From an uncultured Clostridia bacterium (GTDB lineage: Bacteria > Bacillota > Clostridia > TANB77 > CAG-508), in contig CALXXE010000005.1 in the NCBI GenBank assembly GCA_944392605.1, forward strand, positions 73,525-137,524: a stretch of DNA of 64,000 bases, given 5' to 3'. The notes beneath the pieces are model-generated. The model was given only the letters and a program-made list of their open reading frames with translations. It was not told the DNA's origin and searched no databases. Positions 1-64,000 of this stretch are shown here, piece by piece. Numbering within the stretch: the first letter of the stretch is position 1; each line of letters begins with the position of its first letter. The position numbers and the translations under genes are program-made.

Positions 1-1
1 T

Positions 2-778
2 GCAGATATTGGTATAGCTATGGGAAAAAACGGAACAGATGTTGCTAAAAGTGCATCTGATATGATACTTACAGATGATAATTTTGTTACAATTGTAGAA
101 GCTGTAAAACAGGGAAGAAATATATATGATAATATCAAAAAAGCAATTCATTTTTTAATTGCAACAAATATAGGAGAAATAGTAACTATTTTTATGGGGT
201 TAGTATTAGGATTCAAATCACCACTTCTTGCAATACAATTATTATGGATTAATTTAGTAACAGATTCATTTCCAGCTATTGCAATTGGGTTAGAACCACC
301 TGAAAAAAATAACATGACTAGAAATCCTGTAGATAGTAAAAAAGGAATTTTTGCAGATGGATTATGGAACAAAATTATTGTAGAGGGTATAATGCTTGGA
401 ATGTTAACATTAATAGCATTTAGTATAGGAAATAAGTATTATGGACTAGAAGTTGGAAGAACTATGGCTTTTGTAGCTTTAGGTGTATTAGAACTTGTAC
501 ACAGTTTTAATATAAAAAGTGAAGAATCTATCTTTAAAGTTGGAATTTTCGAAAATAAATTTTTGATAGGAAGCTTCATATTAGGAGTACTAATACAAAC
601 TATTGTAGTTATAATACCTACATTTGCAAACATATTTAGTTTGGTTCCACTAACTAGCACACAATGGATAATAGTAGCTATAATTTCAATACTTCCAATT
701 CCTATTATGGAATTACAGAAAAAAGTAGATGAGATAAAATTTGGAAAAGTAATTTATACAGAAAAGCAAAAAATATAG
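2..778 (+). CDS. P-type cation-transporting ATPase (P2/Ca2+-type), C-terminal fragment; 5' part outside window
   Basis: Frame open to window edge; ADIGIAMG..GTDVAKSASDMILTDDNF hinge motif of P-type ATPases followed by hydrophobic C-terminal helices. Confidence 0.85.
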   Translation, partial: ADIGIAMGKNGTDVAKSASDMILTDDNFVTIVEAVKQGRNIYDNIKKAIHFLIATNIGEIVTIFMGLVLGFKSPLLAIQLLWINLVTDSFPAIAIGLEPPEKNNMTRNPVDSKKGIFADGLWNKIIVEGIMLGMLTLIAFSIGNKYYGLEVGRTMAFVALGVLELVHSFNIKSEESIFKVGIFENKFLIGSFILGVLIQTIVVIIPTFANIFSLVPLTSTQWIIVAIISILPIPIMELQKKVDEIKFGKVIYTEKQKI

Positions 779-890
779 AAATGATGTTTTTTAGGACGAG
801 GCAAAAAAACAGAATTTATTAAAATTATTGATTTAAAAGCATTAATAGAACTAAAATTACATATAATATATAAAATTAATTTGAAATATA

Positions 891-1002
891 TTACGAAAAA
901 ATTCCGCAAACGGAAAAAATTCGTAATAGAAAATTGACTAAATGTATAATTTTGTGATATAATTTTTACGAAAAAGTTCCGTAAACGGAAAAAATTCGTA
1001 AT
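891..1002 (+). promoter_or_regulatory. Promoter of AAA+ ATPase gene flanked by two copies of a 37-nt quasi-palindromic motif (putative operators)
   Basis: TTACGAAAAAATTCCGCAAACGGAAAAAATTCGTAAT at 891-927 and a 35/37-identical copy at 966-1002 bracket TTGACT (934-939), an 18-nt spacer and TGaTATAAT (-10 at 958-963). Confidence 0.6.
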
Positions 1003-1014
1003 GGAGGAAAAAGC

Positions 1015-2259
1015 ATGGAAATCAAAAGAGATTATTATTTACAAGAACTTATAGATAGAATAGATAATGGGCTTATAAAGATAATAACAGGAATTAGAAG
1101 ATGTGGTAAATCTTATTTATTAAACAAAATATTTAAAAATTATCTTATAAATAATGGAATAGATGATGAGCATATAATACAATTAAGTTTAGATGAAAAT
1201 AAAAATAAGAAATATTTAGATCCAGACGTACTAGATGAATATGTAAGAAGTTTAATCAAGGATAATAATAAGTACTTTATACTATTAGATGAAATACAAG
1301 AAGTAAAGGATTTTGAATCAGTTTTAATTGGATTTATGCATATAGATAATGTGGAAATTTATGTGACTGGAAGTAATTCAAAATTTTTGTCATCAGACAT
1401 TGTAACAGAATTTAGAGGTAGAGGAGATGAAATAAGAGTATATCCTTTATCTTTTGCAGAATTCTATTCTGTATATGATGGCTCTGAAGAAAAGGCATTA
1501 AGCGAATATTATACTTATGGAGGACTACCTTTAACGGTACTTTCAAAAACTGATAATAGTAAAATAAATTATTTAAGAACACAAAAAGATAATGTGTATA
1601 TTAATGATATTGTTGATAGAAACAAAGTTCAAAATAAAGAAGAATTAGAAATGCTAGTACAAATAATAGCATCTGATATAGGTTGTCTTACCAATCCTTT
1701 AAAATTATCTAATAATTTTAAGGAAAGAGATAAAACAAGTAGTATGACTGATAAAACAATATATAACTATTTAGGATATTTACAAGATGCTTTTATGATA
1801 GAGAAAGCGAGAAGATTTGATGTAAGAGGAAAAAGATTTATTGAAACACCTCAAAAATATTATTTTACAGATATGGGAATTAGAAATTTATTTTTAGATT
1901 TTAGACAAAGTGAAGAAATATCACATACAATGGAAAATGTTATTTATATAGAGTTAAAGAAACGTGGATACAATGTCGACGTGGGTTCTGTTGAAATACG
2001 TGAAGGAGATGCAAAAAAACAATTAGAAATTGATTTTGTAGCTAATAAAGGAAACAATAAAATATATATCCAGTCGGCTCTTGAAATGAAGACACCAGAG
2101 AAAGTACAACAAGAGCAAAAATCACTATTAAATGTAAATGATTTTTTCAAAAAAATAATAATAGTTGGAGACAATATAAAAAGATCTCGTTATGATAATG
2201 GAATTATTTTAATGAGTATCTATGATTTCCTTTTAGATAGCAATAGTTTGAATTATTAA
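1015..2259 (+). CDS. AAA+ ATPase, AAA_14 N-domain plus DUF4143-like C-domain (COG1373 type)
   Basis: 414-aa ORF; Walker A GIRRCGKS, Walker B FILLDEIQ; GGAGG SD upstream of ATG. Confidence 0.85.
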   Translation: MEIKRDYYLQELIDRIDNGLIKIITGIRRCGKSYLLNKIFKNYLINNGIDDEHIIQLSLDENKNKKYLDPDVLDEYVRSLIKDNNKYFILLDEIQEVKDFESVLIGFMHIDNVEIYVTGSNSKFLSSDIVTEFRGRGDEIRVYPLSFAEFYSVYDGSEEKALSEYYTYGGLPLTVLSKTDNSKINYLRTQKDNVYINDIVDRNKVQNKEELEMLVQIIASDIGCLTNPLKLSNNFKERDKTSSMTDKTIYNYLGYLQDAFMIEKARRFDVRGKRFIETPQKYYFTDMGIRNLFLDFRQSEEISHTMENVIYIELKKRGYNVDVGSVEIREGDAKKQLEIDFVANKGNNKIYIQSALEMKTPEKVQQEQKSLLNVNDFFKKIIIVGDNIKRSRYDNGIILMSIYDFLLDSNSLNY

Positions 2260-2299
2260 AACAAAAAAGAAGTTTTATTTTTAAGGATAAAGCTTCTTT

Positions 2300-2488
2300 T
2301 TAGTTTTTTATAAATTTTATAATTTCATCATCTGGTATATCTAATGCTTTTACAATCTTTTTGAAGGTCGAAACTCTTGTGTTTTCTTCGTTATGTTCTA
2401 GACGTTGTAAATGTCTTGAACTAATACCGATTTCTTCTGCAAGTTCTTCTTGTGATAATTTATGTCTTTTTCTGTATTGCTTTATCAT
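2300..2488 (-). CDS. XRE-family helix-turn-helix transcriptional regulator (62 aa)
   Basis: HKLSQEELAEEIGISSRHLQRLE matches the Cro/C1 HTH pattern; GGAGGT SD upstream on the minus strand. Confidence 0.8.
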   Translation of the reverse strand: MIKQYRKRHKLSQEELAEEIGISSRHLQRLEHNEENTRVSTFKKIVKALDIPDDEIIKFIKN

Positions 2489-2653
2489 CTTTTACCTCCA
2501 ACATAAGATTTTAATTATTATATTATAGTTATAGTTGAATTAGAACGACATTTTTGTCTTAACAGATTATAATAAGTACTTTTAAGATTAGTGTAAAAAC
2601 AAATTCTATATTAAAATTGAGCAAAAAAGATTTTCAAAAAAGTACTAAAATAC

Positions 2654-2769
2654 TTGCAAAAACTTCAAAAATGTGGTAGAATAGCTATGCTTTGAAAATT
2701 AGCATGGCTATTTTTCAAATCTCTACTTACAGTAAATGTAGGTTAAAAATCCAAAGGGAGGTGAAAATA
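2654..2769 (+). promoter_or_regulatory. rpsF operon promoter and structured leader
   Basis: TTGCAA (2654-2659), 17-nt spacer, TGgTAGAAT (2677-2682); leader hairpin AGCTATGCT..AGCATGGCT at 2683-2709 before the AGGGAGGTG SD. Confidence 0.5.
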
Positions 2770-3054
2770 ATGAGCAAATACGAAAGTATTATCATTGTTA
2801 ATCCAAATGTAGATGAAGAAGGTTTAAAATCTTTAGAGGAGAGATTTACAGGATTAATTAATGAAAATGGTAAAGTAGAATCAGTTGAAAATATGGGTAA
2901 GAAAAAATTAGCTTACGAAATCAAAAAGTTTGCTGAAGGGACATACTTACTATTCAACTTTGAATCAAAACCATCAGCAATAGCTGAAATCGAAAGAGTT
3001 TACAGAATTACAGATGAAATCTTAAAACACATTGTTGTAAAAAAAGATGAATAA
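2770..3054 (+). CDS. rpsF: 30S ribosomal protein S6
   Basis: MSKYESIIIVNP... S6-like; the ATG at 2770 has a strong SD; the ORF-track start at 2692 lacks one. Confidence 0.95.
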   Translation: MSKYESIIIVNPNVDEEGLKSLEERFTGLINENGKVESVENMGKKKLAYEIKKFAEGTYLLFNFESKPSAIAEIERVYRITDEILKHIVVKKDE

Positions 3055-3104
3055 TCAAAAATAAAAAATAAGGACCGAATTAAAGTAGGAAAGGTGATAA
3101 GAAA

Positions 3105-3533
3105 ATGAACAAAGTTATATTAATGGGAAGATTAACAAGGGATCCAGAAGTAAGATATACACAAACAAATAATACACTAGTTGCATCTTTTAGTTTAGCA
3201 GTAAATAGAAGATTTGTTAGACAAGGAGAAGAAAGACAAGCAGATTTTATAAATATTGTTGCTTGGAGCAAACTAGGAGAATTTTGTAGTAAATACTTTA
3301 AAAAAGGTCAGCAAGTAGGAATAATCGGAAGAATTCAAACAAGGAATTGGGATGATGACCAAGGTGTAAAACATTATGTAACAGAAGTAGTTGCAGAAGA
3401 AGCATATTTTGCAGATAGTAAAAGAGATCAAGATGTTGGAAGCTCTACTTTCGAAAATACATTTGGAAATACTGAGCCAGGAAGCATGGGATCAGATTTT
3501 GAAATTTCTTCAAGTGATGACCTACCATTCTAA
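3105..3533 (+). CDS. ssb: Single-stranded DNA-binding protein
   Basis: OB-fold N-terminus [15 protein letters not shown], acidic C-terminal tip DDLPF; classic rpsF-ssb-rpsR context. Confidence 0.95.
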
Positions 3534-3556
3534 TAAGATTAGGGGGGAATAATAAA

Positions 3557-3832
3557 ATGTCAGATAAAAAACAAAATAAGAGAAATAAAAACTATGATGA
3601 TGACTACAATCCAAGATTTAGAAAACAAAGAAAAAAAGTATGTCTATTATGTAGTGATAAAAACTTCGTATTAGATTACAAAAATCCTGAACAATTAAGA
3701 AAATTTATTAATGATAAAGGAAAAATATTACCAAGAAGAACAACAGGAGCTTGTAGTAAACATCAAAGAGACATAACAAAAGCAATAAAAAGAGCAAGAC
3801 ATATTGCTTTATTACCATATACACAAAATTAA
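3557..3832 (+). CDS. rpsR: 30S ribosomal protein S18
   Basis: [38 protein letters not shown] conserved S18 core. Confidence 0.95.
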
Positions 3833-3957
3833 TTTTTAAATTTTAATAGAAACGTTTATAATATTATTTATGAACGTTTTTATTATTTTTTCGAGACATT
3901 TTTTTCTTTACATTTAAAATATCATATGATATAATTTTTGCATAGTAGACAAAAGAG

Positions 3958-4932
3958 GTGAAGAGTTTGAATCAAATATTAAGTGTTGAACCTCCAAAGC
4001 CAAAGAAAGAAAAAAAACAAAAAAATAATATAAGAAGTAGTGGCGGAGGAACAATAGAAATAGAGAAAATTGTTAGATTTTTTGCTATTGTTCTAATAGT
4101 TTTTGGTATAATAATGATAGCTAGTGGATCATATTCTATGTATCAAGGAACGCAGATAGGAAATAGTCAAGCGAAGCCAACTATTTCGGTTCAAGAAGTT
4201 TCAGAAACGCAATTAGAATTAGAAGTAAGTCATAGTACTCCACTACAAAGAGTAACATATAGCTGGAATAATGATGAACAGGTTGAATTAGATGCATCAG
4301 GAAAGAGAAGTGTAACTCAAACAATAGAGATTCCAACAGGAGATAATACATTAAATGTATATGCTGTTGATCAAGATGGGAAAGAAACAAATTATTCTAG
4401 AATGTATACAAGAGAAGGAGATATATCTATTGATTTTGCTGTAGATGGAAGTAATTTAAAAGTTACAGCAAGTGGAAAAAATCAACTTTCTTATATGACA
4501 TATAGATGGGATGAAGAAGAAGAACAAAGAGTTGATATAAATAATATGGATGTAGAGTATTCAATAGAAATTCCAATGGGACAACATACTTTAACAGTTT
4601 CTGTTGTAGATGTTAATAATACAATGGAAACAAAGGAACAAGAAGTAAAAGGAGTTACAAAACCGACAGTAGAGATTTCATTAGACGATTCAAAGAGTTT
4701 CTTTGTTGTAAAAGCTTCTGATGATGAAGGAATTACAAGAGTAGAAGTTACAATAGATGAAGATGAAAATCAAAAATATTTATTTAACCTAGAACAAGCA
4801 TATCCTATAGAAGAAAGAAAACAATTTGAATATGGTCAATTTGCATTACATGATGGGGAAAATAAGATAGAAGTAACAGTTTATAATGAAAGTGGAGTAA
4901 GTGAAACAGCTGCAGCTATGTTAAATAAATAA
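3958..4932 (+). CDS. Membrane-anchored protein with three tandem Ig-like/beta-sandwich repeats, unknown function
   Basis: One N-terminal TM (FFAIVLIVFGIIMIA); three ~80-aa repeats each ending in a ..G.NTL.V..VD....ET pattern; the real start may be TTG 3967, 8 nt after AGAGG. Confidence 0.6.
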   Translation: MKSLNQILSVEPPKPKKEKKQKNNIRSSGGGTIEIEKIVRFFAIVLIVFGIIMIASGSYSMYQGTQIGNSQAKPTISVQEVSETQLELEVSHSTPLQRVTYSWNNDEQVELDASGKRSVTQTIEIPTGDNTLNVYAVDQDGKETNYSRMYTREGDISIDFAVDGSNLKVTASGKNQLSYMTYRWDEEEEQRVDINNMDVEYSIEIPMGQHTLTVSVVDVNNTMETKEQEVKGVTKPTVEISLDDSKSFFVVKASDDEGITRVEVTIDEDENQKYLFNLEQAYPIEERKQFEYGQFALHDGENKIEVTVYNESGVSETAAAMLNK

Positions 4933-4938
4933 AATAAG

Positions 4939-4965
4939 ACCTCCTACAATTTGTAGGAGGTTTTT
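4939..4965 (+). terminator. Intrinsic terminator
   Basis: ACCTCCTACA / TGTAGGAGGT 10-bp stem followed by TTTTT. Confidence 0.8.
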
Positions 4966-4977
4966 GAAAGGAAAGAT

Positions 4978-5778
4978 ATGGGAGAAAAACTATTTTTAAT
5001 ATTAACATATTTTTTAATTTATTCATTTCTAGGATGGGTCGTAGAATCAGTATTTAGATCAATTAGTGAGAAAAAAATAATAAATACAGGATTCTTAAAA
5101 GGTCCAATTTGTCCAATATATGGTTTTGGAGCAATGATAATGTTTACAGTATTAAATGGACTTTCAAACAACTTTGTTTTATTATTCTTTAGTTCAGTAA
5201 TAATACTAACGCTTTGGGAATATATTGTAGGTGTATTATTGGAGAAGATATTTAATACAAAGTATTGGGATTATTCAGACCATAAGTTTAATTTTCAAGG
5301 AAGAATATGCTTATCAAACTCAATATATTGGGGAATATTAGGAGTCGTATTTGTTAAATATATTCATCCTTTTATGCAAGAAGTCATAGAAAATATAAAT
5401 ATAGATATATTACATTTTGTAGTAGCAATTGTAAGCTTGGTATTTGTGGTTGATGTAATAACAAGTATTGTTAAAGTTAAGAACATAAAATCAGCATTAG
5501 AGAGAATAGAAGAGCTAAATAATGAAATAAAAGACAAATTGAAAGAAATAGCACAAGCAACAGAAAAGAATACAGAGAAAGTAGATATAACTGAAAATGT
5601 ACAAAAAATAGTAGAAGAATTAAATGAAAAGAGAAATAAGATAATATTTAGATTATATAAAAATGTATATAGATTAAAAAAGGCTTTTCCAGCTATAGAT
5701 ACTAAAGAGATAAGAGAGATCTTAAATAAGAAAATAGAGTTAAAAAAAATTGTGAAAAATAAACAAAATAAAAGCTAA
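4978..5778 (+). CDS. CmpB-like membrane protein (putative ABC-transporter type IV family, PF06541-like) with coiled-coil tail
   Basis: N-terminal FLIYSFLGWVVESVF signature, multiple TM helices, K/E-rich C-terminus. Confidence 0.6.
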   Translation: MGEKLFLILTYFLIYSFLGWVVESVFRSISEKKIINTGFLKGPICPIYGFGAMIMFTVLNGLSNNFVLLFFSSVIILTLWEYIVGVLLEKIFNTKYWDYSDHKFNFQGRICLSNSIYWGILGVVFVKYIHPFMQEVIENINIDILHFVVAIVSLVFVVDVITSIVKVKNIKSALERIEELNNEIKDKLKEIAQATEKNTEKVDITENVQKIVEELNEKRNKIIFRLYKNVYRLKKAFPAIDTKEIREILNKKIELKKIVKNKQNKS

Positions 5779-5843
5779 AAACTATTGAAAAATATAGACA
5801 TATTTGTATATAATAAAGCTAAATAAAATAAAGGAGCAAGCAA

Positions 5844-6767
5844 ATGGTACAAGAGATATATATTATAGATGATGATGACTCTTCAATTGTTATTTTTAGG
5901 GAACTATTTAGAAATGACCCTGAATATAAATTTATTAGTGTAAAAACACAGCAAATAGATTTAGCACTAAAAAATATTCCATCTTTAATCGTAATAAATG
6001 AAGATGCTATAGATAGAGATGTAATAGACTTATGTAGAAAAATTAGGAAAGATGAGGATAACACTATAACTCCAGTAATTGTAGTTTCATCTAAAAAAAG
6101 TAGAGAACATAGAGTAAGGATACTTAGAGAGTCAGTAGAATATTTTATAAAAAAACCAGTAGATGAGCAATATTTATATTACACTGTAAAAAATCTAAAT
6201 AGACTTCTTGCAAGTAATAGAAGGGTAAGTCCATTAACAGGATTACCAGGAAATGTACAAATACATGCGGAATTAAAGAAAAGAATAGGAAGAGGAGAAG
6301 CCTTTTCAGTATTATATTTAGATTTAGATAATTTTAAGGCATATAATGATGTATATGGTTTCTTAAAAGGAGATCAAATAATAGAATTTACAGCAGATAC
6401 AATTGTAAATTTAGTTAATAGTGATGAATTAGAGAATACTTTTGTAGGGCATATTGGTGGAGATGATTTTGTAGCAATTGTACCAGGAACTAATTGTGAA
6501 AAATTATGTCAAAATATAATATCTCATTTTGATACAAATGTATTGCAATATTTTACAGAAGAAGATGTTGAAAAAGGTTATATAGAAGTAGCAAATAGAA
6601 AAGGAATAATAGAACAATTCCCATTAACATCTTTATCAATAGGAGTTGTTGTTGCAGATAAAGGAAGATTCCATAACATATTAGAGATAGGTGAGGTAGG
6701 TGCACAAGTAAAACATGCAGCCAAATCAGTTATGGGAAGCAGTTATGCAATAGATAAGAGAAAATAA
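5844..6767 (+). CDS. Response-regulator receiver fused to a GGDEF-type (diguanylate cyclase-like) domain
   Basis: IYIIDDDD...KKP receiver pattern; LTGLPGN and GGDDF (6456-6470) in the C-terminal domain. Confidence 0.75.
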   Translation: MVQEIYIIDDDDSSIVIFRELFRNDPEYKFISVKTQQIDLALKNIPSLIVINEDAIDRDVIDLCRKIRKDEDNTITPVIVVSSKKSREHRVRILRESVEYFIKKPVDEQYLYYTVKNLNRLLASNRRVSPLTGLPGNVQIHAELKKRIGRGEAFSVLYLDLDNFKAYNDVYGFLKGDQIIEFTADTIVNLVNSDELENTFVGHIGGDDFVAIVPGTNCEKLCQNIISHFDTNVLQYFTEEDVEKGYIEVANRKGIIEQFPLTSLSIGVVVADKGRFHNILEIGEVGAQVKHAAKSVMGSSYAIDKRK

Positions 6768-6883
6768 GAAAAATAAAAAAATTAAAAAAGATTTTAGTAA
6801 AAGACTAAAGTCTTTTTATTTTTTGTTCTAAATTTAAGATAGCCTTCATAAACTAATACAAGAAAAAGTTTAGGAGGTTTTTT

Positions 6884-7936
6884 ATGGACAAGATTAATTT
6901 GTTGGAAAAGGTTGAGGAATTAACATTATATACAGGAACATTTGGAAGAAAGAAATGTACATGTTCTTGTATAGGTTGTACTCAAGAAAGTTATGGAAGA
7001 AGACATAAGGATTATCAGGGAAATTTAGAACAAATAAAAATTATAATAGAAAAATTACCTAATCTAAAAAATGCATATATACTAGGAAATCCAGATGTAT
7101 CAGTAGATACTGAATTTTGTAATAAGGTTGCAAAAGAATTTATAAAATCAGGAAAAAAAGTAATGTTTTCAACGTCAGGATATAATGGGATAGAAGTTAT
7201 AAAAAAATTAACAGAAGGGATAGATAGTAAAAATATTAATTATATAAGTTATAGTGTAGATACAATGGATAGCGAGAAATTACAATATTTAAAGGGAAGT
7301 AATAAAATGAATTTAGATGAAATAAATGAAGCTATAAAATATTGCTTAAGTGAAGGAATAACAGTTAAAATACAGCCAACTATATGGGAGATAAATCAAG
7401 ATGATTATAAAGATATAATAGAATTTTACTCAAAACTTGGAATAGAATGGTTTACTTTTCATGCAGGAAGTTTTGAATCTTTACAAGGAAGAGACATTCC
7501 ATTAAACCATGTAAACCCAAGAAAATGGATGGAAATTGTAAAAGAAATAAATCGTTTAGCAATAAGGAAGAATTTGAAGATAAAAGCTCCTAAAATATTT
7601 TTAGAAGATGATGAATGGAAGATATACAAAAAAGAAAATAAAGTTTATTGTCAAAATGGTGGAAGAGGACTTCAAATATGGATGCAAGAAGATGGATTAA
7701 AAGCGACATTTTGCCCTGTTTTATCAGAAGTTATGCCAGAATTTACATTTGATTTAGAAAAGGAAGAACCAAGAATTCTAAATAATGAAAAAAATAATTG
7801 TATGGTTTGTAGCAAATGTTTAGATAATAAAGTAAAAGATATGTCTGTAAAAAAAGAAGGAAGAGAATTTTTATTAAATAATAAAATGGTACATAATGTA
7901 TGTCGTTACTATTCAGAAAAAAGAAGATATGGATAG
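6884..7936 (+). CDS. Radical SAM protein with Cys-rich C-terminus
   Basis: CX3CX2C in KKCTCSCIGC near the N-terminus; additional C-terminal cysteines (CMVCSKC, VCRYY). Confidence 0.65.
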   Translation: MDKINLLEKVEELTLYTGTFGRKKCTCSCIGCTQESYGRRHKDYQGNLEQIKIIIEKLPNLKNAYILGNPDVSVDTEFCNKVAKEFIKSGKKVMFSTSGYNGIEVIKKLTEGIDSKNINYISYSVDTMDSEKLQYLKGSNKMNLDEINEAIKYCLSEGITVKIQPTIWEINQDDYKDIIEFYSKLGIEWFTFHAGSFESLQGRDIPLNHVNPRKWMEIVKEINRLAIRKNLKIKAPKIFLEDDEWKIYKKENKVYCQNGGRGLQIWMQEDGLKATFCPVLSEVMPEFTFDLEKEEPRILNNEKNNCMVCSKCLDNKVKDMSVKKEGREFLLNNKMVHNVCRYYSEKRRYG

Positions 7937-7945
7937 GAGAAAATT

Positions 7946-9643
7946 ATGAATAATACAAAAGATATAACTATTAAAGATGTTGTTTACATGGCAAAGATAA
8001 AGAATAGGACTATTGATAAAAATAAAATAATAAGAGCATATGAATATGCAGTGAAGATGCATAAGGACCAAAAAAGAAAATCAGGAGAACCATATATAAT
8101 ACATCCACTAAATGTGGCATATATATTAGCAGGTTTAGGATTAGATACAACAACAATATGTGCAGCACTTCTTCATGATGTGGTTGAGGATACAGAAGCA
8201 ACATATGAGGACATTAAAGAGAGATTTGGAGAAGATACCGCAACACTTGTAGAAGGCGTAACTAAATTAAGTAAATTGTTTAAAACAGTAGAAGAAGCAC
8301 AAGCAGAAAATTATAAGAAAATGTTTATTGCTATGGAAAAAGATATTAGAGTTATAATATTAAAATTAGCTGATAGGCTTCATAATGTTAGAACCCTTCA
8401 ATATCTAAGAAGAGATAGACAAATTGCAATTAGTAAAGAAACAATAGAATTATACGCTCCAATTGCACACAAACTTGGAATGTATGACATGAAGATGAAA
8501 TTACAAGATGGAGCTTTTAAATATTTGTATCCAGAAGATTATGGAAAAGTAAAAAAAGAATTAGAACAAAGTCTAAATAAAAATAAAATATTGTTAGAAA
8601 AAACAAAAGATAGAATAATGTCAGAACTAAAAAGACAAAGGATAGTTGCTAATGTAAAAATAGAAAGTAAACATTTATTTAATATATATAGAAAAATGAA
8701 AGATGAAAATATTAATATGGGCGAGATAAAAGATTTATTTGCAATAAAGATAATAACAAAAGGAAAAGCAGAATGTTATAGAATATTAGGAATTTTAAAT
8801 ACTATATATTCTATAATACCAGGAACATTTAGAGATTATATAGCTCTACCTAGAAATAATATGTATCAAGCAATACATGAAATATTATTAGGTGAAAATG
8901 GAGTGATGTTTGAGACCAAAATATGTAGTTATACAATGAATAAAATAGATAAATATGGAATTACAAATTATTTCTCATATATGATGTATGGGAAAGCTAA
9001 GAAAACAGAGAATATGTTTGAAAACAATTTATCAGGAATTAAAGATAGTTTAGAATTAGAAGATTTAATTGAAAATCCAAAAGGCTTTTTAGAAACCTTA
9101 AAAAATGAAATTTTGGATGATGAAGTTTATGTGTTTACACCTACAGGGGATATAAAGGTTCTTCCAAAAGGTTCAACTGCAATTGATTTTGCATATGGAG
9201 TACATCAAGAGATTGGAGACCATATAAAAAGATGTATAATAAATAGTATTCCAATGCCATTTATCACTAAACTAAAAAATGGAGACATAGTAGAAATAGA
9301 AGTGGGTAAAAGAGAAACAAACTTCCAAGAAGAATGGCTAAAAGATGTGAAAACAGCAAAAGCTAAAACAAGAATGGTTAAGTTATTAAATAAGAATAAA
9401 CAAAAAGAGAAAGAGGAAAAAACTTTTGAAATACTTGCAAAAGATAGAAGAAATTTAGTATTAGAGATAACAAATACATTTACTAAAAACAAAATAAATA
9501 TAGAAAGTCTAGAAGCAGATGTAAATGATGAAAAAGCAAGAATAAGACTTACCGTTAAGGAAAGAACAAAAATAGATTTAAAACAAATAATAGAGATATT
9601 GCAAGAAATTGAAGATGTAAAAAAAGTAAGATTGGAAGAGTAA
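7946..9643 (+). CDS. RelA/SpoT-homolog (RSH), compact 565-aa form
   Basis: HD motifs (HPLNVA, LLHDVVEDT, LADRLHNVRTL); synthetase-like segment (FNIYRKM, RDYIALPRNNMYQAIH); TGS (VYVFTPTGDIKVLPKGSTAIDFAY); ACT-like C-terminus. Confidence 0.85.
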   Translation: MNNTKDITIKDVVYMAKIKNRTIDKNKIIRAYEYAVKMHKDQKRKSGEPYIIHPLNVAYILAGLGLDTTTICAALLHDVVEDTEATYEDIKERFGEDTATLVEGVTKLSKLFKTVEEAQAENYKKMFIAMEKDIRVIILKLADRLHNVRTLQYLRRDRQIAISKETIELYAPIAHKLGMYDMKMKLQDGAFKYLYPEDYGKVKKELEQSLNKNKILLEKTKDRIMSELKRQRIVANVKIESKHLFNIYRKMKDENINMGEIKDLFAIKIITKGKAECYRILGILNTIYSIIPGTFRDYIALPRNNMYQAIHEILLGENGVMFETKICSYTMNKIDKYGITNYFSYMMYGKAKKTENMFENNLSGIKDSLELEDLIENPKGFLETLKNEILDDEVYVFTPTGDIKVLPKGSTAIDFAYGVHQEIGDHIKRCIINSIPMPFITKLKNGDIVEIEVGKRETNFQEEWLKDVKTAKAKTRMVKLLNKNKQKEKEEKTFEILAKDRRNLVLEITNTFTKNKINIESLEADVNDEKARIRLTVKERTKIDLKQIIEILQEIEDVKKVRLEE

Positions 9644-9693
9644 TATAATATAAAAAATAAAATATAAATAATAGTAGGATATTATTTAGGAGA

Positions 9694-10431
9694 TTGTTTA
9701 TGTTTGTAATAAATCAAAAAAGAATAAAAATCATATTGGCTTTTTTATTAATTTCTTTATTTACTTTTTCATGTAGCACTGTGAAAAATCAAAATAATAA
9801 TTTAACAAATGAAACAATTGAAACAACAGCAACTCCGGTATCGGGAAAGACAGTAATATTAGATGCAGGACATGGAACCCCTGATGAAGGAGCGCAAAGT
9901 AGTGATGGGGTAACAGAAGCGGAAACTAATTTAAAAATAACATTAAAAGTACAAAAATTATTAGAGCAAAATGGTTGTAATGTAATCCTAACACGTTCTG
10001 ATGATAATGCGATTTATGATTTAGATAGCAAAACTTTAAGACAAAAAAAAGTATCTGATATTAAAAATAGAGTAAAAATAGGAAATGAATCCTCAGCAGA
10101 TGTCTTTGTATCTATTCACTTAAATAAAATATCTGAGTCACAATATTATGGTTGGCAATGTTTTTATAATACTAAGAGCGAGAAAAGTATTGATTTAGCT
10201 AAAAGTATACAGGAAAGTTTAAATGAAGCAATAGAAAAGGAAAATAATAGAGTTGCAATGAAATTAAATAGTGTATATATAATGAAAAATGTTGAAATTC
10301 CCATATCGATTGTAGAATGTGGATTTTTGTCAAATCCAGAAGAGGAAAAGCAACTTTTAGAAGATAGTTATCAGGAAAGATTGGCATGGGGAATTTATAA
10401 CGGAATAATGGAATATTTTTTAGAATCTTAA
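9694..10431 (+). CDS. cwlD: N-acetylmuramoyl-L-alanine amidase, CwlD-like (Amidase_3)
   Basis: VILDAGHG..., VSIHLN, VECGFLSNPEEE motifs; N-terminal signal anchor; start TTG 9694 or ATG 9700. Confidence 0.8.
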   Translation: MFMFVINQKRIKIILAFLLISLFTFSCSTVKNQNNNLTNETIETTATPVSGKTVILDAGHGTPDEGAQSSDGVTEAETNLKITLKVQKLLEQNGCNVILTRSDDNAIYDLDSKTLRQKKVSDIKNRVKIGNESSADVFVSIHLNKISESQYYGWQCFYNTKSEKSIDLAKSIQESLNEAIEKENNRVAMKLNSVYIMKNVEIPISIVECGFLSNPEEEKQLLEDSYQERLAWGIYNGIMEYFLES

Positions 10432-10522
10432 GCAAAATAAGTGTAGAAATGCACAAATTTTGCTTTTTTTTAGTAAAAGTGGTATAATAGAAGTGTAGTA
10501 AAACGCAAAGGAGGAAACAATT

Positions 10523-11539
10523 ATGGGAGATATTTTATATTATGATGGTAGAAGAAAAAGAAATGAGTTTAAAGAAGGATTAAGAGTAGATACAAATAGT
10601 TCTAGTAGTAGAAGACAGGAAAGTGATAGAGTAAGTTATATTGGTGATAGAATAGCTCCAGGGACTCCAAAGCAAAGACTTAATCACAGAAGATTAAGAA
10701 GAGAAGCTGAACTTTATTATAGTTTACCAGAAAAAGAAAAAATTTGGATGCAAAAAAGAAGAATAAAACAATCTGAAAGTAAAAAATTTAGAGAAGGAAA
10801 GATAAAAGGATATAGGGTTTCTGAAGAACATAAAAGATATACAGCATTGCAAAGAGGTAAAGTTACATTGATGTTACTTCTTGCAATGGGCGTAGGAGCA
10901 TTAGGAATAAATGCTGCAGTTCAAGCTAATACAAATTCTCAAAATGAAAAGCAATTTGAAGAACTTGCGCAAAATATGGATGTATTAGAGCAATTAGGAG
11001 TAAGCCAAGAAACTGCAAATGAGATACAATCTTTGCAGGCTGAACTAAGTAGTGAAGATATAGATAGTTTAAGTAATGATGAATTGTTAAGCTTAGGTAG
11101 AAGAGTCGAAAGTGCACAAATGGATGTACTAAAAGGAAAATTAGCAGATACTTTGGGAGTTAGTGAAGACCAAATAACAATAACACCAAATTATTCATTG
11201 AGTGCAAATGAAAGCTCAACAGCGTCAGTAAGAGTAACTAAAGATGGAGAAGAAACAATATATAATACAGGAGATTTTCTAGACTGGGATAATAATATTT
11301 CACAAGAAATAACAGATGGTATATTAAATTTAGGAGATACTCAAACTGTAAATTCAAAAGTAGCAAGTGGAGAGTTTGATAGAGAAGGTGCTATAGACCA
11401 ATATAGATCAGGTGTAGATAGTGCAAAAGATATTGCTAGAAAACAAATGAGTATTGATGGAAATGGAAGGATATCTTTAAGTTCAGTATCTCAAGAAGAG
11501 ATAGATGCATTAATACAAAATAATGATGAAGAAAGATAA
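10523..11539 (+). CDS. Hypothetical type-II membrane protein (basic N-terminus, one TM, acidic ectodomain)
   Basis: 338-aa ORF with AGGAGG SD; TM VTLMLLLAMGVGALGINAAV; no family recognised. Confidence 0.6.
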   Translation: MGDILYYDGRRKRNEFKEGLRVDTNSSSSRRQESDRVSYIGDRIAPGTPKQRLNHRRLRREAELYYSLPEKEKIWMQKRRIKQSESKKFREGKIKGYRVSEEHKRYTALQRGKVTLMLLLAMGVGALGINAAVQANTNSQNEKQFEELAQNMDVLEQLGVSQETANEIQSLQAELSSEDIDSLSNDELLSLGRRVESAQMDVLKGKLADTLGVSEDQITITPNYSLSANESSTASVRVTKDGEETIYNTGDFLDWDNNISQEITDGILNLGDTQTVNSKVASGEFDREGAIDQYRSGVDSAKDIARKQMSIDGNGRISLSSVSQEEIDALIQNNDEER

Positions 11540-11560
11540 TTTAATAAATGTATAAAATTA

Positions 11561-11615
11561 CCACTCTTTGTAAACAATATGTGTAAAACATATTTACAAG
11601 GAGTGGAATTTTTTT
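11561..11615 (+). terminator. Long hairpin plus T-tract between the upstream gene and the giant ORF; the 3' arm contains the giant ORF's SD
   Basis: CCACTCTTTGTAAA (11561-11574) pairs with TTTACAAGGAGTGG (11593-11606), one G-U pair, then AATTTTTTT running into the TTG start at 11614. Confidence 0.6.
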
Positions 11616-14600
11616 GAGAGCGAATAAAATATTAAAAATAAATGGAACGCCATTAGATAAAGCGCAGTTAGAAAATCATTTGCAAAAAATTGCATCTTCA
11701 CATAATTTAGTAGGAAAATCATCTAAAGATACCTATCCGATACCGCATTTATTAGAAAGTTTTAAAGTTATACAAGAAGTGTATAACTTACTAAATGAGC
11801 ACTTAAAACTAGGAATAGGCGTACATCCTGCAGGTGAGTGGTTGCTTGATAATTTATATGTGATAGAAGAATGTGTAAAACAGATTGAAAAAGAATTAAC
11901 ATTAAAAAAATATATGAGTTTTTTAGGAATTGCAAATGGACAATATCAAGGGTTTGCAAGGATATATGTATTAGCATCTGAAATAGTAGCATATACAGAT
12001 AATAGAATAGAGAGAAAAGATTTAGAAGATTACCTTGCAAGCTATCAAACTAAAAAAACTCTTAGTATGGAAGAAATATGGAATATAGGAATGTTTCTTG
12101 AAATTGCTATAATCGAAAATGTTAGAGAAGTTTGTGAAAAAATTTATATATCGCAAATGGAGAAATATAAAGCAGAAAACATAGTAGAAAGATTAGTAGA
12201 GAGTAAAACAAAACAAAATCAGATATTTAAAAGTAATGGGTTTAAGAAAATAGAAAAAAATGTATTAAACGATATGCAATATTCTTTTGTAGAATATATG
12301 TCATATATTTTAAAAAGATATGGAAAAAAAGGATATAGTTATTTAAGAACACTAGAAGAAGTAATAGAACTTACTGGAACTACTGTATCAGAAATTATAA
12401 AGAAAGAGCATTTTGATATAGCTGTAAGAAAGGTATCAATTGGAAATAGTATTACTAGTATAAAAAAGATACAAAGGATTAACTTCTTAGAAATATTTGA
12501 AAAAATAAATGGAGTAGAAGAATTATTAAAACAAGACCCAAGTTGTGTTTATGAAAGGATGGATAATAAGACAAAGGAATATTATAGAAATAAGATAAAA
12601 GAAATATCTAAGAAAACAAAAATATCAGAAATATATATAACAAGAAAATTACTAGAAATAGCAAATAGAAATGAAGGTAAAGGTAAGAAAAGTCACATTG
12701 GATATTATCTAATAGACGACGGAATAGAGGAACTATATAAATCTTTAAAATATAAAAGAAGAAATTATATTAATGAAAAGGAAAAAACTAAGATTTATAT
12801 TACTTTGATATTTGTATTTAGTCTAGTAATTTCTTTTTATTTAGCAAACATTCTAAATAAATATATTAATAATTCTGTTATTTTAATAATTTCTTGGATT
12901 TTATTTTTTATACCCGCGTCAGAATTTGTAAACCAAGTAATATCCTATATATTAAGTAAAATCGTAAAACCAAAATTAATACCTAAGTTAGACTTCTCTA
13001 AAGGAATAGATAAAGAAAATAGTACCATGGTAGTTATACCAACTATAGTAAATTCTAAGGAAAAGGTAAAAGAATTATTAAATAAACTTGAAGTGTTTTA
13101 TTTAGCAAATAAATCAGAAAATATATATTTTTGTTTACTTGGAGATTGTACAGAAAGTAGTAAAAAAGAAGAAAGTTTTGATATAGATGTAATAGAGGAA
13201 GGAAAAAGCCAAATAGAAAAATTAAATGAGAAATATAAAAATTCTAGTAAAATTCCTATTTTTAATTTTATATATAGGAGAAGAGAATGGAATGAAAAAG
13301 AAGGTTCATATTTAGGTTGGGAAAGAAAAAGAGGAATGCTTTCACAGTTTAATGAATATCTACTTGGAAATTTGAATAATCCATTTAGAGAAAATACAAT
13401 TGAAAATCATGAAAATAAAGAAGAAATAAGAGAAGAATTAAAAAATATCAAATATATAATAACATTAGATGCAGATACAGACTTAATATTAGATTCAGCA
13501 GCTGGGCTTATAGGTGCGATGGCTCATATTTTAAATAAACCAGAGATAGATAAAAAAACAAATATAGTGACAGCTGGGTATGGAATTATGCAGCCAAGAA
13601 TAGGTATAAATCTAAATGTAAGTAATTATAACTTATTTACAAAGATATTTGCAGGAGCAGGAGGAATAGACTCATATACAAATGCAATTTCTGATTTATA
13701 TCAAGATAATTTTAAAGAAGGAATCTTTACAGGAAAAGGAATTTATGATTTAAAAGTATATTCTAAGGTATTAAAAGACCAAATACCAGAAAATACAGTC
13801 CTTAGCCATGATTTGTTAGAAGGTTGCTATTTGAGATGTGGTTTAGTTTCAGATATAATGTTAATGGATGGATATCCAACAAAATATAATAGCTTTATGA
13901 ATAGATTATCTAGGTGGATAAGAGGAGATGTACAAATTGTAAAATGGATATCTTCTAAAAAGCATTTGAGTTTATTATCTAGGTATAAGATTTTAGATAA
14001 TATAAGAAGAAGCTTATTAGAGATAAGTATAATACTTTCAATAGTTTTTTCGTCAATAATAGGTGTAATCTATAATAAAAATGTTTATGGAATAATTATG
14101 ATATTACTCGGTGTGACTATAATTCCATTTATATTAGAATTTATAAATTACTTAATATTTAAGAAAAATGGTGAACAAAAACAAAAAACATTTACACCTA
14201 AGATAACAGGGGTAAAAGGAAGTTTTATAAGAGGAATGTTCACTTTAGGTTGCCTTCCGTATAAAGCTTATGTATCATTAAAGGCTATTTTAGTAAGCTC
14301 ATATAGAATAATTTTTAGTCATAAACATTTATTAGAATGGATGACATCAGAAGAAGCTGAGAAACAGGCAAAGGAAGATTTGGCTTCATATATAAAACAA
14401 ATGATAGTAAATGTTATTATAGGTTTGATTTGTTTACTTACAGGAAATATCTTTTTTATTTGTTTAGGAATTTATTGGATAATAACGCCAGGTATTATGT
14501 GGTATATAAGTAAAAGAAAAAAGGAAGAGAAACCTATAGAAGAATTAAATATTGATGAAAAAGAATATATAAAAGAAATAGGGAAAAGAACGTGGGATTT

Positions 14601-17600
14601 CTTTAATACTTATTTGATTAAAGAAAATAACTATTTAATTACTGATAATTATCAAGAAGATAGAAAAGAAAAGATTGTTCAAAGAACTTCGTCTACAAAT
14701 ATAGGATTGTCACTTCTTGCAGTTATTTCGGCAAATGATTTAGGTTATATAAATAGAGAAAAAGCTTTGGAGTTGTTAAAAGAAATGTTATTTACAATAG
14801 AGAGTCTTCCTAAATGGAATGGACATTTATATAATTGGTATCAAATTAGGACAAAAGAACCATTAATACCAAGATATGTATCAACAGTAGATAGTGGTAA
14901 TTTTGTAGGATACCTTTTTGTTGTAAAGTCATTTTTAAAAGATGTTATTAATGAAGATAAAAAATATATAGATGAAAAAGCAAAAGGAAATATAAATAAA
15001 GAAGAGGTAGAAAATTTAATAATATTAGTAAATAATTTAATAAAAAATACAGATTTTTCAGTATTATATAAAAACGAACTACAAATGTTTTCAATTGGGT
15101 TTAATATAGAAGAAAATAAATTGACAGATTCATATTATGATTTATTGGCATCAGAGGCAAGACAAGCAAGCATAGTTGCAATTGCTAAAAAAGATGTACC
15201 ATCAAAACATTGGAACAGTTTAAGTAGAACCTTAACAACTTTGGAAAACTATAAAGGATTGATTTCTTGGTCTGGTACAGCCTTTGAATATTTAATGCCA
15301 GATATAAATATACCAAGATATGTTGGGAGTCTTCTTGATGAGTCTTGTAAATTTATGATAATGAGCCAAAAAGAGTATAGTAAAAGGTTAAATATACCTT
15401 GGGGGATTTCAGAAGCAGCATTCAATGTAAAAGACTTAAAGTCAAATTATCAATATAAAGCTTTTGGAATACCTTGGCTTGGTTTAAAGAGAGGTTTAGG
15501 AGATGAACTTGTTGTATCTAGTTATGGAAGTATTTTAGCAATTTCTGATGTACCAAAAGAAGAAGTCCAAAATTTAAAAAGATTAGAGAAAGAAGGAATG
15601 TATGAGAAGTTTGGCTTTTATGAGTCAATAGATTATACACCAGAAAGAGTAGAAAAAGGAAAAACTTCAAGTATTGTAAAAACATATATGGCACATCATC
15701 AAGGATTAATACTTCTGTCAATAAATAATTTATTTAATGATAGAATTTTAACAAAAAGGTTTATGGAAAATCCTGAATTAGAAGCAGTAAGTATATTGCT
15801 ACAAGAAACAATGCCGGAGACAGCAATTATAACAAAGGAAAAGAAAGAAAAGGTAGAAAAACTAAAATATAAAGATTATGAAGATTATATAAAAACAACT
15901 TACAATAAAATTGATAATAGGTTAATTACAGGAAATGTGATTTCAAGTCAAGATTATGTAATAGCAATGAATCAAAAAGGAGAAGGAGTAAGTAAATATA
16001 AAGATATTTATATAAATAGGTTTAAGCCTACAGATGACTATTCTCAAGGAATATTTTTTGTTATGAAAAATATTAAGACAAAAAGATTGTGGAGCTCTAA
16101 TTATTTATTTAATGATAAAAAAGAAAATTATCAAATAAGTTTTATGCCAGATAAAAACGAACAAGAAATAATAGAAGGAAATATAAAAACAAAAATAAAA
16201 ACAACAATCAGCTCAACAGAGCCGGTTGAATTAAGAAGAGTAACATTGGAAAACCAAGGAAATGATGAAGAAATAGTAGAAGTAACGGTTTATTTTGAAC
16301 CAGTATTAACAAAAAAGGAAGATGACTATGCTCATCCTGTATTTAATAATTTATTCTTAATAACAAAATTTGACGAAAAGACAAATAGTTTAATTATAAA
16401 GAGGAAGAAAAGAGAACCAAATACAAAAGAAATGTATTTAGATGCAACGTTATCCACAAATAGTGAAACAATTGGGGATTTAGAGTATGAAATTAGTGAA
16501 TCAAAGTTCATAGGAAGAGGAAATCTTGGAATACCAAAAATGATAGAAAAAGGAATACCATTATCTAAAAAGATTGGGTTAGTTACAGAGCCTATTGTTG
16601 CTATGAAGAGAACTGTAAAAGTGAAGTCTCAAACTAAAATTAATATTGATTTTATATTAAGTGTAGGAGAAGATGAAGAGCAAGTAAAGAATAACTTAGA
16701 AAAATATAGAAATTATGAAAATGTAAAAAAGGAGTTTGAATTATCAAAGGCAAGAATAGAAGCAGAAAGTAGATATTTAAGAGTAAAGGGAAAAGAAATT
16801 GCGATATATCAAAAAATATTATCTTATATAATTTTCGATAATCCAGTTAAAGGAGAAAAATTGAAAAAGATAAATCCTGAAGAATATAAACAAAGCAATC
16901 TTTGGAAATATGGAATATCAGGAGATTTGCCGATAATACTTGTTAAAATAAGAGACGTAAATGATAGTTTTATTGTAAAAGAAGTATTAAAAGCATATGA
17001 ATTTTTTAGAACTAAAAATGTAGAAACTGAGCTAGTTATTTTAGATGAAGAAAAACATAGCTATGAAAATTATGTAAGAGAAGAAATTGAAAATGAAATA
17101 TTAAATAGACATATATCATATTTAAAAAATATAAGAGGTGGTATTTTTACACTTGTAAAAAGTGAAGTAGATAAAAAAGATATATGTCTATTGGAATTAA
17201 TTTCGTGTGTTACAGTCGATGGTAAAAAAGGAGGATTAGAGAATAATATAAGAGATTTAGAAGAAGAATATTTAGATAAGTATAAATCAGTAAATGAAAC
17301 TGAAACAAATTCAATACTACAAGATGAAGAAGATAAAGATATTGATATACTAGAAAATAGTGAAAAGCTAAAGTATTACAATGAATATGGTGGCTTTTCT
17401 GAAGATGGAAAAGAATATTTAATAAGAATAAATAAAGAAAATAGACTACCTACCATTTGGTGTAACATTTTAGCAAATGAAAAGTTTGGAACTGTAGTAA
17501 CAGAAAATATGGGAGGATACAGTTGGTTTAAAAACAGTAGATTGAATAGAGTGACAGCTTGGGATAATAATCCTAGTTTAGATGTACCAAGCGAAATTAT

Positions 17601-19755
17601 TTATATGAAAGAAGAAAACGGAAAAACTTGGTCTTTAGGTTTAAATCCAATGCCAGATAATAGAAACTATAATGTTATTTATGGTTTTGGATATGTAAGA
17701 TATATACACAAAAGTTCAGGGATAGAACAAGAGTTGGAAGTTTTTGTGCCAAAAGAAGAACCTTGTAAAGTAAGTATCTTAAGCTTAAAAAATACAACGC
17801 CAAACAGGAAAAAGATAAAATTATATTATTATATAAAACCAGTACTAGGAGAAGATGAAATAAAAACAAATGGATATTTAAATGTAATATTTGACAAAAA
17901 TAATAATATTGTACATGCTAAAAATCTTTATAAAAGAGAAGAACAAGATTATTATATATATTTATCTTGTAGTGAAAAAATAGAATCTTTTACAGGAGAT
18001 AAAAATTCGTTTTTAGGAATAGGAGGTTTATCTAATCCACAAGGAGTAAAAAAGGTAAGACTTAATAATGACTCAGGTTTAGGTAAAAAATCTTGTATGG
18101 TGTTTTCTATTGAAGTAGAACTTGAAAGTTATGCTAGTAAAGAAATATCATTTGTATTAGGTGCAGATGAAAGTTTGATTGATTGTAAAAATATTTCTTA
18201 CAAATATAGTAAATTAAACAATTGTAAACAAGAATTACAAGCTACTAAAAAAGCTTGGAAAGATATTTTAGGAAGATTACAAGTGTATACTCCACTAGAG
18301 TCTACAAATATTTTATTAAATGGATGGATAACTTATCAAACTATTGTAAGTAGACTTCTTGGAAGAAGTGGATATTATCAATCAGGTGGAGCGTTTGGCT
18401 TCAGAGACCAACTTCAAGATACTTTAGGTTTAAAATATTTAGATGTTAACATTATGAAAAAACAAATAATAAAACACAGTAAGCATCAATTTATAGAAGG
18501 TGATGTAGAACATTGGTGGCATGAAGAAACGGGAAGAGGAATTAGAACAAGATTTTCTGATGATTTATTATGGCTTGTATTTTTAACAATTGAATATATT
18601 AAATTTACAGGTGATAAGAGCATATTAGATATAGAAACACCATTTTCAAAAGGGGATGTACTACAAGAAGGACAAGATGAAAAATATGATAAGTATTTAG
18701 AGTCTGAAGAACAAGGAAGTATATATAATCATTGTATAAGAGCAATAGAAAAATCACTTAATTTTGGAGAAAACAGACTTCCTAAAATTGGTTCAGGGGA
18801 TTGGAATGATGGATTTAGCACAGTAGGGAATAAAGGTAAAGGAGAAAGTATTTGGCTTGGCTTTTTCTTATATGATATTTTAGATAATTTTATTCCTATA
18901 TGTAATGAAAAAGCTGATAAAGAGCTAGGAGAAAAATATGAGAGAATAAAACAAGAGTTAAAAAGAGCATTAAACACAAAAGGTTGGGATGGAAGATGGT
19001 ATAAGAGAGCATATATGGACGATGGAAATATCTTAGGTAGTATGGAAAATGATGAATGTCGAATAGATAGTATTGCACAAAGTTGGAGTATTATATCAAA
19101 TGCAGGAGATAATGATAAGAAATATATTTCGATGGAAAGCTTAGAAAATCATTTAGTTGATAAAGAAAATGGAATTATAAAATTATTAGATCCACCTTTT
19201 GAAAAAGGAAAACTAGAACCTGGTTATATAAAAGCATATTTACCTGGAGTCAGAGAAAATGGAGGACAATATACACATAGTGCAGTATGGGTTATTATTG
19301 CAGAAAGTTTATTAGGGTTTGGTGATAAGGCTTTGGAACTTTATAGAATGATAAATCCAATAGAACATTCAAGAACTAAAGATGCAAGTAATAAATATAA
19401 GGTAGAGCCATACGTCATAGCAGCAGATGTTTATGGACAGGGAAATCTAGTAGGACGTGGTGGTTGGACATGGTATACAGGCTCTAGTAGTTGGTATTAT
19501 AAAGCTGGTATTGAATATATTTTGGGATTAAAAATAGAAAATGGATATATGACAATTGATCCTTGTATTCCAAAAGATTGGAAAGAATACCAAATACAAT
19601 ATAAATGGAAAGATAGTATATATCATATTAATGTTAAAAACCCAAATGGAAAAAATAGAGAGGTTACTAAGGTTATTTTAGATGGTAATGAAGTAGAAAA
19701 TAAAATAAAATTAGATGATTCACGAAAGATTTATCATATAGAAGTGATACTATAA
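11614..19755 (+). CDS. Cyclic beta-1,2-glucan synthase-like giant protein (Cgs/NdvB/ChvB architecture: GT84 core plus GH94-type phosphorylase domain)
   Basis: 2,713 aa, TTG start; TM-embedded ITLDADTD, QPRI, LSHDLLEG; C-terminal FRDQLQD, GSGDWND, GGWTWYTGSSSWYY. Confidence 0.85.
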   Translation: MRANKILKINGTPLDKAQLENHLQKIASSHNLVGKSSKDTYPIPHLLESFKVIQEVYNLLNEHLKLGIGVHPAGEWLLDNLYVIEECVKQIEKELTLKKYMSFLGIANGQYQGFARIYVLASEIVAYTDNRIERKDLEDYLASYQTKKTLSMEEIWNIGMFLEIAIIENVREVCEKIYISQMEKYKAENIVERLVESKTKQNQIFKSNGFKKIEKNVLNDMQYSFVEYMSYILKRYGKKGYSYLRTLEEVIELTGTTVSEIIKKEHFDIAVRKVSIGNSITSIKKIQRINFLEIFEKINGVEELLKQDPSCVYERMDNKTKEYYRNKIKEISKKTKISEIYITRKLLEIANRNEGKGKKSHIGYYLIDDGIEELYKSLKYKRRNYINEKEKTKIYITLIFVFSLVISFYLANILNKYINNSVILIISWILFFIPASEFVNQVISYILSKIVKPKLIPKLDFSKGIDKENSTMVVIPTIVNSKEKVKELLNKLEVFYLANKSENIYFCLLGDCTESSKKEESFDIDVIEEGKSQIEKLNEKYKNSSKIPIFNFIYRRREWNEKEGSYLGWERKRGMLSQFNEYLLGNLNNPFRENTIENHENKEEIREELKNIKYIITLDADTDLILDSAAGLIGAMAHILNKPEIDKKTNIVTAGYGIMQPRIGINLNVSNYNLFTKIFAGAGGIDSYTNAISDLYQDNFKEGIFTGKGIYDLKVYSKVLKDQIPENTVLSHDLLEGCYLRCGLVSDIMLMDGYPTKYNSFMNRLSRWIRGDVQIVKWISSKKHLSLLSRYKILDNIRRSLLEISIILSIVFSSIIGVIYNKNVYGIIMILLGVTIIPFILEFINYLIFKKNGEQKQKTFTPKITGVKGSFIRGMFTLGCLPYKAYVSLKAILVSSYRIIFSHKHLLEWMTSEEAEKQAKEDLASYIKQMIVNVIIGLICLLTGNIFFICLGIYWIITPGIMWYISKRKKEEKPIEELNIDEKEYIKEIGKRTWDFFNTYLIKENNYLITDNYQEDRKEKIVQRTSSTNIGLSLLAVISANDLGYINREKALELLKEMLFTIESLPKWNGHLYNWYQIRTKEPLIPRYVSTVDSGNFVGYLFVVKSFLKDVINEDKKYIDEKAKGNINKEEVENLIILVNNLIKNTDFSVLYKNELQMFSIGFNIEENKLTDSYYDLLASEARQASIVAIAKKDVPSKHWNSLSRTLTTLENYKGLISWSGTAFEYLMPDINIPRYVGSLLDESCKFMIMSQKEYSKRLNIPWGISEAAFNVKDLKSNYQYKAFGIPWLGLKRGLGDELVVSSYGSILAISDVPKEEVQNLKRLEKEGMYEKFGFYESIDYTPERVEKGKTSSIVKTYMAHHQGLILLSINNLFNDRILTKRFMENPELEAVSILLQETMPETAIITKEKKEKVEKLKYKDYEDYIKTTYNKIDNRLITGNVISSQDYVIAMNQKGEGVSKYKDIYINRFKPTDDYSQGIFFVMKNIKTKRLWSSNYLFNDKKENYQISFMPDKNEQEIIEGNIKTKIKTTISSTEPVELRRVTLENQGNDEEIVEVTVYFEPVLTKKEDDYAHPVFNNLFLITKFDEKTNSLIIKRKKREPNTKEMYLDATLSTNSETIGDLEYEISESKFIGRGNLGIPKMIEKGIPLSKKIGLVTEPIVAMKRTVKVKSQTKINIDFILSVGEDEEQVKNNLEKYRNYENVKKEFELSKARIEAESRYLRVKGKEIAIYQKILSYIIFDNPVKGEKLKKINPEEYKQSNLWKYGISGDLPIILVKIRDVNDSFIVKEVLKAYEFFRTKNVETELVILDEEKHSYENYVREEIENEILNRHISYLKNIRGGIFTLVKSEVDKKDICLLELISCVTVDGKKGGLENNIRDLEEEYLDKYKSVNETETNSILQDEEDKDIDILENSEKLKYYNEYGGFSEDGKEYLIRINKENRLPTIWCNILANEKFGTVVTENMGGYSWFKNSRLNRVTAWDNNPSLDVPSEIIYMKEENGKTWSLGLNPMPDNRNYNVIYGFGYVRYIHKSSGIEQELEVFVPKEEPCKVSILSLKNTTPNRKKIKLYYYIKPVLGEDEIKTNGYLNVIFDKNNNIVHAKNLYKREEQDYYIYLSCSEKIESFTGDKNSFLGIGGLSNPQGVKKVRLNNDSGLGKKSCMVFSIEVELESYASKEISFVLGADESLIDCKNISYKYSKLNNCKQELQATKKAWKDILGRLQVYTPLESTNILLNGWITYQTIVSRLLGRSGYYQSGGAFGFRDQLQDTLGLKYLDVNIMKKQIIKHSKHQFIEGDVEHWWHEETGRGIRTRFSDDLLWLVFLTIEYIKFTGDKSILDIETPFSKGDVLQEGQDEKYDKYLESEEQGSIYNHCIRAIEKSLNFGENRLPKIGSGDWNDGFSTVGNKGKGESIWLGFFLYDILDNFIPICNEKADKELGEKYERIKQELKRALNTKGWDGRWYKRAYMDDGNILGSMENDECRIDSIAQSWSIISNAGDNDKKYISMESLENHLVDKENGIIKLLDPPFEKGKLEPGYIKAYLPGVRENGGQYTHSAVWVIIAESLLGFGDKALELYRMINPIEHSRTKDASNKYKVEPYVIAADVYGQGNLVGRGGWTWYTGSSSWYYKAGIEYILGLKIENGYMTIDPCIPKDWKEYQIQYKWKDSIYHINVKNPNGKNREVTKVILDGNEVENKIKLDDSRKIYHIEVIL

Positions 19756-19758
19756 TAC

Positions 19759-19787
19759 TTGAAAATTCACATAAAGTGGAGTATAAT
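19759..19787 (+). promoter_or_regulatory. Sigma-A-type promoter of the island-1 gene
   Basis: TTGAAA (19759-19764), 17-nt spacer, TATAAT (19782-19787), starting 4 nt after the giant ORF's stop codon. Confidence 0.55.
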
Positions 19788-19845
19788 AAAGTGCATAGTC
19801 ACTTTTGTGGCTGGTAGATAGAGGTACTTTAGAGAAAGGAAAAGA

Positions 19846-20487
19846 ATGGAAGTAAAGAAAATAGCAACCTTTAAGGAAATCCCGAGGGTTGCAACTGTAG
19901 GAGAACTTCAAAGTGGGTTCTCTATCCCGAATCCAGGTAAGATGGAGGGAGTACGTAGAGTATACGTTAGCAGAGAAGTTGTAAATGGCTGGAAGAACCA
20001 GTCTTTTACGAGCGATGATTATCCAGACGAGATTCCTGTTATTTATACGGGAAAGATGGAGGAAGATCCCGGAAACGGTGAGAAGCATCCGCTTTTTGTG
20101 ATTCCTATAATTACTAAGCCCTTTGATCTTTATGGCAGGGCAGGATGGTTCGCATGGAAGGAATTTAATAGGATTCTTAGGAGGATGTTGGCTCAGAAAG
20201 GGATAGCAAATATCAGATGTGCCGAAGAATCTGACTTCGAATCTATAGAGATTCCTAAAGGAAGATTTTGGCTTCCTACGCCTACCTTTACTAACGACGA
20301 CAAAAGTCGTACCCATTTTCTCATGAGGTACATGAATGATGGGAAGATTGGGACTTGTGACCTGTATCGTCAAGACGGTGAAGAATATGGTGGGAATCAA
20401 GGCTGCGGAATTCTGGCTTGCGTATCTTTGAACATTCGAGTAAGAGATGATGAACCGACAGAGAAAGCAAGAGGCTTGTGGGATTAA
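19846..20487 (+). CDS. Orphan 213-aa protein in a GC-rich compositional island, unknown function
   Basis: Promoter, AAAGGA SD and terminator are all on the + strand; about 45% GC in the sampled line 19921-19980; AAG/GAG/CCG/CGT codons unlike the host. Confidence 0.7.
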   Translation: MEVKKIATFKEIPRVATVGELQSGFSIPNPGKMEGVRRVYVSREVVNGWKNQSFTSDDYPDEIPVIYTGKMEEDPGNGEKHPLFVIPIITKPFDLYGRAGWFAWKEFNRILRRMLAQKGIANIRCAEESDFESIEIPKGRFWLPTPTFTNDDKSRTHFLMRYMNDGKIGTCDLYRQDGEEYGGNQGCGILACVSLNIRVRDDEPTEKARGLWD

Positions 20488-20508
20488 ATCTCACTAGAGT
20501 ACGTCTTT

Positions 20509-20540
20509 CGGGAGCTCCTTTATGGAGCTTCCGTTAATTT
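20509..20540 (+). terminator. Intrinsic terminator of the island-1 gene
   Basis: CGGGAGCTCC / GGAGCTTCCG 10-bp stem (one G-U pair), loop TTTAT, then TTAATTTT. Confidence 0.65.
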
Positions 20541-20605
20541 TGTAAAATCATGATGTTAAAATACTGATTATATGATAAAATAATAAAATAATAAAAAGTC
20601 AAGGG

Positions 20606-21607
20606 ATGATATATATTATGACAGAAAAAGAAATGATGGAAAAAATAATAAAAGGGATACCTAAAAGTGTATATAAAGGATCGCCGGAGGAAATAGAAAT
20701 TAAAATCGCTTTATATGTATATATAGAACTTGGAAAAATGAAATCGATTGACGAAAAAGTATATTGGGGAAATGGAAAAACGGCTTATAAAGTAATAGAA
20801 CAATCAAGAAGAGATAGTAAAGATATAAACGTGTTAGCAAGAAAAAGAAAGCTTACATGTATATCAATAGCAAATCTTTATAAAGAAGTGTTAAATAGAT
20901 TAGGGATTGAATGTAAAACAGTAAGATTTGATCCTCCGGATGTTCATTTAGATAATATAATTACTTTAAAAAGTGGTAGAAAAATATTTGCAGGATTACA
21001 ATCAGATATAAATAATATAAAGACAAGAAGAAGATTGGGATATTTTACTGCAATAGGAAAAGAGGATTTTTTACAAGAAGATGTATTAGCTCATTATCTA
21101 ATGGAAATTGGTTATGTATTTGATAATGAAAGCTTTAGAGAAAATCAAATTGATGATATAAAAAGAAGAGTAGAGTATATGGAACCTAGAAATGCATTAG
21201 CTGTTATTGTGGGAAGTGATGAGGTCTATAAAGGAATTAAAGATTTAGACGTTTCAGAAGCTTATTTCTATTATAAAAAGACAATAGAAGAGGTATTAGA
21301 TGATAAAAGATTTGAAAAAATATATAGATTTCCATGTTATACATTAGATAAAAATAAAGAACCAAATTTTTCCACATTTTGTATTTTTGCTGATACAGGA
21401 AATTATAGAACAATAACACCATATTTATATTCTAAAAAGCATGGAAGAATGCTTGTATGTGATTTAGAAACGTTAGAAAGATTAGAGGAACAAGGGCTAC
21501 ATTTCGGAAATTCAATATTTACTAGAGGAAAAAGAAAATTAGAGAATTATATAGATAGAGCAATGATGGCAAAAGAGATGAAAGAAGAAAAAGAATCAGA
21601 AAGATAA
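20606..21607 (+). CDS. Hypothetical protein, possible transglutaminase-like Cys-His-Asp fold
   Basis: LTCISIANLYKEVLNRLGIECKTV...DVHLDN resembles the transglutaminase-like core pattern; the start may be ATG 20618. Confidence 0.5.
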   Translation: MIYIMTEKEMMEKIIKGIPKSVYKGSPEEIEIKIALYVYIELGKMKSIDEKVYWGNGKTAYKVIEQSRRDSKDINVLARKRKLTCISIANLYKEVLNRLGIECKTVRFDPPDVHLDNIITLKSGRKIFAGLQSDINNIKTRRRLGYFTAIGKEDFLQEDVLAHYLMEIGYVFDNESFRENQIDDIKRRVEYMEPRNALAVIVGSDEVYKGIKDLDVSEAYFYYKKTIEEVLDDKRFEKIYRFPCYTLDKNKEPNFSTFCIFADTGNYRTITPYLYSKKHGRMLVCDLETLERLEEQGLHFGNSIFTRGKRKLENYIDRAMMAKEMKEEKESER

Positions 21608-21710
21608 AATAAATAAATATGCAAAAATTTGTTTTGTATTTCTATTGACTTTTGATGATTAAATATATATAATTAGCAAAGTTAGGAATATTGAAATATG
21701 GGGTGATAAA

Positions 21711-22265
21711 ATGAAAGAAGAATTTTTAAATTTATTAAGGCAAGTAAAAAGAGATGGGATAGAAGATTTGATAAACTTTTTGGAAAAATCAGACTTTTCT
21801 ACAGCACCAGCAAGTACTAGATTTCATGGAAATCATGAAGGTGGTTTAGTAGAACATAGTTTAAAAGTATATGAAATATTAAAACATAAAGTAGAACATT
21901 GTATAAAGGATATAGATATTCCAGAAGAATCTATAATAATAATTGGACTATTACATGATATTTGTAAAACAAATTTCTATAAAATAGATTATAGAAATGC
22001 AAAAAATGCATTAGGTGTATGGGAAAAAGTACCTTATTATACAGTAGAAGATACAATACCATATGGACATGGAGAAAAATCTGTTATGATGATAACAGAG
22101 TATATGAAACTAACTCCAGAAGAAAAATATTCAATAAGATGGCATATGGGATATACAGAACCTAAGGAAAATTATAATGCAATTGGTGCAAGTTACACTA
22201 AATATCCAATAGCATTATTAACACATGAGGCAGATTTAGAGGCAACTTATTTTTATAATACATAG
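21711..22265 (+). CDS. HD-domain phosphohydrolase
   Basis: RFHGNHEGGLVEHS, GLLHDICK, YGHGEKS, RWHMG metal-ligand pattern. Confidence 0.75.
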   Translation: MKEEFLNLLRQVKRDGIEDLINFLEKSDFSTAPASTRFHGNHEGGLVEHSLKVYEILKHKVEHCIKDIDIPEESIIIIGLLHDICKTNFYKIDYRNAKNALGVWEKVPYYTVEDTIPYGHGEKSVMMITEYMKLTPEEKYSIRWHMGYTEPKENYNAIGASYTKYPIALLTHEADLEATYFYNT

Positions 22266-22294
22266 GAAAGAAAATAAGAAAGAGAGAAAGTAAA

Positions 22295-22930
22295 ATGTTA
22301 GCATATATCAAAGGAAAATTAGAAATGAAGATGACAGGATATGTTGTAATAGATGTAGGTGGACTTGGTTACAAGGTATTTATGTCAGAAGCAGGAATTG
22401 AAAATTTGGGAAATATTGGAGATACAGTAAAAGTACATACTTACTATAGAGTAAGAGAAGATGATATTAGTATATTTGGATTTAATACATTAGAAGAACT
22501 TAAAATGTTTGAATTATTATTAGGAGTAAGTGGAGTAGGAGCAAGAACGGCCCTAACAATGCTTGCAACATGTACTCCATCAGAGTTTGCTTTAGCTGTA
22601 GTATCAGAAGATATAAAAACCTTAACTGCTATTCCAGGAATAGGGCCTAAATCAGCAAAAAGAATTATATTAGAATTAAAAGATAAAATAAAGAAAGAAC
22701 AAGAAGTAGAAGCGATAAAGGAACAAATAGATAAGAAGGAAAAAGATGATATTAAATCAAAATTTGATGAAGTAATTGAAGCGAAAGGAAAAGTGAGTGA
22801 AGCAATGGCAGCACTTCAAGTACTTGGATACAATAAAAAAGAAATAGAAAAAGTATTTGAAAAACTAGACGCAAAAGAATTATCTACAGAAGAGTTAATT
22901 AAAAAAGGATTAAGTTTATTAAGTAGATAG
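22295..22930 (+). CDS. ruvA: Holliday junction branch-migration complex subunit RuvA
   Basis: MLAYIKGKLE..VVIDVGGLGYKVF, HhH motifs IPGIGPKSAKRIILELK, C-terminal domain III. Confidence 0.9.
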   Translation: MLAYIKGKLEMKMTGYVVIDVGGLGYKVFMSEAGIENLGNIGDTVKVHTYYRVREDDISIFGFNTLEELKMFELLLGVSGVGARTALTMLATCTPSEFALAVVSEDIKTLTAIPGIGPKSAKRIILELKDKIKKEQEVEAIKEQIDKKEKDDIKSKFDEVIEAKGKVSEAMAALQVLGYNKKEIEKVFEKLDAKELSTEELIKKGLSLLSR

Positions 22931-22973
22931 TAAAAAATAAAAGGAAAATTAATAAATTAAAGGAGGGAAAGTA

Positions 22974-24266
22974 ATGAATACAAATGAACCTTTGGCTTTT
23001 CGTATGAGACCAAAAACATTAGATGATTATGTTGGGCAAGAACATGTTTTAGCAAAAGATAAGGTGTTATACAGAACAATTAAAGCAGACAGATTATCAA
23101 GTATCATATTATTTGGACCTCCTGGTTGTGGTAAAACTTCACTTGCAAGAGTAATTAGTGAAACGACTAAATATAAATTTTATAAAATAAATGCGGTAAC
23201 AGCGGGAGTTGCAGACATTAAAAGAGTAATAGAAGAAACCAAGAATTTTATGCTAAATCCAGCAGGAAAAAGCATATTATTTATTGATGAGATTCATAGA
23301 TTTAATAAATTACAACAAGATGCTCTTCTTCCATATGTAGAAAATGGAACAATTATTTTAATTGGAGCAACAACTGAAAACCCATATTTTGAAGTAAACA
23401 AGGCTTTGATTTCAAGATCTATGGTAATAAAATTAAATCCGTTAACAGAAGAAAATATATATCAAATATTAAAAAATGCTATTTCAAAAAAAGAGGGGCT
23501 TGGAGAATATAATATAAAAATAGAAGATAGTACATTAAAAAAACTAGCAGTAATTAGTAATGGAGATGTAAGAACAGCTTTAAATGGTCTAGAAGTTGCT
23601 ACGTTGACTACTGCAATGAGTGAAGATGGCTATATTTATTTAACAGATGATATAATAAAAAACAGTGTACAAGAAAGAAAAGCTGTATTTGATAAAAATG
23701 GAGAACAACATTATGATAATATAAGTGCTTTTATAAAATCAATGAGAGGTTCAGACCCAGATGCAGCGGTATTTTATCTTGCAAGAGCTTTAAATGGTGG
23801 AGAGGATCCAATGTTTTTAGCAAGAAGAATAGTAATATGTGCATCAGAAGATGTTGGTATGGCAAATCCTAATGCTTTAGTTGTAGCTAACAGTGCAATG
23901 CAAGCAGTACATATGATAGGAATGCCTGAAGCAAGAATATTACTTTCAGAAGCAGCAATATATGTTGCAACATCTCCAAAGTCAAATGCATCTTACATGG
24001 CAATTAATAAAGCTTTAGAAGATGTGAAAAATAAAGATACAGGAGAAGTTCCAATGCATATTAGAAATGCACCAATAGAGCAAATGAAAAATTTGGGATA
24101 TCATGAAGGGTATTTATATCCACATAATTATCCAGGGCACTATATAGAACAACAATATCTTCCAGATGAGATGGTAGGTACTAAATATTATGATGATAGT
24201 GATATACCAGAAAAAGTAGAAAAACAAATAAAGAGCCCAAGAAAAGTAAAAAAAGAAGAAAAATAA
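22974..24266 (+). CDS. rarA: Replication-associated recombination protein A (RarA/MgsA AAA+ ATPase)
   Basis: [65 protein letters not shown]. Confidence 0.9.
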
Positions 24267-24325
24267 AATAGAAAATAAATAAAAAAATAAAAATTGGAAA
24301 ACCTACTATAAAGTAGGTTTTTATT

Positions 24326-24673
24326 ATGTTAAAAAAAGGATTAATTGGTGTGATTGCAGGGATAATTAGTGGATTGTTTTCAACTGGTGGCGGGATGATA
24401 ATAGTTCCGGCATTTATTCATTTATTAAATATGGAAGACACTAAAGCTAGAGGAACATCAGTTTTTTGTATTTTACCAATGGTGCTAACTAGTAGTATTT
24501 TTTATTATCAAGGAAATTATATTAATTGGAATACTGCCATTCTTTGTGCTATTGGAGGAACTATTGGTGGATATTTTGGTGCTAGGTTGTTAAAAAAATT
24601 ACCAGAAAAAGTATTGAAAATTGCATTTACTGTTTTCTTAGTGTATGTGTCTTTTAGAATGATAACAAGTTAA
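24326..24673 (+). CDS. TauE/SafE (DUF81) family membrane protein, half-size (4 TM)
   Basis: GVIAGIISGLFSTGGGMIIVP signature; 115 aa. Confidence 0.75.
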   Translation: MLKKGLIGVIAGIISGLFSTGGGMIIVPAFIHLLNMEDTKARGTSVFCILPMVLTSSIFYYQGNYINWNTAILCAIGGTIGGYFGARLLKKLPEKVLKIAFTVFLVYVSFRMITS

Positions 24674-24689
24674 ATAAAGGAAGATTTCT

Positions 24690-25067
24690 ATGTTTGAAAT
24701 ACTAATTGGAGTGATTTCTGGAATTGTTTCAGGAACTGGTATGGGAGGAGGAACAATACTTATATTTCTTCTTACTTTTATTATGGGAGTGGAACAAAGA
24801 GTAGCACAAGCAACAAACTTAATATTTTTTATACCAACATCTTTAATTGCAATTATTGTTAATTTAAAAAATAAAAATTTGGACATAAAAACAGGAATCA
24901 TAATTTCAGTTTTTGGAATATTTGGAGCGATTGTTGGAGCAAATTTAGCAATTCATATGGATGTAAATATTTTAAAGAAGTGTTTTGGAATTTTCCTTGC
25001 TTTAATTGCGGTAAATGAAATATATTCCATAACAAAACAGTATAAAAAAGTAAAAAACAAAGAATAA
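24690..25067 (+). CDS. TauE/SafE (DUF81) family membrane protein, half-size (4 TM)
   Basis: GVISGIVSGTGMGGGTILIF signature; own AAGGAAG SD 16 nt after the upstream stop codon. Confidence 0.75.
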   Translation: MFEILIGVISGIVSGTGMGGGTILIFLLTFIMGVEQRVAQATNLIFFIPTSLIAIIVNLKNKNLDIKTGIIISVFGIFGAIVGANLAIHMDVNILKKCFGIFLALIAVNEIYSITKQYKKVKNKE

Positions 25068-25092
25068 TAAATAAAAAAGAGAGGTGAATTTT

Positions 25093-25233
25093 ATGAAATT
25101 TATTAAAGGTGTTATGATAGGGGGATTAATCACAACAGGTTTAGTTATGATGTATGCCGAAAGTAATAAAATGAATAAAAAAGCTGTTATGAAACAAGGA
25201 AAGAAAATGGCTAAAAAAATGGGGATTATATAA
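25093..25233 (+). CDS. Small membrane protein (46 aa), not in the ORF track
   Basis: AGAGGTG SD upstream of the ATG; MKFIKGVMIGGLITTGLVMMY TM followed by a K-rich tail. Confidence 0.45.
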   Translation: MKFIKGVMIGGLITTGLVMMYAESNKMNKKAVMKQGKKMAKKMGII

Positions 25234-25404
25234 AAAGAAGGAGGTACTTTCGCCAAAGTACCTCCAATACCCAAAAGTGAATTTACTTTCAGGTATCCGA
25301 TAAAGGAGAATTAACCAGCTATACGTAAAGCAAGTACATAGAGGAGAGGAGCTAATCAAATTCTCCATTAATCGGCTAAGCAATGACTGCAATTTTGCAA
25401 CCTA
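25232..25404 (-). ncRNA. Candidate small RNA or 3'UTR-derived RNA, unclassified
   Basis: On the minus strand: TTGACA (25439-25434), 17-nt spacer, TAGAAT (25416-25411); about 170 nt without an ORF and with long imperfect stems; 11-bp terminator hairpin (25240-25265) plus TTCTTTTTA. Confidence 0.35.
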
Positions 25405-25445
25405 AAATTTATTCTATTATAAAAAAGCTCTTTTGTCAAATAAGA

Positions 25446-25928
25446 TTAAAAGTTTAAATCTTTAAAATCTTCTTCTTTTAAAAATGTCTCTTTTTCTTTT
25501 TTACAGTGGCATTTTTCTTTTCTATCATCAATGAAGCAATCACATTTATCATGTTTCTCACCTTTTAAGCATTTACCTTCATGATGGCATTTAGCACATA
25601 TTTTTATTTTCTTTGTGTTATTAACCCATATTTGAATAGCATATTCTTTACCAGGGCATAAAGGACCAAATACAAACTCTCCTTCTTCATCTGTGAAAGT
25701 ATGACCTATTGGTCTTCTTTCTTCTTTTCCGTCTTCACAAACAATTTCAACTAGTTTAATAACAGCATTATCAACTGGTTCTTTGAAACAATCTTTAACA
25801 ACACCATATATAACATCACGGTTATCTTCTGGTAAAGTTATATCTAAATCAAATTGTTTACCACCTGATATAACACCATCTACATCTAAAATTGGGCAAT
25901 ATGGTTTTTTACAATCTTCTTTATCCAT
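25446..25928 (-). CDS. Hypothetical protein: prealbumin/CarboxypepD_reg-like beta-sandwich plus Cys/His-rich tail
   Basis: VIYGVVKD..AVIKLVE..FTDEEGEFVFGPL..YAIQIW pattern; tail CAKCHHEGKC..CDC..CHC; the ATG at 25928 has an AAAGGAA SD. Confidence 0.55.
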   Translation of the reverse strand: MDKEDCKKPYCPILDVDGVISGGKQFDLDITLPEDNRDVIYGVVKDCFKEPVDNAVIKLVEIVCEDGKEERRPIGHTFTDEEGEFVFGPLCPGKEYAIQIWVNNTKKIKICAKCHHEGKCLKGEKHDKCDCFIDDRKEKCHCKKEKETFLKEEDFKDLNF

Positions 25929-26087
25929 AATTCTCATTCCTTTCTAAATAAACAACATATATGCTGTTTATATATCATATGAGAGAAAACAAAGAAATTT
26001 GACAAGTTTTGTTTAATTTTTAAATGGATAAATATTGTAAAAATGTCATAAATATGGTATAATAAAATTATGATTGGAGGAGATAAT

Positions 26088-26555
26088 ATGGATGATAATG
26101 ATAAAAAGGAAGAATTAGAAATAAACAATGAAGAAGTAAAACATGAAACAGTGGAAGTAGTAAAAGAAGAACCAAAATCACAAACACAATCAACAATTGA
26201 AGAACCAAAAAAAGATAAAAAAGGTTTAGCAATTGCTGCAATGGTACTAGGAATTGTATCATTAGTGTTATTCTGTATATGGTATATATCTATACCTTGT
26301 GCAATACTAGCTTTAGTATTTGGTATTTTATCATTAAAATCTAGTAAGAGAGGAATGGCAATTGCAGGTATTTCAACAGGAGCTGTAGGATTCATATTAA
26401 TGGTTATACTTTATGTATTTATTTTCTTTGTAGTAGGTATTGGAACATATTCAGGAATACAAAGCATACAAAGCATAATAGATGAATATGAAGACCATAA
26501 TTACAATTATAATTATAATAATTATAACTATGACGATTATGATAATTGGTTCTAA
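26088..26555 (+). CDS. DUF4190-like membrane protein with acidic N-terminus and N/Y-rich tail
   Basis: GGAGGAG SD; GLAIAAMVLGIVSLV...GILSLKSSKRGMAIAGISTGAVG; C-terminal NYNYNYNNYNYDDYDNWF. Confidence 0.7.
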   Translation: MDDNDKKEELEINNEEVKHETVEVVKEEPKSQTQSTIEEPKKDKKGLAIAAMVLGIVSLVLFCIWYISIPCAILALVFGILSLKSSKRGMAIAGISTGAVGFILMVILYVFIFFVVGIGTYSGIQSIQSIIDEYEDHNYNYNYNNYNYDDYDNWF

Positions 26556-26641
26556 AAAAACAGGAGGATATTCGATAAAGAATATCCTTTTTTATTTTTT
26601 TTTGATATAATGATAAAAACAAAAAAACAAAGAGGAAAAAA

Positions 26642-29383
26642 ATGGAGAGAAAAGATTTAAGAAGTTATATAATTCCAGTTAGAGTAGAAAATACAAACGA
26701 ATTTGGAGAAATAGAAGAAGAATATTCTACAACTGATTTAATATATATAGAAAATGCAGATGAATATACAAAGCATAACGATGATTGGAAGCAAGAAGAT
26801 GTTACTGATTATTCGATAATGAATGGTGGCGTGCCGGAGTTATGGTTAAGAAGTACAGCTAGTTATCCATATATAGACACAACTAGTTATAGTGAAGTCT
26901 ATGGAGACGATTCTTCAAGGACAGAATATAGTATAATGCCTTGCTTACATTTTAAAATCACTAAAGAAATAGAAGATTTTAATCTTACTGAAGAAAATGA
27001 TGGGAAAAATAGTACAAGACATATATTGAATATAGGAGAATATCCAAAAAATAAAGTTAATCAAGACTTGGAAAAGAAACTTGAAGAATTATATCATGGA
27101 GGAGTACTTAGAAAGGGAATAAAAGCAACTGGAAGATGGTACTCAGTTAATGCGGGAGATACTGAAAAACTAACTTATTTAGAAAAGCATAATCCAGAAT
27201 TTGAGTATGAAGGTAATAAGTATGTAAGAGTAGTACAGAATGCATATAATGATTCTGTAGAGTATTCAGATGAAACAAAAGCAGGAGAAAATGGAGTAGT
27301 AAGATGGGTAAAAGTAGAGCCTATATCTTTTGAAATATTGAATTGGGATAATTTGCCAAAAATAATAAACCCAAATGGTAGAGGTAAAGATGATTGTTTT
27401 AGACTTAGAGCAAGTGATGGGATTGTATCTAGTATTCCTTTCCTACAACACGGAAGCAATTTAGATCTTTCAAAATCATTTTGGGAGCATAGCACATTAA
27501 GAGGATTTTTAAATGGTACTAATGTAATAGATATTTATAATAATTTTGGAGGAGATTTTTCAAAAGGATGTAGCTTTTTAGATGAAGCTTTTGATTTATC
27601 AAGAGAGCCAATTAAAGAATATGAACTACCAGAAGGAGAAGTAGAAATTGCAGATAATGCTTTTAATGGATGTGTATCACTAGAAAGTATAAAATTACCC
27701 ACAGGAGTAAACAAACTAGGAAAGAAAGCATTTAGTGGACTGGATTTCAAATTTTTATATGTAAATGATATTGATGGAAGTATAATTTTTTCAAAAGATA
27801 AAATACAAAACGAGGATTATAGAAGAGTAGATACATTTGATAAAATCATGAGAACTTTAGATGATTTTGACTATAATGAGATTTTGAAAAATGCAAAAGC
27901 ATATGCATTTGATAAAAAAACAAACGAACTTATGGATTTTTCAGAAAAATTAAGTAGAAGTAAATTTAGGATGCCATATGTTTATGTAGAACAATTAATT
28001 AGAAACAATTTAGCTAGGAATCTAATTGAAAATGGAGAGTTTAGATTTTTAAGAAGTGAAATCCCAGACATAAATGATAGGTTACTAGATTTTTCTGATG
28101 AAGAAAAAATTGATTTCTATAAGTTTGCAAGTGCATTAGGTTGTTTTTCAAAAGAAAAAATGCTAGATGAAAAAGGAAAAGAAATTGAAGTAATAATGGG
28201 ACAAAAAGCAACTTCTCTTCTTATGCAATTTTTGAAAACAGGTGCTATAAAATTAGGTCAATTCAAAGAGTTAGTTGGAATGATGCCACTTGGAGTTGAA
28301 CCTAATCAAGATTTTTTGGAATTCTTAGCTATTAAAGGGAAAAGTGGTAATTTTGAGAATTTAGAGACATTAATTGAATTAAATAAAAAATATAGGGGCT
28401 TAATTTCAAAAGTGATGCAAGATTTTAATGCTGTAAAAAGTTATAGAGAATCTGTGAACGAAACAGGAAAGCCTATATTGGTGTCATGGAGAGAATGTTT
28501 AGAGAAGTTTTATCTTAACAATAAGTATATTAGAGTAACTGATGAAAATAAAGATATAGCAAAACTATATGCAAGAAAGGGAATAAGACAGGAAGATTTC
28601 GATTATGCAAGTGAATTAAGAAGTAAAGCAATAAAGGAAGGAACGCCAGAACATATTTTAGGAGAATCATTAAAGGAAGAATCTATAATAGAGAGTATAG
28701 AAAGAATAAAAAGACAAACGGCAGAAGAATTACAAGATGGAAGAAAAATAATAGATGAACTATATGATAAACAATTTTACTATGAATGGCTAAATAAAAG
28801 AGATGCAGTAAATGGAATAATTGGTATATTTTGTAGCTGTTGTGCAAGCATAAATAATTCAGGTTATGGAGCAAATATTGCAGAAGCAACAATTGTTTCT
28901 CCTGATGTACAAAATCTAGTTGTTAGAAATTTAAAAGGACATATAATTGCAAAAGGAGCTATGTATGTTAATAGAAAATATGGATATGCAGTAATAAATG
29001 ATTTTGAATTAAATAGAAAATACAAACATCATGAAAGGTCTTCAGAAACAAAATACGAACCAGACGACAGCACAGGAAGATATGATGTGCCTGAAGATAG
29101 CAAAGAAGAGGAAGAAAGAGAATTAATATTCAAAGCATTTCAAAGAGGAATACAAGCGTTTATAGAAGAATATGAAAGCCAAAATCCAGATAATCCAATA
29201 AGACAGGTAAATGTAGGAAAAGGATATAATAGACTTAAAAGACAAGTAGATAGATTTGAAAGAGCTATTGAAAAATTAGATGTACCTTCTGACTATAGAT
29301 TTTGGGATGCAACAGAGAATCCACAGTATATTTTATATAAAAGAGAAGAAGAAAAAACAATAGAAAGTGGTGATGAAAGATAA
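26642..29383 (+). CDS. Large cytoplasmic protein (913 aa) with a BspA-type leucine-rich-repeat segment, otherwise unknown
   Basis: EIADNAFNGCVSLESIKLPTGVNKLGKKAFSG LRR_5-like unit; N-terminal ELWLRS motif; no signal peptide. Confidence 0.6.
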   Translation: MERKDLRSYIIPVRVENTNEFGEIEEEYSTTDLIYIENADEYTKHNDDWKQEDVTDYSIMNGGVPELWLRSTASYPYIDTTSYSEVYGDDSSRTEYSIMPCLHFKITKEIEDFNLTEENDGKNSTRHILNIGEYPKNKVNQDLEKKLEELYHGGVLRKGIKATGRWYSVNAGDTEKLTYLEKHNPEFEYEGNKYVRVVQNAYNDSVEYSDETKAGENGVVRWVKVEPISFEILNWDNLPKIINPNGRGKDDCFRLRASDGIVSSIPFLQHGSNLDLSKSFWEHSTLRGFLNGTNVIDIYNNFGGDFSKGCSFLDEAFDLSREPIKEYELPEGEVEIADNAFNGCVSLESIKLPTGVNKLGKKAFSGLDFKFLYVNDIDGSIIFSKDKIQNEDYRRVDTFDKIMRTLDDFDYNEILKNAKAYAFDKKTNELMDFSEKLSRSKFRMPYVYVEQLIRNNLARNLIENGEFRFLRSEIPDINDRLLDFSDEEKIDFYKFASALGCFSKEKMLDEKGKEIEVIMGQKATSLLMQFLKTGAIKLGQFKELVGMMPLGVEPNQDFLEFLAIKGKSGNFENLETLIELNKKYRGLISKVMQDFNAVKSYRESVNETGKPILVSWRECLEKFYLNNKYIRVTDENKDIAKLYARKGIRQEDFDYASELRSKAIKEGTPEHILGESLKEESIIESIERIKRQTAEELQDGRKIIDELYDKQFYYEWLNKRDAVNGIIGIFCSCCASINNSGYGANIAEATIVSPDVQNLVVRNLKGHIIAKGAMYVNRKYGYAVINDFELNRKYKHHERSSETKYEPDDSTGRYDVPEDSKEEEERELIFKAFQRGIQAFIEEYESQNPDNPIRQVNVGKGYNRLKRQVDRFERAIEKLDVPSDYRFWDATENPQYILYKREEEKTIESGDER

Positions 29384-29766
29384 TGACACAAACTCAAAAT
29401 AGAATTGTATTTCTAACTATGAAACTAGATTTGAAAGCAAGAGAATATAAAGAATTATGTTTAGAATTAGATAAAATAAAAAATAAAGAACAGGTAAGTA
29501 ATGAAGAGTTACTTGAATTAAAAAATAAATTCCAAATAAATCATGATGAAATAGTAGAAATAAATAAAGAGCTAAAAGAATTAAAAGAAAAAGATAGTGA
29601 TTTAAAGAATAAAAGTTTTAAACAAGAGAATTTGTTTAATAGAAATAAAGAATTTAATGAAAATAAAGAAGATAGTAAGGAAATAGTAGTAGAAAAGGAG
29701 AAAAATATAATAACAAAACTAATAGAAAAGTTGAGATTGTTATTAAAAAGATTAAAACGGATATAA
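29383..29766 (+). CDS. Coiled-coil protein (127 aa), translationally coupled to the upstream gene
   Basis: TAATG stop/start overlap at 29381-29385; K/E-rich heptad-like sequence. Confidence 0.55.
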   Translation: MTQTQNRIVFLTMKLDLKAREYKELCLELDKIKNKEQVSNEELLELKNKFQINHDEIVEINKELKELKEKDSDLKNKSFKQENLFNRNKEFNENKEDSKEIVVEKEKNIITKLIEKLRLLLKRLKRI

Positions 29767-29789
29767 ATAATTTAAAAGAGGATAAAGTT

Positions 29790-30107
29790 ATGGAAAAAGT
29801 AAGCAAAGAAACAAATAAAAAAGGAAAAGTTTTAGCAATAGTTTCATTGATTTTAGGATTAGTATCAATAGAATATACAATAATGGGATTCTTTTTAGAA
29901 ATGTTATTTAGTATAATATATATTCCTATAATCTGCTCAATATTAGCAATTATATTAGGAATATTATCATTTAAGTCAGGTCAAAAAAGATTGGCAATTG
30001 TAGGGATAATAGTAGGAGTTCTATCAATAATATTTCTAATATTTTCTTATATTATGTACAATCGAACAGAGTATCCAATATATATACAAGAAAGTAAGCT
30101 AAAATAA
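29790..30107 (+). CDS. DUF4190-like membrane protein (105 aa)
   Basis: LAIVSLILGLVSI...ILGILSFKSGQKRLAIVGIIVGVLSI, paralogous to the 26088-26555 product. Confidence 0.65.
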   Translation: MEKVSKETNKKGKVLAIVSLILGLVSIEYTIMGFFLEMLFSIIYIPIICSILAIILGILSFKSGQKRLAIVGIIVGVLSIIFLIFSYIMYNRTEYPIYIQESKLK

Positions 30108-30183
30108 AATCAAATATAATAAAGCAATTTTTTAATAGAAAAAGTAATTTATATATTATAATATAATTCTATGAGGGAATGAG

Positions 30184-30324
30184 ATGGAAGAAAAGTTAAA
30201 ACTATTAGGATTTTATGAAAGAGAAGAAGAGCTTATAATATATTGGTTACCAAAATTAGAAGCTAATAAATATAATTATATAAGATTTGCAAGTGAAGAA
30301 TGGGGCGGAACAGAAATAAAATAA
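30184..30324 (+). CDS. Possible small ORF (46 aa) or gene remnant
   Basis: GAGGGA SD, ATG 30184, hairpin plus T-tract downstream; no family recognised. Confidence 0.25.
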   Translation: MEEKLKLLGFYEREEELIIYWLPKLEANKYNYIRFASEEWGGTEIK

Positions 30325-30471
30325 TTATTTAAAAGTCTAGATTTTATCTAGGCTTTATTTTATGGTATAATATTTATATGATTTTATAAAAGTGTTTTTT
30401 TCCATATTAGTGTAACATTTTCTTAAGAAAGTTTGTATAACTAATGTATAAAGAGATAAAAGGAGGAGCAC

Positions 30472-31023
30472 ATGGAAATAAGCGACAAAGAATTATACCA
30501 AAAGTATCTGACGGGGGATAATAGTGCTTTTGAAGAAATAGTAAAAAGACATAAAGAGCATATAATATATTTTATTGCAAGATATACTAAGAATACAGAT
30601 ATTGCAGAAGATATATCACAAGATGTATTTGTATATCTACTTTTACATAAAGACCAATATGATTTTAAGTATTCATTTAAAACATATTTATATATGATAG
30701 CTAAATGTAGAGCAATAAATTATTTAAAAAGAGAAAAAAGAGCAATTTCAGGATTAGATTATAACAATCTATATATAGAAGACAATGATTTAGAAGAAAT
30801 TGTTTATAAAAATGAGGCATCACAAAATATAAGAAAAGTAATCAATAAACTAAAACCTGACTACCAAGCGGTGATATGTCTTACTTCTTTAGAAGGATTT
30901 AAATATAAAGAAGTAGCAAAAATTATGAATAAAAACGTGGGACAAGTTAAAGTAATGCTAAATAGAGCAAAAAGAAAACTAAAGGAAGCTTTGGAAAAGG
31001 AGGGATTTTCTTATGAAGTCTAA
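30472..31023 (+). CDS. ECF-type RNA polymerase sigma factor (sigma-70 family)
   Basis: Region 2 (AEDISQDVFVYLL) and region 4 HTH (FKYKEVAKIMNKNVGQVKVMLNRAKRKL). Confidence 0.85.
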   Translation: MEISDKELYQKYLTGDNSAFEEIVKRHKEHIIYFIARYTKNTDIAEDISQDVFVYLLLHKDQYDFKYSFKTYLYMIAKCRAINYLKREKRAISGLDYNNLYIEDNDLEEIVYKNEASQNIRKVINKLKPDYQAVICLTSLEGFKYKEVAKIMNKNVGQVKVMLNRAKRKLKEALEKEGFSYEV

Positions 31024-32134
31024 TAAAGAATATTTGGAAGAAATTTATGAGAAAAAAATAGAAGTATTAGAGTCTAAAGAAAAAGATGAGTTTTATAGTA
31101 TAAAATTTAAGAAACCAAAGAAAAATCCTTTAAGAATAGCAGCTACATTTTTATTAGCCTTAAGTTTAACAGTTGGAGTTGGATATTGTGGAACAGTAGC
31201 TTATGAGAATATCTGGAAAGAACCTGAGAAGTATACAATAAACCAAGAAGTATCTAAAGAAGAAAAGGAAAAATGTATATCAGCAGAAAAAGCAAATGAA
31301 TTAGGGAACAAATATCTAAAACAAGTAGGATTAGATGATGAAGAAATTTTGAATCAAAACTTAAGTAAAGAATTTTTATCAGATAAGAATGAATGGAGTA
31401 TGGCATCTAAAAAAGCTACAATTACAATAGATGGAGAGACAGGCGAATTGAAAAGTATTCAAGTTCCTACTTGGAATTATAAAATACCATATAATTATGG
31501 AATAACAAGAGAAGAAGCTAGAGAAACAGCAAATGAGCTATTTGAAAAGTATAAGACTGATGATATTGAAGGAAATTATGAATTAGTGAAATTAACAAGA
31601 AATATGGAAACAGATGAAGCATCATATATCTGGTATGCAGAGTTCTATAAAAAGTATGGAGATGAGATAAATCCTTATGAAAAAGTATTTATTGGTTGGG
31701 TTCCTACAATAAATGGAATCTATCAACTAAATATAGAAAGAGGAAATTTTGAAAATAATGAAGTTATAAAAACAGAAGAAGAAGCAATAGAAATTGCAAA
31801 AAATAAAGATAAGGAAATAGAACCAAATAGAATAATAGAAAGTGTAACAGCAGAACAATCAATTCAGAAAATGAATCCTGAAAGTTATTTAAGAGAAACT
31901 AGAAAAGAAGATTATGAAAATGGAAAAATATCATTAGAAGATGGATATTATGTATCAGAAGATAGAGTAAGAAGAGTTTGGGTAGTAAATATAAAATATG
32001 TAGAAGAAGAAAATAAAATAGACTCATATTCATATTTTGTAGATGCAACAACTGGTGAAATAATCGGCGGAGCAATGTTTAATCCATCAGATACTATAGA
32101 AAATTTAAAAAAGGATCCAAATAATTTGGCATAA
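31013..32134 (+). CDS. Putative anti-sigma factor / membrane protein with PepSY-like ectodomains
   Basis: Overlaps the sigma gene by 11 nt; single TM LRIAATFLLALSLTVGVGY; repeated PepSY-like modules. Confidence 0.55.
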   Translation: MKSNKEYLEEIYEKKIEVLESKEKDEFYSIKFKKPKKNPLRIAATFLLALSLTVGVGYCGTVAYENIWKEPEKYTINQEVSKEEKEKCISAEKANELGNKYLKQVGLDDEEILNQNLSKEFLSDKNEWSMASKKATITIDGETGELKSIQVPTWNYKIPYNYGITREEARETANELFEKYKTDDIEGNYELVKLTRNMETDEASYIWYAEFYKKYGDEINPYEKVFIGWVPTINGIYQLNIERGNFENNEVIKTEEEAIEIAKNKDKEIEPNRIIESVTAEQSIQKMNPESYLRETRKEDYENGKISLEDGYYVSEDRVRRVWVVNIKYVEEENKIDSYSYFVDATTGEIIGGAMFNPSDTIENLKKDPNNLA

Positions 32135-32154
32135 AATGAAGGAACAAAAATAAA

Positions 32155-32946
32155 ATGAGAAATATTTTTGAAAATAAAAAGGAAAAACGTAAAAGGAAAA
32201 ATAGAAATAATCTTAAAATAATACTTATACTTGTTTTGTGTATAAGTATTATTTTAGTGGTCTTTTTATTAATAAGGACTAAGAATGATAACAATGTTAC
32301 AGAAGAGACATCTAGTAATAGTGAAAATATTGAGGAGCAAAATGTAATAGAAGTTATATTGCCGGCTAGAAAAGAAATAAACGACTGGAGATTAGTATTA
32401 GTAAATAAAGAAAATCCATTACCTGAAGATTTCACAATAGAACTTGAAAATATAGATTCTACAAAACAATTTGATAAAAGAGCAATTGGAGAATTAAGAC
32501 AAATGTTACAAGATATGAAAAGTTTTGGAATAAGTAATATTTGGGTTCAATCTGCATATAGAAGTATAGAATATCAAAAAACATTGTATGAAAATAAAAT
32601 TAATGATTATTTAAATAGAGGTGGTACGATGGAAGAGGCTGAAATGTTGACATCATAATATATAAATAGACCAGGAGAGAGTGAGCATAATTTAGGATTA
32701 GCAGTAGATTTTAATAATGTGAACAATGATTTTGAAAATACTAAAGCATATATGTGGCTAAAAGAAAATGCAAAAGACTATGGTTTTGTAATGAGATACC
32801 CAGAAGAAAAAGCAGAAATAACGGGAGTATCATATGAACCTTGGCACTGGAGATATGTGGGAAAAGAACACAGTTATAAAATGGATGAGTTAGGTATGTG
32901 CTTGGAAGAATATATAGAATATATAGAATATTTAGAGACAGATTAG
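32155..32946 (+). pseudogene. VanY-type D-alanyl-D-alanine carboxypeptidase (peptidase M15B) interrupted by an in-frame TAA
   Basis: ORFs 32155-32658 and 32719-32946 are in the same frame; TAA at 32656-32658; the catalytic SEHNLGLAVD and EPWHWRY motifs lie downstream of the stop. Confidence 0.8.
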
Positions 32947-33013
32947 TTTGACAAAAAGCACAAATGAATATATTATTATACAGTATATATAATGATATAA
33001 GGGGAGTAGTTCG

Positions 33014-33946
33014 TTGAAAAAAGAAAGTATTAAAATGTTACAAGAATTATGCAAAGAGATGAACATAAAAATAGAGAGCTTATCTTACGGATGGATTTTT
33101 AAATTATCTAAAGATAATAAAGTAAGATATATAACAGGAAATTTTGATATAAATAGAACAGCATCAAGTAAAATCGCATGTGACAAATATGGAACATTTG
33201 AGGTATTAAAATCACAAGATATACCGATAATAAAACATACTATGGTTTTTAATCCTGAGGAAAGAAAAGAATACATAAAAGAAAACGAAATTTGGGATAT
33301 TGTTTATAAAGAATTTGATAAAGAAAAGAAGGTAGTTGTTAAACCTAACTATGGATTTGAAGGAAAAGGAGTATTCCTTTGTAATACGTTAGAAGAAACA
33401 AAAGAAGCGGTTAAGTTTTTATTAAATAGAAATACTTCTATCAGTATATGTCCTTTTTATGATATAAAAAAAGAATATAGAGCATTTTACTTAAATGGTG
33501 AAATTTTATTAATTTATGAAAAAGAAAAACCTTTAGTTATAGGGAGTGGTAAAGATAATGTAAGAACATTAGTTGAGAATTTAAATCTTCCAAATAATGA
33601 TGTAGTAAAAAACAATTTAAGTAAAATAGATATGGACTACATACCAAAGGAAAACGAAAAGATAGAACTTTCTTGGAAGCATAATTTGTATGGTGGTGCT
33701 ACTGCTAAAGTAATAGATAAAGAAAATAAATATTATGAGGAAATAGAACATTTAGCAATTAGAAGTGGAAAAGCATTAGATATGACGTTTGCAACTATTG
33801 ATATTATAAACACTAAAAATGATGAGTTATATGTGTTAGAAATAAATTCAGGTGTTGCAGCAAGTATATTTTCGAGAATAGTAAAGAATGGAAAAGAATT
33901 AACTAAAGAAGTATATAAGAAAGCTTTGATAGAAATTTTTAAATAA
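33014..33946 (+). CDS. ATP-grasp domain protein
   Basis: VVVKPNYGFEGKGVF, EYRAFYLNGEILL, YVLEINSGV ATP-grasp pattern; TTG start. Confidence 0.7.
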   Translation: MKKESIKMLQELCKEMNIKIESLSYGWIFKLSKDNKVRYITGNFDINRTASSKIACDKYGTFEVLKSQDIPIIKHTMVFNPEERKEYIKENEIWDIVYKEFDKEKKVVVKPNYGFEGKGVFLCNTLEETKEAVKFLLNRNTSISICPFYDIKKEYRAFYLNGEILLIYEKEKPLVIGSGKDNVRTLVENLNLPNNDVVKNNLSKIDMDYIPKENEKIELSWKHNLYGGATAKVIDKENKYYEEIEHLAIRSGKALDMTFATIDIINTKNDELYVLEINSGVAASIFSRIVKNGKELTKEVYKKALIEIFK

Positions 33947-33976
33947 AATAAGTATTTTTCTCCAAGAACAAGCATA
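33946..33976. repeat. 31-nt direct repeat, left copy
   Basis: AAATAAGTATTTTTCTCCAAGAACAAGCATA is identical to 35349-35379. Confidence 0.9.
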
Positions 33977-34006
33977 TATATTATGGGATTGTTCTTGGAG
34001 TTTTTT
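33960..34006 (+). terminator. Intrinsic terminator
   Basis: CTCCAAGAACAA / TTGTTCTTGGAG 12-bp stem followed by TTTTTT. Confidence 0.85.
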
Positions 34007-34022
34007 AATAAACAAATTTAAC

Positions 34023-34100
34023 AGCAAAAACTTGTTTACAATTGAAAGTTTTTGCTATAAAGAGCAAAAACTTGACAAAATAAAATTATTATATTATAAT
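34023..34100 (+). promoter_or_regulatory. Promoter of the second AAA+ ATPase gene with a thrice-repeated AGCAAAAACTT motif
   Basis: AGCAAAAACTT at 34023-34033 and 34063-34073, inverted AAGTTTTTGCT at 34047-34057; TTGACA (34072-34077), 17-nt spacer, TATAAT (34095-34100). Confidence 0.6.
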
Positions 34101-34104
34101 AAAC

Positions 34105-35328
34105 GTGGTGATGAAATTGAAACCAAAAATTATATATAGAGAAAATTATATGAATAAACTTAATTCATATAAAGATAAGAAAATAATAAAAGTTTTGACA
34201 GGAATAAGACGATCAGGAAAATCAACAATTTTAAATGAATTTAAAAAAGAATTAATAGATAGTGGAGTTTTAGAAAAAAATATAATATCTATAAACTTTG
34301 AAGATAATGATAATAAAGAATTATTAGATTACCAAAAATTACATGATTATATAATAAAGAATACAGATAAAAAATGTATGAATTATATTTTTTTAGATGA
34401 AATACAAAATGTAAATGAATTTCAAAAGTGCATAGACAGTTTGTTTTTACGAGAATATCTAGATATTTATATAACAGGTTCTAATTCATATATGTTATCA
34501 GGAGAACTTGCTACATATTTAACAGGTAGATATATACAAATACACGTATTACCTTTATCATTTAAAGAATATATAAGTTATTACGGCCAAGGGGACGAAC
34601 TAAAAAAATATAATGAATATAGTATGTATGGAGGATTTCCATATTTAATAAACTTAGAGAATCCAAATGAGAAACTAGAGTATCTAGATAGTATTTATAG
34701 TACAGTAATAATAAAAGATATAATAAACAGAAAAAAAGTAAAAGATGTAATGATTTTAGAGAGTATATGCAGGTTTTTATTTGATAATATAGGTTCAAAT
34801 GTATCTACAAAAAAAATAAGTGATACATTGGCTTCGAATGGAAGAAAAAATTCAGTGCATACAATAGAAGAATATTTAAGTAGTTTATTAGAAAGTTATA
34901 TATTGTATAAAGTAAATAGGTTTGATATAAAAGGTAAACAGTTATTAAAGACGCAAGAAAAATATTATTTATCAGATTTAGGACTGAGAACATATTTACT
35001 TGGGAAAAATTATAATAGAGACTTAGGACATATTTTAGAGAATATAATATTTTTAGAGTTAAAAAGAAAAGGTTATAGAATTTATATAGGGAAAAATGAT
35101 TCCAATGAAGTTGATTTTGTAGTGGAAACCAATGATGAGTATATTTATATTCAAGTTGCGTTATCTGTTAGAGAAGAACAAACGCTAAGAAGAGAATTAA
35201 AACCGTTGGAGACAATACCAGATCATTACAAAAAATATTTAATAACATTAGATTATGATACAAATAATTATAATGGAATAAAACAAATAAGTGCTATAGA
35301 TTTTCTTCTAGGAAGAGCCCAAATATAA
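34105..35328 (+). CDS. AAA+ ATPase, AAA_14 plus DUF4143-like (paralog of 1015-2259)
   Basis: Walker A GIRRSGKS, Walker B IFLDEIQ; same domain order as the first copy. Confidence 0.85.
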   Translation: MVMKLKPKIIYRENYMNKLNSYKDKKIIKVLTGIRRSGKSTILNEFKKELIDSGVLEKNIISINFEDNDNKELLDYQKLHDYIIKNTDKKCMNYIFLDEIQNVNEFQKCIDSLFLREYLDIYITGSNSYMLSGELATYLTGRYIQIHVLPLSFKEYISYYGQGDELKKYNEYSMYGGFPYLINLENPNEKLEYLDSIYSTVIIKDIINRKKVKDVMILESICRFLFDNIGSNVSTKKISDTLASNGRKNSVHTIEEYLSSLLESYILYKVNRFDIKGKQLLKTQEKYYLSDLGLRTYLLGKNYNRDLGHILENIIFLELKRKGYRIYIGKNDSNEVDFVVETNDEYIYIQVALSVREEQTLRRELKPLETIPDHYKKYLITLDYDTNNYNGIKQISAIDFLLGRAQI

Positions 35329-35348
35329 AAAATAAAACTAAAAACAAC

Positions 35349-35379
35349 AAATAAGTATTTTTCTCCAAGAACAAGCATA
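35349..35379. repeat. 31-nt direct repeat, right copy
   Basis: Identical to 33946-33976. Confidence 0.9.
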
Positions 35380-35411
35380 CAATTAAAGTAGCTTGAACTT
35401 GGAGGTTTTTT
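35363..35411 (+). terminator. Intrinsic terminator whose 3' arm carries the SD of the next gene
   Basis: CTCCAAG-AA-CAAGC ... GCTTG-AA-CTTGGAG stem, then GTTTTTT; GGAGG (35401-35405) lies 6 nt before ATG 35412. Confidence 0.7.
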
Positions 35412-36185
35412 ATGTTTTTAGTATTTAATAAACAAAAAATAATAACGTATTTTGTATCAGTGCTTACAGTTATTATATTATTCTTTGTTGCAAGCACATT
35501 AAATAGAAGCGATGAAATTATAGAAACATCAGCTACCGGAGAAAGATTGCTACCAATATATAATGTAAAAACTGAAGAAAAAAAGGTGGCCTTTACCATG
35601 AATTGTGCTTGGAATGCAGATGATATTGATAGCATATTAGAAACATTAGAAAAGGAAGATGTAAAAATAACATTTTTTATGGTTGGAGAATGGATAGATA
35701 AATACCAAGAGTCAGTAGAAAAGATATATAAGGCAGGGCATGAAATAGCAAACCATAGTGATACACATAAACATGTAAATAATTTGAGCTATGAAGATAA
35801 TGTAAAAGAAATTGAATCTGCAAATGAAAAGATAAAGAAAATAACGGGAGTAGAAAATAAACTTTATAGAGCACCATATGGAGAATATAATAATACAGTA
35901 ATAAAAGCAGCAAAGGAAAATGGATACATACCGATCCAATGGAGTTTAGATACTATTGACTATACAGGAATAACAGGAGAAGAAATGTGGAATAGAATAG
36001 AAGCAAAAATAAAAGAAGGAGATATAATACTTAGTCATAATGGAACAAAACATACAGCAGATTCATTAGAAATGTTAATAAAAAATATAAAAGAAAAAGG
36101 TTTTGAAATAGTAAAAGTATCAGATTTAATATATCAAGATAATTATAAAATTGATATAAATGGTACTCAAATTAAAGATAAATAG
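35412..36185 (+). CDS. Polysaccharide deacetylase family protein (PdaB-like)
   Basis: FTMNCAWNADD, ITFFMVGEW, HEIANHSDTH NodB-domain motifs; N-terminal TM. Confidence 0.8.
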   Translation: MFLVFNKQKIITYFVSVLTVIILFFVASTLNRSDEIIETSATGERLLPIYNVKTEEKKVAFTMNCAWNADDIDSILETLEKEDVKITFFMVGEWIDKYQESVEKIYKAGHEIANHSDTHKHVNNLSYEDNVKEIESANEKIKKITGVENKLYRAPYGEYNNTVIKAAKENGYIPIQWSLDTIDYTGITGEEMWNRIEAKIKEGDIILSHNGTKHTADSLEMLIKNIKEKGFEIVKVSDLIYQDNYKIDINGTQIKDK

Positions 36186-36243
36186 TATAAATTGGGAAAA
36201 ATAGGGAACTATAAAAATAATAAAGGAAATAAGGGGTTATAAA

Positions 36244-36759
36244 ATGACTTTTATTGGAATGGTTTCAGAACATAAAAGTTTTGAGAATATTAAAGAGATA
36301 TTAAAGAAAAATTCAAAGAATAATATCAATTTAATTCATATTTGTAAGAAGAGTATTAGTAATATAAAGAACATAAGATTTGAAACAATAGTTATAGATT
36401 TATCTTTAGATGAGTTTAAAGAAGAAAAATTATTAATAGAAAATCTCTGTTTATATGCAAAATATATAATTATAAATACAGATATAAATATCGAAATCCC
36501 CAAATTTATAAAGCAATCAAAAGCAAGTATTATAACATATGGATTGAATCAAAAAGCAACGGTAACAATATCTAGTATAACAGAAAGTAGCATATTAATA
36601 TATTTACAGAAAAATTTAAAAAATATTAAAGGAAAGAATATAGAAATAGGGGAAAAAATGATAAAAGTAAATGAAGAAAATAAGCTTAAAATATATGATG
36701 TTTTAATAATATATATCATTTTCTTGATTGAATCCAAACCCATAATACAGCAAACATAG
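36244..36759 (+). CDS. Hypothetical protein (171 aa)
   Basis: ORF with AAGGGG SD; no family recognised. Confidence 0.45.
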   Translation: MTFIGMVSEHKSFENIKEILKKNSKNNINLIHICKKSISNIKNIRFETIVIDLSLDEFKEEKLLIENLCLYAKYIIINTDINIEIPKFIKQSKASIITYGLNQKATVTISSITESSILIYLQKNLKNIKGKNIEIGEKMIKVNEENKLKIYDVLIIYIIFLIESKPIIQQT

Positions 36760-36897
36760 GAAAAATCTAACTTTTTTGAAGAAAATTAACTTTTTATGTA
36801 GACAAAACCAAAAAAATGGTGTATAATAGAAAATGTAAGTTAAGCGCGTAAGGAAAAATATACAATTGATAAATTATGAAAATAGGAGGAAAAGAAA

Positions 36898-37599
36898 TTG
36901 AATACAAATTATTTAGAAAACAACTATTTAACATTAGTTGGAAAAGTTACAGGAGAAAAAAAATTTAGTCATGAAATTTATGGTGAAAGTTTCTATGTGT
37001 TTAATCTAGAAATACCACGTTTAAGTGGAAATAGTGACATAATCCCGATAACAGTTTCAGAAAGACTAATTAAAGAAGATACATTAACTGAAGGTAAAAA
37101 ACTATTAATAAAAGGTCAATTTAGATCTTATAATAGTTACGAAAACGAAAAAAACAGATTAATTTTAACAGTTTTTGCAAAAGACATAGTAGAAGTGGAA
37201 GAAAATGATGAAGAAGAAGAAAATGAAATGGTGAGAAAAGATACAATAACAAATGAAGTAGTATTAGTTGGTTATATCTGTAAAAAACCAATATATAGAC
37301 AAACACCATTTGGACGTGAAATATCAGACCTATTACTTGCAGTAAATAGAGCATATAACAAATCTGATTATATTCCATGTATAGCATGGGGAAGAAATGC
37401 TAGATTTTGTCAAAACTTAGAAGTTGGAACAGAAGTAAAAGTAGTAGGAAGAGTTCAATCAAGAAATTATGAGAAAAAACATGAAGATGGAACAGTAGAA
37501 ACAAGAGTTGCTTATGAAGTATCTGTTGGAAGTTTAGAAGTTATAGAAGAAAAAGATGATGAAAAAGAAGTAGAAACAGAAAATCAAGAGGCTGTTTAA
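36898..37599 (+). CDS. SSB-like OB-fold protein (233 aa) lacking the canonical C-terminal tip
   Basis: IPCIAWGRNARFCQNLEVGTEVKVVGRVQSRNYEK resembles the SSB OB core; acidic linker and tail but no DDLPF; TTG start after AGGAGG. Confidence 0.6.
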   Translation: MNTNYLENNYLTLVGKVTGEKKFSHEIYGESFYVFNLEIPRLSGNSDIIPITVSERLIKEDTLTEGKKLLIKGQFRSYNSYENEKNRLILTVFAKDIVEVEENDEEEENEMVRKDTITNEVVLVGYICKKPIYRQTPFGREISDLLLAVNRAYNKSDYIPCIAWGRNARFCQNLEVGTEVKVVGRVQSRNYEKKHEDGTVETRVAYEVSVGSLEVIEEKDDEKEVETENQEAV

Positions 37600-37701
37600 T
37601 ATAAAATTATAATAATAGTAAAAAAGTTTCAAAAAGCTAGTCTTTTGAAACTTTTTTATGTTATAATAGGAATCAGAATTTTTATTTAAAGGAGACTTTC
37701 T

Positions 37702-39402
37702 ATGGAGAAACAGCTTATAAAAAATGAAAAAGAAAAAAATAAAAAGACAAGAATAAAACCAAGTACTAAATTCACAATAATGGCAGTAGTGTTAATTGCT
37801 ATTTTTTGTTTAGCATTAACACCAGTAACTTTACAAAACGACACATATTATACGATAAAAATAGGAGAACATATAGCAACTGATGGGATAGATATGCAAG
37901 ACCCATTTTCTTGGCATGAAAACTTACCATATACATATCCACATTGGTTATATGATTTATTAACTTATTTGATTTATGATGCTTTTGGAATGACAGGAAT
38001 ATATATTACAACATGTATATTATCAGTAATATTAGGTTTATCAGTATATATAGTAAATAGAAAGCTATGTAAAAATCAATTATTTTCATTTTTGCTTACA
38101 ATAGGAGTAATGTACTTAATAAGAGGATATATTACAGCAAGAGCACAATTAGTAACTTTCATATTATTTGTATGGACAATATATTTTATAGAGAAATTCC
38201 TAGAAACAAAGAAAAAAAGATATGCAGTAGGATTAATTATAATACCAATATTAATTGCAAATTTACATGTAGCAGTATTTCCATTCTATTTTGTACTTTA
38301 TTTACCATATATAGCGGAATATGTAATTGCAAGTATATCTGAGAATATTATATATAGAAAATTAGAGGTAAGAAAACTAAAATTAAAAATCAAGTTACTG
38401 TCTAAGAAACCTGAAAATATTGAGAAAGTAGAAAAATTAAAAGAAGAATTAAAAATATTACTAGAAAAGATAGATAAAGTAAAGGTAAAAAGAACAAAAG
38501 AATTACAAAATCCATATAAGCTAAAATTAACTAAAAGAACTGCATCAAAATGGCTAATTTTAATATTTATTATTTGCCTATTTACAGGATTGTTAACACC
38601 ACTAGGAAATACTCCATATACATATTTATTTAAAACAATGGCAGGTAATACTACACAAAATATTAATGAACATCTACCAATGACACTTGCAAATGAAACA
38701 GAAATAATTTGTACTCTTATACTATTCTTAGCTCTTATGATATTTACTAAAATAAAAGTAAGATTATGTGATTTGTTTATGCTATGTGGGTTATGTTATT
38801 TGATGATTGCTACAAGAAGACAAGTTACAATGTTTGCTTTAATTTGTTCAATGATATTGAATAGAATGTTGGTAGAATTGTCTAAAATATATACAAAAGA
38901 AAGTATAGAAGTAGCAACTAAAAAATTAACAAAAATTGCGGGGATAGTAGTAATTTCTTTAGTAATGGTAGGATTTAGTTACTACATGGCAAAAGATAAG
39001 TTTGATGATAACTATATAGACGAAACGACATATCCTGTACAAGCATGTGATTATATAATAGAAAATATAGATTTAGGAAAAGCTAGATTTTATAATGAAT
39101 ACAACTATGGAAGTTATATGTTGTTTAGAGGAATACCAGTATTTATAGATTCAAGAGCAGATTTATATGCACCAGAGTTTAGTGGAAAAAAAGATGATAT
39201 ATTTATGGATTTTATAAATACTTCAAATATAGGAGAGTTTTACGAAGACACATTTGAGAAATATAATATTACACATGTAATTACTTATAAGAATTCAAAG
39301 ATGAATATGATAATAACTAAGACAAATGATCCAAATTATAAAGAATTGTATAGTGATAAATATTTTATTATTTATGAAAGATTACAAGATGTAAAAAATT
39401 AA
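37702..39402 (+). CDS. Polytopic membrane protein, possibly a GT-C-type glycosyltransferase
   Basis: More than 10 predicted TM helices, internal K-rich loop, C-terminal soluble domain (FIDSRADLY). Confidence 0.4.
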   Translation: MEKQLIKNEKEKNKKTRIKPSTKFTIMAVVLIAIFCLALTPVTLQNDTYYTIKIGEHIATDGIDMQDPFSWHENLPYTYPHWLYDLLTYLIYDAFGMTGIYITTCILSVILGLSVYIVNRKLCKNQLFSFLLTIGVMYLIRGYITARAQLVTFILFVWTIYFIEKFLETKKKRYAVGLIIIPILIANLHVAVFPFYFVLYLPYIAEYVIASISENIIYRKLEVRKLKLKIKLLSKKPENIEKVEKLKEELKILLEKIDKVKVKRTKELQNPYKLKLTKRTASKWLILIFIICLFTGLLTPLGNTPYTYLFKTMAGNTTQNINEHLPMTLANETEIICTLILFLALMIFTKIKVRLCDLFMLCGLCYLMIATRRQVTMFALICSMILNRMLVELSKIYTKESIEVATKKLTKIAGIVVISLVMVGFSYYMAKDKFDDNYIDETTYPVQACDYIIENIDLGKARFYNEYNYGSYMLFRGIPVFIDSRADLYAPEFSGKKDDIFMDFINTSNIGEFYEDTFEKYNITHVITYKNSKMNMIITKTNDPNYKELYSDKYFIIYERLQDVKN

Positions 39403-39417
39403 TTTAGAAAGAGGCAA

Positions 39418-40341
39418 ATGAATTTGAAAACATTTATAGTAGAAAAAGAGTATGAAGGAAATAGAATTGATAGTTATTTAGCAAAAAAAGATGAAGATTT
39501 GTCAAGAGTAACAATACAAAGGCTGATAAGAGAAGAAAAAATATTAGTGAATGGAAAAAAAGTAAAAGCATCTTATAAAGTACAAGAAAACGATATGGTA
39601 ATATTAGAAGAAGAAGCACCAAAAGAGATAGAATTAAAAGCACAAGACATACCAGTTGAAATACTTTATGAAGATAATGATATAATAGTTGTAAATAAAC
39701 CAAAAGGATTAGTTGTACACCCTGGAAACGGAAATCCAGATGGAACTCTAGTAAATTCTTTAATGAATATTTGCAAAGATTCTTTATCAGGAATAGGTGG
39801 AGAAATAAGACCAGGAATTGTTCATAGATTGGATAAAGATACATCAGGAGTAATAGTTGCTGCTAAAAATGATAAAGTTCATATTAATTTAAGTGAACAA
39901 ATAAAAAATCATGAAGTGGAAAAAACTTATATTACGTTAGTAAGAGGAATAGTAAAAGAAAATGAAGCAACAATAAATATGCCAATAGGAAGAAATAAGA
40001 ATGATAGAAAAAAGATGGCTGTTGAAAAAGACGGAAAAGTTGCAATAACAAATTTTAAAGTGTTAGAAAGATTCCCAAAAGATAATTGTACTCTATTAGA
40101 AGTAAAAATAGAAACAGGGAGAACACATCAAATAAGAGTACATTTATCTCATATTGGTTATCCTGTAATTGGAGATACTACGTATTCTAATGGAAAAAAT
40201 AAATGGGGAGTCATTGGACAATGCCTTCATGCAAAAAGTTTAAAATTCAAACATCCAACAACAGGAAAAGAAATGAATATAGAAGCAGAGTTACCAGAAT
40301 ATTTTAAAGAAATTCTAAAGCAATTAAGAAAGGATAATTAA
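39418..40341 (+). CDS. RluA/RluD-family 23S rRNA pseudouridine synthase
   Basis: S4 domain (RIDSYLAK..LVNGKKVK) and HRLDKDTSGVIVAAK catalytic motif. Confidence 0.9.
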   Translation: MNLKTFIVEKEYEGNRIDSYLAKKDEDLSRVTIQRLIREEKILVNGKKVKASYKVQENDMVILEEEAPKEIELKAQDIPVEILYEDNDIIVVNKPKGLVVHPGNGNPDGTLVNSLMNICKDSLSGIGGEIRPGIVHRLDKDTSGVIVAAKNDKVHINLSEQIKNHEVEKTYITLVRGIVKENEATINMPIGRNKNDRKKMAVEKDGKVAITNFKVLERFPKDNCTLLEVKIETGRTHQIRVHLSHIGYPVIGDTTYSNGKNKWGVIGQCLHAKSLKFKHPTTGKEMNIEAELPEYFKEILKQLRKDN

Positions 40342-40348
40342 AGTATAA

Positions 40349-41080
40349 ATGGAAGAAGTAAGATTACAAAAATATTTAGCAAACTGTGGAATAGCTTCGA
40401 GAAGAAAAGCAGAAGAGTTAATCACAAGTGGAAAAATTAGTGTAAATGGGAAAGTAGTTACAGAACTTGGAACTAAGATAAAGGCCAATATAGATAAAGT
40501 TCTATATAATGGAAAAGAAGTAAAAGAAGAAAGCAAATATGTATATATATTATTGAATAAGCCTATAGGATATGTAACAACAGCAAAAGATCAATTTGGA
40601 AGAGACTCTGTTATGGATTTAGTAAAAGTAAAAGAAAGGGTAGTTCCAGTAGGAAGACTTGATATGTATACTTCAGGTGCACTAATTTTAACAAATGATG
40701 GAGATTTTGTATATCAAGTAACACATCCAAAACACGAGATTGAAAAAACATATACAGTAACAATAAAAGGTATAGTTACAAAAGAAGAAGTAGAAAAATT
40801 AAGAAATGGTGTTAATATTGATGAATATATAACTAAAGAAGCTAAAGTAAAAATATTAAAGACGGATGAAGAGAAAAATCAGTCAAGATTAGAAATTACT
40901 ATTCATGAAGGGAAGAATAGACAAGTAAGAAAGATGTGTGAAGCTATTGGACATAAAGTTTTAGCATTACATAGAAGTAAGATTGCAGGGATAGGAGTAA
41001 AAGACTTAAAGCTAGGAAAATGGAGATATTTAAGTAACCAAGAAGTAAATAAAATTTTAAATCAAAATGTTGAAAAATAA
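40349..41080 (+). CDS. RsuA/RluB-family rRNA pseudouridine synthase
   Basis: RLQKYLANCGIASRRKAEELI S4 domain; GRLDMYTSGALILTNDG. Confidence 0.9.
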   Translation: MEEVRLQKYLANCGIASRRKAEELITSGKISVNGKVVTELGTKIKANIDKVLYNGKEVKEESKYVYILLNKPIGYVTTAKDQFGRDSVMDLVKVKERVVPVGRLDMYTSGALILTNDGDFVYQVTHPKHEIEKTYTVTIKGIVTKEEVEKLRNGVNIDEYITKEAKVKILKTDEEKNQSRLEITIHEGKNRQVRKMCEAIGHKVLALHRSKIAGIGVKDLKLGKWRYLSNQEVNKILNQNVEK

Positions 41081-41131
41081 ATACATTATATATATAATAA
41101 AACAAACATAAGATAAAAGGAGAATCAACAA

Positions 41132-41938
41132 ATGAATATGAATACATTAAAGTTTGAACCAGAAGGCTGGAATAATGAAATTACAAAAGTAGATAAATCT
41201 AATTTGAAAACATATATGGAAAGTAACAAAACGTTACAAGGTTTAGTAAGAAACTGTGATGATAATTATAATTTATATATAAATTTTGAAAATGGATTAG
41301 TGGGAAAAATACCACGTGAAGAAGTAGAAGCTATAAAGACAGAAGAAAACGGATTACCAAAAACGAACTTATGTGTAGGAAAAGTACATAAATTTGTACA
41401 ATTTAAGATAAAAAATGTAGAAGATGATGGAATAATATTATCTAGAAAACAAGTTCAAAAAGAAGCGATAAACTGGGTTAAAAATGATTTAGAAGTAGGG
41501 CAAAAAGTAGACGGAATAGTAAAAAATATAAAACCATATGGAGCTTTTATTGAAATTGGAGGTGGCATTGTGGGGTTAGCTCACATTGAAGATTTATCTG
41601 TCGCAAGAATAAAGTCGCCTTATGAGAGACTAAAAATTGGACAAAAGCTTGAAGTTGTGGTAAAATCTATAAATAGAGAACAAGGAAAAGTAATTTTATC
41701 ATATAAAGAAACTTTGGGATCATGGGAAGAAAATGCTTCAAAGTTTAAAACAGGAAGTAGAGTTAAAGGGAAAGTTAGAGAAACAGAAAAAAATAAAAAT
41801 GGTATTTTTATTGAACTTACACCTAACTTAGTTGGAATGGCAGAATATGAGGAAGGACTAGAATATGGGCAAGATGTAGATGTTTATATTAAGAAAATAG
41901 ACTATGATAGAAAAAAAGTAAAATTGCTTATTGTATAA
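41132..41938 (+). CDS. S1 RNA-binding domain protein
   Basis: GQKVDGIVKNIKPYGAFIEIGGGIVGLAHIEDLS S1 motif, plus further degenerate S1-like units. Confidence 0.8.
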   Translation: MNMNTLKFEPEGWNNEITKVDKSNLKTYMESNKTLQGLVRNCDDNYNLYINFENGLVGKIPREEVEAIKTEENGLPKTNLCVGKVHKFVQFKIKNVEDDGIILSRKQVQKEAINWVKNDLEVGQKVDGIVKNIKPYGAFIEIGGGIVGLAHIEDLSVARIKSPYERLKIGQKLEVVVKSINREQGKVILSYKETLGSWEENASKFKTGSRVKGKVRETEKNKNGIFIELTPNLVGMAEYEEGLEYGQDVDVYIKKIDYDRKKVKLLIV

Positions 41939-41957
41939 AACAAGAGGAGGAATAAAG

Positions 41958-42893
41958 ATGGTTGAAGATGAAGAAATAAAAACTAAAGTATCACCATTTG
42001 CAATAAGAGAGGGAGAAATAAAAACATTTGATGGTAAAGATGGATATGTTTCAATGAATCAAATTGTACATAAAATAAATATAGGACATATTAATGATAT
42101 TCATTTCGCTATTTTGGATTTAGTAAATGAATTTGAGTTTATAACATCAAGACAAATCTATCAAATGCTAGAAATTAAAGGCGTTGAAATTAAATCTCAA
42201 GATAAATTGAATAATAAATTAGAACAACTAGTAAAATCAAAGATTCTAACTAGATATTACTTTAATTCTGAAGAAGGTAAAGGAATTTACCGTATTTATT
42301 GTATGGAAAAAATGGGAAAATATTTATTAACTTCTCAAGAAAAAGAATGTAAATGGCAACCATCTGATAACACAAAACCTGTTGCTATGATTAAGAAAAG
42401 ATTAGCAGGAAACCAAGTTTTAATTGCTTATTTAAGAAAGGTAAAGGCTTTCGATGAGTTTACTGTAAAGCCAACATTAACAGCAAAAGTTGCAGGAAAA
42501 GTATTTAAAGCTTCTGGTGGAAGTGTAAAACTTACTAAAAATAAAAAATCTATTCAATTTGTATTTGAAGTTATTAGAAGAGAAGTGGATTGGGAGAAAA
42601 AGTTGATCGAAAAGATGAGATTATATAAAGATTTCTATGAGAATTTTGTTCCAGGTGATTCGGGATTTTTAGGAATGCCACAATTAATAATTGTTTGTGA
42701 AGATGAAAGACATATGGCAGAAACTTTCAAAGAAATAGTAACAAATAGAGTAGAAATTCCTCAAATAAAATTATATTTTACAACAGATTTAAGACAAAAT
42801 GAGGAAACACTTGAAAATACTTTAGTAGAATTTAAACTTATAGATAGTAAATATAAAATGGAAAATGTAGAATTAAAATTATTAGGTATGTAA
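41958..42893 (+). CDS. Winged-helix protein, tentatively replication-relaxation-like
   Basis: FAILDLVNEFEFITSRQIYQML...KLEQLVKSKILTRYY pattern; the ATG at 41958 follows GGAGGA; the ORF-track start at 41931 overlaps the upstream gene. Confidence 0.35.
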   Translation: MVEDEEIKTKVSPFAIREGEIKTFDGKDGYVSMNQIVHKINIGHINDIHFAILDLVNEFEFITSRQIYQMLEIKGVEIKSQDKLNNKLEQLVKSKILTRYYFNSEEGKGIYRIYCMEKMGKYLLTSQEKECKWQPSDNTKPVAMIKKRLAGNQVLIAYLRKVKAFDEFTVKPTLTAKVAGKVFKASGGSVKLTKNKKSIQFVFEVIRREVDWEKKLIEKMRLYKDFYENFVPGDSGFLGMPQLIIVCEDERHMAETFKEIVTNRVEIPQIKLYFTTDLRQNEETLENTLVEFKLIDSKYKMENVELKLLGM

Positions 42894-42933
42894 ATTTTAA
42901 TATAGAAAACTATTTGCTAAAGGAGGAAAAATT

Positions 42934-44184
42934 ATGCAAGATTCAAGAGGAACTGTAGAAGTAAAATATTTGGGAAAAGATATTGAGAGAAATGACAGAC
43001 TCTTAGAGAGCAAACCGCCATACAATTATTATGAAATGATTGTTAATCTAGATGGAAAAGATTATACAGCTGTTTTAGAAACATCAGGATATATAAAAAT
43101 GGAATATGGTATACCTGATAGAAATCACCTGTATAGATGCTTAAGATTGGCTGCAATATATGGCCCTGAAGAAAGAAAGGATTTTGAAGAGGCAAATAAG
43201 AGTTTTGAATTAGCAGAAGATGAATCAATTGGCAAAAAAGGAGAAAATATAGATCTTGATTTAAGCAATATGATTCTTGACTTTGCTTATGGAGACTCTA
43301 TATTTAAAGATACACCATATGCAGATATTCAAAAGAGCATAATGGAAGATTTGTATCAAAGGAAAAGAAGAAATCTCATATCATCTAGAAAGAAAAGTTT
43401 CGATGAACGAAAAGGGAAATTAACACTAGAAGATTATATATTGCCGCAACTTCCTGAACTCAGCCAACAAGAAAGAGCAAGAAAAATGCATGATAGAATG
43501 ATGCAATCTGTACTTACTGGTAGATATGGAATTAAAGAATATACCGACTTTATGAGAAAATTAGTGGATGCTATAAAAGAGGGGAAAATACTTATTTCTG
43601 ATGATGTTATTAAAGCTATGAGAGATAATTTTTATTACCAAGATGAAAATAGTAAGCATATACATTTATTTCCATTAAATTCAAGAAAGAATATATCTAA
43701 TACTACAACAGAAGAACTAGGAGATGTAAAAAATAAGAGTACTGGTACAGAGTTTAGATTAATGGAAATAGAACCAGTAAAATCTGAATTTAGAGATTAC
43801 ATAGATGAGCTATACCAAGGAGATTCAGCTACTACATTAGGAAGAATAGCAGAAGATGATAGAGTAACTGTAATAAATCTAATAACTTATGATCCTAGAA
43901 CAGGTGAACGTACCAGAAGAGATACAAGAGGACAGATTTATGTAGGAGAAGATGCAAGTGGAGATATTATTTTTGTAGAACAAACAGATAGACTTATTGA
44001 AAGTATAATTAGGCAACAAGATAGTATAAAAGGTAAAACTCAGGAAGGAGAAGAACTATCAGAATTAGCATCAAAAGAAAAAAGATTACAAGTAGCAGAA
44101 AAAGAAGCTGAAAAAATCACGGAGCTAGAAAGACTTGTTGAGCAGAGAGAAGGCAAATCATTAGAACAGTATAAAAGTGAATGA
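42934..44184 (+). CDS. Hypothetical protein (416 aa)
   Basis: AGGAGG SD; no family recognised; C-terminal coiled coil. Confidence 0.55.
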   Translation: MQDSRGTVEVKYLGKDIERNDRLLESKPPYNYYEMIVNLDGKDYTAVLETSGYIKMEYGIPDRNHLYRCLRLAAIYGPEERKDFEEANKSFELAEDESIGKKGENIDLDLSNMILDFAYGDSIFKDTPYADIQKSIMEDLYQRKRRNLISSRKKSFDERKGKLTLEDYILPQLPELSQQERARKMHDRMMQSVLTGRYGIKEYTDFMRKLVDAIKEGKILISDDVIKAMRDNFYYQDENSKHIHLFPLNSRKNISNTTTEELGDVKNKSTGTEFRLMEIEPVKSEFRDYIDELYQGDSATTLGRIAEDDRVTVINLITYDPRTGERTRRDTRGQIYVGEDASGDIIFVEQTDRLIESIIRQQDSIKGKTQEGEELSELASKEKRLQVAEKEAEKITELERLVEQREGKSLEQYKSE

Positions 44185-44194
44185 GGAGATACAT

Positions 44195-44575
44195 ATGAAA
44201 AATAGTGATGAAAAACAATTAATTGAGGTAAATAAAAAAAGTATTTTTTATAAAATAAAAATGTTTTTTACAAATTTATTTAAAAAGAAAGAAAAAGATA
44301 GCAATATAGAAAATAGAATAATAAATGTTGTTAGTAATGATAGGCAAAAAGATAATTTTGTGAATTTAGTTAAAAAGGTTGAAGATAAAGAAACTAAATT
44401 ATTAAAACTTCAAAAACAATATCGCAATGGGGAAATAAAAGAAGAGGATATGACAAGTAAGCAAGTTAAAGCTCTATGTAATTTATATGATAAACAAATA
44501 GAAGAATTAAAAAATTCAAATGCTATAAGAAAGCAAAAACTTTTAGAATATAGAAAAAATATGAAAACTGCTTAA
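44195..44575 (+). CDS. Hypothetical coiled-coil protein
   Basis: The ATG at 44195 is 6 nt after GAGGAG; K/E-rich. Confidence 0.5.
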   Translation: MKNSDEKQLIEVNKKSIFYKIKMFFTNLFKKKEKDSNIENRIINVVSNDRQKDNFVNLVKKVEDKETKLLKLQKQYRNGEIKEEDMTSKQVKALCNLYDKQIEELKNSNAIRKQKLLEYRKNMKTA

Positions 44576-44628
44576 AAAGTGCATCTCAAAAGAGGTGTAT
44601 TTTTTTGTGTGAAATTTTATAAAAACTA

Positions 44629-44685
44629 TTGACAATTGAGTAAGTACTCAACTATAATATAAGTAACAGTTGAACAATTATTCAA
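44629..44685 (+). promoter_or_regulatory. Promoter of the metal-resistance operon with two palindromic operators
   Basis: TTGACA (44629-44634) and TATAAT (44653-44658); the palindrome TTGAGTAAGTACTCAA (44636-44651) fills the spacer; second palindrome TTGAACAATTATTCAA (44670-44685). Confidence 0.65.
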
Positions 44686-44723
44686 TTATCTACATATGAT
44701 TAATTAGAAAGGAGAAAAAGGAT

Positions 44724-45083
44724 ATGTCAAAAAATGAATTTATATGTGATTGCAATATAATCCATGAAGATATTGTAAAAGATACATTAGGTAAAATGCC
44801 AGAAGATGATTTATTTAATAAATTAGCAGAATTTTTTAAGATTTTAGGTGATACAACAAGAGCAAAAATATTATTTGCATTAGACCAAAATGAAATGTGT
44901 GTATGTGATATTGCAAATGTATTAGGTATGAGTAAATCATCTATATCACATCAACTTGGAACATTAAGAAGAATGAGTATCGTAAAATGTAGAAGACAGG
45001 GAAAAGAAGTATATTATACAATTGATGATGACCATGTAAAAGGGTTATTCGAACTAGGAATTGAACATATAGAACATAAATAG
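44724..45083 (+). CDS. ArsR/SmtB-family metalloregulator
   Basis: LGDTTRAKILFAL..EMCVCDIANVLGMSKSSISHQLGTLR; N-terminal Cys pair. Confidence 0.85.
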   Translation: MSKNEFICDCNIIHEDIVKDTLGKMPEDDLFNKLAEFFKILGDTTRAKILFALDQNEMCVCDIANVLGMSKSSISHQLGTLRRMSIVKCRRQGKEVYYTIDDDHVKGLFELGIEHIEHK

Positions 45084-45095
45084 GAAGGTGATTTT

Positions 45096-45314
45096 ATGAA
45101 AAAAAGTTTTAAACTAGAAGGGTTAGACTGTGCAAATTGTGCAACTAAGATAGAAGAACATGTAAAAAAAGTAGATGGAGTAGAAAATGCATCTGTTAGT
45201 TTTATGACACAGAAAATGACTGTAGAAACTAGTAGTGACGATGAAGAAATATTTAAGAAAATAAAAAAGGTAGTAAAAAGAGAAGAACCAGATGTTAAGG
45301 TAGAGGAAATTTAA
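45096..45314 (+). CDS. Heavy-metal-associated (HMA) domain protein
   Basis: GLDCANCATKIE CxxC metal-binding motif; 72 aa. Confidence 0.8.
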   Translation: MKKSFKLEGLDCANCATKIEEHVKKVDGVENASVSFMTQKMTVETSSDDEEIFKKIKKVVKREEPDVKVEEI

Positions 45315-45324
45315 GGAGGATATT

Positions 45325-47166
45325 ATGAAGAAGAGTTTAATACAAATAATAATTTCATTTATTCTATTCTTAGTAGCAATGGCCGTTCCTTTTGAAAACG
45401 ATTTAATAAATAAAGGACTTTATATAATTGCTTATTTAATAGTCGGTCTAGAAATTGTATGGAAGGCAATCAGGAATATATTTAGAGGAAGAGTATTTGA
45501 TGAACATTTCTTAATGGCAATAGCAACAATAGGTGCTTTTGTTATTGGAGAATTCCCAGAAGCTGTTGCTGTTATGTTATTTTATCAAGTAGGGGAACTA
45601 TTCCAAGATTATGCAGTTGATAAATCAAGAAAATCAATTACAAGCCTTATGGATATAAGGCCAGATATAGCTTTTGTTAAACGTGATGGGAAAGTAGAAA
45701 AGATATCACCAGAAGATGTAAAAATGGGGGAAAACATAGTTGTAAAACCAGGGGAAAAGATACCTTTAGATGGAGTTATAGTAGAAGGTAGTTCAATGAT
45801 AGATACATCAGTATTAACAGGAGAATCAATTCCTAAAGAAGTAACTGTTGGAGATGAAGTACTAAGTGGTTGTATTAACGGAAATGGATTACTTACTATA
45901 AAAGTAGAAAAAGAATTTGGAGAATCTACTGTAAGTAAAATATTAGACTTAGTAGAAAATGCAAGTAGTAAAAAATCTAAATCAGAAAACTTTATAACTA
46001 AATTTGCAAAATATTATACACCAATTGTAGTTATAATAGCAGTACTTCTTGCAATTATCCCGCCATTTATATTGAGCTTAGGAGAATTTACAGAATGGTT
46101 ATATCGTGCTTTAACATTCTTAGTTGTATCTTGCCCTTGTGCTTTAGTAATATCAATACCGCTAGGATTCTTTGGAGGAATTGGAGGAGCTTCTAAAACA
46201 GGAATTTTAGTTAAAGGAAGTAATTATTTGGAAGCTTTAGCAAATACAGAAATAGTCGTTTTTGATAAAACAGGTACATTAACAGAAGGTGTTTTTGAAG
46301 TACAAAAAGTAGAAGCAAATGGAATATCTAAAGAAGAATTATTAAAATATGCAGCATATGCTGAAAGTAACTCAAATCATCCAATTTCACTATCATTAAG
46401 AAAAGCATATAATAAGGAAATAAATCAAAGTAGTATTTTAAAAACAGAGGAATTAGCAGGTAGAGGAGTATCTTCAAATGTAGAAGGAAGAGAAATTTTA
46501 ATAGGAAATGATAAATTAATGAAAGGAAGGAATATTTCTTATACTCCTTGTGATGAAATAGGAACAATTCTCTATGTTGCAATTGATAATAAATATGCAG
46601 GATATATTTTAATTGCAGATAAGATAAAGGAAGATTCTTTTAAAGCTATAAAAGAATTAAAGGCAAATAACATTAAAGAAACAGTAATGCTAACAGGAGA
46701 TAAAAAGCAAGTAGGAGAAAGTGTTGCAAATGAATTAGGCTTAGATAAAATATATACAGAATTATTACCAGATGGAAAAGTCGAAAAAGTAGAAGAGTTA
46801 ATGAAAGATAAATCTGAAAAAGGGAAGTTAGTATTTGTAGGAGATGGTATAAATGATGCTCCAGTCTTAGCACTTTCAGATATTGGTGTTGCAATGGGAG
46901 GACTTGGTTCAGATGCAGCAATAGAAGCAGCAGATGTAGTCATTATGACAGACGAACCATCTAAAATAGGAACTGCAATAAAGATTTCTAAAAAGACTAT
47001 GAGAATAGTAAAACAAAATATCATATTTGCAATAGCAGTTAAAGTATTAGTTTTAATATTAACAGCATTTGGAATAGGAACTATGTGGGAAGCAGTTTTT
47101 GCAGATGTGGGAGTCTCAGTACTTGCTATAATAAATTCACTAAGAGCATTGAGGGTAAAGAAATAA
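45325..47166 (+). CDS. P1B-type heavy-metal (Cd/Zn/Co-type) translocating ATPase
   Basis: SCPCALVIS, DKTGTLT, GDGINDAP; no fused N-terminal HMA domain. Confidence 0.9.
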   Translation: MKKSLIQIIISFILFLVAMAVPFENDLINKGLYIIAYLIVGLEIVWKAIRNIFRGRVFDEHFLMAIATIGAFVIGEFPEAVAVMLFYQVGELFQDYAVDKSRKSITSLMDIRPDIAFVKRDGKVEKISPEDVKMGENIVVKPGEKIPLDGVIVEGSSMIDTSVLTGESIPKEVTVGDEVLSGCINGNGLLTIKVEKEFGESTVSKILDLVENASSKKSKSENFITKFAKYYTPIVVIIAVLLAIIPPFILSLGEFTEWLYRALTFLVVSCPCALVISIPLGFFGGIGGASKTGILVKGSNYLEALANTEIVVFDKTGTLTEGVFEVQKVEANGISKEELLKYAAYAESNSNHPISLSLRKAYNKEINQSSILKTEELAGRGVSSNVEGREILIGNDKLMKGRNISYTPCDEIGTILYVAIDNKYAGYILIADKIKEDSFKAIKELKANNIKETVMLTGDKKQVGESVANELGLDKIYTELLPDGKVEKVEELMKDKSEKGKLVFVGDGINDAPVLALSDIGVAMGGLGSDAAIEAADVVIMTDEPSKIGTAIKISKKTMRIVKQNIIFAIAVKVLVLILTAFGIGTMWEAVFADVGVSVLAIINSLRALRVKK

Positions 47167-47222
47167 AAGTATAGCTCTATATTATTTATACAAAATTGTA
47201 AATAATATAGAGCTGTTTTATA
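47165..47222. terminator. Bidirectional terminator between the convergent metal ATPase gene and pflA
   Basis: 16-bp perfect stem AGCTCTATATTATTTA / TAAATAATATAGAGCT (47173-47214) flanked by A- and T-tracts. Confidence 0.8.
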
Positions 47223-47287
47223 AAATAACATCAATATATTTCATGAAATTGCTTCTGATGTTTTTTGAGCCCGTCCAAAAAAATCTA

Positions 47288-48025
47288 TTAATTAATACCT
47301 AAAATTTCTCGTGCTCTTTTAATATCATTATTATCTGCTTGTCTAACATTTTCTAAAGGATAATTTAAACCTAGTTTTCTCCATTTAAATTCTCCAACAC
47401 TGTGATAAGGTAGAAGTTCTACTCTTTCTACAGTTTTTAGAGAATTAATAAAGTCTTTTAGTTTTAATAAATCTTGCTCGTTATCTGTGTATCCTGGAAC
47501 TAATACTTGTCTAATCCACATAGGAATGTTATTATCACTTAAGTATTTTGCAAAGTTAAGTTCTAATTTATTTGATTTTCCGACTAGGTCTTTACACTTT
47601 TCATCATCAATATGTTTGATGTCTAATAAAAATAAATCAGTTATATTTATCAATTTTTTTATATCATCAGTGAGTAGCACCATGCCTGAAGTATCTATAC
47701 AAGTGTGAATATTTTCTTTCTTTAATTTAGTAAATAATTCAAAAATAAACTTGTGTTGAAGTAATGGTTCGCCACCGCTGATAGTAACACCACCTCTTGG
47801 ATATATATAATTTTTATATCTCATAATTTTATCAAAAATTTCATCAAGTGATTGATAACTACCAGAGTTAATATCCCAAGTGTCTCTGTTATGACAATAT
47901 TTACATTCTAAGTGACATCCTTGTAAAAATAATACAAAACGAATACCTGGACCATCAACTGTTCCAAGTGATTCAATTGAGTGAACTTTTGCATAATATC
48001 TTAAATCTTTTTCTTCTTTATTCAT
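47288..48025 (-). CDS. pflA: Pyruvate formate-lyase activating enzyme (radical SAM)
   Basis: GPGIRFVLFLQGCHLECKYCHN; located downstream of pflB. Confidence 0.9.
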   Translation of the reverse strand: MNKEEKDLRYYAKVHSIESLGTVDGPGIRFVLFLQGCHLECKYCHNRDTWDINSGSYQSLDEIFDKIMRYKNYIYPRGGVTISGGEPLLQHKFIFELFTKLKKENIHTCIDTSGMVLLTDDIKKLINITDLFLLDIKHIDDEKCKDLVGKSNKLELNFAKYLSDNNIPMWIRQVLVPGYTDNEQDLLKLKDFINSLKTVERVELLPYHSVGEFKWRKLGLNYPLENVRQADNNDIKRAREILGIN

Positions 48026-48117
48026 AATTGCTCCTTACAGTATTAAAGGGGAAATAAATTCCCCTTGTACTTTTAAACTTTCTATTCTTTATTTATCTCT
48101 CTTTTAGTTTATATCAG

Positions 48118-50355
48118 TTATATTCTTTCATGAATAGTTCTATGGATTACATCTAATTGTTGTTCTCTTGTTAGTTTTGTGAAGTGAACAGCATATCCAG
48201 AAACACGAATTGTAAGTTGTGGGTAATTTTCTGGGTGTTCCATAGCGTCTTCAAGTAATGCTCTATCAAATACATTAACATTAATATGATGACCTGTTTG
48301 TGTAAAGTAACCATCAAGCATATTAACTAAGTTATCTATTTTTTCATTGTCTGTTTTACCTAATGTTCCAGGTGTAATTGAGAATGTGTATGAAATACCA
48401 TCTTCTGCACTATCAAATGGAAGTTTTGCAATAGAGTTCATAACTGCTAATGCTCCATTTGTATCTCTTCCATGTAGTGGGTTAGCTCCAGGTCCGAATG
48501 GTTCTCCAGCTCTTCTTCCATCAGGAGTATTTCCTGTAGCTTTTCCATATACTACATTTGAAGTAATTGTTAAAATAGATAATGTATGTTTTGAATGTCT
48601 ATAAGTTTGATGTTTTCTTAATTTATTCATAAAGTTTTTAGTAATATCAACGGCTATTTTGTCAACTCTGTCATCATCATTTCCGAATTTAGGAAAATCT
48701 CCTTCAACTTTGTAATCAACAGCAAGTCCTGTTTCATCACGAATAACTTTTACTTTAGCATACTTTATAGCTGATAATGAGTCTGCTACAACTGAAAGTC
48801 CTGCAATACCACAAGCCATTGTACGAATAATTTCTCTATCATGTAATGCCATCTCGATAGCTTCATAGCAATATTTATCATGCATGTAATGAATAGCATT
48901 TAAAGCTTTTATATAAATTTTCGCAACATAATCCATCATTTGATTGAATTTTTCCATAACTTCATCATAGTCTAAATATTCAGAAGTAATTGGTTGATAT
49001 TTTGGTGTAACTTGCTTTCCTGAAACTTCATCTCTACCACCATTAATTGCATAAAGTAATGTTTTAGCAAGGTTAGCTCTTGCACCGAAGAATTGCATTT
49101 GTTTACCTATTTTCATTGGAGATACACAACATGCTATTCCATAATCATCACCTAGAGTAATTCTCATTAAATCGTCATTTTCGTATTGGATAGAAGATGT
49201 TTTGATAGATAAGTTAGTTGTAAATCTCTTAAATCCTTCAGGTAATCTTGTAGACCATAAAACTGTCATGTTTGGTTCTGGTGCGGGTCCTAAGTTTTGA
49301 AGAGTATGAAGTAATCTGAAAGAGTTTTTAGTAACTAAAGTTCTACCATCTATTCCCATACCGCCAATACTTTCTGTTACCCATACAGGGTCTCCACTAA
49401 ATAATTCATTATATTCAGGTGTCCTTAAGAAACGAACTAATCTTAATTTCATAACAAAGTGGTCCATGATTTCTTGAGCTTCTTCTTCTGTTAAAGTACC
49501 ATTTTGAAGATCTCTTTCAAAATAAATATCTAAGAATGTAGAGGTTCTACCTAAACTCATTGCAGCACCATCTTGTGATTTTATAGCTCCTAAATATCCA
49601 AAATATAACCATTGAACTGCTTCTTTAGCATTTGATGATGGTTTTGAAATATCAAATCCATATTTTGCAGCCATTTCTTTTAATTCATTTAATGCTTTAA
49701 TTTGTTCACTAATTTCTTCTCTTGATCTTATAACTTCTTCAGTTAATTCATCTGTATTTAAAACATCTAATTCAGATTGTTTTTCAGTAATTAGAACATC
49801 TACTCCATATAGGGCAACTCTCCTGTAATCTCCTATAATTCTTCCACGTCCATATCCATCAGGAAGACCTGTAATTAGGTGTGAGCTTCTCGCGGCTCTG
49901 ATATCTGGTGTATATACACTAAATACCCCATCGTTATGAGTTTTTCTATATTTATGGAATATACTTTCTACTTCATCATCTACCTTTCTATCATAAGCAG
50001 CACATGCTTTTTCTACTATTCTTATTCCACCAAATGGCATGATAGCTCTTTTTAAAGGTGCATCTGTTTGAAGTCCTACTATATCTTCTAAGTCTTTATC
50101 TATATAACCTGCATCATGTGCTGTAATTGTAGATATTGTTTTTGTATCTATATCTAATACACCACCTTTTGCATCATGTTCTTTTTTATAAAGGTCTAAA
50201 ACTTCATTCCAAAGTTTTTTAGTTTTCTCTGTTGGTCCAGCTAAAAAACTGTCATCTCCTTCATAAGGTGTATAATTATGTTGGATAAAATCTCTTACAT
50301 TTATTTCTGTTTGCCAATCACCTTTCTTAAAATTTTTCCATTGTTCAAAATCCAT
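48118..50355 (-). CDS. pflB: Formate C-acetyltransferase (pyruvate formate-lyase)
   Basis: 745 aa; glycyl-radical motif RVSGYAVHF near the C-terminus; active-site ACCVSP. Confidence 0.95.
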
Positions 50356-50560
50356 TTTTTACCTCCTTAATTTTACTTATATTATTTTATTAGTATAAAC
50401 AATTTGCCATATATTATAATACCATATCAGAAAAATATAAGCAATTGTTTTTAATATATTTCTAGAAATAATATACAGTTTATTAGAAAATAAAACTGTT
50501 GCAAAAACAACAAAAAACCAATATTAGAATATTGGTTTTTTGTTCATTTAATATTTAATT

Positions 50561-50911
50561 TTATAATGGTTCATGTGGGTCATCTTCAGCAATTATTTTT
50601 GCTACGTTATATATAAGTCTTTGTGTTTCTGGTGAACAACTCTTTAATAATTCTGAAAATTCTTTTGTCAAGTAATTTTCAGAATTACTTGATGCGCCAT
50701 TTAAAATATAACCTTCTGATACGTCTAATAAACGACATAATTGATTTAATCTTTTTAAATTGATATGTGAATTTCCTCTTTCTACTCTACTTAAGAAAGC
50801 AACAGAAATATCAATTTGCTCTGCTAAATCTTCTTGTGTTAAGTTTTTTGCTAGTCTTGCTTGTTTTATTCTTTGACCTATTACGTTATAATCTAAAGCC
50901 ATTTTTATCAC
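50561..50911 (-). CDS. XRE-family HTH transcriptional regulator (116 aa)
   Basis: IGQRIKQARLAKNLTQEDLAEQIDISVAFLSRVERG. Confidence 0.8.
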   Translation of the reverse strand: MIKMALDYNVIGQRIKQARLAKNLTQEDLAEQIDISVAFLSRVERGNSHINLKRLNQLCRLLDVSEGYILNGASSNSENYLTKEFSELLKSCSPETQRLIYNVAKIIAEDDPHEPL

Positions 50912-51347
50912 ACTCCTATTTTCTTATAGGCACATAATAGCATTTTATGGTTTAAATTTACAGAAACTAAAATATCTATATAGAACTTATAAGTAAAAAG
51001 AGGTGGCTTATAAATTAATTTAGTTAACGTACTAATAAAAAAGAATTAGAACGGAATTAATAAGTTATATATATTAATTTGTAGGTGTATAAAGAGATAA
51101 AGCTACTTCTGTTGCATTTTAGAACTTTTTCTAAAATTAAGTAAGAGAAAATCAAAGGAAAATGAAGAAAAAATGAGAATAAAGAAGAAAAATATGGAAA
51201 AACAGAAAAAAAGAAGTTAAGAGTTTTACTAAAATTGACAAATTGCGTTAAAAAATGTATACATAATTTGATTTTGGTAAGAATATATAGTATAATAGAA
51301 CATGGTCGCGTTAAAAAAGCTTAAAACAAAAAGGAGAGTGAATATAT

Positions 51348-52325
51348 ATTTTAAACAAAAAATTAAAATACTACACGAAAGAAATTTTTAAGTATTTTAA
51401 CATAGCTATTATAGGATTTGGTTTTATTATCGCGATTATATTAATAAAATACAAACCAATCTATAAAGTAAATATATCAGGAGAAGAGGTTGGATATATA
51501 CAAAATAAAGATGCTTTTGTTGAACAAGTTAAACAAAGTGTAGAAGAACAAGCAAATGTAGATACTGTAGATTTAATAGAAACTCCTGAATATGAGTTAA
51601 AATTTGTAGAGAGGAACTTAGAGACAAACGAAGAAGAGGTTGCAAGCAAATTAGAAGAAAATCTAGTTGTTACTTATAAATATTATGAAATAGCACTTAA
51701 TGATGAAGAAATAGAAAAAGTAGACACTATTGATGAAGCAGAAGAACTTGTAAATCAAATTAAAGAAGATAATAATGAAGAAGATTTAAATTTAACGATT
51801 TTAGAAAAATATACTCAAAATGAGGAAGAAGTAAACACACAAGATGTAGAGGTTGCAAAAGCTGAAATTCAAACAAAAGTTACAGAAATAATAGAAGAAA
51901 AAGAAGAACAAGAAAGAATAGATGCAATGCCAGATGTAAATGGTATAAAACTTGCAACAACACCAGTTACAGGAAAAATAACTTCAAGATATGGTGTAAG
52001 TAGTAGTATAAGAAGTTCTAGACATACAGGGCTAGATATTTCAGCAACTACAGGAACAACAATAAAAGTTGTATCTGATGGAACAGTTATATTTGCTAAA
52101 TATAATGGCTCATATGGTAACTTAGTAAAAGTAGATCATGGTAATGGTGTAGAAACTTGGTATGCACATACAAGCAAAATGTATGTTAAAGTAGGGCAAG
52201 AAGTAAAAGCTGGAGATGTGATTGCAGCAGTTGGTTCTACTGGAAATTCAACAGGACCACATTTACATTTTGAAATTAGAATAAATGGAGAACATGTAAA
52301 TCCACAGTTATATTTATATAATTAA
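51348..52325 (+). CDS. Membrane-anchored M23 (LytM-type) metallopeptidase; non-canonical start (ATT 51348 or ATA 51342)
   Basis: The frame is open from 51342 with no in-frame ATG/GTG/TTG until 51927; AAGGAGAG SD at 51331-51338; TM IAIIGFGFIIAIILI; HTGLDI and GPHLHFEI motifs. Confidence 0.6.
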   Translation: MLNKKLKYYTKEIFKYFNIAIIGFGFIIAIILIKYKPIYKVNISGEEVGYIQNKDAFVEQVKQSVEEQANVDTVDLIETPEYELKFVERNLETNEEEVASKLEENLVVTYKYYEIALNDEEIEKVDTIDEAEELVNQIKEDNNEEDLNLTILEKYTQNEEEVNTQDVEVAKAEIQTKVTEIIEEKEEQERIDAMPDVNGIKLATTPVTGKITSRYGVSSSIRSSRHTGLDISATTGTTIKVVSDGTVIFAKYNGSYGNLVKVDHGNGVETWYAHTSKMYVKVGQEVKAGDVIAAVGSTGNSTGPHLHFEIRINGEHVNPQLYLYN

Positions 52326-52328
52326 TGA

Positions 52329-52352
52329 AAAACCACCGGAATCGGTGGTTTT
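52329..52352. terminator. Bidirectional terminator
   Basis: AAAACCACCG-GAAT-CGGTGGTTTT. Confidence 0.75.
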
Positions 52353-52354
52353 AG

Positions 52355-53005
52355 TTATGTGTTTTCAACAATTTTTCTAGCTTCTTCAAAACCTTCTACT
52401 TTTGTTAAATCTACACTTTCAAAATCTATGTATATTTTATTTTTATAACAATAGACTTCTATAGGAATTTTTTCTACTCTTTTTGTTGGATAAGTTTCTA
52501 ATAATACTTGTAATATCCTATATGAAATACTATTTCCATCAAATTTATATATATTTTTAAGACTTCCATTATATAAGATAGTAATATAAAACAGTTTGTA
52601 AGTATTTCTATCATTACCTAAGATATCAATTTTAGAGAAGTTACCACTTTTAATTACTTTTACAATGTCAAAAATATTAACGCCTGTACGCATAGAATAG
52701 CTGTGACGACTAAATCCTGTATCTACAATATATGCCTGCTCTTTTTTTCCAATATCTTTTAATTGCTTGTATTCTGTATTGTTCTTAGGAAACAAGTAAA
52801 TAGTTAATGCAAGTATTCCAAAAATACTGCTATATGCAAATGCAAATATAAACCAAAGGAAAGGTTCGGTTATATTTAGTATTGATATAATAATTACACC
52901 AATTAACCAAATTGTTAATATTGCTTTTTTTAAGGTTTTGTTTGTAAAAATGTCCTTTGTTTGTAATTCTTGTAATTTATATTTTTCTTCCATAACGTTC
53001 TCCAA
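52355..53005 (-). CDS. Hypothetical membrane protein (two TM plus a soluble domain)
   Basis: 216-aa ORF; TM helices ILTIWLIGVIIISIL and FIFAFAYSSIFGILALTIYLF. Confidence 0.55.
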   Translation of the reverse strand: MENVMEEKYKLQELQTKDIFTNKTLKKAILTIWLIGVIIISILNITEPFLWFIFAFAYSSIFGILALTIYLFPKNNTEYKQLKDIGKKEQAYIVDTGFSRHSYSMRTGVNIFDIVKVIKSGNFSKIDILGNDRNTYKLFYITILYNGSLKNIYKFDGNSISYRILQVLLETYPTKRVEKIPIEVYCYKNKIYIDFESVDLTKVEGFEEARKIVENT

Positions 53006-53255
53006 AATATTAATATATTAAAATTATACTAAAACGAAATTATTTAATCAATTATTAGGATAAAAATCTTCATATTTTTAAATAAAAAATTAATTTTATG
53101 ATGTATTTTTTCTATTTTAATGATATAATTAAAAAGAATTTTAGAAGGGATCAATTTTCTATCTATAGAATTATATATATAGAAGATTTTAAGAAAAAGT
53201 ATTATAAGGATAAAATTGGTTAAAATAAGCAAAAGAAAAAGGAGGAAATATCTTT

Positions 53256-55857
53256 ATGGAAGAAGAAACTAAAGTGAAGGAAATGATAGACAGTTTAGTT
53301 GAAAGGGCAAAAAAAGCATCAGAAGAATATCTAAAACTTGACCAAGAAACAGTAGACAACATTACAAAGGCAATGTCAATGGCGGGACTAGAACATCATA
53401 TGGAACTTGCAAAAATGGCAGTGGAAGAGACAGGAAGAGGAATTTATGAAGATAAAATTACGAAGAACATGTTTGCAACAGAATATGTGTATCACAGTAT
53501 AAAATATGAAAAAACCGTTGGAGTAATTAATAAAAATGAAGAAGAAGGATATGTTGAAATTGCAGAACCTGTTGGAATTATAGCAGGAGTAACACCAGTA
53601 ACAAATCCAACTTCTACTACTATGTTTAAATCAATAATTTCTGCTAAAACAAGAAATGTAATTATTTTTGGTTTTCACCCATCAGCTCAAAAATGTAGTA
53701 CGCGAGCAGCTGAAATTTTAAGAGATGCAGCTGTGAAGACAGGAGCACCAGAAGATTGTATTTTATGGATTGAAGAACCAAGTATACTTGCAACTAGAAC
53801 ACTTATGAATCACCCAGATGTTAATTTAATATTAGCAACAGGTGGAACTGGAATGGTTAAATCTGCATATTCTTGTGGAAAGCCAGCATTAGGAGTAGGG
53901 CCTGGAAATGTTCCTTGTTATATTGATAAAACAGCTAAATTAAAAACTTCAGTAAATGATTTAGTAATGTCAAAAGCATTTGATAATGGAATGATATGTG
54001 CATCAGAACAAGCTGTTTTGGTTGATAAAGATATTTATCAAGAGTTTGAAAAATTGATGAGAGAAGCCCGGATGTTATTTTGTGAATCCAGAAGAAAAAC
54101 AAAAATTACAAGAAAGTATGTTTGAGTATAGAGATGATATAGGATATAAATTAAAATCTCATGTACCTGGACAATCACCATATAAAATAGCAAAAGATGC
54201 AGGTTTTGAAGTTCCGGAAGATACAAAAGTATTAGTAGTATATGAAGAAGGAATAGGAAGAGAATATCCATTTTCAAAAGAAAAATTAAGCCCAGTGCTT
54301 ACTTATTATATTGTAGATAATGAAGAAGAAGGAATAGAAAAATCTGAAAAATTATTAGAATTTGGAGGACTTGGACATTCAGCAGTTATACATTCAGAAA
54401 ATAAGGAAACAATACTTAAATTTTCTAAGACAATGAAAGCAGGTAGAATCATTGTGAATTCACCTTCAACACATGGAGCAATTGGAGATATTTATAACAC
54501 AAATATGCCATCATTAACCTTAGGATGTGGTTCATTTGGTGGAAATTCAACAACTGCTAATGTTTCTTCAGTAAATCTTATTAATATAAAAAGAACGAGT
54601 AAGAGGAGGGTTAATATGCAATGGTTTAAAATACCTGAAAAAATATATTTTGAAGCAGGTTCTATTCAGTATTTAGAGAAAATGCCTGATATAGAGAGAG
54701 CTTTTATTGTGACAGATGAATCAATGGTAAAATTAGGATATGTAGATAGAATACTTTATCATTTAAGAAAAAGAGAACATTACGTACATTCAGAAATATT
54801 TGAGGATGTAGAATCAGACCCATCTTTTGATACAATAAAAAAAGGTGTAGAAGCAATGGAACGATTTAGACCTGATGTAATTATTGCATTAGGTGGTGGA
54901 AGTCCAATAGATGCAGCAAAAGGTATGTGGTTATTTTACGAACACCCAGATGCAGACCCAGAAGGTTTAAAATTAAAGTTTATGGATATTAGAAAACGTA
55001 CTTATAAATTTCCAAAACTAGGAACAAAATGTAAAATGGTGGCAATACCAACAACTTCTGGAACTGGTTCAGAAGTTACATCATTTGCAGTTATAACAGA
55101 TAAAAAGATAAATAAAAAATATCCTCTTGCTGATTATGAATTAACTCCAGATGTTGCAATAGTAGACCCAGACTTAGTAATGAGTCTTCCTAAAACTGTT
55201 ACAGCAGATACAGGAATGGATGTTCTAACACATGCAATAGAAGCGTATGTATCTAATATGGCATCAGATTATACAGATGGTTTAGCTGAAAAAGCAGTTG
55301 AGCTAGTATTTAAATATTTAAAAAGAGCTTATGATAATGGTAATGATAAAGAGGCAAGAGAGAAAATGCATAATGCAAGTACTATTGCAGGTATGGCATT
55401 TACAAATGCTTTCTTAGGAATAAATCATTCCTTAGCACATAAGCTAGGTGCAGAATTTCATATGGCACATGGTAGAATAAATGCTATACTTTTACCATAT
55501 GTAATAAGATATAACAGTAGTAAACCAACAAAATTTGTGTCATTCCCTAAATACGAATATTTTATAGCAGATGAAAAATATTATGAATTAGCAAAGAAAG
55601 TTGGACTAAAGGTAGATACAAAAGAAGAAGGAATTAATAGTTTAATAAAGAAAATAAAAGAATTAAATGAACACATGAATATTCCAAAATCTTTTAAAGA
55701 AGCAGGAATAGAGGAACAAGAATTTTTATCAAAGGTAGATATGTTAGCAGAAAGAAGCTTTGAAGACCAATGTACTACTGCAAACCCAAGAGTGCCTTTG
55801 GTATCAGAATTAAAACAAATTTTATTGGATAGCTATTATGGAAGAGAATATGAGTAA
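53256..55857 (+). pseudogene. adhE: Bifunctional aldehyde/alcohol dehydrogenase AdhE, disrupted by a 1-nt frameshift
   Basis: ALDH part (NGMICASEQ) in frame 0 to 54125; the continuation GCYFVNPEEKQKL... and the Fe-ADH part are in the next frame from 54061 on; the switch point fits the CCC run at 54067-54069. Confidence 0.8.
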
Positions 55858-56048
55858 ATAAAAATAAAAGGTAGAGATTTAAATCTCTACCTTTAAACAA
55901 AAGAATGAGTTTTCATGAAAAGCTTTTGCTGTAAAAGGTATTACACTTTACGACAAAAATAGCCTATCACACACAATCAATAGTAACACATAATATATTA
56001 TTTGTAAATACCTTACTCAAAAAAATCTCCAAATTTTGGAGACTTTTT

Positions 56049-57440
56049 TTAAAATTCACAATTTTTAGGTGTTCTAGGGAATGGTATAACATCACGAATG
56101 TTTTGCATACCAGTTAAATACATGATTGCTCTTTCAAACCCTAAACCGAATCCTGAATGTACACAACTTCCATATTTTCTTAGGTCTAAATACCAATCAT
56201 AGTTTTCAATTGGCATATCTAATTCTTTCATTCTTGTTAGTAATTTATCATAATCTTCTTCTCTTTGACTACCACCTATAATTTCACCAATACCTGGAAC
56301 TAAAAGATCAGCTGCAGCAACAGTTTTTCCATCTGGGTTTTGTTTCATATAAAAAGCTTTAATATCTTTTGGGTAGTCTTTTACAAATACAGGTTTTTTA
56401 TAAATCTTTTCACATAAATATCTTTCATGTTCGGTTTGTAGGTCAACTCCCCAAGAAACTTTATATTCAAATTCATCATTATGTTTTTCTAATTCTTTAA
56501 TAGCATCTGTATAGCTTACTCTTGCAAAATTAGAATTTATTACATGATTTAATCTATCTAGAAGACTTTTATCTATAAAATTATTAAAGAAATCCATTTC
56601 TTCAGGACAGTTATCTAAAACATATTTAAAAGTATATTTTATCATATCTTCTGCTAAGTCCATATCATCTTCAAGGTCAGCAAAACATATTTCAGGTTCT
56701 ATCATCCAGAATTCAGCAGCATGTTTTACAGTGTTAGAATTTTCAGCTCTAAATGTAGGACCAAATGTGTATATATTACAAAAGCTTTCTACAAATGTTT
56801 CTCCATTTAATTGACCACTAACAGTTAAATGAGCATGTCTTCCAAAAAAGTCTTTTGAAAAATCAACCTTTCCATCTTCTGTTTTAGGAACATTATTTAA
56901 GTCAAATGAATTAACATTAAACATTTCTCCTGCACCTTCTGCATCACTACCTGTTAAAATAGGTGTGTGAACATATACGAAGTCTTGTTCTTGAAAGAAT
57001 TTGTGTATAGCATAAGCCAAAACACTTCTTACTCTAAATACAGCATTAAAAGTATTTGTTCTTGGACGAAGGTGTGCAATTGTTCTTAAATATTCAAAGG
57101 AATGTCTCTTTTTTTGTAATGGATAAGTATTATCAGCTAAGCTTTCTATTTCTATTCCAGTTGCTTGAATTTCAAAAGGTTGTTTAGATTCAGGAGTTAA
57201 GACAAATTTACCAAATACTTTTATTGAAGAACTAAGTGTCAATTTTCTTATTTCTTCAAAATTAGATAGAGAATCATTAAAAACAACTTGAACGTTTTTG
57301 AAAAATGTACCATCATTTAACTCAATAAAACCAAATGTTTTAGAATCTCTTAATGTTTTAATCCAACCTTCTATTATTATGTTTTTATCTTTAAATTTTT
57401 CTGCTTCTTTATATAAACTTCTTACTGTAATATCTTTCAT
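56049..57440 (-). CDS. asnS: Asparagine--tRNA ligase
   Basis: 463 aa; [21 protein letters not shown] and GGSQRE class IIb motifs. Confidence 0.95.
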
Positions 57441-57542
57441 AAATTTCCCTCCATAGTTTCAAAACTTTACATATTATATGATATTATTGACAAAATTTCA
57501 ATATTTTATAAAAGTCTTTTGAAAAATATGTCGAAAAATGTC

Positions 57543-57571
57543 TTGAAATCAAAACTTTAGGGTGTTATCAT
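57543..57571 (+). promoter_or_regulatory. Island-2 promoter 1
   Basis: TTGAAA (57543-57548), 17-nt spacer, TGtTATCAT (57566-57571). Confidence 0.5.
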
Positions 57572-57634
57572 TTTAACATGACCTTATTTAAGGTTGATGG
57601 TAGTAATCCGTTCTCTAGTTCTAAGGAGGAGAAG

Positions 57635-57739
57635 ATGGAAGAACGGAAAAGTTCATTTGAGCAGATGCAGGAAGACTTCATCAAAAAAGGAGGTATACGT
57701 CTTAGTAGCAAAGAATGGACAAAATCTTCGAGGGCGTAG
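57635..57739 (+). CDS. 34-aa ORF with a strong SD, overlapping the next ORF by 25 nt (leader peptide, or the 5' part of a frameshifted gene)
   Basis: AAGGAGGA precedes the ATG at 57635; MEERKSSFEQMQEDFIKKGGIRLSSKEWTKSSRA; not in the ORF track. Confidence 0.4.
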   Translation: MEERKSSFEQMQEDFIKKGGIRLSSKEWTKSSRA

Positions 57740-58122
57740 ATAGGATTGTCAAAAAGCGCTGGAGTGAGAATTCTAAGGCTGTTGATGATAAACAGCACTA
57801 TGCGGAATATGATTTCCTAACCGAAATCTATCTGTCAAGAAACAAGCTTACTTTTAAGCGCATGGAGCAGTCGAGGAAGCAAAATAAGAATGGTGCAGTG
57901 GTTGCAATTGGACACCGTAACAGGTGGAACTCAGACTGCTTGGAGATTTATGTTTGCCGTGATGATGAGGGAACATATCATACCTTCTTTGTCAAAGAGG
58001 AAGAAGGTATAGAAAGAGAATCCGAAAGACCAGAAGTTGTTGGATATCTTTGCATGAAGCTTCTTTCAGGAGAACTTTCTCTGGAAGAGGTACTCACCGA
58101 GCTTTTGGGCGGTGATGAGTGA
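57715..58122 (+). CDS. Orphan 135-aa protein, unknown function (island 2)
   Basis: GC-rich ORF followed by a terminator; no SD of its own near ATG 57715. Confidence 0.6.
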   Translation: MDKIFEGVDRIVKKRWSENSKAVDDKQHYAEYDFLTEIYLSRNKLTFKRMEQSRKQNKNGAVVAIGHRNRWNSDCLEIYVCRDDEGTYHTFFVKEEEGIERESERPEVVGYLCMKLLSGELSLEEVLTELLGGDE

Positions 58123-58133
58123 AAAACTGAAAA

Positions 58134-58160
58134 GGGAGCTCTTTATTGAGCTCCTTTTAT
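58134..58160 (+). terminator. Intrinsic terminator
   Basis: GGAGCTC-TTTATT-GAGCTCC followed by TTTTAT. Confidence 0.8.
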
Positions 58161-58174
58161 AATAAACAAGACTA

Positions 58175-58203
58175 TTGAAATATAATAATAATAGTGATAA
58201 AAT
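58175..58203 (+). promoter_or_regulatory. Island-2 promoter 2
   Basis: TTGAAA (58175-58180), 17-nt spacer, TGaTAAAAT (58198-58203). Confidence 0.5.
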
Positions 58204-58269
58204 ATACGCTGCTTGACAGAACGATAGTCAGGTAGAAGCCGAAATGTAGATGAAACAAAGGAGAAGTCT

Positions 58270-58461
58270 ATGAGTAAGCAAAAGAAACAGTTTGCTGGAG
58301 ATAAATTAAGAAAGAATCTAGTAGAAGATATAGAGGGCGAAGAAAAACCGAAAAACAAGCCAATAGTTATCGTAGGGTTTGTATTGTATGTGATTTTTGC
58401 AAGTGCGGCTTTGTTAGCTTTTATATATTATGCTAGGATGTTTCAAAATTTAGACCAGTGA
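58270..58461 (+). CDS. Orphan 63-aa single-pass membrane protein (island 2)
   Basis: AAGGAG 6 nt upstream; charged N-terminus, then the TM IVIVGFVLYVIFASAALLAFIYY. Confidence 0.6.
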   Translation: MSKQKKQFAGDKLRKNLVEDIEGEEKPKNKPIVIVGFVLYVIFASAALLAFIYYARMFQNLDQ

Positions 58462-58471
58462 CTGTAAAATG

Positions 58472-58498
58472 GGGCCTAGGATTCTAGACCCTTATTTT
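58472..58498 (+). terminator. Intrinsic terminator
   Basis: GGGcCTAG-GATT-CTAGaCCC stem (one mismatch) followed by TTATTTT. Confidence 0.55.
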
Positions 58499-58552
58499 AA
58501 AATATAGAAAGAATAAAAAACATATATTTCAATATTTTGAAGTATCTAAAGT

Positions 58553-58581
58553 TTGAAAAGATAGAAAAAGTATGGTATAAT
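58553..58581 (+). promoter_or_regulatory. Island-2 promoter 3
   Basis: TTGAAA (58553-58558), 17-nt spacer, TGgTATAAT (58576-58581). Confidence 0.55.
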
Positions 58582-58638
58582 ATAGTATATGGCAATAAAG
58601 CCATGCAGAGTCTGCCGACAACTGAAAGGAGAAACACA

Positions 58639-59133
58639 ATGTGTGTGCAGACAAGTGCAGATGTTAAAAAGCAGAAGGAACAGGCTCTGATTGAGAAGTT
58701 CGGAGTCAAGATTGGCAATGACGAGTGGAGCGAGATTCAGGACTACTATTCTTACTGGTCTGCTGAAGTGAGTAGGATGAGTACTCATTATTCGGACAGA
58801 AATAGGAGGATTCCTGAGGAGTATCGAGAAAAGCTCGATAGACAAAGGATGTTCTTTGAGGCTGTAAGAAATGCACATGATTACATGTACAAGCTGCAGT
58901 CTAGAATGTCGGACTTCACAGGAGAACTTGAGGACTACTGGATTATAAATATAGCTCCGGCAAGCTACCTTGTGAGTTACGAAGGGATTTCTCTACAAGG
59001 GCGTGTGGCATCTTTCCAAGAGCTTATAGGATTTTTTGCCTTAGGTGTAGCGAGAGGATGCTGGTCAATCGAAGACGTACTTGATAGGCCGGTAAGTGAA
59101 TGCAGAGCCAGAAAGCTTCTTGCAAAGAACTAA
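58639..59133 (+). CDS. Orphan 164-aa protein, unknown function (island 2)
   Basis: The ATG at 58639 follows AAAGGAGA; the ORF-track start at 58537 lies inside the promoter. Confidence 0.6.
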   Translation: MCVQTSADVKKQKEQALIEKFGVKIGNDEWSEIQDYYSYWSAEVSRMSTHYSDRNRRIPEEYREKLDRQRMFFEAVRNAHDYMYKLQSRMSDFTGELEDYWIINIAPASYLVSYEGISLQGRVASFQELIGFFALGVARGCWSIEDVLDRPVSECRARKLLAKN

Positions 59134-59144
59134 CTGCACGTTAA

Positions 59145-59175
59145 GGGGTTACCTACATAGGTGACCCCACTTTTT
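59145..59175 (+). terminator. Intrinsic terminator
   Basis: GGGGTTACCT..AGGTGACCCC stem followed by ACTTTTT. Confidence 0.65.
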
Positions 59176-59377
59176 ACTCTGAAATAATAAATGATGTCTT
59201 TATTTTTTTATTAAGCCATGATATCATGAAGACGATAAATTAATTATCTATTTTGAGAAACATATGCAAATAATTTCTAAATATAAACGGAAAAAGAAAT
59301 AAGACTATATAAATGTCGTTTGCTTAATTGTAAAATTTTTGATAAAATAATAAAGAATGTGAAATGAGGAAAAATAT

Positions 59378-59950
59378 ATGGAAACAAATATAATAACAAT
59401 TATTCAAATTTTAGTTACAATTATAGTTGCATTTATTACAGCATTTTTAACGAATTCCAATGAAAGAAAAAAACAGACAACAGTATTTTTTAAACAAGAA
59501 GGAATTAAAGTACAGCAAGAAATTTTAAACTTTTGGTGTTCAATATTGTTTAATGATTATCAAACGTCTATCAACAAGTATATAAATGATAATACTGAAA
59601 GAATAATGAAAGAAAACAATATAAATGAGCCAAATGAAATTACGGAAACAATGGCAATTATAGTAGTACAAAAGGATAGTTATATGTATTCTTCAAAATC
59701 AACAATAAAATATATAGGAAATTATATGCAAGAAATATTTAAAGAGCGAGAAAAGCAATCATTAATGAAGCAAATGTTTTTAGTAAGTAAAATTATAGCA
59801 AATATGAAGTATGATTTTACTGGAGAAAGAACATCCGCTATGGATTTATTGAAGATAAAAATTAATGATTTAGATAGAAATAAAAAAATAAAAATATATT
59901 GGTATGAAATAAAATACTTTTTTATTACGAATTATATTAGGTTTAACTAA
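59378..59950 (+). CDS. Hypothetical protein with an N-terminal TM anchor (190 aa)
   Basis: GAGGAAA SD; IITIIQILVTIIVAFITAFL TM; the rest is helical; no family recognised. Confidence 0.55.
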   Translation: METNIITIIQILVTIIVAFITAFLTNSNERKKQTTVFFKQEGIKVQQEILNFWCSILFNDYQTSINKYINDNTERIMKENNINEPNEITETMAIIVVQKDSYMYSSKSTIKYIGNYMQEIFKEREKQSLMKQMFLVSKIIANMKYDFTGERTSAMDLLKIKINDLDRNKKIKIYWYEIKYFFITNYIRFN

Positions 59951-60044
59951 ATGATAAAAAATAATTATGACGAAGGTTACAAGCTAAATTTGTACCTTCT
60001 ATTTTTATATTCACAGAAATTAAAAAAAGTGAGAGTGATATTTA

Positions 60045-60203
60045 TTGAAAAGTAAAAAAATAAAGATATCTGTATTTATATCTAATAATAGGAATATAAA
60101 AAAATCTCAGCAAGAACCAAAACGAATTTTCGCAAAGATATTGAAACATTTTAAAATATATGATATAAAAAACAATAACAAATCAGTAAAGAATGGAGAA
60201 TGA
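60045..60203 (+). CDS. Possible 52-aa lysine-rich ORF coupled to the RhuM-family gene
   Basis: TTG start; its TGA stop overlaps the ATG at 60200 (ATGA); weak SD. Confidence 0.25.
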   Translation: MKSKKIKISVFISNNRNIKKSQQEPKRIFAKILKHFKIYDIKNNNKSVKNGE

Positions 60204-61198
60204 AAATGCAAAAAAATGAAAATAATATATTAATTTATCAAGACGAAGATGGTGTTACAAAAGTTTTAGTAAAATTTAGTGATGAAGATATATGGCTTAC
60301 ACAAAATCAAATTGCTGAAATTTATAAAACAACACAAGAAAATATTTCAATGCACATAAAAAATATTTATAAAGATGGAGAATTAGAAAATGATTCAACT
60401 AATAAGAAATTCTTATTAGTTCAAAATGAAGGAAATAGGAAAGTTAAAAGAAATATTGACCACTATAATTTGGATATGATAATAGCATTGGGATATAGAG
60501 TACAGTCACAAGTTGCAACAAGATTTAGAATATGGGCTACTCAAAGACTTCACGAATATATACAAAAAGGATTTGCAATGGATGATGAGAGATTAAAACA
60601 AGGTGGATCAAGGTATTTTAGAGAACTATTACAAAGAATTAGAGATATCCGTTCATCTGAAAGAAATTTCTATCAACAAGTTACAGATATATATGCAACA
60701 TCAATAGATTATGATCCTCGTTCTGATTTAACAAAGAAATTTTTTGCGACAGTGCAAAACAAATTACATTTTGCAGTTCACGAACATACAGCGGCAGAAC
60801 TCATATATGAAAGAGTTGATAATGAAAAGCCATTTGTTGGTATGACTAATTTTAAAGGTGATTATGTAACTGTTGATGATGTAAAAATTGCTAAGAACTA
60901 TCTTTCTGAAATTGAATTACAAAGGTTAAATTTATTAGTTTCTCAATTTTTGGATTATGCAGAATTTCAGGCTTTAGAACAAAGAGCAATGACAATGGAA
61001 GACTGGATAAAAGAATTAGATAACCAAATAATACAAAACAAAAGAAAGCTACTTGAAGGTAAAGGAAAAATATCTCATCAAGAGGCAATGGAAAAGGCAG
61101 AAAAGGAATTTGAAATATATAGAGATAGAGAAATGAAACAATTAGAAAGTGACTTTGATAAAATGGTTAAAATGTTAAAAGACAATAACAAACAATAA
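60200..61198 (+). CDS. RhuM-family protein (virulence-associated / DNA-binding family)
   Basis: LTQNQIAEIYKTTQENISMHIKNIYKDGEL...MIIALGYRVQSQVATRFRIWATQRLHEYIQKGF. Confidence 0.8.
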   Translation: MKMQKNENNILIYQDEDGVTKVLVKFSDEDIWLTQNQIAEIYKTTQENISMHIKNIYKDGELENDSTNKKFLLVQNEGNRKVKRNIDHYNLDMIIALGYRVQSQVATRFRIWATQRLHEYIQKGFAMDDERLKQGGSRYFRELLQRIRDIRSSERNFYQQVTDIYATSIDYDPRSDLTKKFFATVQNKLHFAVHEHTAAELIYERVDNEKPFVGMTNFKGDYVTVDDVKIAKNYLSEIELQRLNLLVSQFLDYAEFQALEQRAMTMEDWIKELDNQIIQNKRKLLEGKGKISHQEAMEKAEKEFEIYRDREMKQLESDFDKMVKMLKDNNKQ

Positions 61199-61359
61199 AT
61201 ATTTTACCAAGAGAGAACGTAAAGCATATTTTTTAAAGTTCTAAAATTTTGAATTTTTAGAGCTTTTTATTATACTTATTTTCTAAATAATTTACCAATT
61301 CACTTTTTACGTAAATAAAACATAATATATAACAGAATAAAGTGAAAGGTGGTAGAAAA

Positions 61360-62613
61360 ATGTCAGAATACATAATAAAAGGAGGAAAAAAGCTAGAAGG
61401 AATTGTTAACATATCAGGATCTAAAAATGCATCACTACCAATTATAGCAGCGACAATATTAAATGGTGGAAAGAGCACATTATATAATGTACCAAAAATT
61501 CATGATACGGAGATGATGTTTGAAATATTAAAAAGTTTAGGAGGAACGGTAGAAAAAAAGAAAAATAAAGTTATAATAGATACTAGTAAAATAGATAAAT
61601 TTGAAATACCAGAAAATTTAATGAGACAAATGCGTTCATCTGTTATATTAGTTGGCGGATTACTTGGAAAACATAGAAAAGCAACATTTTCGTACCCTGG
61701 TGGATGTGATATTGGAACTAGACCAATTGAATTACATTTAAAGGCTTTTGAAAAATTAGGAATAAATATTAATAAAAACTATGGAAATATAGAGTGCTTT
61801 TGTGATAGAATAATAGGGGAAAAAATCGACTTAGATTTTCCAAGCGTTGGAGCAACTGAAAATGCTATACTTACAAGCTGTTTAGCAGATGGAATAACAA
61901 TTATAAATAATGCAGCAAGAGAACCTGAGATAATAGATCTTCAAAATTTCTTAAACAAAATGGGAGCAAAGATAAAGGGAGCTGGTTCTAGTCATATAGA
62001 AATAGAAGGTGTTAAACAATTAAAAGATGTAAGCTATAATGTTATGCCAGACAGAATAGAAACAGGAACATTTTTATGCTTAGCTGCAATTAATCGTTCT
62101 AACATGATAATAGAAAATGCTGATGCAAATCATATAACTCCTGTTGTTGATAAATTAGAGGAGATGGGATGTAATTTAAAAATAGAAAAAAATCAAATAG
62201 AAATAAAAACACCAAAGAAACTTAAAACGATAGATATAAAGACAATGCCATATCCAGGCTTCCCAACAGATATGCAGTCAATTTTTGTAGCATTACTTAC
62301 AACAGTAAAGGGAACGTCAGTAGTGGTGGAAAATATATTTGAAAATCGTTATAGATTTGCACAAGAACTGGTAAGAATGGGAGCTAAAATAACAATAGAA
62401 GGAAAAACAGCTATAATAAAAGGTGTAAAAAAGCTTTATGGAGCAAGTGTAAATGCAACAGACTTAAGAGGAGGAGCAGCATTAGTTTTAGCTGGAAGTG
62501 TAGCAAGGGGAACAACAAAAATAGAAAATATTGAATATATATTAAGGGGATATGAAAACTTTATAACAAAACTTCAAAAGTTAGGACTAGATATAGAAAT
62601 GATTAAGGGCTAG
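61360..62613 (+). CDS. murA: UDP-N-acetylglucosamine 1-carboxyvinyltransferase
   Basis: NISGSKNASLPIIAATIL, PGGCDIGTRPIELH active-site Cys; the ATG at 61360 follows AAAGGTGG. Confidence 0.95.
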   Translation: MSEYIIKGGKKLEGIVNISGSKNASLPIIAATILNGGKSTLYNVPKIHDTEMMFEILKSLGGTVEKKKNKVIIDTSKIDKFEIPENLMRQMRSSVILVGGLLGKHRKATFSYPGGCDIGTRPIELHLKAFEKLGININKNYGNIECFCDRIIGEKIDLDFPSVGATENAILTSCLADGITIINNAAREPEIIDLQNFLNKMGAKIKGAGSSHIEIEGVKQLKDVSYNVMPDRIETGTFLCLAAINRSNMIIENADANHITPVVDKLEEMGCNLKIEKNQIEIKTPKKLKTIDIKTMPYPGFPTDMQSIFVALLTTVKGTSVVVENIFENRYRFAQELVRMGAKITIEGKTAIIKGVKKLYGASVNATDLRGGAALVLAGSVARGTTKIENIEYILRGYENFITKLQKLGLDIEMIKG

Positions 62614-62659
62614 AAGCCCTTAAATAAATAAGTACTTGTCCGAAAAAGGAGGACTGAAA

Positions 62660-63655
62660 TTGTCAAGAAAGACTAAAGATATTAATCCATATTATATGGA
62701 AGAAAATGAAAATAAAGAAAAAAATGAAGAACTGATAAAAAGGAAAAAGCAAAAGGAAAGAGAAAAAAGAATTAATCAAAAAAAGAAATCAGAAGAAAGA
62801 GAAGATAAATTTGATTTAGATACAGAAACAGTAATTAATATGACTAATAAAAACAAATTAAAAAAAGATGAAGAAAAGAGAAAGAAAATATCAAGAGAAG
62901 AGCGAAAAAGAAAAAAGAGAATAAAAAGAATAAAGCTTTTTGTGAAATTGTTTTTATTTGTAGGAATAATAGCTGGAGGAATTACTTTTGCTTTGACTTC
63001 ACCAATTTTTAACATAAAAGACATAAATGTAATAAATAATATTACGATACCAAGTGATACAATAGTTAGTTTATCAGGGTTAAAGCCTGAAGAAAATATA
63101 TTCAAATTCTATAAAGGAGATGTTATTAACAAAATAAAAGAAAATCCATATGTAGAGAGTGTGGAAATACATAGAAAATTACCAAGTACAATTGAAATAG
63201 ATGTGACAGAAAGAGTAGCAACCTATAATGTAGATTATATGGGAAAATATGCTTATATAAATACACAAGGTTATATATTAGAAATTTCTGATGATAGTAG
63301 AGGTATGCCAATAATACAAGGAGCTACGACAAGTGAAGATGAAATAGTTCCAGGAAATAGATTAAATGAGAATGATTTGAGGAGACTAGAAGTAGTAATA
63401 AGAATAATGAATGCAGCAAAGGATAGTGGACTAGACGGACAAGTCACAAGTATTGACATTAGTAATGAAAACGAATATAGTATATATCTAAATGATGAGA
63501 AAAAAACTGTACATCTAGGAGATGCAAGTAATTTAAGTAATAAAATGTTATATATACAGGCAATTATAGAGCAAGAGAAAGGAAAAGAGGGGGAAATATT
63601 TGTAAATGGAGACATAAATAATAACTTCAATCCATATTTTAGAGAGAAAGTATAG
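62660..63655 (+). CDS. divIB: Cell division protein FtsQ/DivIB
   Basis: K/E-rich cytoplasmic tail, one TM, POTRA (FNIKDINVINN..IPSDTIVSLSGL); the TTG at 62660 is 7 nt after AAGGAGG (ORF-track start is 62636). Confidence 0.8.
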   Translation: MSRKTKDINPYYMEENENKEKNEELIKRKKQKEREKRINQKKKSEEREDKFDLDTETVINMTNKNKLKKDEEKRKKISREERKRKKRIKRIKLFVKLFLFVGIIAGGITFALTSPIFNIKDINVINNITIPSDTIVSLSGLKPEENIFKFYKGDVINKIKENPYVESVEIHRKLPSTIEIDVTERVATYNVDYMGKYAYINTQGYILEISDDSRGMPIIQGATTSEDEIVPGNRLNENDLRRLEVVIRIMNAAKDSGLDGQVTSIDISNENEYSIYLNDEKKTVHLGDASNLSNKMLYIQAIIEQEKGKEGEIFVNGDINNNFNPYFREKV

Positions 63656-63667
63656 AGAGGTGAGATT

Positions 63668-64000
63668 ATGCAAAATAAAAAAGTTGTTGCAATAGTGTTA
63701 GGAGTTATGTGTTTTGCATTAACGGCTGGAATATGCATACAAATAAGGACTGTACGAGGAACTAATTCAACAGTTAGTAATGACTATGAAGAAAATAATC
63801 TAAGAGCAGAGGTTCTAAGATATAAGGAAAGATATGATAATAAAGTTAAAGAATTATCAGATGCAGAGGCAGAATTAGAAAAAGAAAGAGAAAGTGCAAC
63901 TCAAAACGATACAGCTTTAAAGGATAAAGAAGAAGAAATAACAGCAGGAAATAAAATTATAGGATTAACAGAAGTAACAGGACCAGGCGTAATTGTAACA
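63668..64000 (+). CDS. DUF881-family division-associated protein, N-terminal fragment (runs off the window)
   Basis: GAGAGGTGAG SD; TM VVAIVLGVMCFALTAGICI, coiled coil, then GLTEVTGPGVIVT; no stop codon before the window end. Confidence 0.7.
   Translation, partial: MQNKKVVAIVLGVMCFALTAGICIQIRTVRGTNSTVSNDYEENNLRAEVLRYKERYDNKVKELSDAEAELEKERESATQNDTALKDKEEEITAGNKIIGLTEVTGPGVIVT

What the first reader, a model, noticed from the sequence alone, without database searches (positions are those of the whole stretch)
57540..59175. Compositional island 2: autonomous orphan gene cassettes inserted between asnS and an RhuM-family gene
SEEN:
- A sampled line (57901-57960) has 28/60 G+C. A typical host line (21001-21060) has 15/60.
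- Codon choice switches to AAG/GAG/CTG/CGT.
- The block holds ORFs of 34, 135, 63 (single TM) and 164 aa. I cannot place any of them in a known family.
- It is organised as three self-contained units.
- Each unit has a TTGAAA, 17-nt spacer, (TGn)TAnnAT promoter (57543, 58175, 58553) and its own hairpin terminator (58134, 58472, 59145).
- No integrase, transposase or flanking repeats are visible.

INFERENCE: This is a recently acquired module from a donor of about 45% GC and of unknown function. Small independently transcribed genes, including a tiny TM protein, sit in an accessory stretch next to a TM-anchored orphan and a RhuM gene. That layout resembles phage morons, toxin/immunity pairs or small anti-phage modules. 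This is my best candidate for an undescribed system in the window.
Basis: partly seen in the sequence, partly recalled or inferred. Interest (0 to 1): 0.7.

Follow-up and report, generated by a model that had tools for sequence, protein, structure and literature searches.

The report
Clade-specific orphan gene cassettes near asnS
The G+C-rich stretch is real and holds three independently transcribed small genes (one of them broken) from protein families found only at this one chromosomal site in a narrow group of uncultured gut Clostridia. It is an old, fast-diverging resident of a variable hotspot, not a recent import, and its function is unknown.

Summary
Region 57540-59175 has 39% G+C against 27.5% elsewhere (z=5.2), third-position G+C (GC3) of 0.31-0.46 against 0.12-0.17, three near-consensus promoters and three terminator hairpins.

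Corrections:
1. The 34-aa and 135-aa ORFs are one 162-aa gene (A). It is broken by a 1-nt deletion that also appears in four independent assemblies.
2. A and the 164-aa gene (B) are distant paralogs (hhalign probability 93%). The 63-aa gene (C) is a tail-anchored membrane protein.
3. The block is not a recent acquisition. A-C-B lies between asnS and murA in several related lineages. Its dS is similar to the flanks and its dN/dS is 0.15-0.3.
4. Sister species carry very divergent alleles at the same site (28-52% identity; layouts B, C-B, A-A-C). About 12 further relatives have asnS directly next to murA.
5. The recently exchanged piece is the adjacent AT-rich AbiN-RhuM pair, which is 99.5-100% identical to a lineage whose flanks differ by 8-16%.

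Searches of billions of proteins, Pfam, PHROGs, PADLOC, NCBIfam, PDB, phage, plasmid and viral collections found no relatives outside this locus.

Best guess, with low confidence: small acidic binding or inhibitor proteins used in phage or interbacterial conflict. It is a modestly interesting orphan family, not a demonstrated new system.

The parts
57545..61275 (.). Variable locus between the asnS and murA promoters. It holds two modules in this genome: the G+C-rich A-C-B block and the AT-rich AbiN-RhuM pair.
   Evidence: DNA identity to L097, L018 and L077 is 85-92% up to window 57510-57544 and again from 61275-61285. Between those points it is 70% or less, or cannot be aligned. The asnS-murA gap ranges from about 110 bp to 7.7 kb in 50 related species.
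57543..57571 (+). Promoter-like site of gene A (TTGAAA, 17 nt, TG-n-TATCAT)
   Evidence: Promoter scan, 10 of 12 matches with an extended -10. Conserved in L001 and L011. An equivalent site precedes every family member in the divergent alleles.
57635..58122 (+). Gene A, 162-aa family. Here it is a frameshifted pseudogene, read as the 34-aa ORF 57635-57739 plus the 135-aa ORF 57715-58122.
   Evidence: Homologs of 161-162 aa read straight through (...SKEWDKIFEG...). Inserting one G restores a 162-aa product. dN/dS is 0.17-0.20.
57717..57718 (+). Frameshift site: GG where intact alleles have GGG
   Evidence: The same GG is present in four independent assemblies, L107-L110, that are 99.9-100% identical to the window. 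L001, L008, L011 and L106 have GGG.
58134..58154 (+). Terminator hairpin after gene A (GGGAGCTC-TTTATT-GAGCTCC, then a T-run)
   Evidence: -17.4 kcal/mol, z=-5.6. Detected by the scan. Invariant in L001 and L011.
58175..58203 (+). Promoter-like site of gene C (TTGAAA, 17 nt, TG-n-TAAAAT)
58270..58461 (+). Gene C: 63 aa, basic (pI 9.35), with a charged N-terminal half and one C-terminal hydrophobic helix (tail-anchored membrane protein)
   Evidence: The sequence is given. A family of 56-75 aa proteins lies at the same locus in relatives (HMM E-values 1e-11 to 1e-35). dN/dS is 0.2-0.5. pI is.
58465..58499 (+). Terminator hairpin after gene C. It is imperfect here and a perfect 8-bp stem in L001.
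   Evidence: -12.2 kcal/mol, z=-2.3. Alignment.
58553..58581 (+). Promoter-like site of gene B (TTGAAA, 17 nt, TG-n-TATAAT)
   Evidence: 11 of 12 matches, the best site in the region. It lies downstream of the alternative TTG start at 58537, so the 164-aa reading is the right one.
58639..59133 (+). Gene B: 164 aa, acidic (pI 5.8), a distant paralog of gene A
   Evidence: Homologs of 153-164 aa. hhalign of the A family against the B family gives probability 93.1% and E=3e-7 over 131 columns. dN/dS is 0.15-0.22.
59145..59168 (+). Terminator hairpin after gene B
   Evidence: 10-bp stem with a T-run. -18.2 kcal/mol, z=-4.1. Pairing is kept through G-U and A-U changes in L001 and L011.
59378..59950 (+). 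Neighbouring module, gene 1: AbiN-like abortive-infection protein (190 aa, N-terminal TM)
   Evidence: PADLOC AbiN 5.5e-19 and phrog_8187 3e-19. 100% identical in L017.
60200..61198 (+). Neighbouring module, gene 2: RhuM-family protein (PADLOC candidate PDC-S05)
   Evidence: Pfam Virulence_RhuM 5e-108 and PDC-S05 3e-144. The segment 59044-61300 is 99.5-100% identical to L017, whose flanks are 84-97% identical.

Best explanation
SHOWN.
- The island is the G+C-rich half of a hypervariable accessory locus. The locus lies between the promoters of two core genes, asnS and murA, in a narrow clade of uncultured, roughly 27-30% G+C gut Clostridia.
- It holds three monocistronic cassettes. Each has a near-consensus sigma-A-type promoter with an extended -10, a strong Shine-Dalgarno sequence and its own terminator.
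- The products are two distantly paralogous acidic soluble proteins of about 19 kDa (A, inactivated here by a 1-nt deletion, and B) and a 7-kDa tail-anchored membrane protein (C).
- The A/B superfamily (plus a third branch, D, on the other side of asnS) and the C family occur only around asnS in this clade.
- Within one allele class the genes are inherited with the flanks and are under purifying selection. Between sister lineages whole allele sets are swapped (A-C-B, C-B, B, A-A-C, or empty), with sharp break-points at the flanking promoters.
- The composition is foreign-like and is drifting towards A+T. This fits an old import from an unsampled donor with higher G+C.

INFERRED (about 0.3).
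- A and B are non-enzymatic binding or inhibitor proteins. Examples would be immunity-type neutralisers of an incoming toxin or phage protein, or sensors or decoys in phage exclusion.
- C is an optional membrane partner or an independent membrane-level protector.
- Constitutive expression from separate promoters would let each gene act alone.
- Diversifying or frequency-dependent selection in conflicts with phages or competitors would drive the turnover of alleles.
For: Anatomy. Every family member in every divergent allele has its own TTGAAA-17-TGnTAnAAT promoter and hairpin.

One gene A.

Paralogy of A and B. D branch.

Restriction to this clade and locus:
- 6-7 clusters per family among 5.8 billion proteins.
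- 4 true representatives among 1.84 billion.
- 12 clusters with the superfamily profile.
- Every context recovered is next to asnS.

Co-inheritance and selection: dS 0.41-0.63 against 0.23-0.38 in the flanks, and dN/dS 0.15-0.30. Amino-acid identity is 82-85% against 93-97% for the flanks.

Allele replacement:
- L097 has asnS dS of 0.23 to the window, the same as L017, but its B is only 52% identical and it has no A.
- Identity drops sharply at 57545 and recovers at 61275.
- About 12 species have an empty site.

Composition. Polarised third-position changes are GC->AT 41 and AT->GC 25 in the island, against 7 and 25 in asnS (Fisher p=2e-4).

Conflict context: AbiN and RhuM/PDC-S05 here, and Bro-N and TerB_N/TerB_C proteins at the same site in relatives.

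Non-enzymatic look: pI of 5.2 and 5.8, and invariant positions that are mostly hydrophobic, aromatic or Gly.
Against: - There is no sequence or structure link to any immunity, antitoxin or defence family.
- The AlphaFold models are poor (pLDDT 55 and 42), so the fold is unknown.
- No toxin or effector gene lies in the locus.
- Immunity and defence genes usually travel on mobile elements and turn up in many contexts. These never leave the asnS neighbourhood and were not found in any phage, plasmid or viral collection.
- Co-location with defence genes is weak evidence in a hotspot that also takes other cargo.
- Gene A is dispensable in the window lineage.
- The parsimony test of amelioration is biased: asnS itself appears out of equilibrium.
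Confidence: 0.4

Rival explanations
1. Lineage-specific cellular function. A, B and C are young clade-restricted accessory proteins of ordinary physiology, for example modulators of envelope synthesis, division or sporulation placed upstream of murA-ftsQ-ftsA-ftsZ-spoIIGA, or of AsnRS. They evolve fast because constraint is weak, not because of conflict.
For: - The position next to asnS is fixed, on both sides of that gene, directly upstream of the dcw/sporulation cluster.
- Within an allele class the genes are inherited vertically under purifying selection.
- The promoters look constitutive and sigma-A-type.
- No mobile-element or toxin genes are present.
Against: - Presence, absence and copy number vary among sister species, and about 12 relatives have an empty site.
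- Whole-allele replacement has sharp boundaries.
- A is pseudogenised in a widespread clone.
- GC3 is foreign-like in all alleles.
Confidence: 0.2
2. Relic of a mobile element. The cassettes are morons or cargo left behind by a decayed prophage or integrative element from a donor of about 45% G+C.
For: - The architecture is moron-like: promoter, ORF and terminator, with deviant G+C.
- The island shows a net GC->AT drift.
- A second G+C-rich orphan cassette at 19846-20487 shares the GGGAGCTC terminator stem. That stem has 2 occurrences in the window against 0.15 expected.
Against: - No phage, integrase or att-like sequence lies in or around the block.
- No match was found in INPHARED, PLSDB, IMG/VR or JGI metagenome contigs.
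- No homolog outside this locus appears among about 15 billion proteins.
- All divergent alleles sit at exactly the same site.
Confidence: 0.2
3. Toxin-antitoxin or holin-like module. C is a small membrane toxin, and A or B neutralises it.
For: C is a small, basic, single-TM protein placed between two acidic soluble proteins.
Against: - Each gene has its own promoter and terminator, with no operon or antisense arrangement.
- C is absent from alleles that have B alone (L018, L023), and A/B type and number vary independently of C.
- No PADLOC or Pfam toxin-antitoxin hit was found.
- The loss of A in the window clone is tolerated while C stays intact.
Confidence: 0.08
4. Decaying or non-functional DNA whose ORFs are incidental. 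Long ORFs arise more easily in G+C-richer sequence within an A+T-rich genome.
For: Gene A is broken here. The families are tiny and unannotated.
Against: - dN/dS is 0.15-0.30, with substitutions concentrated at third positions.
- Intact ORFs, Shine-Dalgarno sequences, promoters and terminators are conserved across alleles that are only 28-52% identical.
Confidence: 0.05

Closest known systems
Core-gene-flanked defence hotspots (e.g. cDHS1/cDHS2 of Pseudomonas aeruginosa, PMC10250203; E. coli defence-island hotspots, PMC10121019)
   Same: The segment is variable and bounded by conserved core genes. Its cargo changes between close relatives, includes known defence genes (AbiN, RhuM/PDC-S05, TerB, Bro-N) and many genes of unknown function, and is exchanged by recombination in the flanks.
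   Different: - The A, B and C families are confined to this single locus and clade.
- They carry no mobile-element markers.
- Within an allele class they are inherited vertically.
- No anti-phage activity is known for them.
- The hotspot is tiny, at 0.1-7.7 kb.
Phage morons (autonomous promoter-ORF-terminator units of deviant composition inserted between phage genes; from my own knowledge of the lambdoid-phage literature)
   Same: Each gene is a self-contained transcription unit with a base composition unlike its surroundings.
   Different: The flanks are the chromosomal core genes asnS and murA, not phage genes. No phage or viral relatives exist.
Polyimmunity / orphan immunity gene arrays of polymorphic-toxin systems (e.g. 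SUKH/SMI1-KNR4 and Imm families; from my own knowledge)
   Same: - Small acidic soluble proteins of 140-165 aa.
- Tandem, rapidly diverging paralogs.
- Variable copy number and no enzymatic motifs.
- An N-terminal 'helix-G-h-x-h-G-x-x-E-W-x-x-I' pattern that loosely recalls the SUKH 'LG-x-x-LP-x-x-Y-x-x-F' start.
   Different: - None of 22 members gave a SUKH or consistent Imm Pfam hit at E<=5.
- No toxin gene is nearby.
- The fold is not established.
Classical horizontally acquired genomic island
   Same: G+C and codon usage are atypical, and the island shows a net drift towards host composition.
   Different: - There is no integrase, tRNA target or terminal repeat.
- It is shared and syntenic in several related lineages, with dS similar to the flanks.
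- No donor is detectable.

Membership tests
   z=5.2 for G+C. GC3 is 0.31-0.46 against 0.12-0.17.
   The A-C-B block is present and syntenic in the L001, L011, L017, L105 and L106 lineages. Its dS of 0.41-0.63 is of the same order as asnS and murA.
   No integrase or transposase ORF or family hit. No Rfam or tRNA feature. The boundaries coincide with promoters.
Phage moron | Autonomous promoter and terminator around a single ORF, with deviant composition | tested here: met
Phage moron | Embedded in a phage or prophage genome | tested here: not met
   The flanks are asnS and murA. There is no PHROG hit for A, B or C at E<0.01, and no match in INPHARED or IMG/VR.
Defence-hotspot cargo | Lies in a segment between core genes whose content varies among relatives | tested here: met
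   The gap is 110 bp to 7.7 kb in 50 species, with sharp identity break-points.
Defence-hotspot cargo | Known defence genes share the hotspot | tested here: met
   AbiN and RhuM/PDC-S05 in the window. TerB_N/TerB_C and Bro-N proteins at the site in relatives.
Defence-hotspot cargo | The genes themselves confer phage resistance or match a defence family | tested here: not met
   PADLOC gave no credible hit for A, B or C. The only match was Cas10b at E=0.0034, 14 bits, which I treat as chance. Activity cannot be tested with these tools.
SUKH / Imm-type immunity proteins | Match to SMI1_KNR4/SUKH or Imm profile HMMs | tested here: not met
   22 A and B members were scanned against Pfam at E<=5. 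There were no SUKH hits and a single Imm25 hit at E=0.047 in one member.
SUKH / Imm-type immunity proteins | SUKH alpha+beta fold | tested here: inconclusive
   The AF2 models have pLDDT of 54.6 and 41.7. Foldseek found nothing at E<0.5.
SUKH / Imm-type immunity proteins | Genomic linkage to a polymorphic toxin | tested here: not met
   No toxin-like gene lies in any of the loci examined.
Toxin-antitoxin module | Two genes that are co-transcribed or antisense-regulated and strictly co-occur | tested here: not met
   Each gene has separate promoters and terminators. C is missing from the L018 and L023 alleles.
Structured non-coding RNA (an alternative reason for a G+C-rich island in an A+T-rich genome) | Match to an RNA family, or conservation that does not follow codon structure | tested here: not met
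   No Rfam hit: the best was SraG at 25 bits against a gathering score of 50. dN/dS is well below 1.

The most novel reading that the evidence does not exclude
A, B and C (with D) form a previously undescribed, clade-private conflict system: constitutively expressed small inhibitor or sensor proteins plus a tail-anchored partner. Their allele classes would be kept at one fixed chromosomal site by balancing or frequency-dependent selection and shuffled by homologous recombination in the asnS and murA flanks, in the manner of a bacterial 'immune-type' locus. Their elevated G+C would reflect either origin from an unsampled gene pool or recombination-associated biased gene conversion.
Probability: 0.2. 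Interest if true: 0.6.

Novelty: new member of a known kind. Interest (0 to 1): 0.35.

Why it matters
If the A/B/C genes act in phage or interbacterial conflict, they would add a new protein superfamily with no detectable relatives. They would also give an example of immunity-like alleles tied to one chromosomal site rather than to mobile elements, in an uncultured, poorly studied group of gut Clostridia.

The locus also shows that a compositional island does not have to be recent. Here the G+C-rich block is the old resident, and the host-like AbiN-RhuM block is the fresh import.

Without a phenotype it remains an uncharacterised orphan family of local interest.

Tried and rejected
- **Profile searches.** Pfam, PHROGs, NCBIfam and PADLOC found nothing for A, B or C, either for the window proteins or for 22 divergent members. 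My first call used a wrong frame for the 34-aa piece and wrong coordinates for B. Both were corrected later.
- **PDB sequence-profile searches.** Four searches gave nothing below E=0.16.
- **Structure.** Foldseek on the better model against PDB and BFVD was uninformative.
- **Donor search.** blastn against phages and plasmids, IMG/VR and JGI metagenome contigs found nothing. The superfamily alignment was too divergent for the locus finder.
- **Non-coding RNA reading.** Rejected.
- **Sequencing error as the cause of the frameshift.** Rejected, because the same deletion is in four independent assemblies.
- **Active maintenance of high G+C.** The polarised-substitution test shows net GC->AT change in the island, so I do not favour this. 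The test is biased, because asnS also appears out of equilibrium, so I treat the result as suggestive only.
- **5'-UTR hairpins.** They are conserved in relatives but not significantly stable (z from 0 to -1.7), so I do not count them as features.
- **Integron cassette reading.** Rejected. There is no integrase, the genes carry their own promoters, and the hairpins are followed by T-runs like terminators.
Full report

Yes.
- The two sampled lines have 28/60 and 15/60 G+C, as stated.
- Region 57540-59175 is 39.1% G+C. All other windows of the same size average 27.5% (sd 2.2, maximum 35.8), giving z=5.2.
- The anomaly lies in the coding sequence, not the spacers. GC3 (G+C at third codon positions) is 0.43-0.48 for the two pieces of the first gene, 0.31 for the 63-aa gene and 0.46 for the 164-aa gene. 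It is 0.12-0.17 for asnS, adhE, murA and ftsQ. The intergenic stretches are 25-32% G+C.
- The three promoter-like sites (57543, 58175, 58553; TTGAAA, 17 nt, TG-n-TAnnAT) are the best + strand hits of the consensus scan.
- The three hairpins fold at -17.4, -12.2 and -18.2 kcal/mol, with z-scores of -5.6, -2.3 and -4.1.
- None of the products matches Pfam, PHROGs, NCBIfam or PADLOC.
- Rfam finds no RNA family.

**2. Corrections to the gene inventory**

- Homologs of the 135-aa ORF are 161-162 aa long (181 aa where an upstream start was called). They read straight through the junction of the 34-aa and 135-aa ORFs (...SSKEWDKIFEGV...).
- The window has GG at 57717-57718 where relatives have GGG. 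Restoring one G gives an intact 162-aa protein.
- The deletion is present in four independent metagenome assemblies that are 99.9-100% identical to the window (L107-L110). It is therefore a real pseudogene allele of a widespread clone and not a sequencing error. Near-identical intact alleles also exist (P0007, P0013).
- I call the genes A (162 aa, 57635-58122), C (63 aa, 58270-58461) and B (164 aa, 58639-59133). The alternative TTG start of B at 58537 lies upstream of B's own promoter, so the 164-aa reading is correct.
- With deeper alignments, A and B turn out to be distant paralogs: hhalign probability 93.1%, E=3e-7 over 131 columns. They share an N-terminal G-[VI]-x-[LI]-G-x-x-E-W-x-x-I motif and a C-terminal E-[VIL]-[VI]-G-[YF]-L...G-x-x-[SD]-[LIF]-E-[ED]-[AV] motif.
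- A and B are acidic (pI 5.2 and 5.8). C is basic (pI 9.35), with a charged N-terminal half and one C-terminal hydrophobic helix.

**3. Where else do these genes occur?**

The families are very small.
- There are 6-7 clusters per family among 5.8 billion proteins.
- There are four true representatives of B among 1.84 billion cluster representatives.
- A profile of the whole superfamily finds 12 clusters.
- None carries a name.
- Nothing similar is found in phage or plasmid records, IMG/VR or JGI metagenome contigs.
- Every genomic context recovered is the neighbourhood of asnS in uncultured, roughly 27-30% G+C Clostridia MAGs from animal and human guts.
- A third branch of the superfamily (D, 138-150 aa) sits on the other side of asnS, between adhE and asnS, in some species.

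**4. Evolutionary behaviour**

(a) The block is shared and inherited with its flanks.
- The A-C-B block lies directly between asnS and murA in several related lineages (L001-L008, L011-L016, L017; partial contigs L105 and L106). In L001 and L011, where it was computed, the block is equally G+C-rich: GC3 0.25-0.44 against 0.11-0.16 in the neighbouring genes.
- Its promoters and terminators are almost invariant.
- Among the window, L001 and L011, dS is 0.41-0.63 for most A, C and B comparisons, against 0.23-0.38 for asnS, murA and ftsQ. dN/dS is 0.15-0.30 for A and B and up to 0.53 for the short C gene.
- Amino-acid identity is 82-85% against 93-97% for the flanks.
- These are therefore real, selected protein genes that have been inherited with their flanks since before these lineages split. 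This contradicts 'recently acquired'.

(b) One step further out, the picture changes abruptly.
- GTDB species whose AsnRS is 89-96% identical carry, at the same site, family members that are only 28-52% identical. Their layouts also differ: B alone (L018), C-B (L077, L097), A-A-C (L020, L025), A-C plus a TerB_N/TerB_C protein (L022), and B plus a Bro-N protein (L023).
- L097 is as close to the window at asnS (dS 0.23) as L017 is, yet its B is only 52% identical and it has no A.
- DNA identity to L097, L018 and L077 is 85-92% up to window 57510-57544 and again from 61275-61285. In between it is 70% or less, or cannot be aligned.
- In about 12 more distant species asnS and murA are adjacent, 110-200 bp apart. 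In others the gap holds up to 7.7 kb of unrelated genes.
- The locus 57545-61275 is thus a small hypervariable hotspot in which whole allele sets are replaced by recombination in the conserved flanks.

(c) Every A, B or C gene in every allele keeps the same design: a TTGAAA-17-TGnTAnAAT promoter and its own terminator. The autonomous-cassette layout is therefore a trait of the family.

**5. The recent transfer is next door**

- Against L017, the island is 87-92% identical, asnS 90-97% and murA-ftsQ 84-88%. The segment 59044-61300 is 99.5-100% identical.
- That segment covers the last 90 nt of B, its terminator, the 190-aa gene and the RhuM gene.
- The 190-aa 'TM-anchored orphan' is an AbiN-like abortive-infection protein (PADLOC 5.5e-19; phrog_8187 3e-19). 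The RhuM gene matches the PADLOC candidate PDC-S05 (3e-144).
- Relatives such as L001 lack this pair and go straight from B's terminator to murA.
- The host-like, A+T-rich module is therefore the fresh import, and the compositional island is the old resident.

**6. Origin of the composition**

- Polarised third-position singletons among four lineages give 41 GC->AT against 25 AT->GC changes in the island. In asnS the counts are 7 and 25 (Fisher p=2e-4). Per-site rates are similar in both.
- This fits slow amelioration of an old import and argues against active maintenance of high G+C.
- The parsimony test is biased, because asnS itself appears out of equilibrium, so I treat the result as suggestive only.
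- No donor is detectable.

**7. What might it do?**

- Nothing links A, B or C to a known fold or family. The two AlphaFold models, built on shallow alignments before the divergent members were found, are poor (pLDDT 54.6 and 41.7). Foldseek returns nothing meaningful.
- What can be said from the sequences is this. A and B are small, acidic and soluble. Their invariant positions are hydrophobic, aromatic or glycine rather than catalytic. They occur as 1-2 paralogs per locus. C is optional, being absent in L018 and L023. Each gene is expressed from its own strong sigma-A-type promoter. Allele classes turn over quickly. The same hotspot collects AbiN, RhuM, Bro-N and TerB genes.
- The best-fitting reading, by inference only (about 0.3), is binding or inhibitor proteins engaged in conflict: immunity-type neutralisers, or phage-exclusion sensors or decoys. 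C would be an independent or partnering membrane component.
- Rival readings: a young lineage-specific cellular function near the division cluster (0.2), cargo left by a vanished mobile element (0.2), a toxin-antitoxin pair (0.08), or junk (0.05).

**8. Comparison with what is known**

- The locus behaves like the core-gene-flanked defence hotspots described in Pseudomonas and E. coli (PMC10250203, PMC10121019).
- The individual units look like phage morons, but they are not in a phage.
- The paralog arrays recall polyimmunity loci, but there is no SUKH or Imm match and no toxin.
- The locus fails two of the three criteria for a recent genomic island.
- I file it as a new member of a known kind: uncharacterised cargo of a chromosomal variable hotspot. 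It is built from a protein superfamily with no detectable relatives.

**9. Verdict**

It is not a recent acquisition, and it is not shown to be a system.
- Interest is modest (0.35). The most novel reading still open is a clade-private conflict locus with allele classes maintained at a fixed site. I put it at about 0.2 probability, and it would merit about 0.6 if true.

Noticed in passing
window 19759-20540: A second G+C-rich orphan cassette: a 213-aa ORF at 19846-20487 with GC3 of 0.40 and no Pfam hit. It has a TTGAAA-17-TATAAT promoter at 19759. Its terminator hairpin stem GGGAGCTC occurs only twice in the window (20510 and 58134; 0.15 expected by chance). The protein is unrelated to A and B. 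The gene sits in the same context (after the 2713-aa GH94-type gene) in many metagenome samples.
   Followed up: partly
window 59044-61300 (AbiN 59378-59950, RhuM 60200-61198): This segment is 99.5-100% identical to L017, a GTDB species representative whose flanking genes differ by 8-16%. That indicates a recent inter-lineage transfer of an AbiN-RhuM pair by recombination, with the left cross-over inside the 3' end of gene B.
   Followed up: yes
window 59166-59175 and 61301-61310: The 10-nt sequence CACTTTTTAC lies at both ends of the AbiN-RhuM insert, measured against the uninterrupted L001 site. L001 already contains both similar motifs about 35 nt apart. This may be microhomology used for insertion rather than a target-site duplication.
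   Followed up: partly
window 53256-55857: adhE is split into overlapping 289-aa (Aldedh) and 591-aa (Fe-ADH) ORFs. The gene is a single 866-aa ORF in L001. The split is also present in the independent assemblies L107 and L108, and a similar split occurs in L101, so it looks like a real frameshift or separation rather than an error.
   Followed up: partly
L020-L022, L024, L025, L101-L104 (between adhE and asnS): A third branch (D, 138-150 aa; P0024, P0025) of the A/B superfamily lies on the other side of asnS in some species. The window has only about 190 bp at that position.
   Followed up: partly
L009-L014, L039, L081: Truncated 5' fragments of murA (67-124 aa) lie next to inserted cargo (AbiN, a 778-aa gene, an AAA/FtsH-like 1224-aa gene). 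This suggests that some insertions at this hotspot recombine within murA and duplicate its 5' part. murA is also called as two ORFs (166 + 217/256 aa) in L003, L097 and L101.
   Followed up: no
L034 (234-aa ORF next to asnS), L028 (260 aa), L035/L045/L048/L066 (129-224 aa): In more distant species the first gene after asnS is often another orphan with raised G+C (GC3 0.22-0.32). Its C-terminal motif (e.g. ...LLDALGIAKGAWNIGDIV) resembles that of A and B by eye. These may be remote members of the superfamily. None had a Pfam hit.
   Followed up: partly
L022 and L023/L026/L030 (asnS-murA gap): Other cargo at the same hotspot includes a 576-aa TerB_N/TerB_C protein, Bro-N domain proteins of 284-287 aa, and an FGE-sulfatase-like family with raised G+C.
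   Followed up: partly
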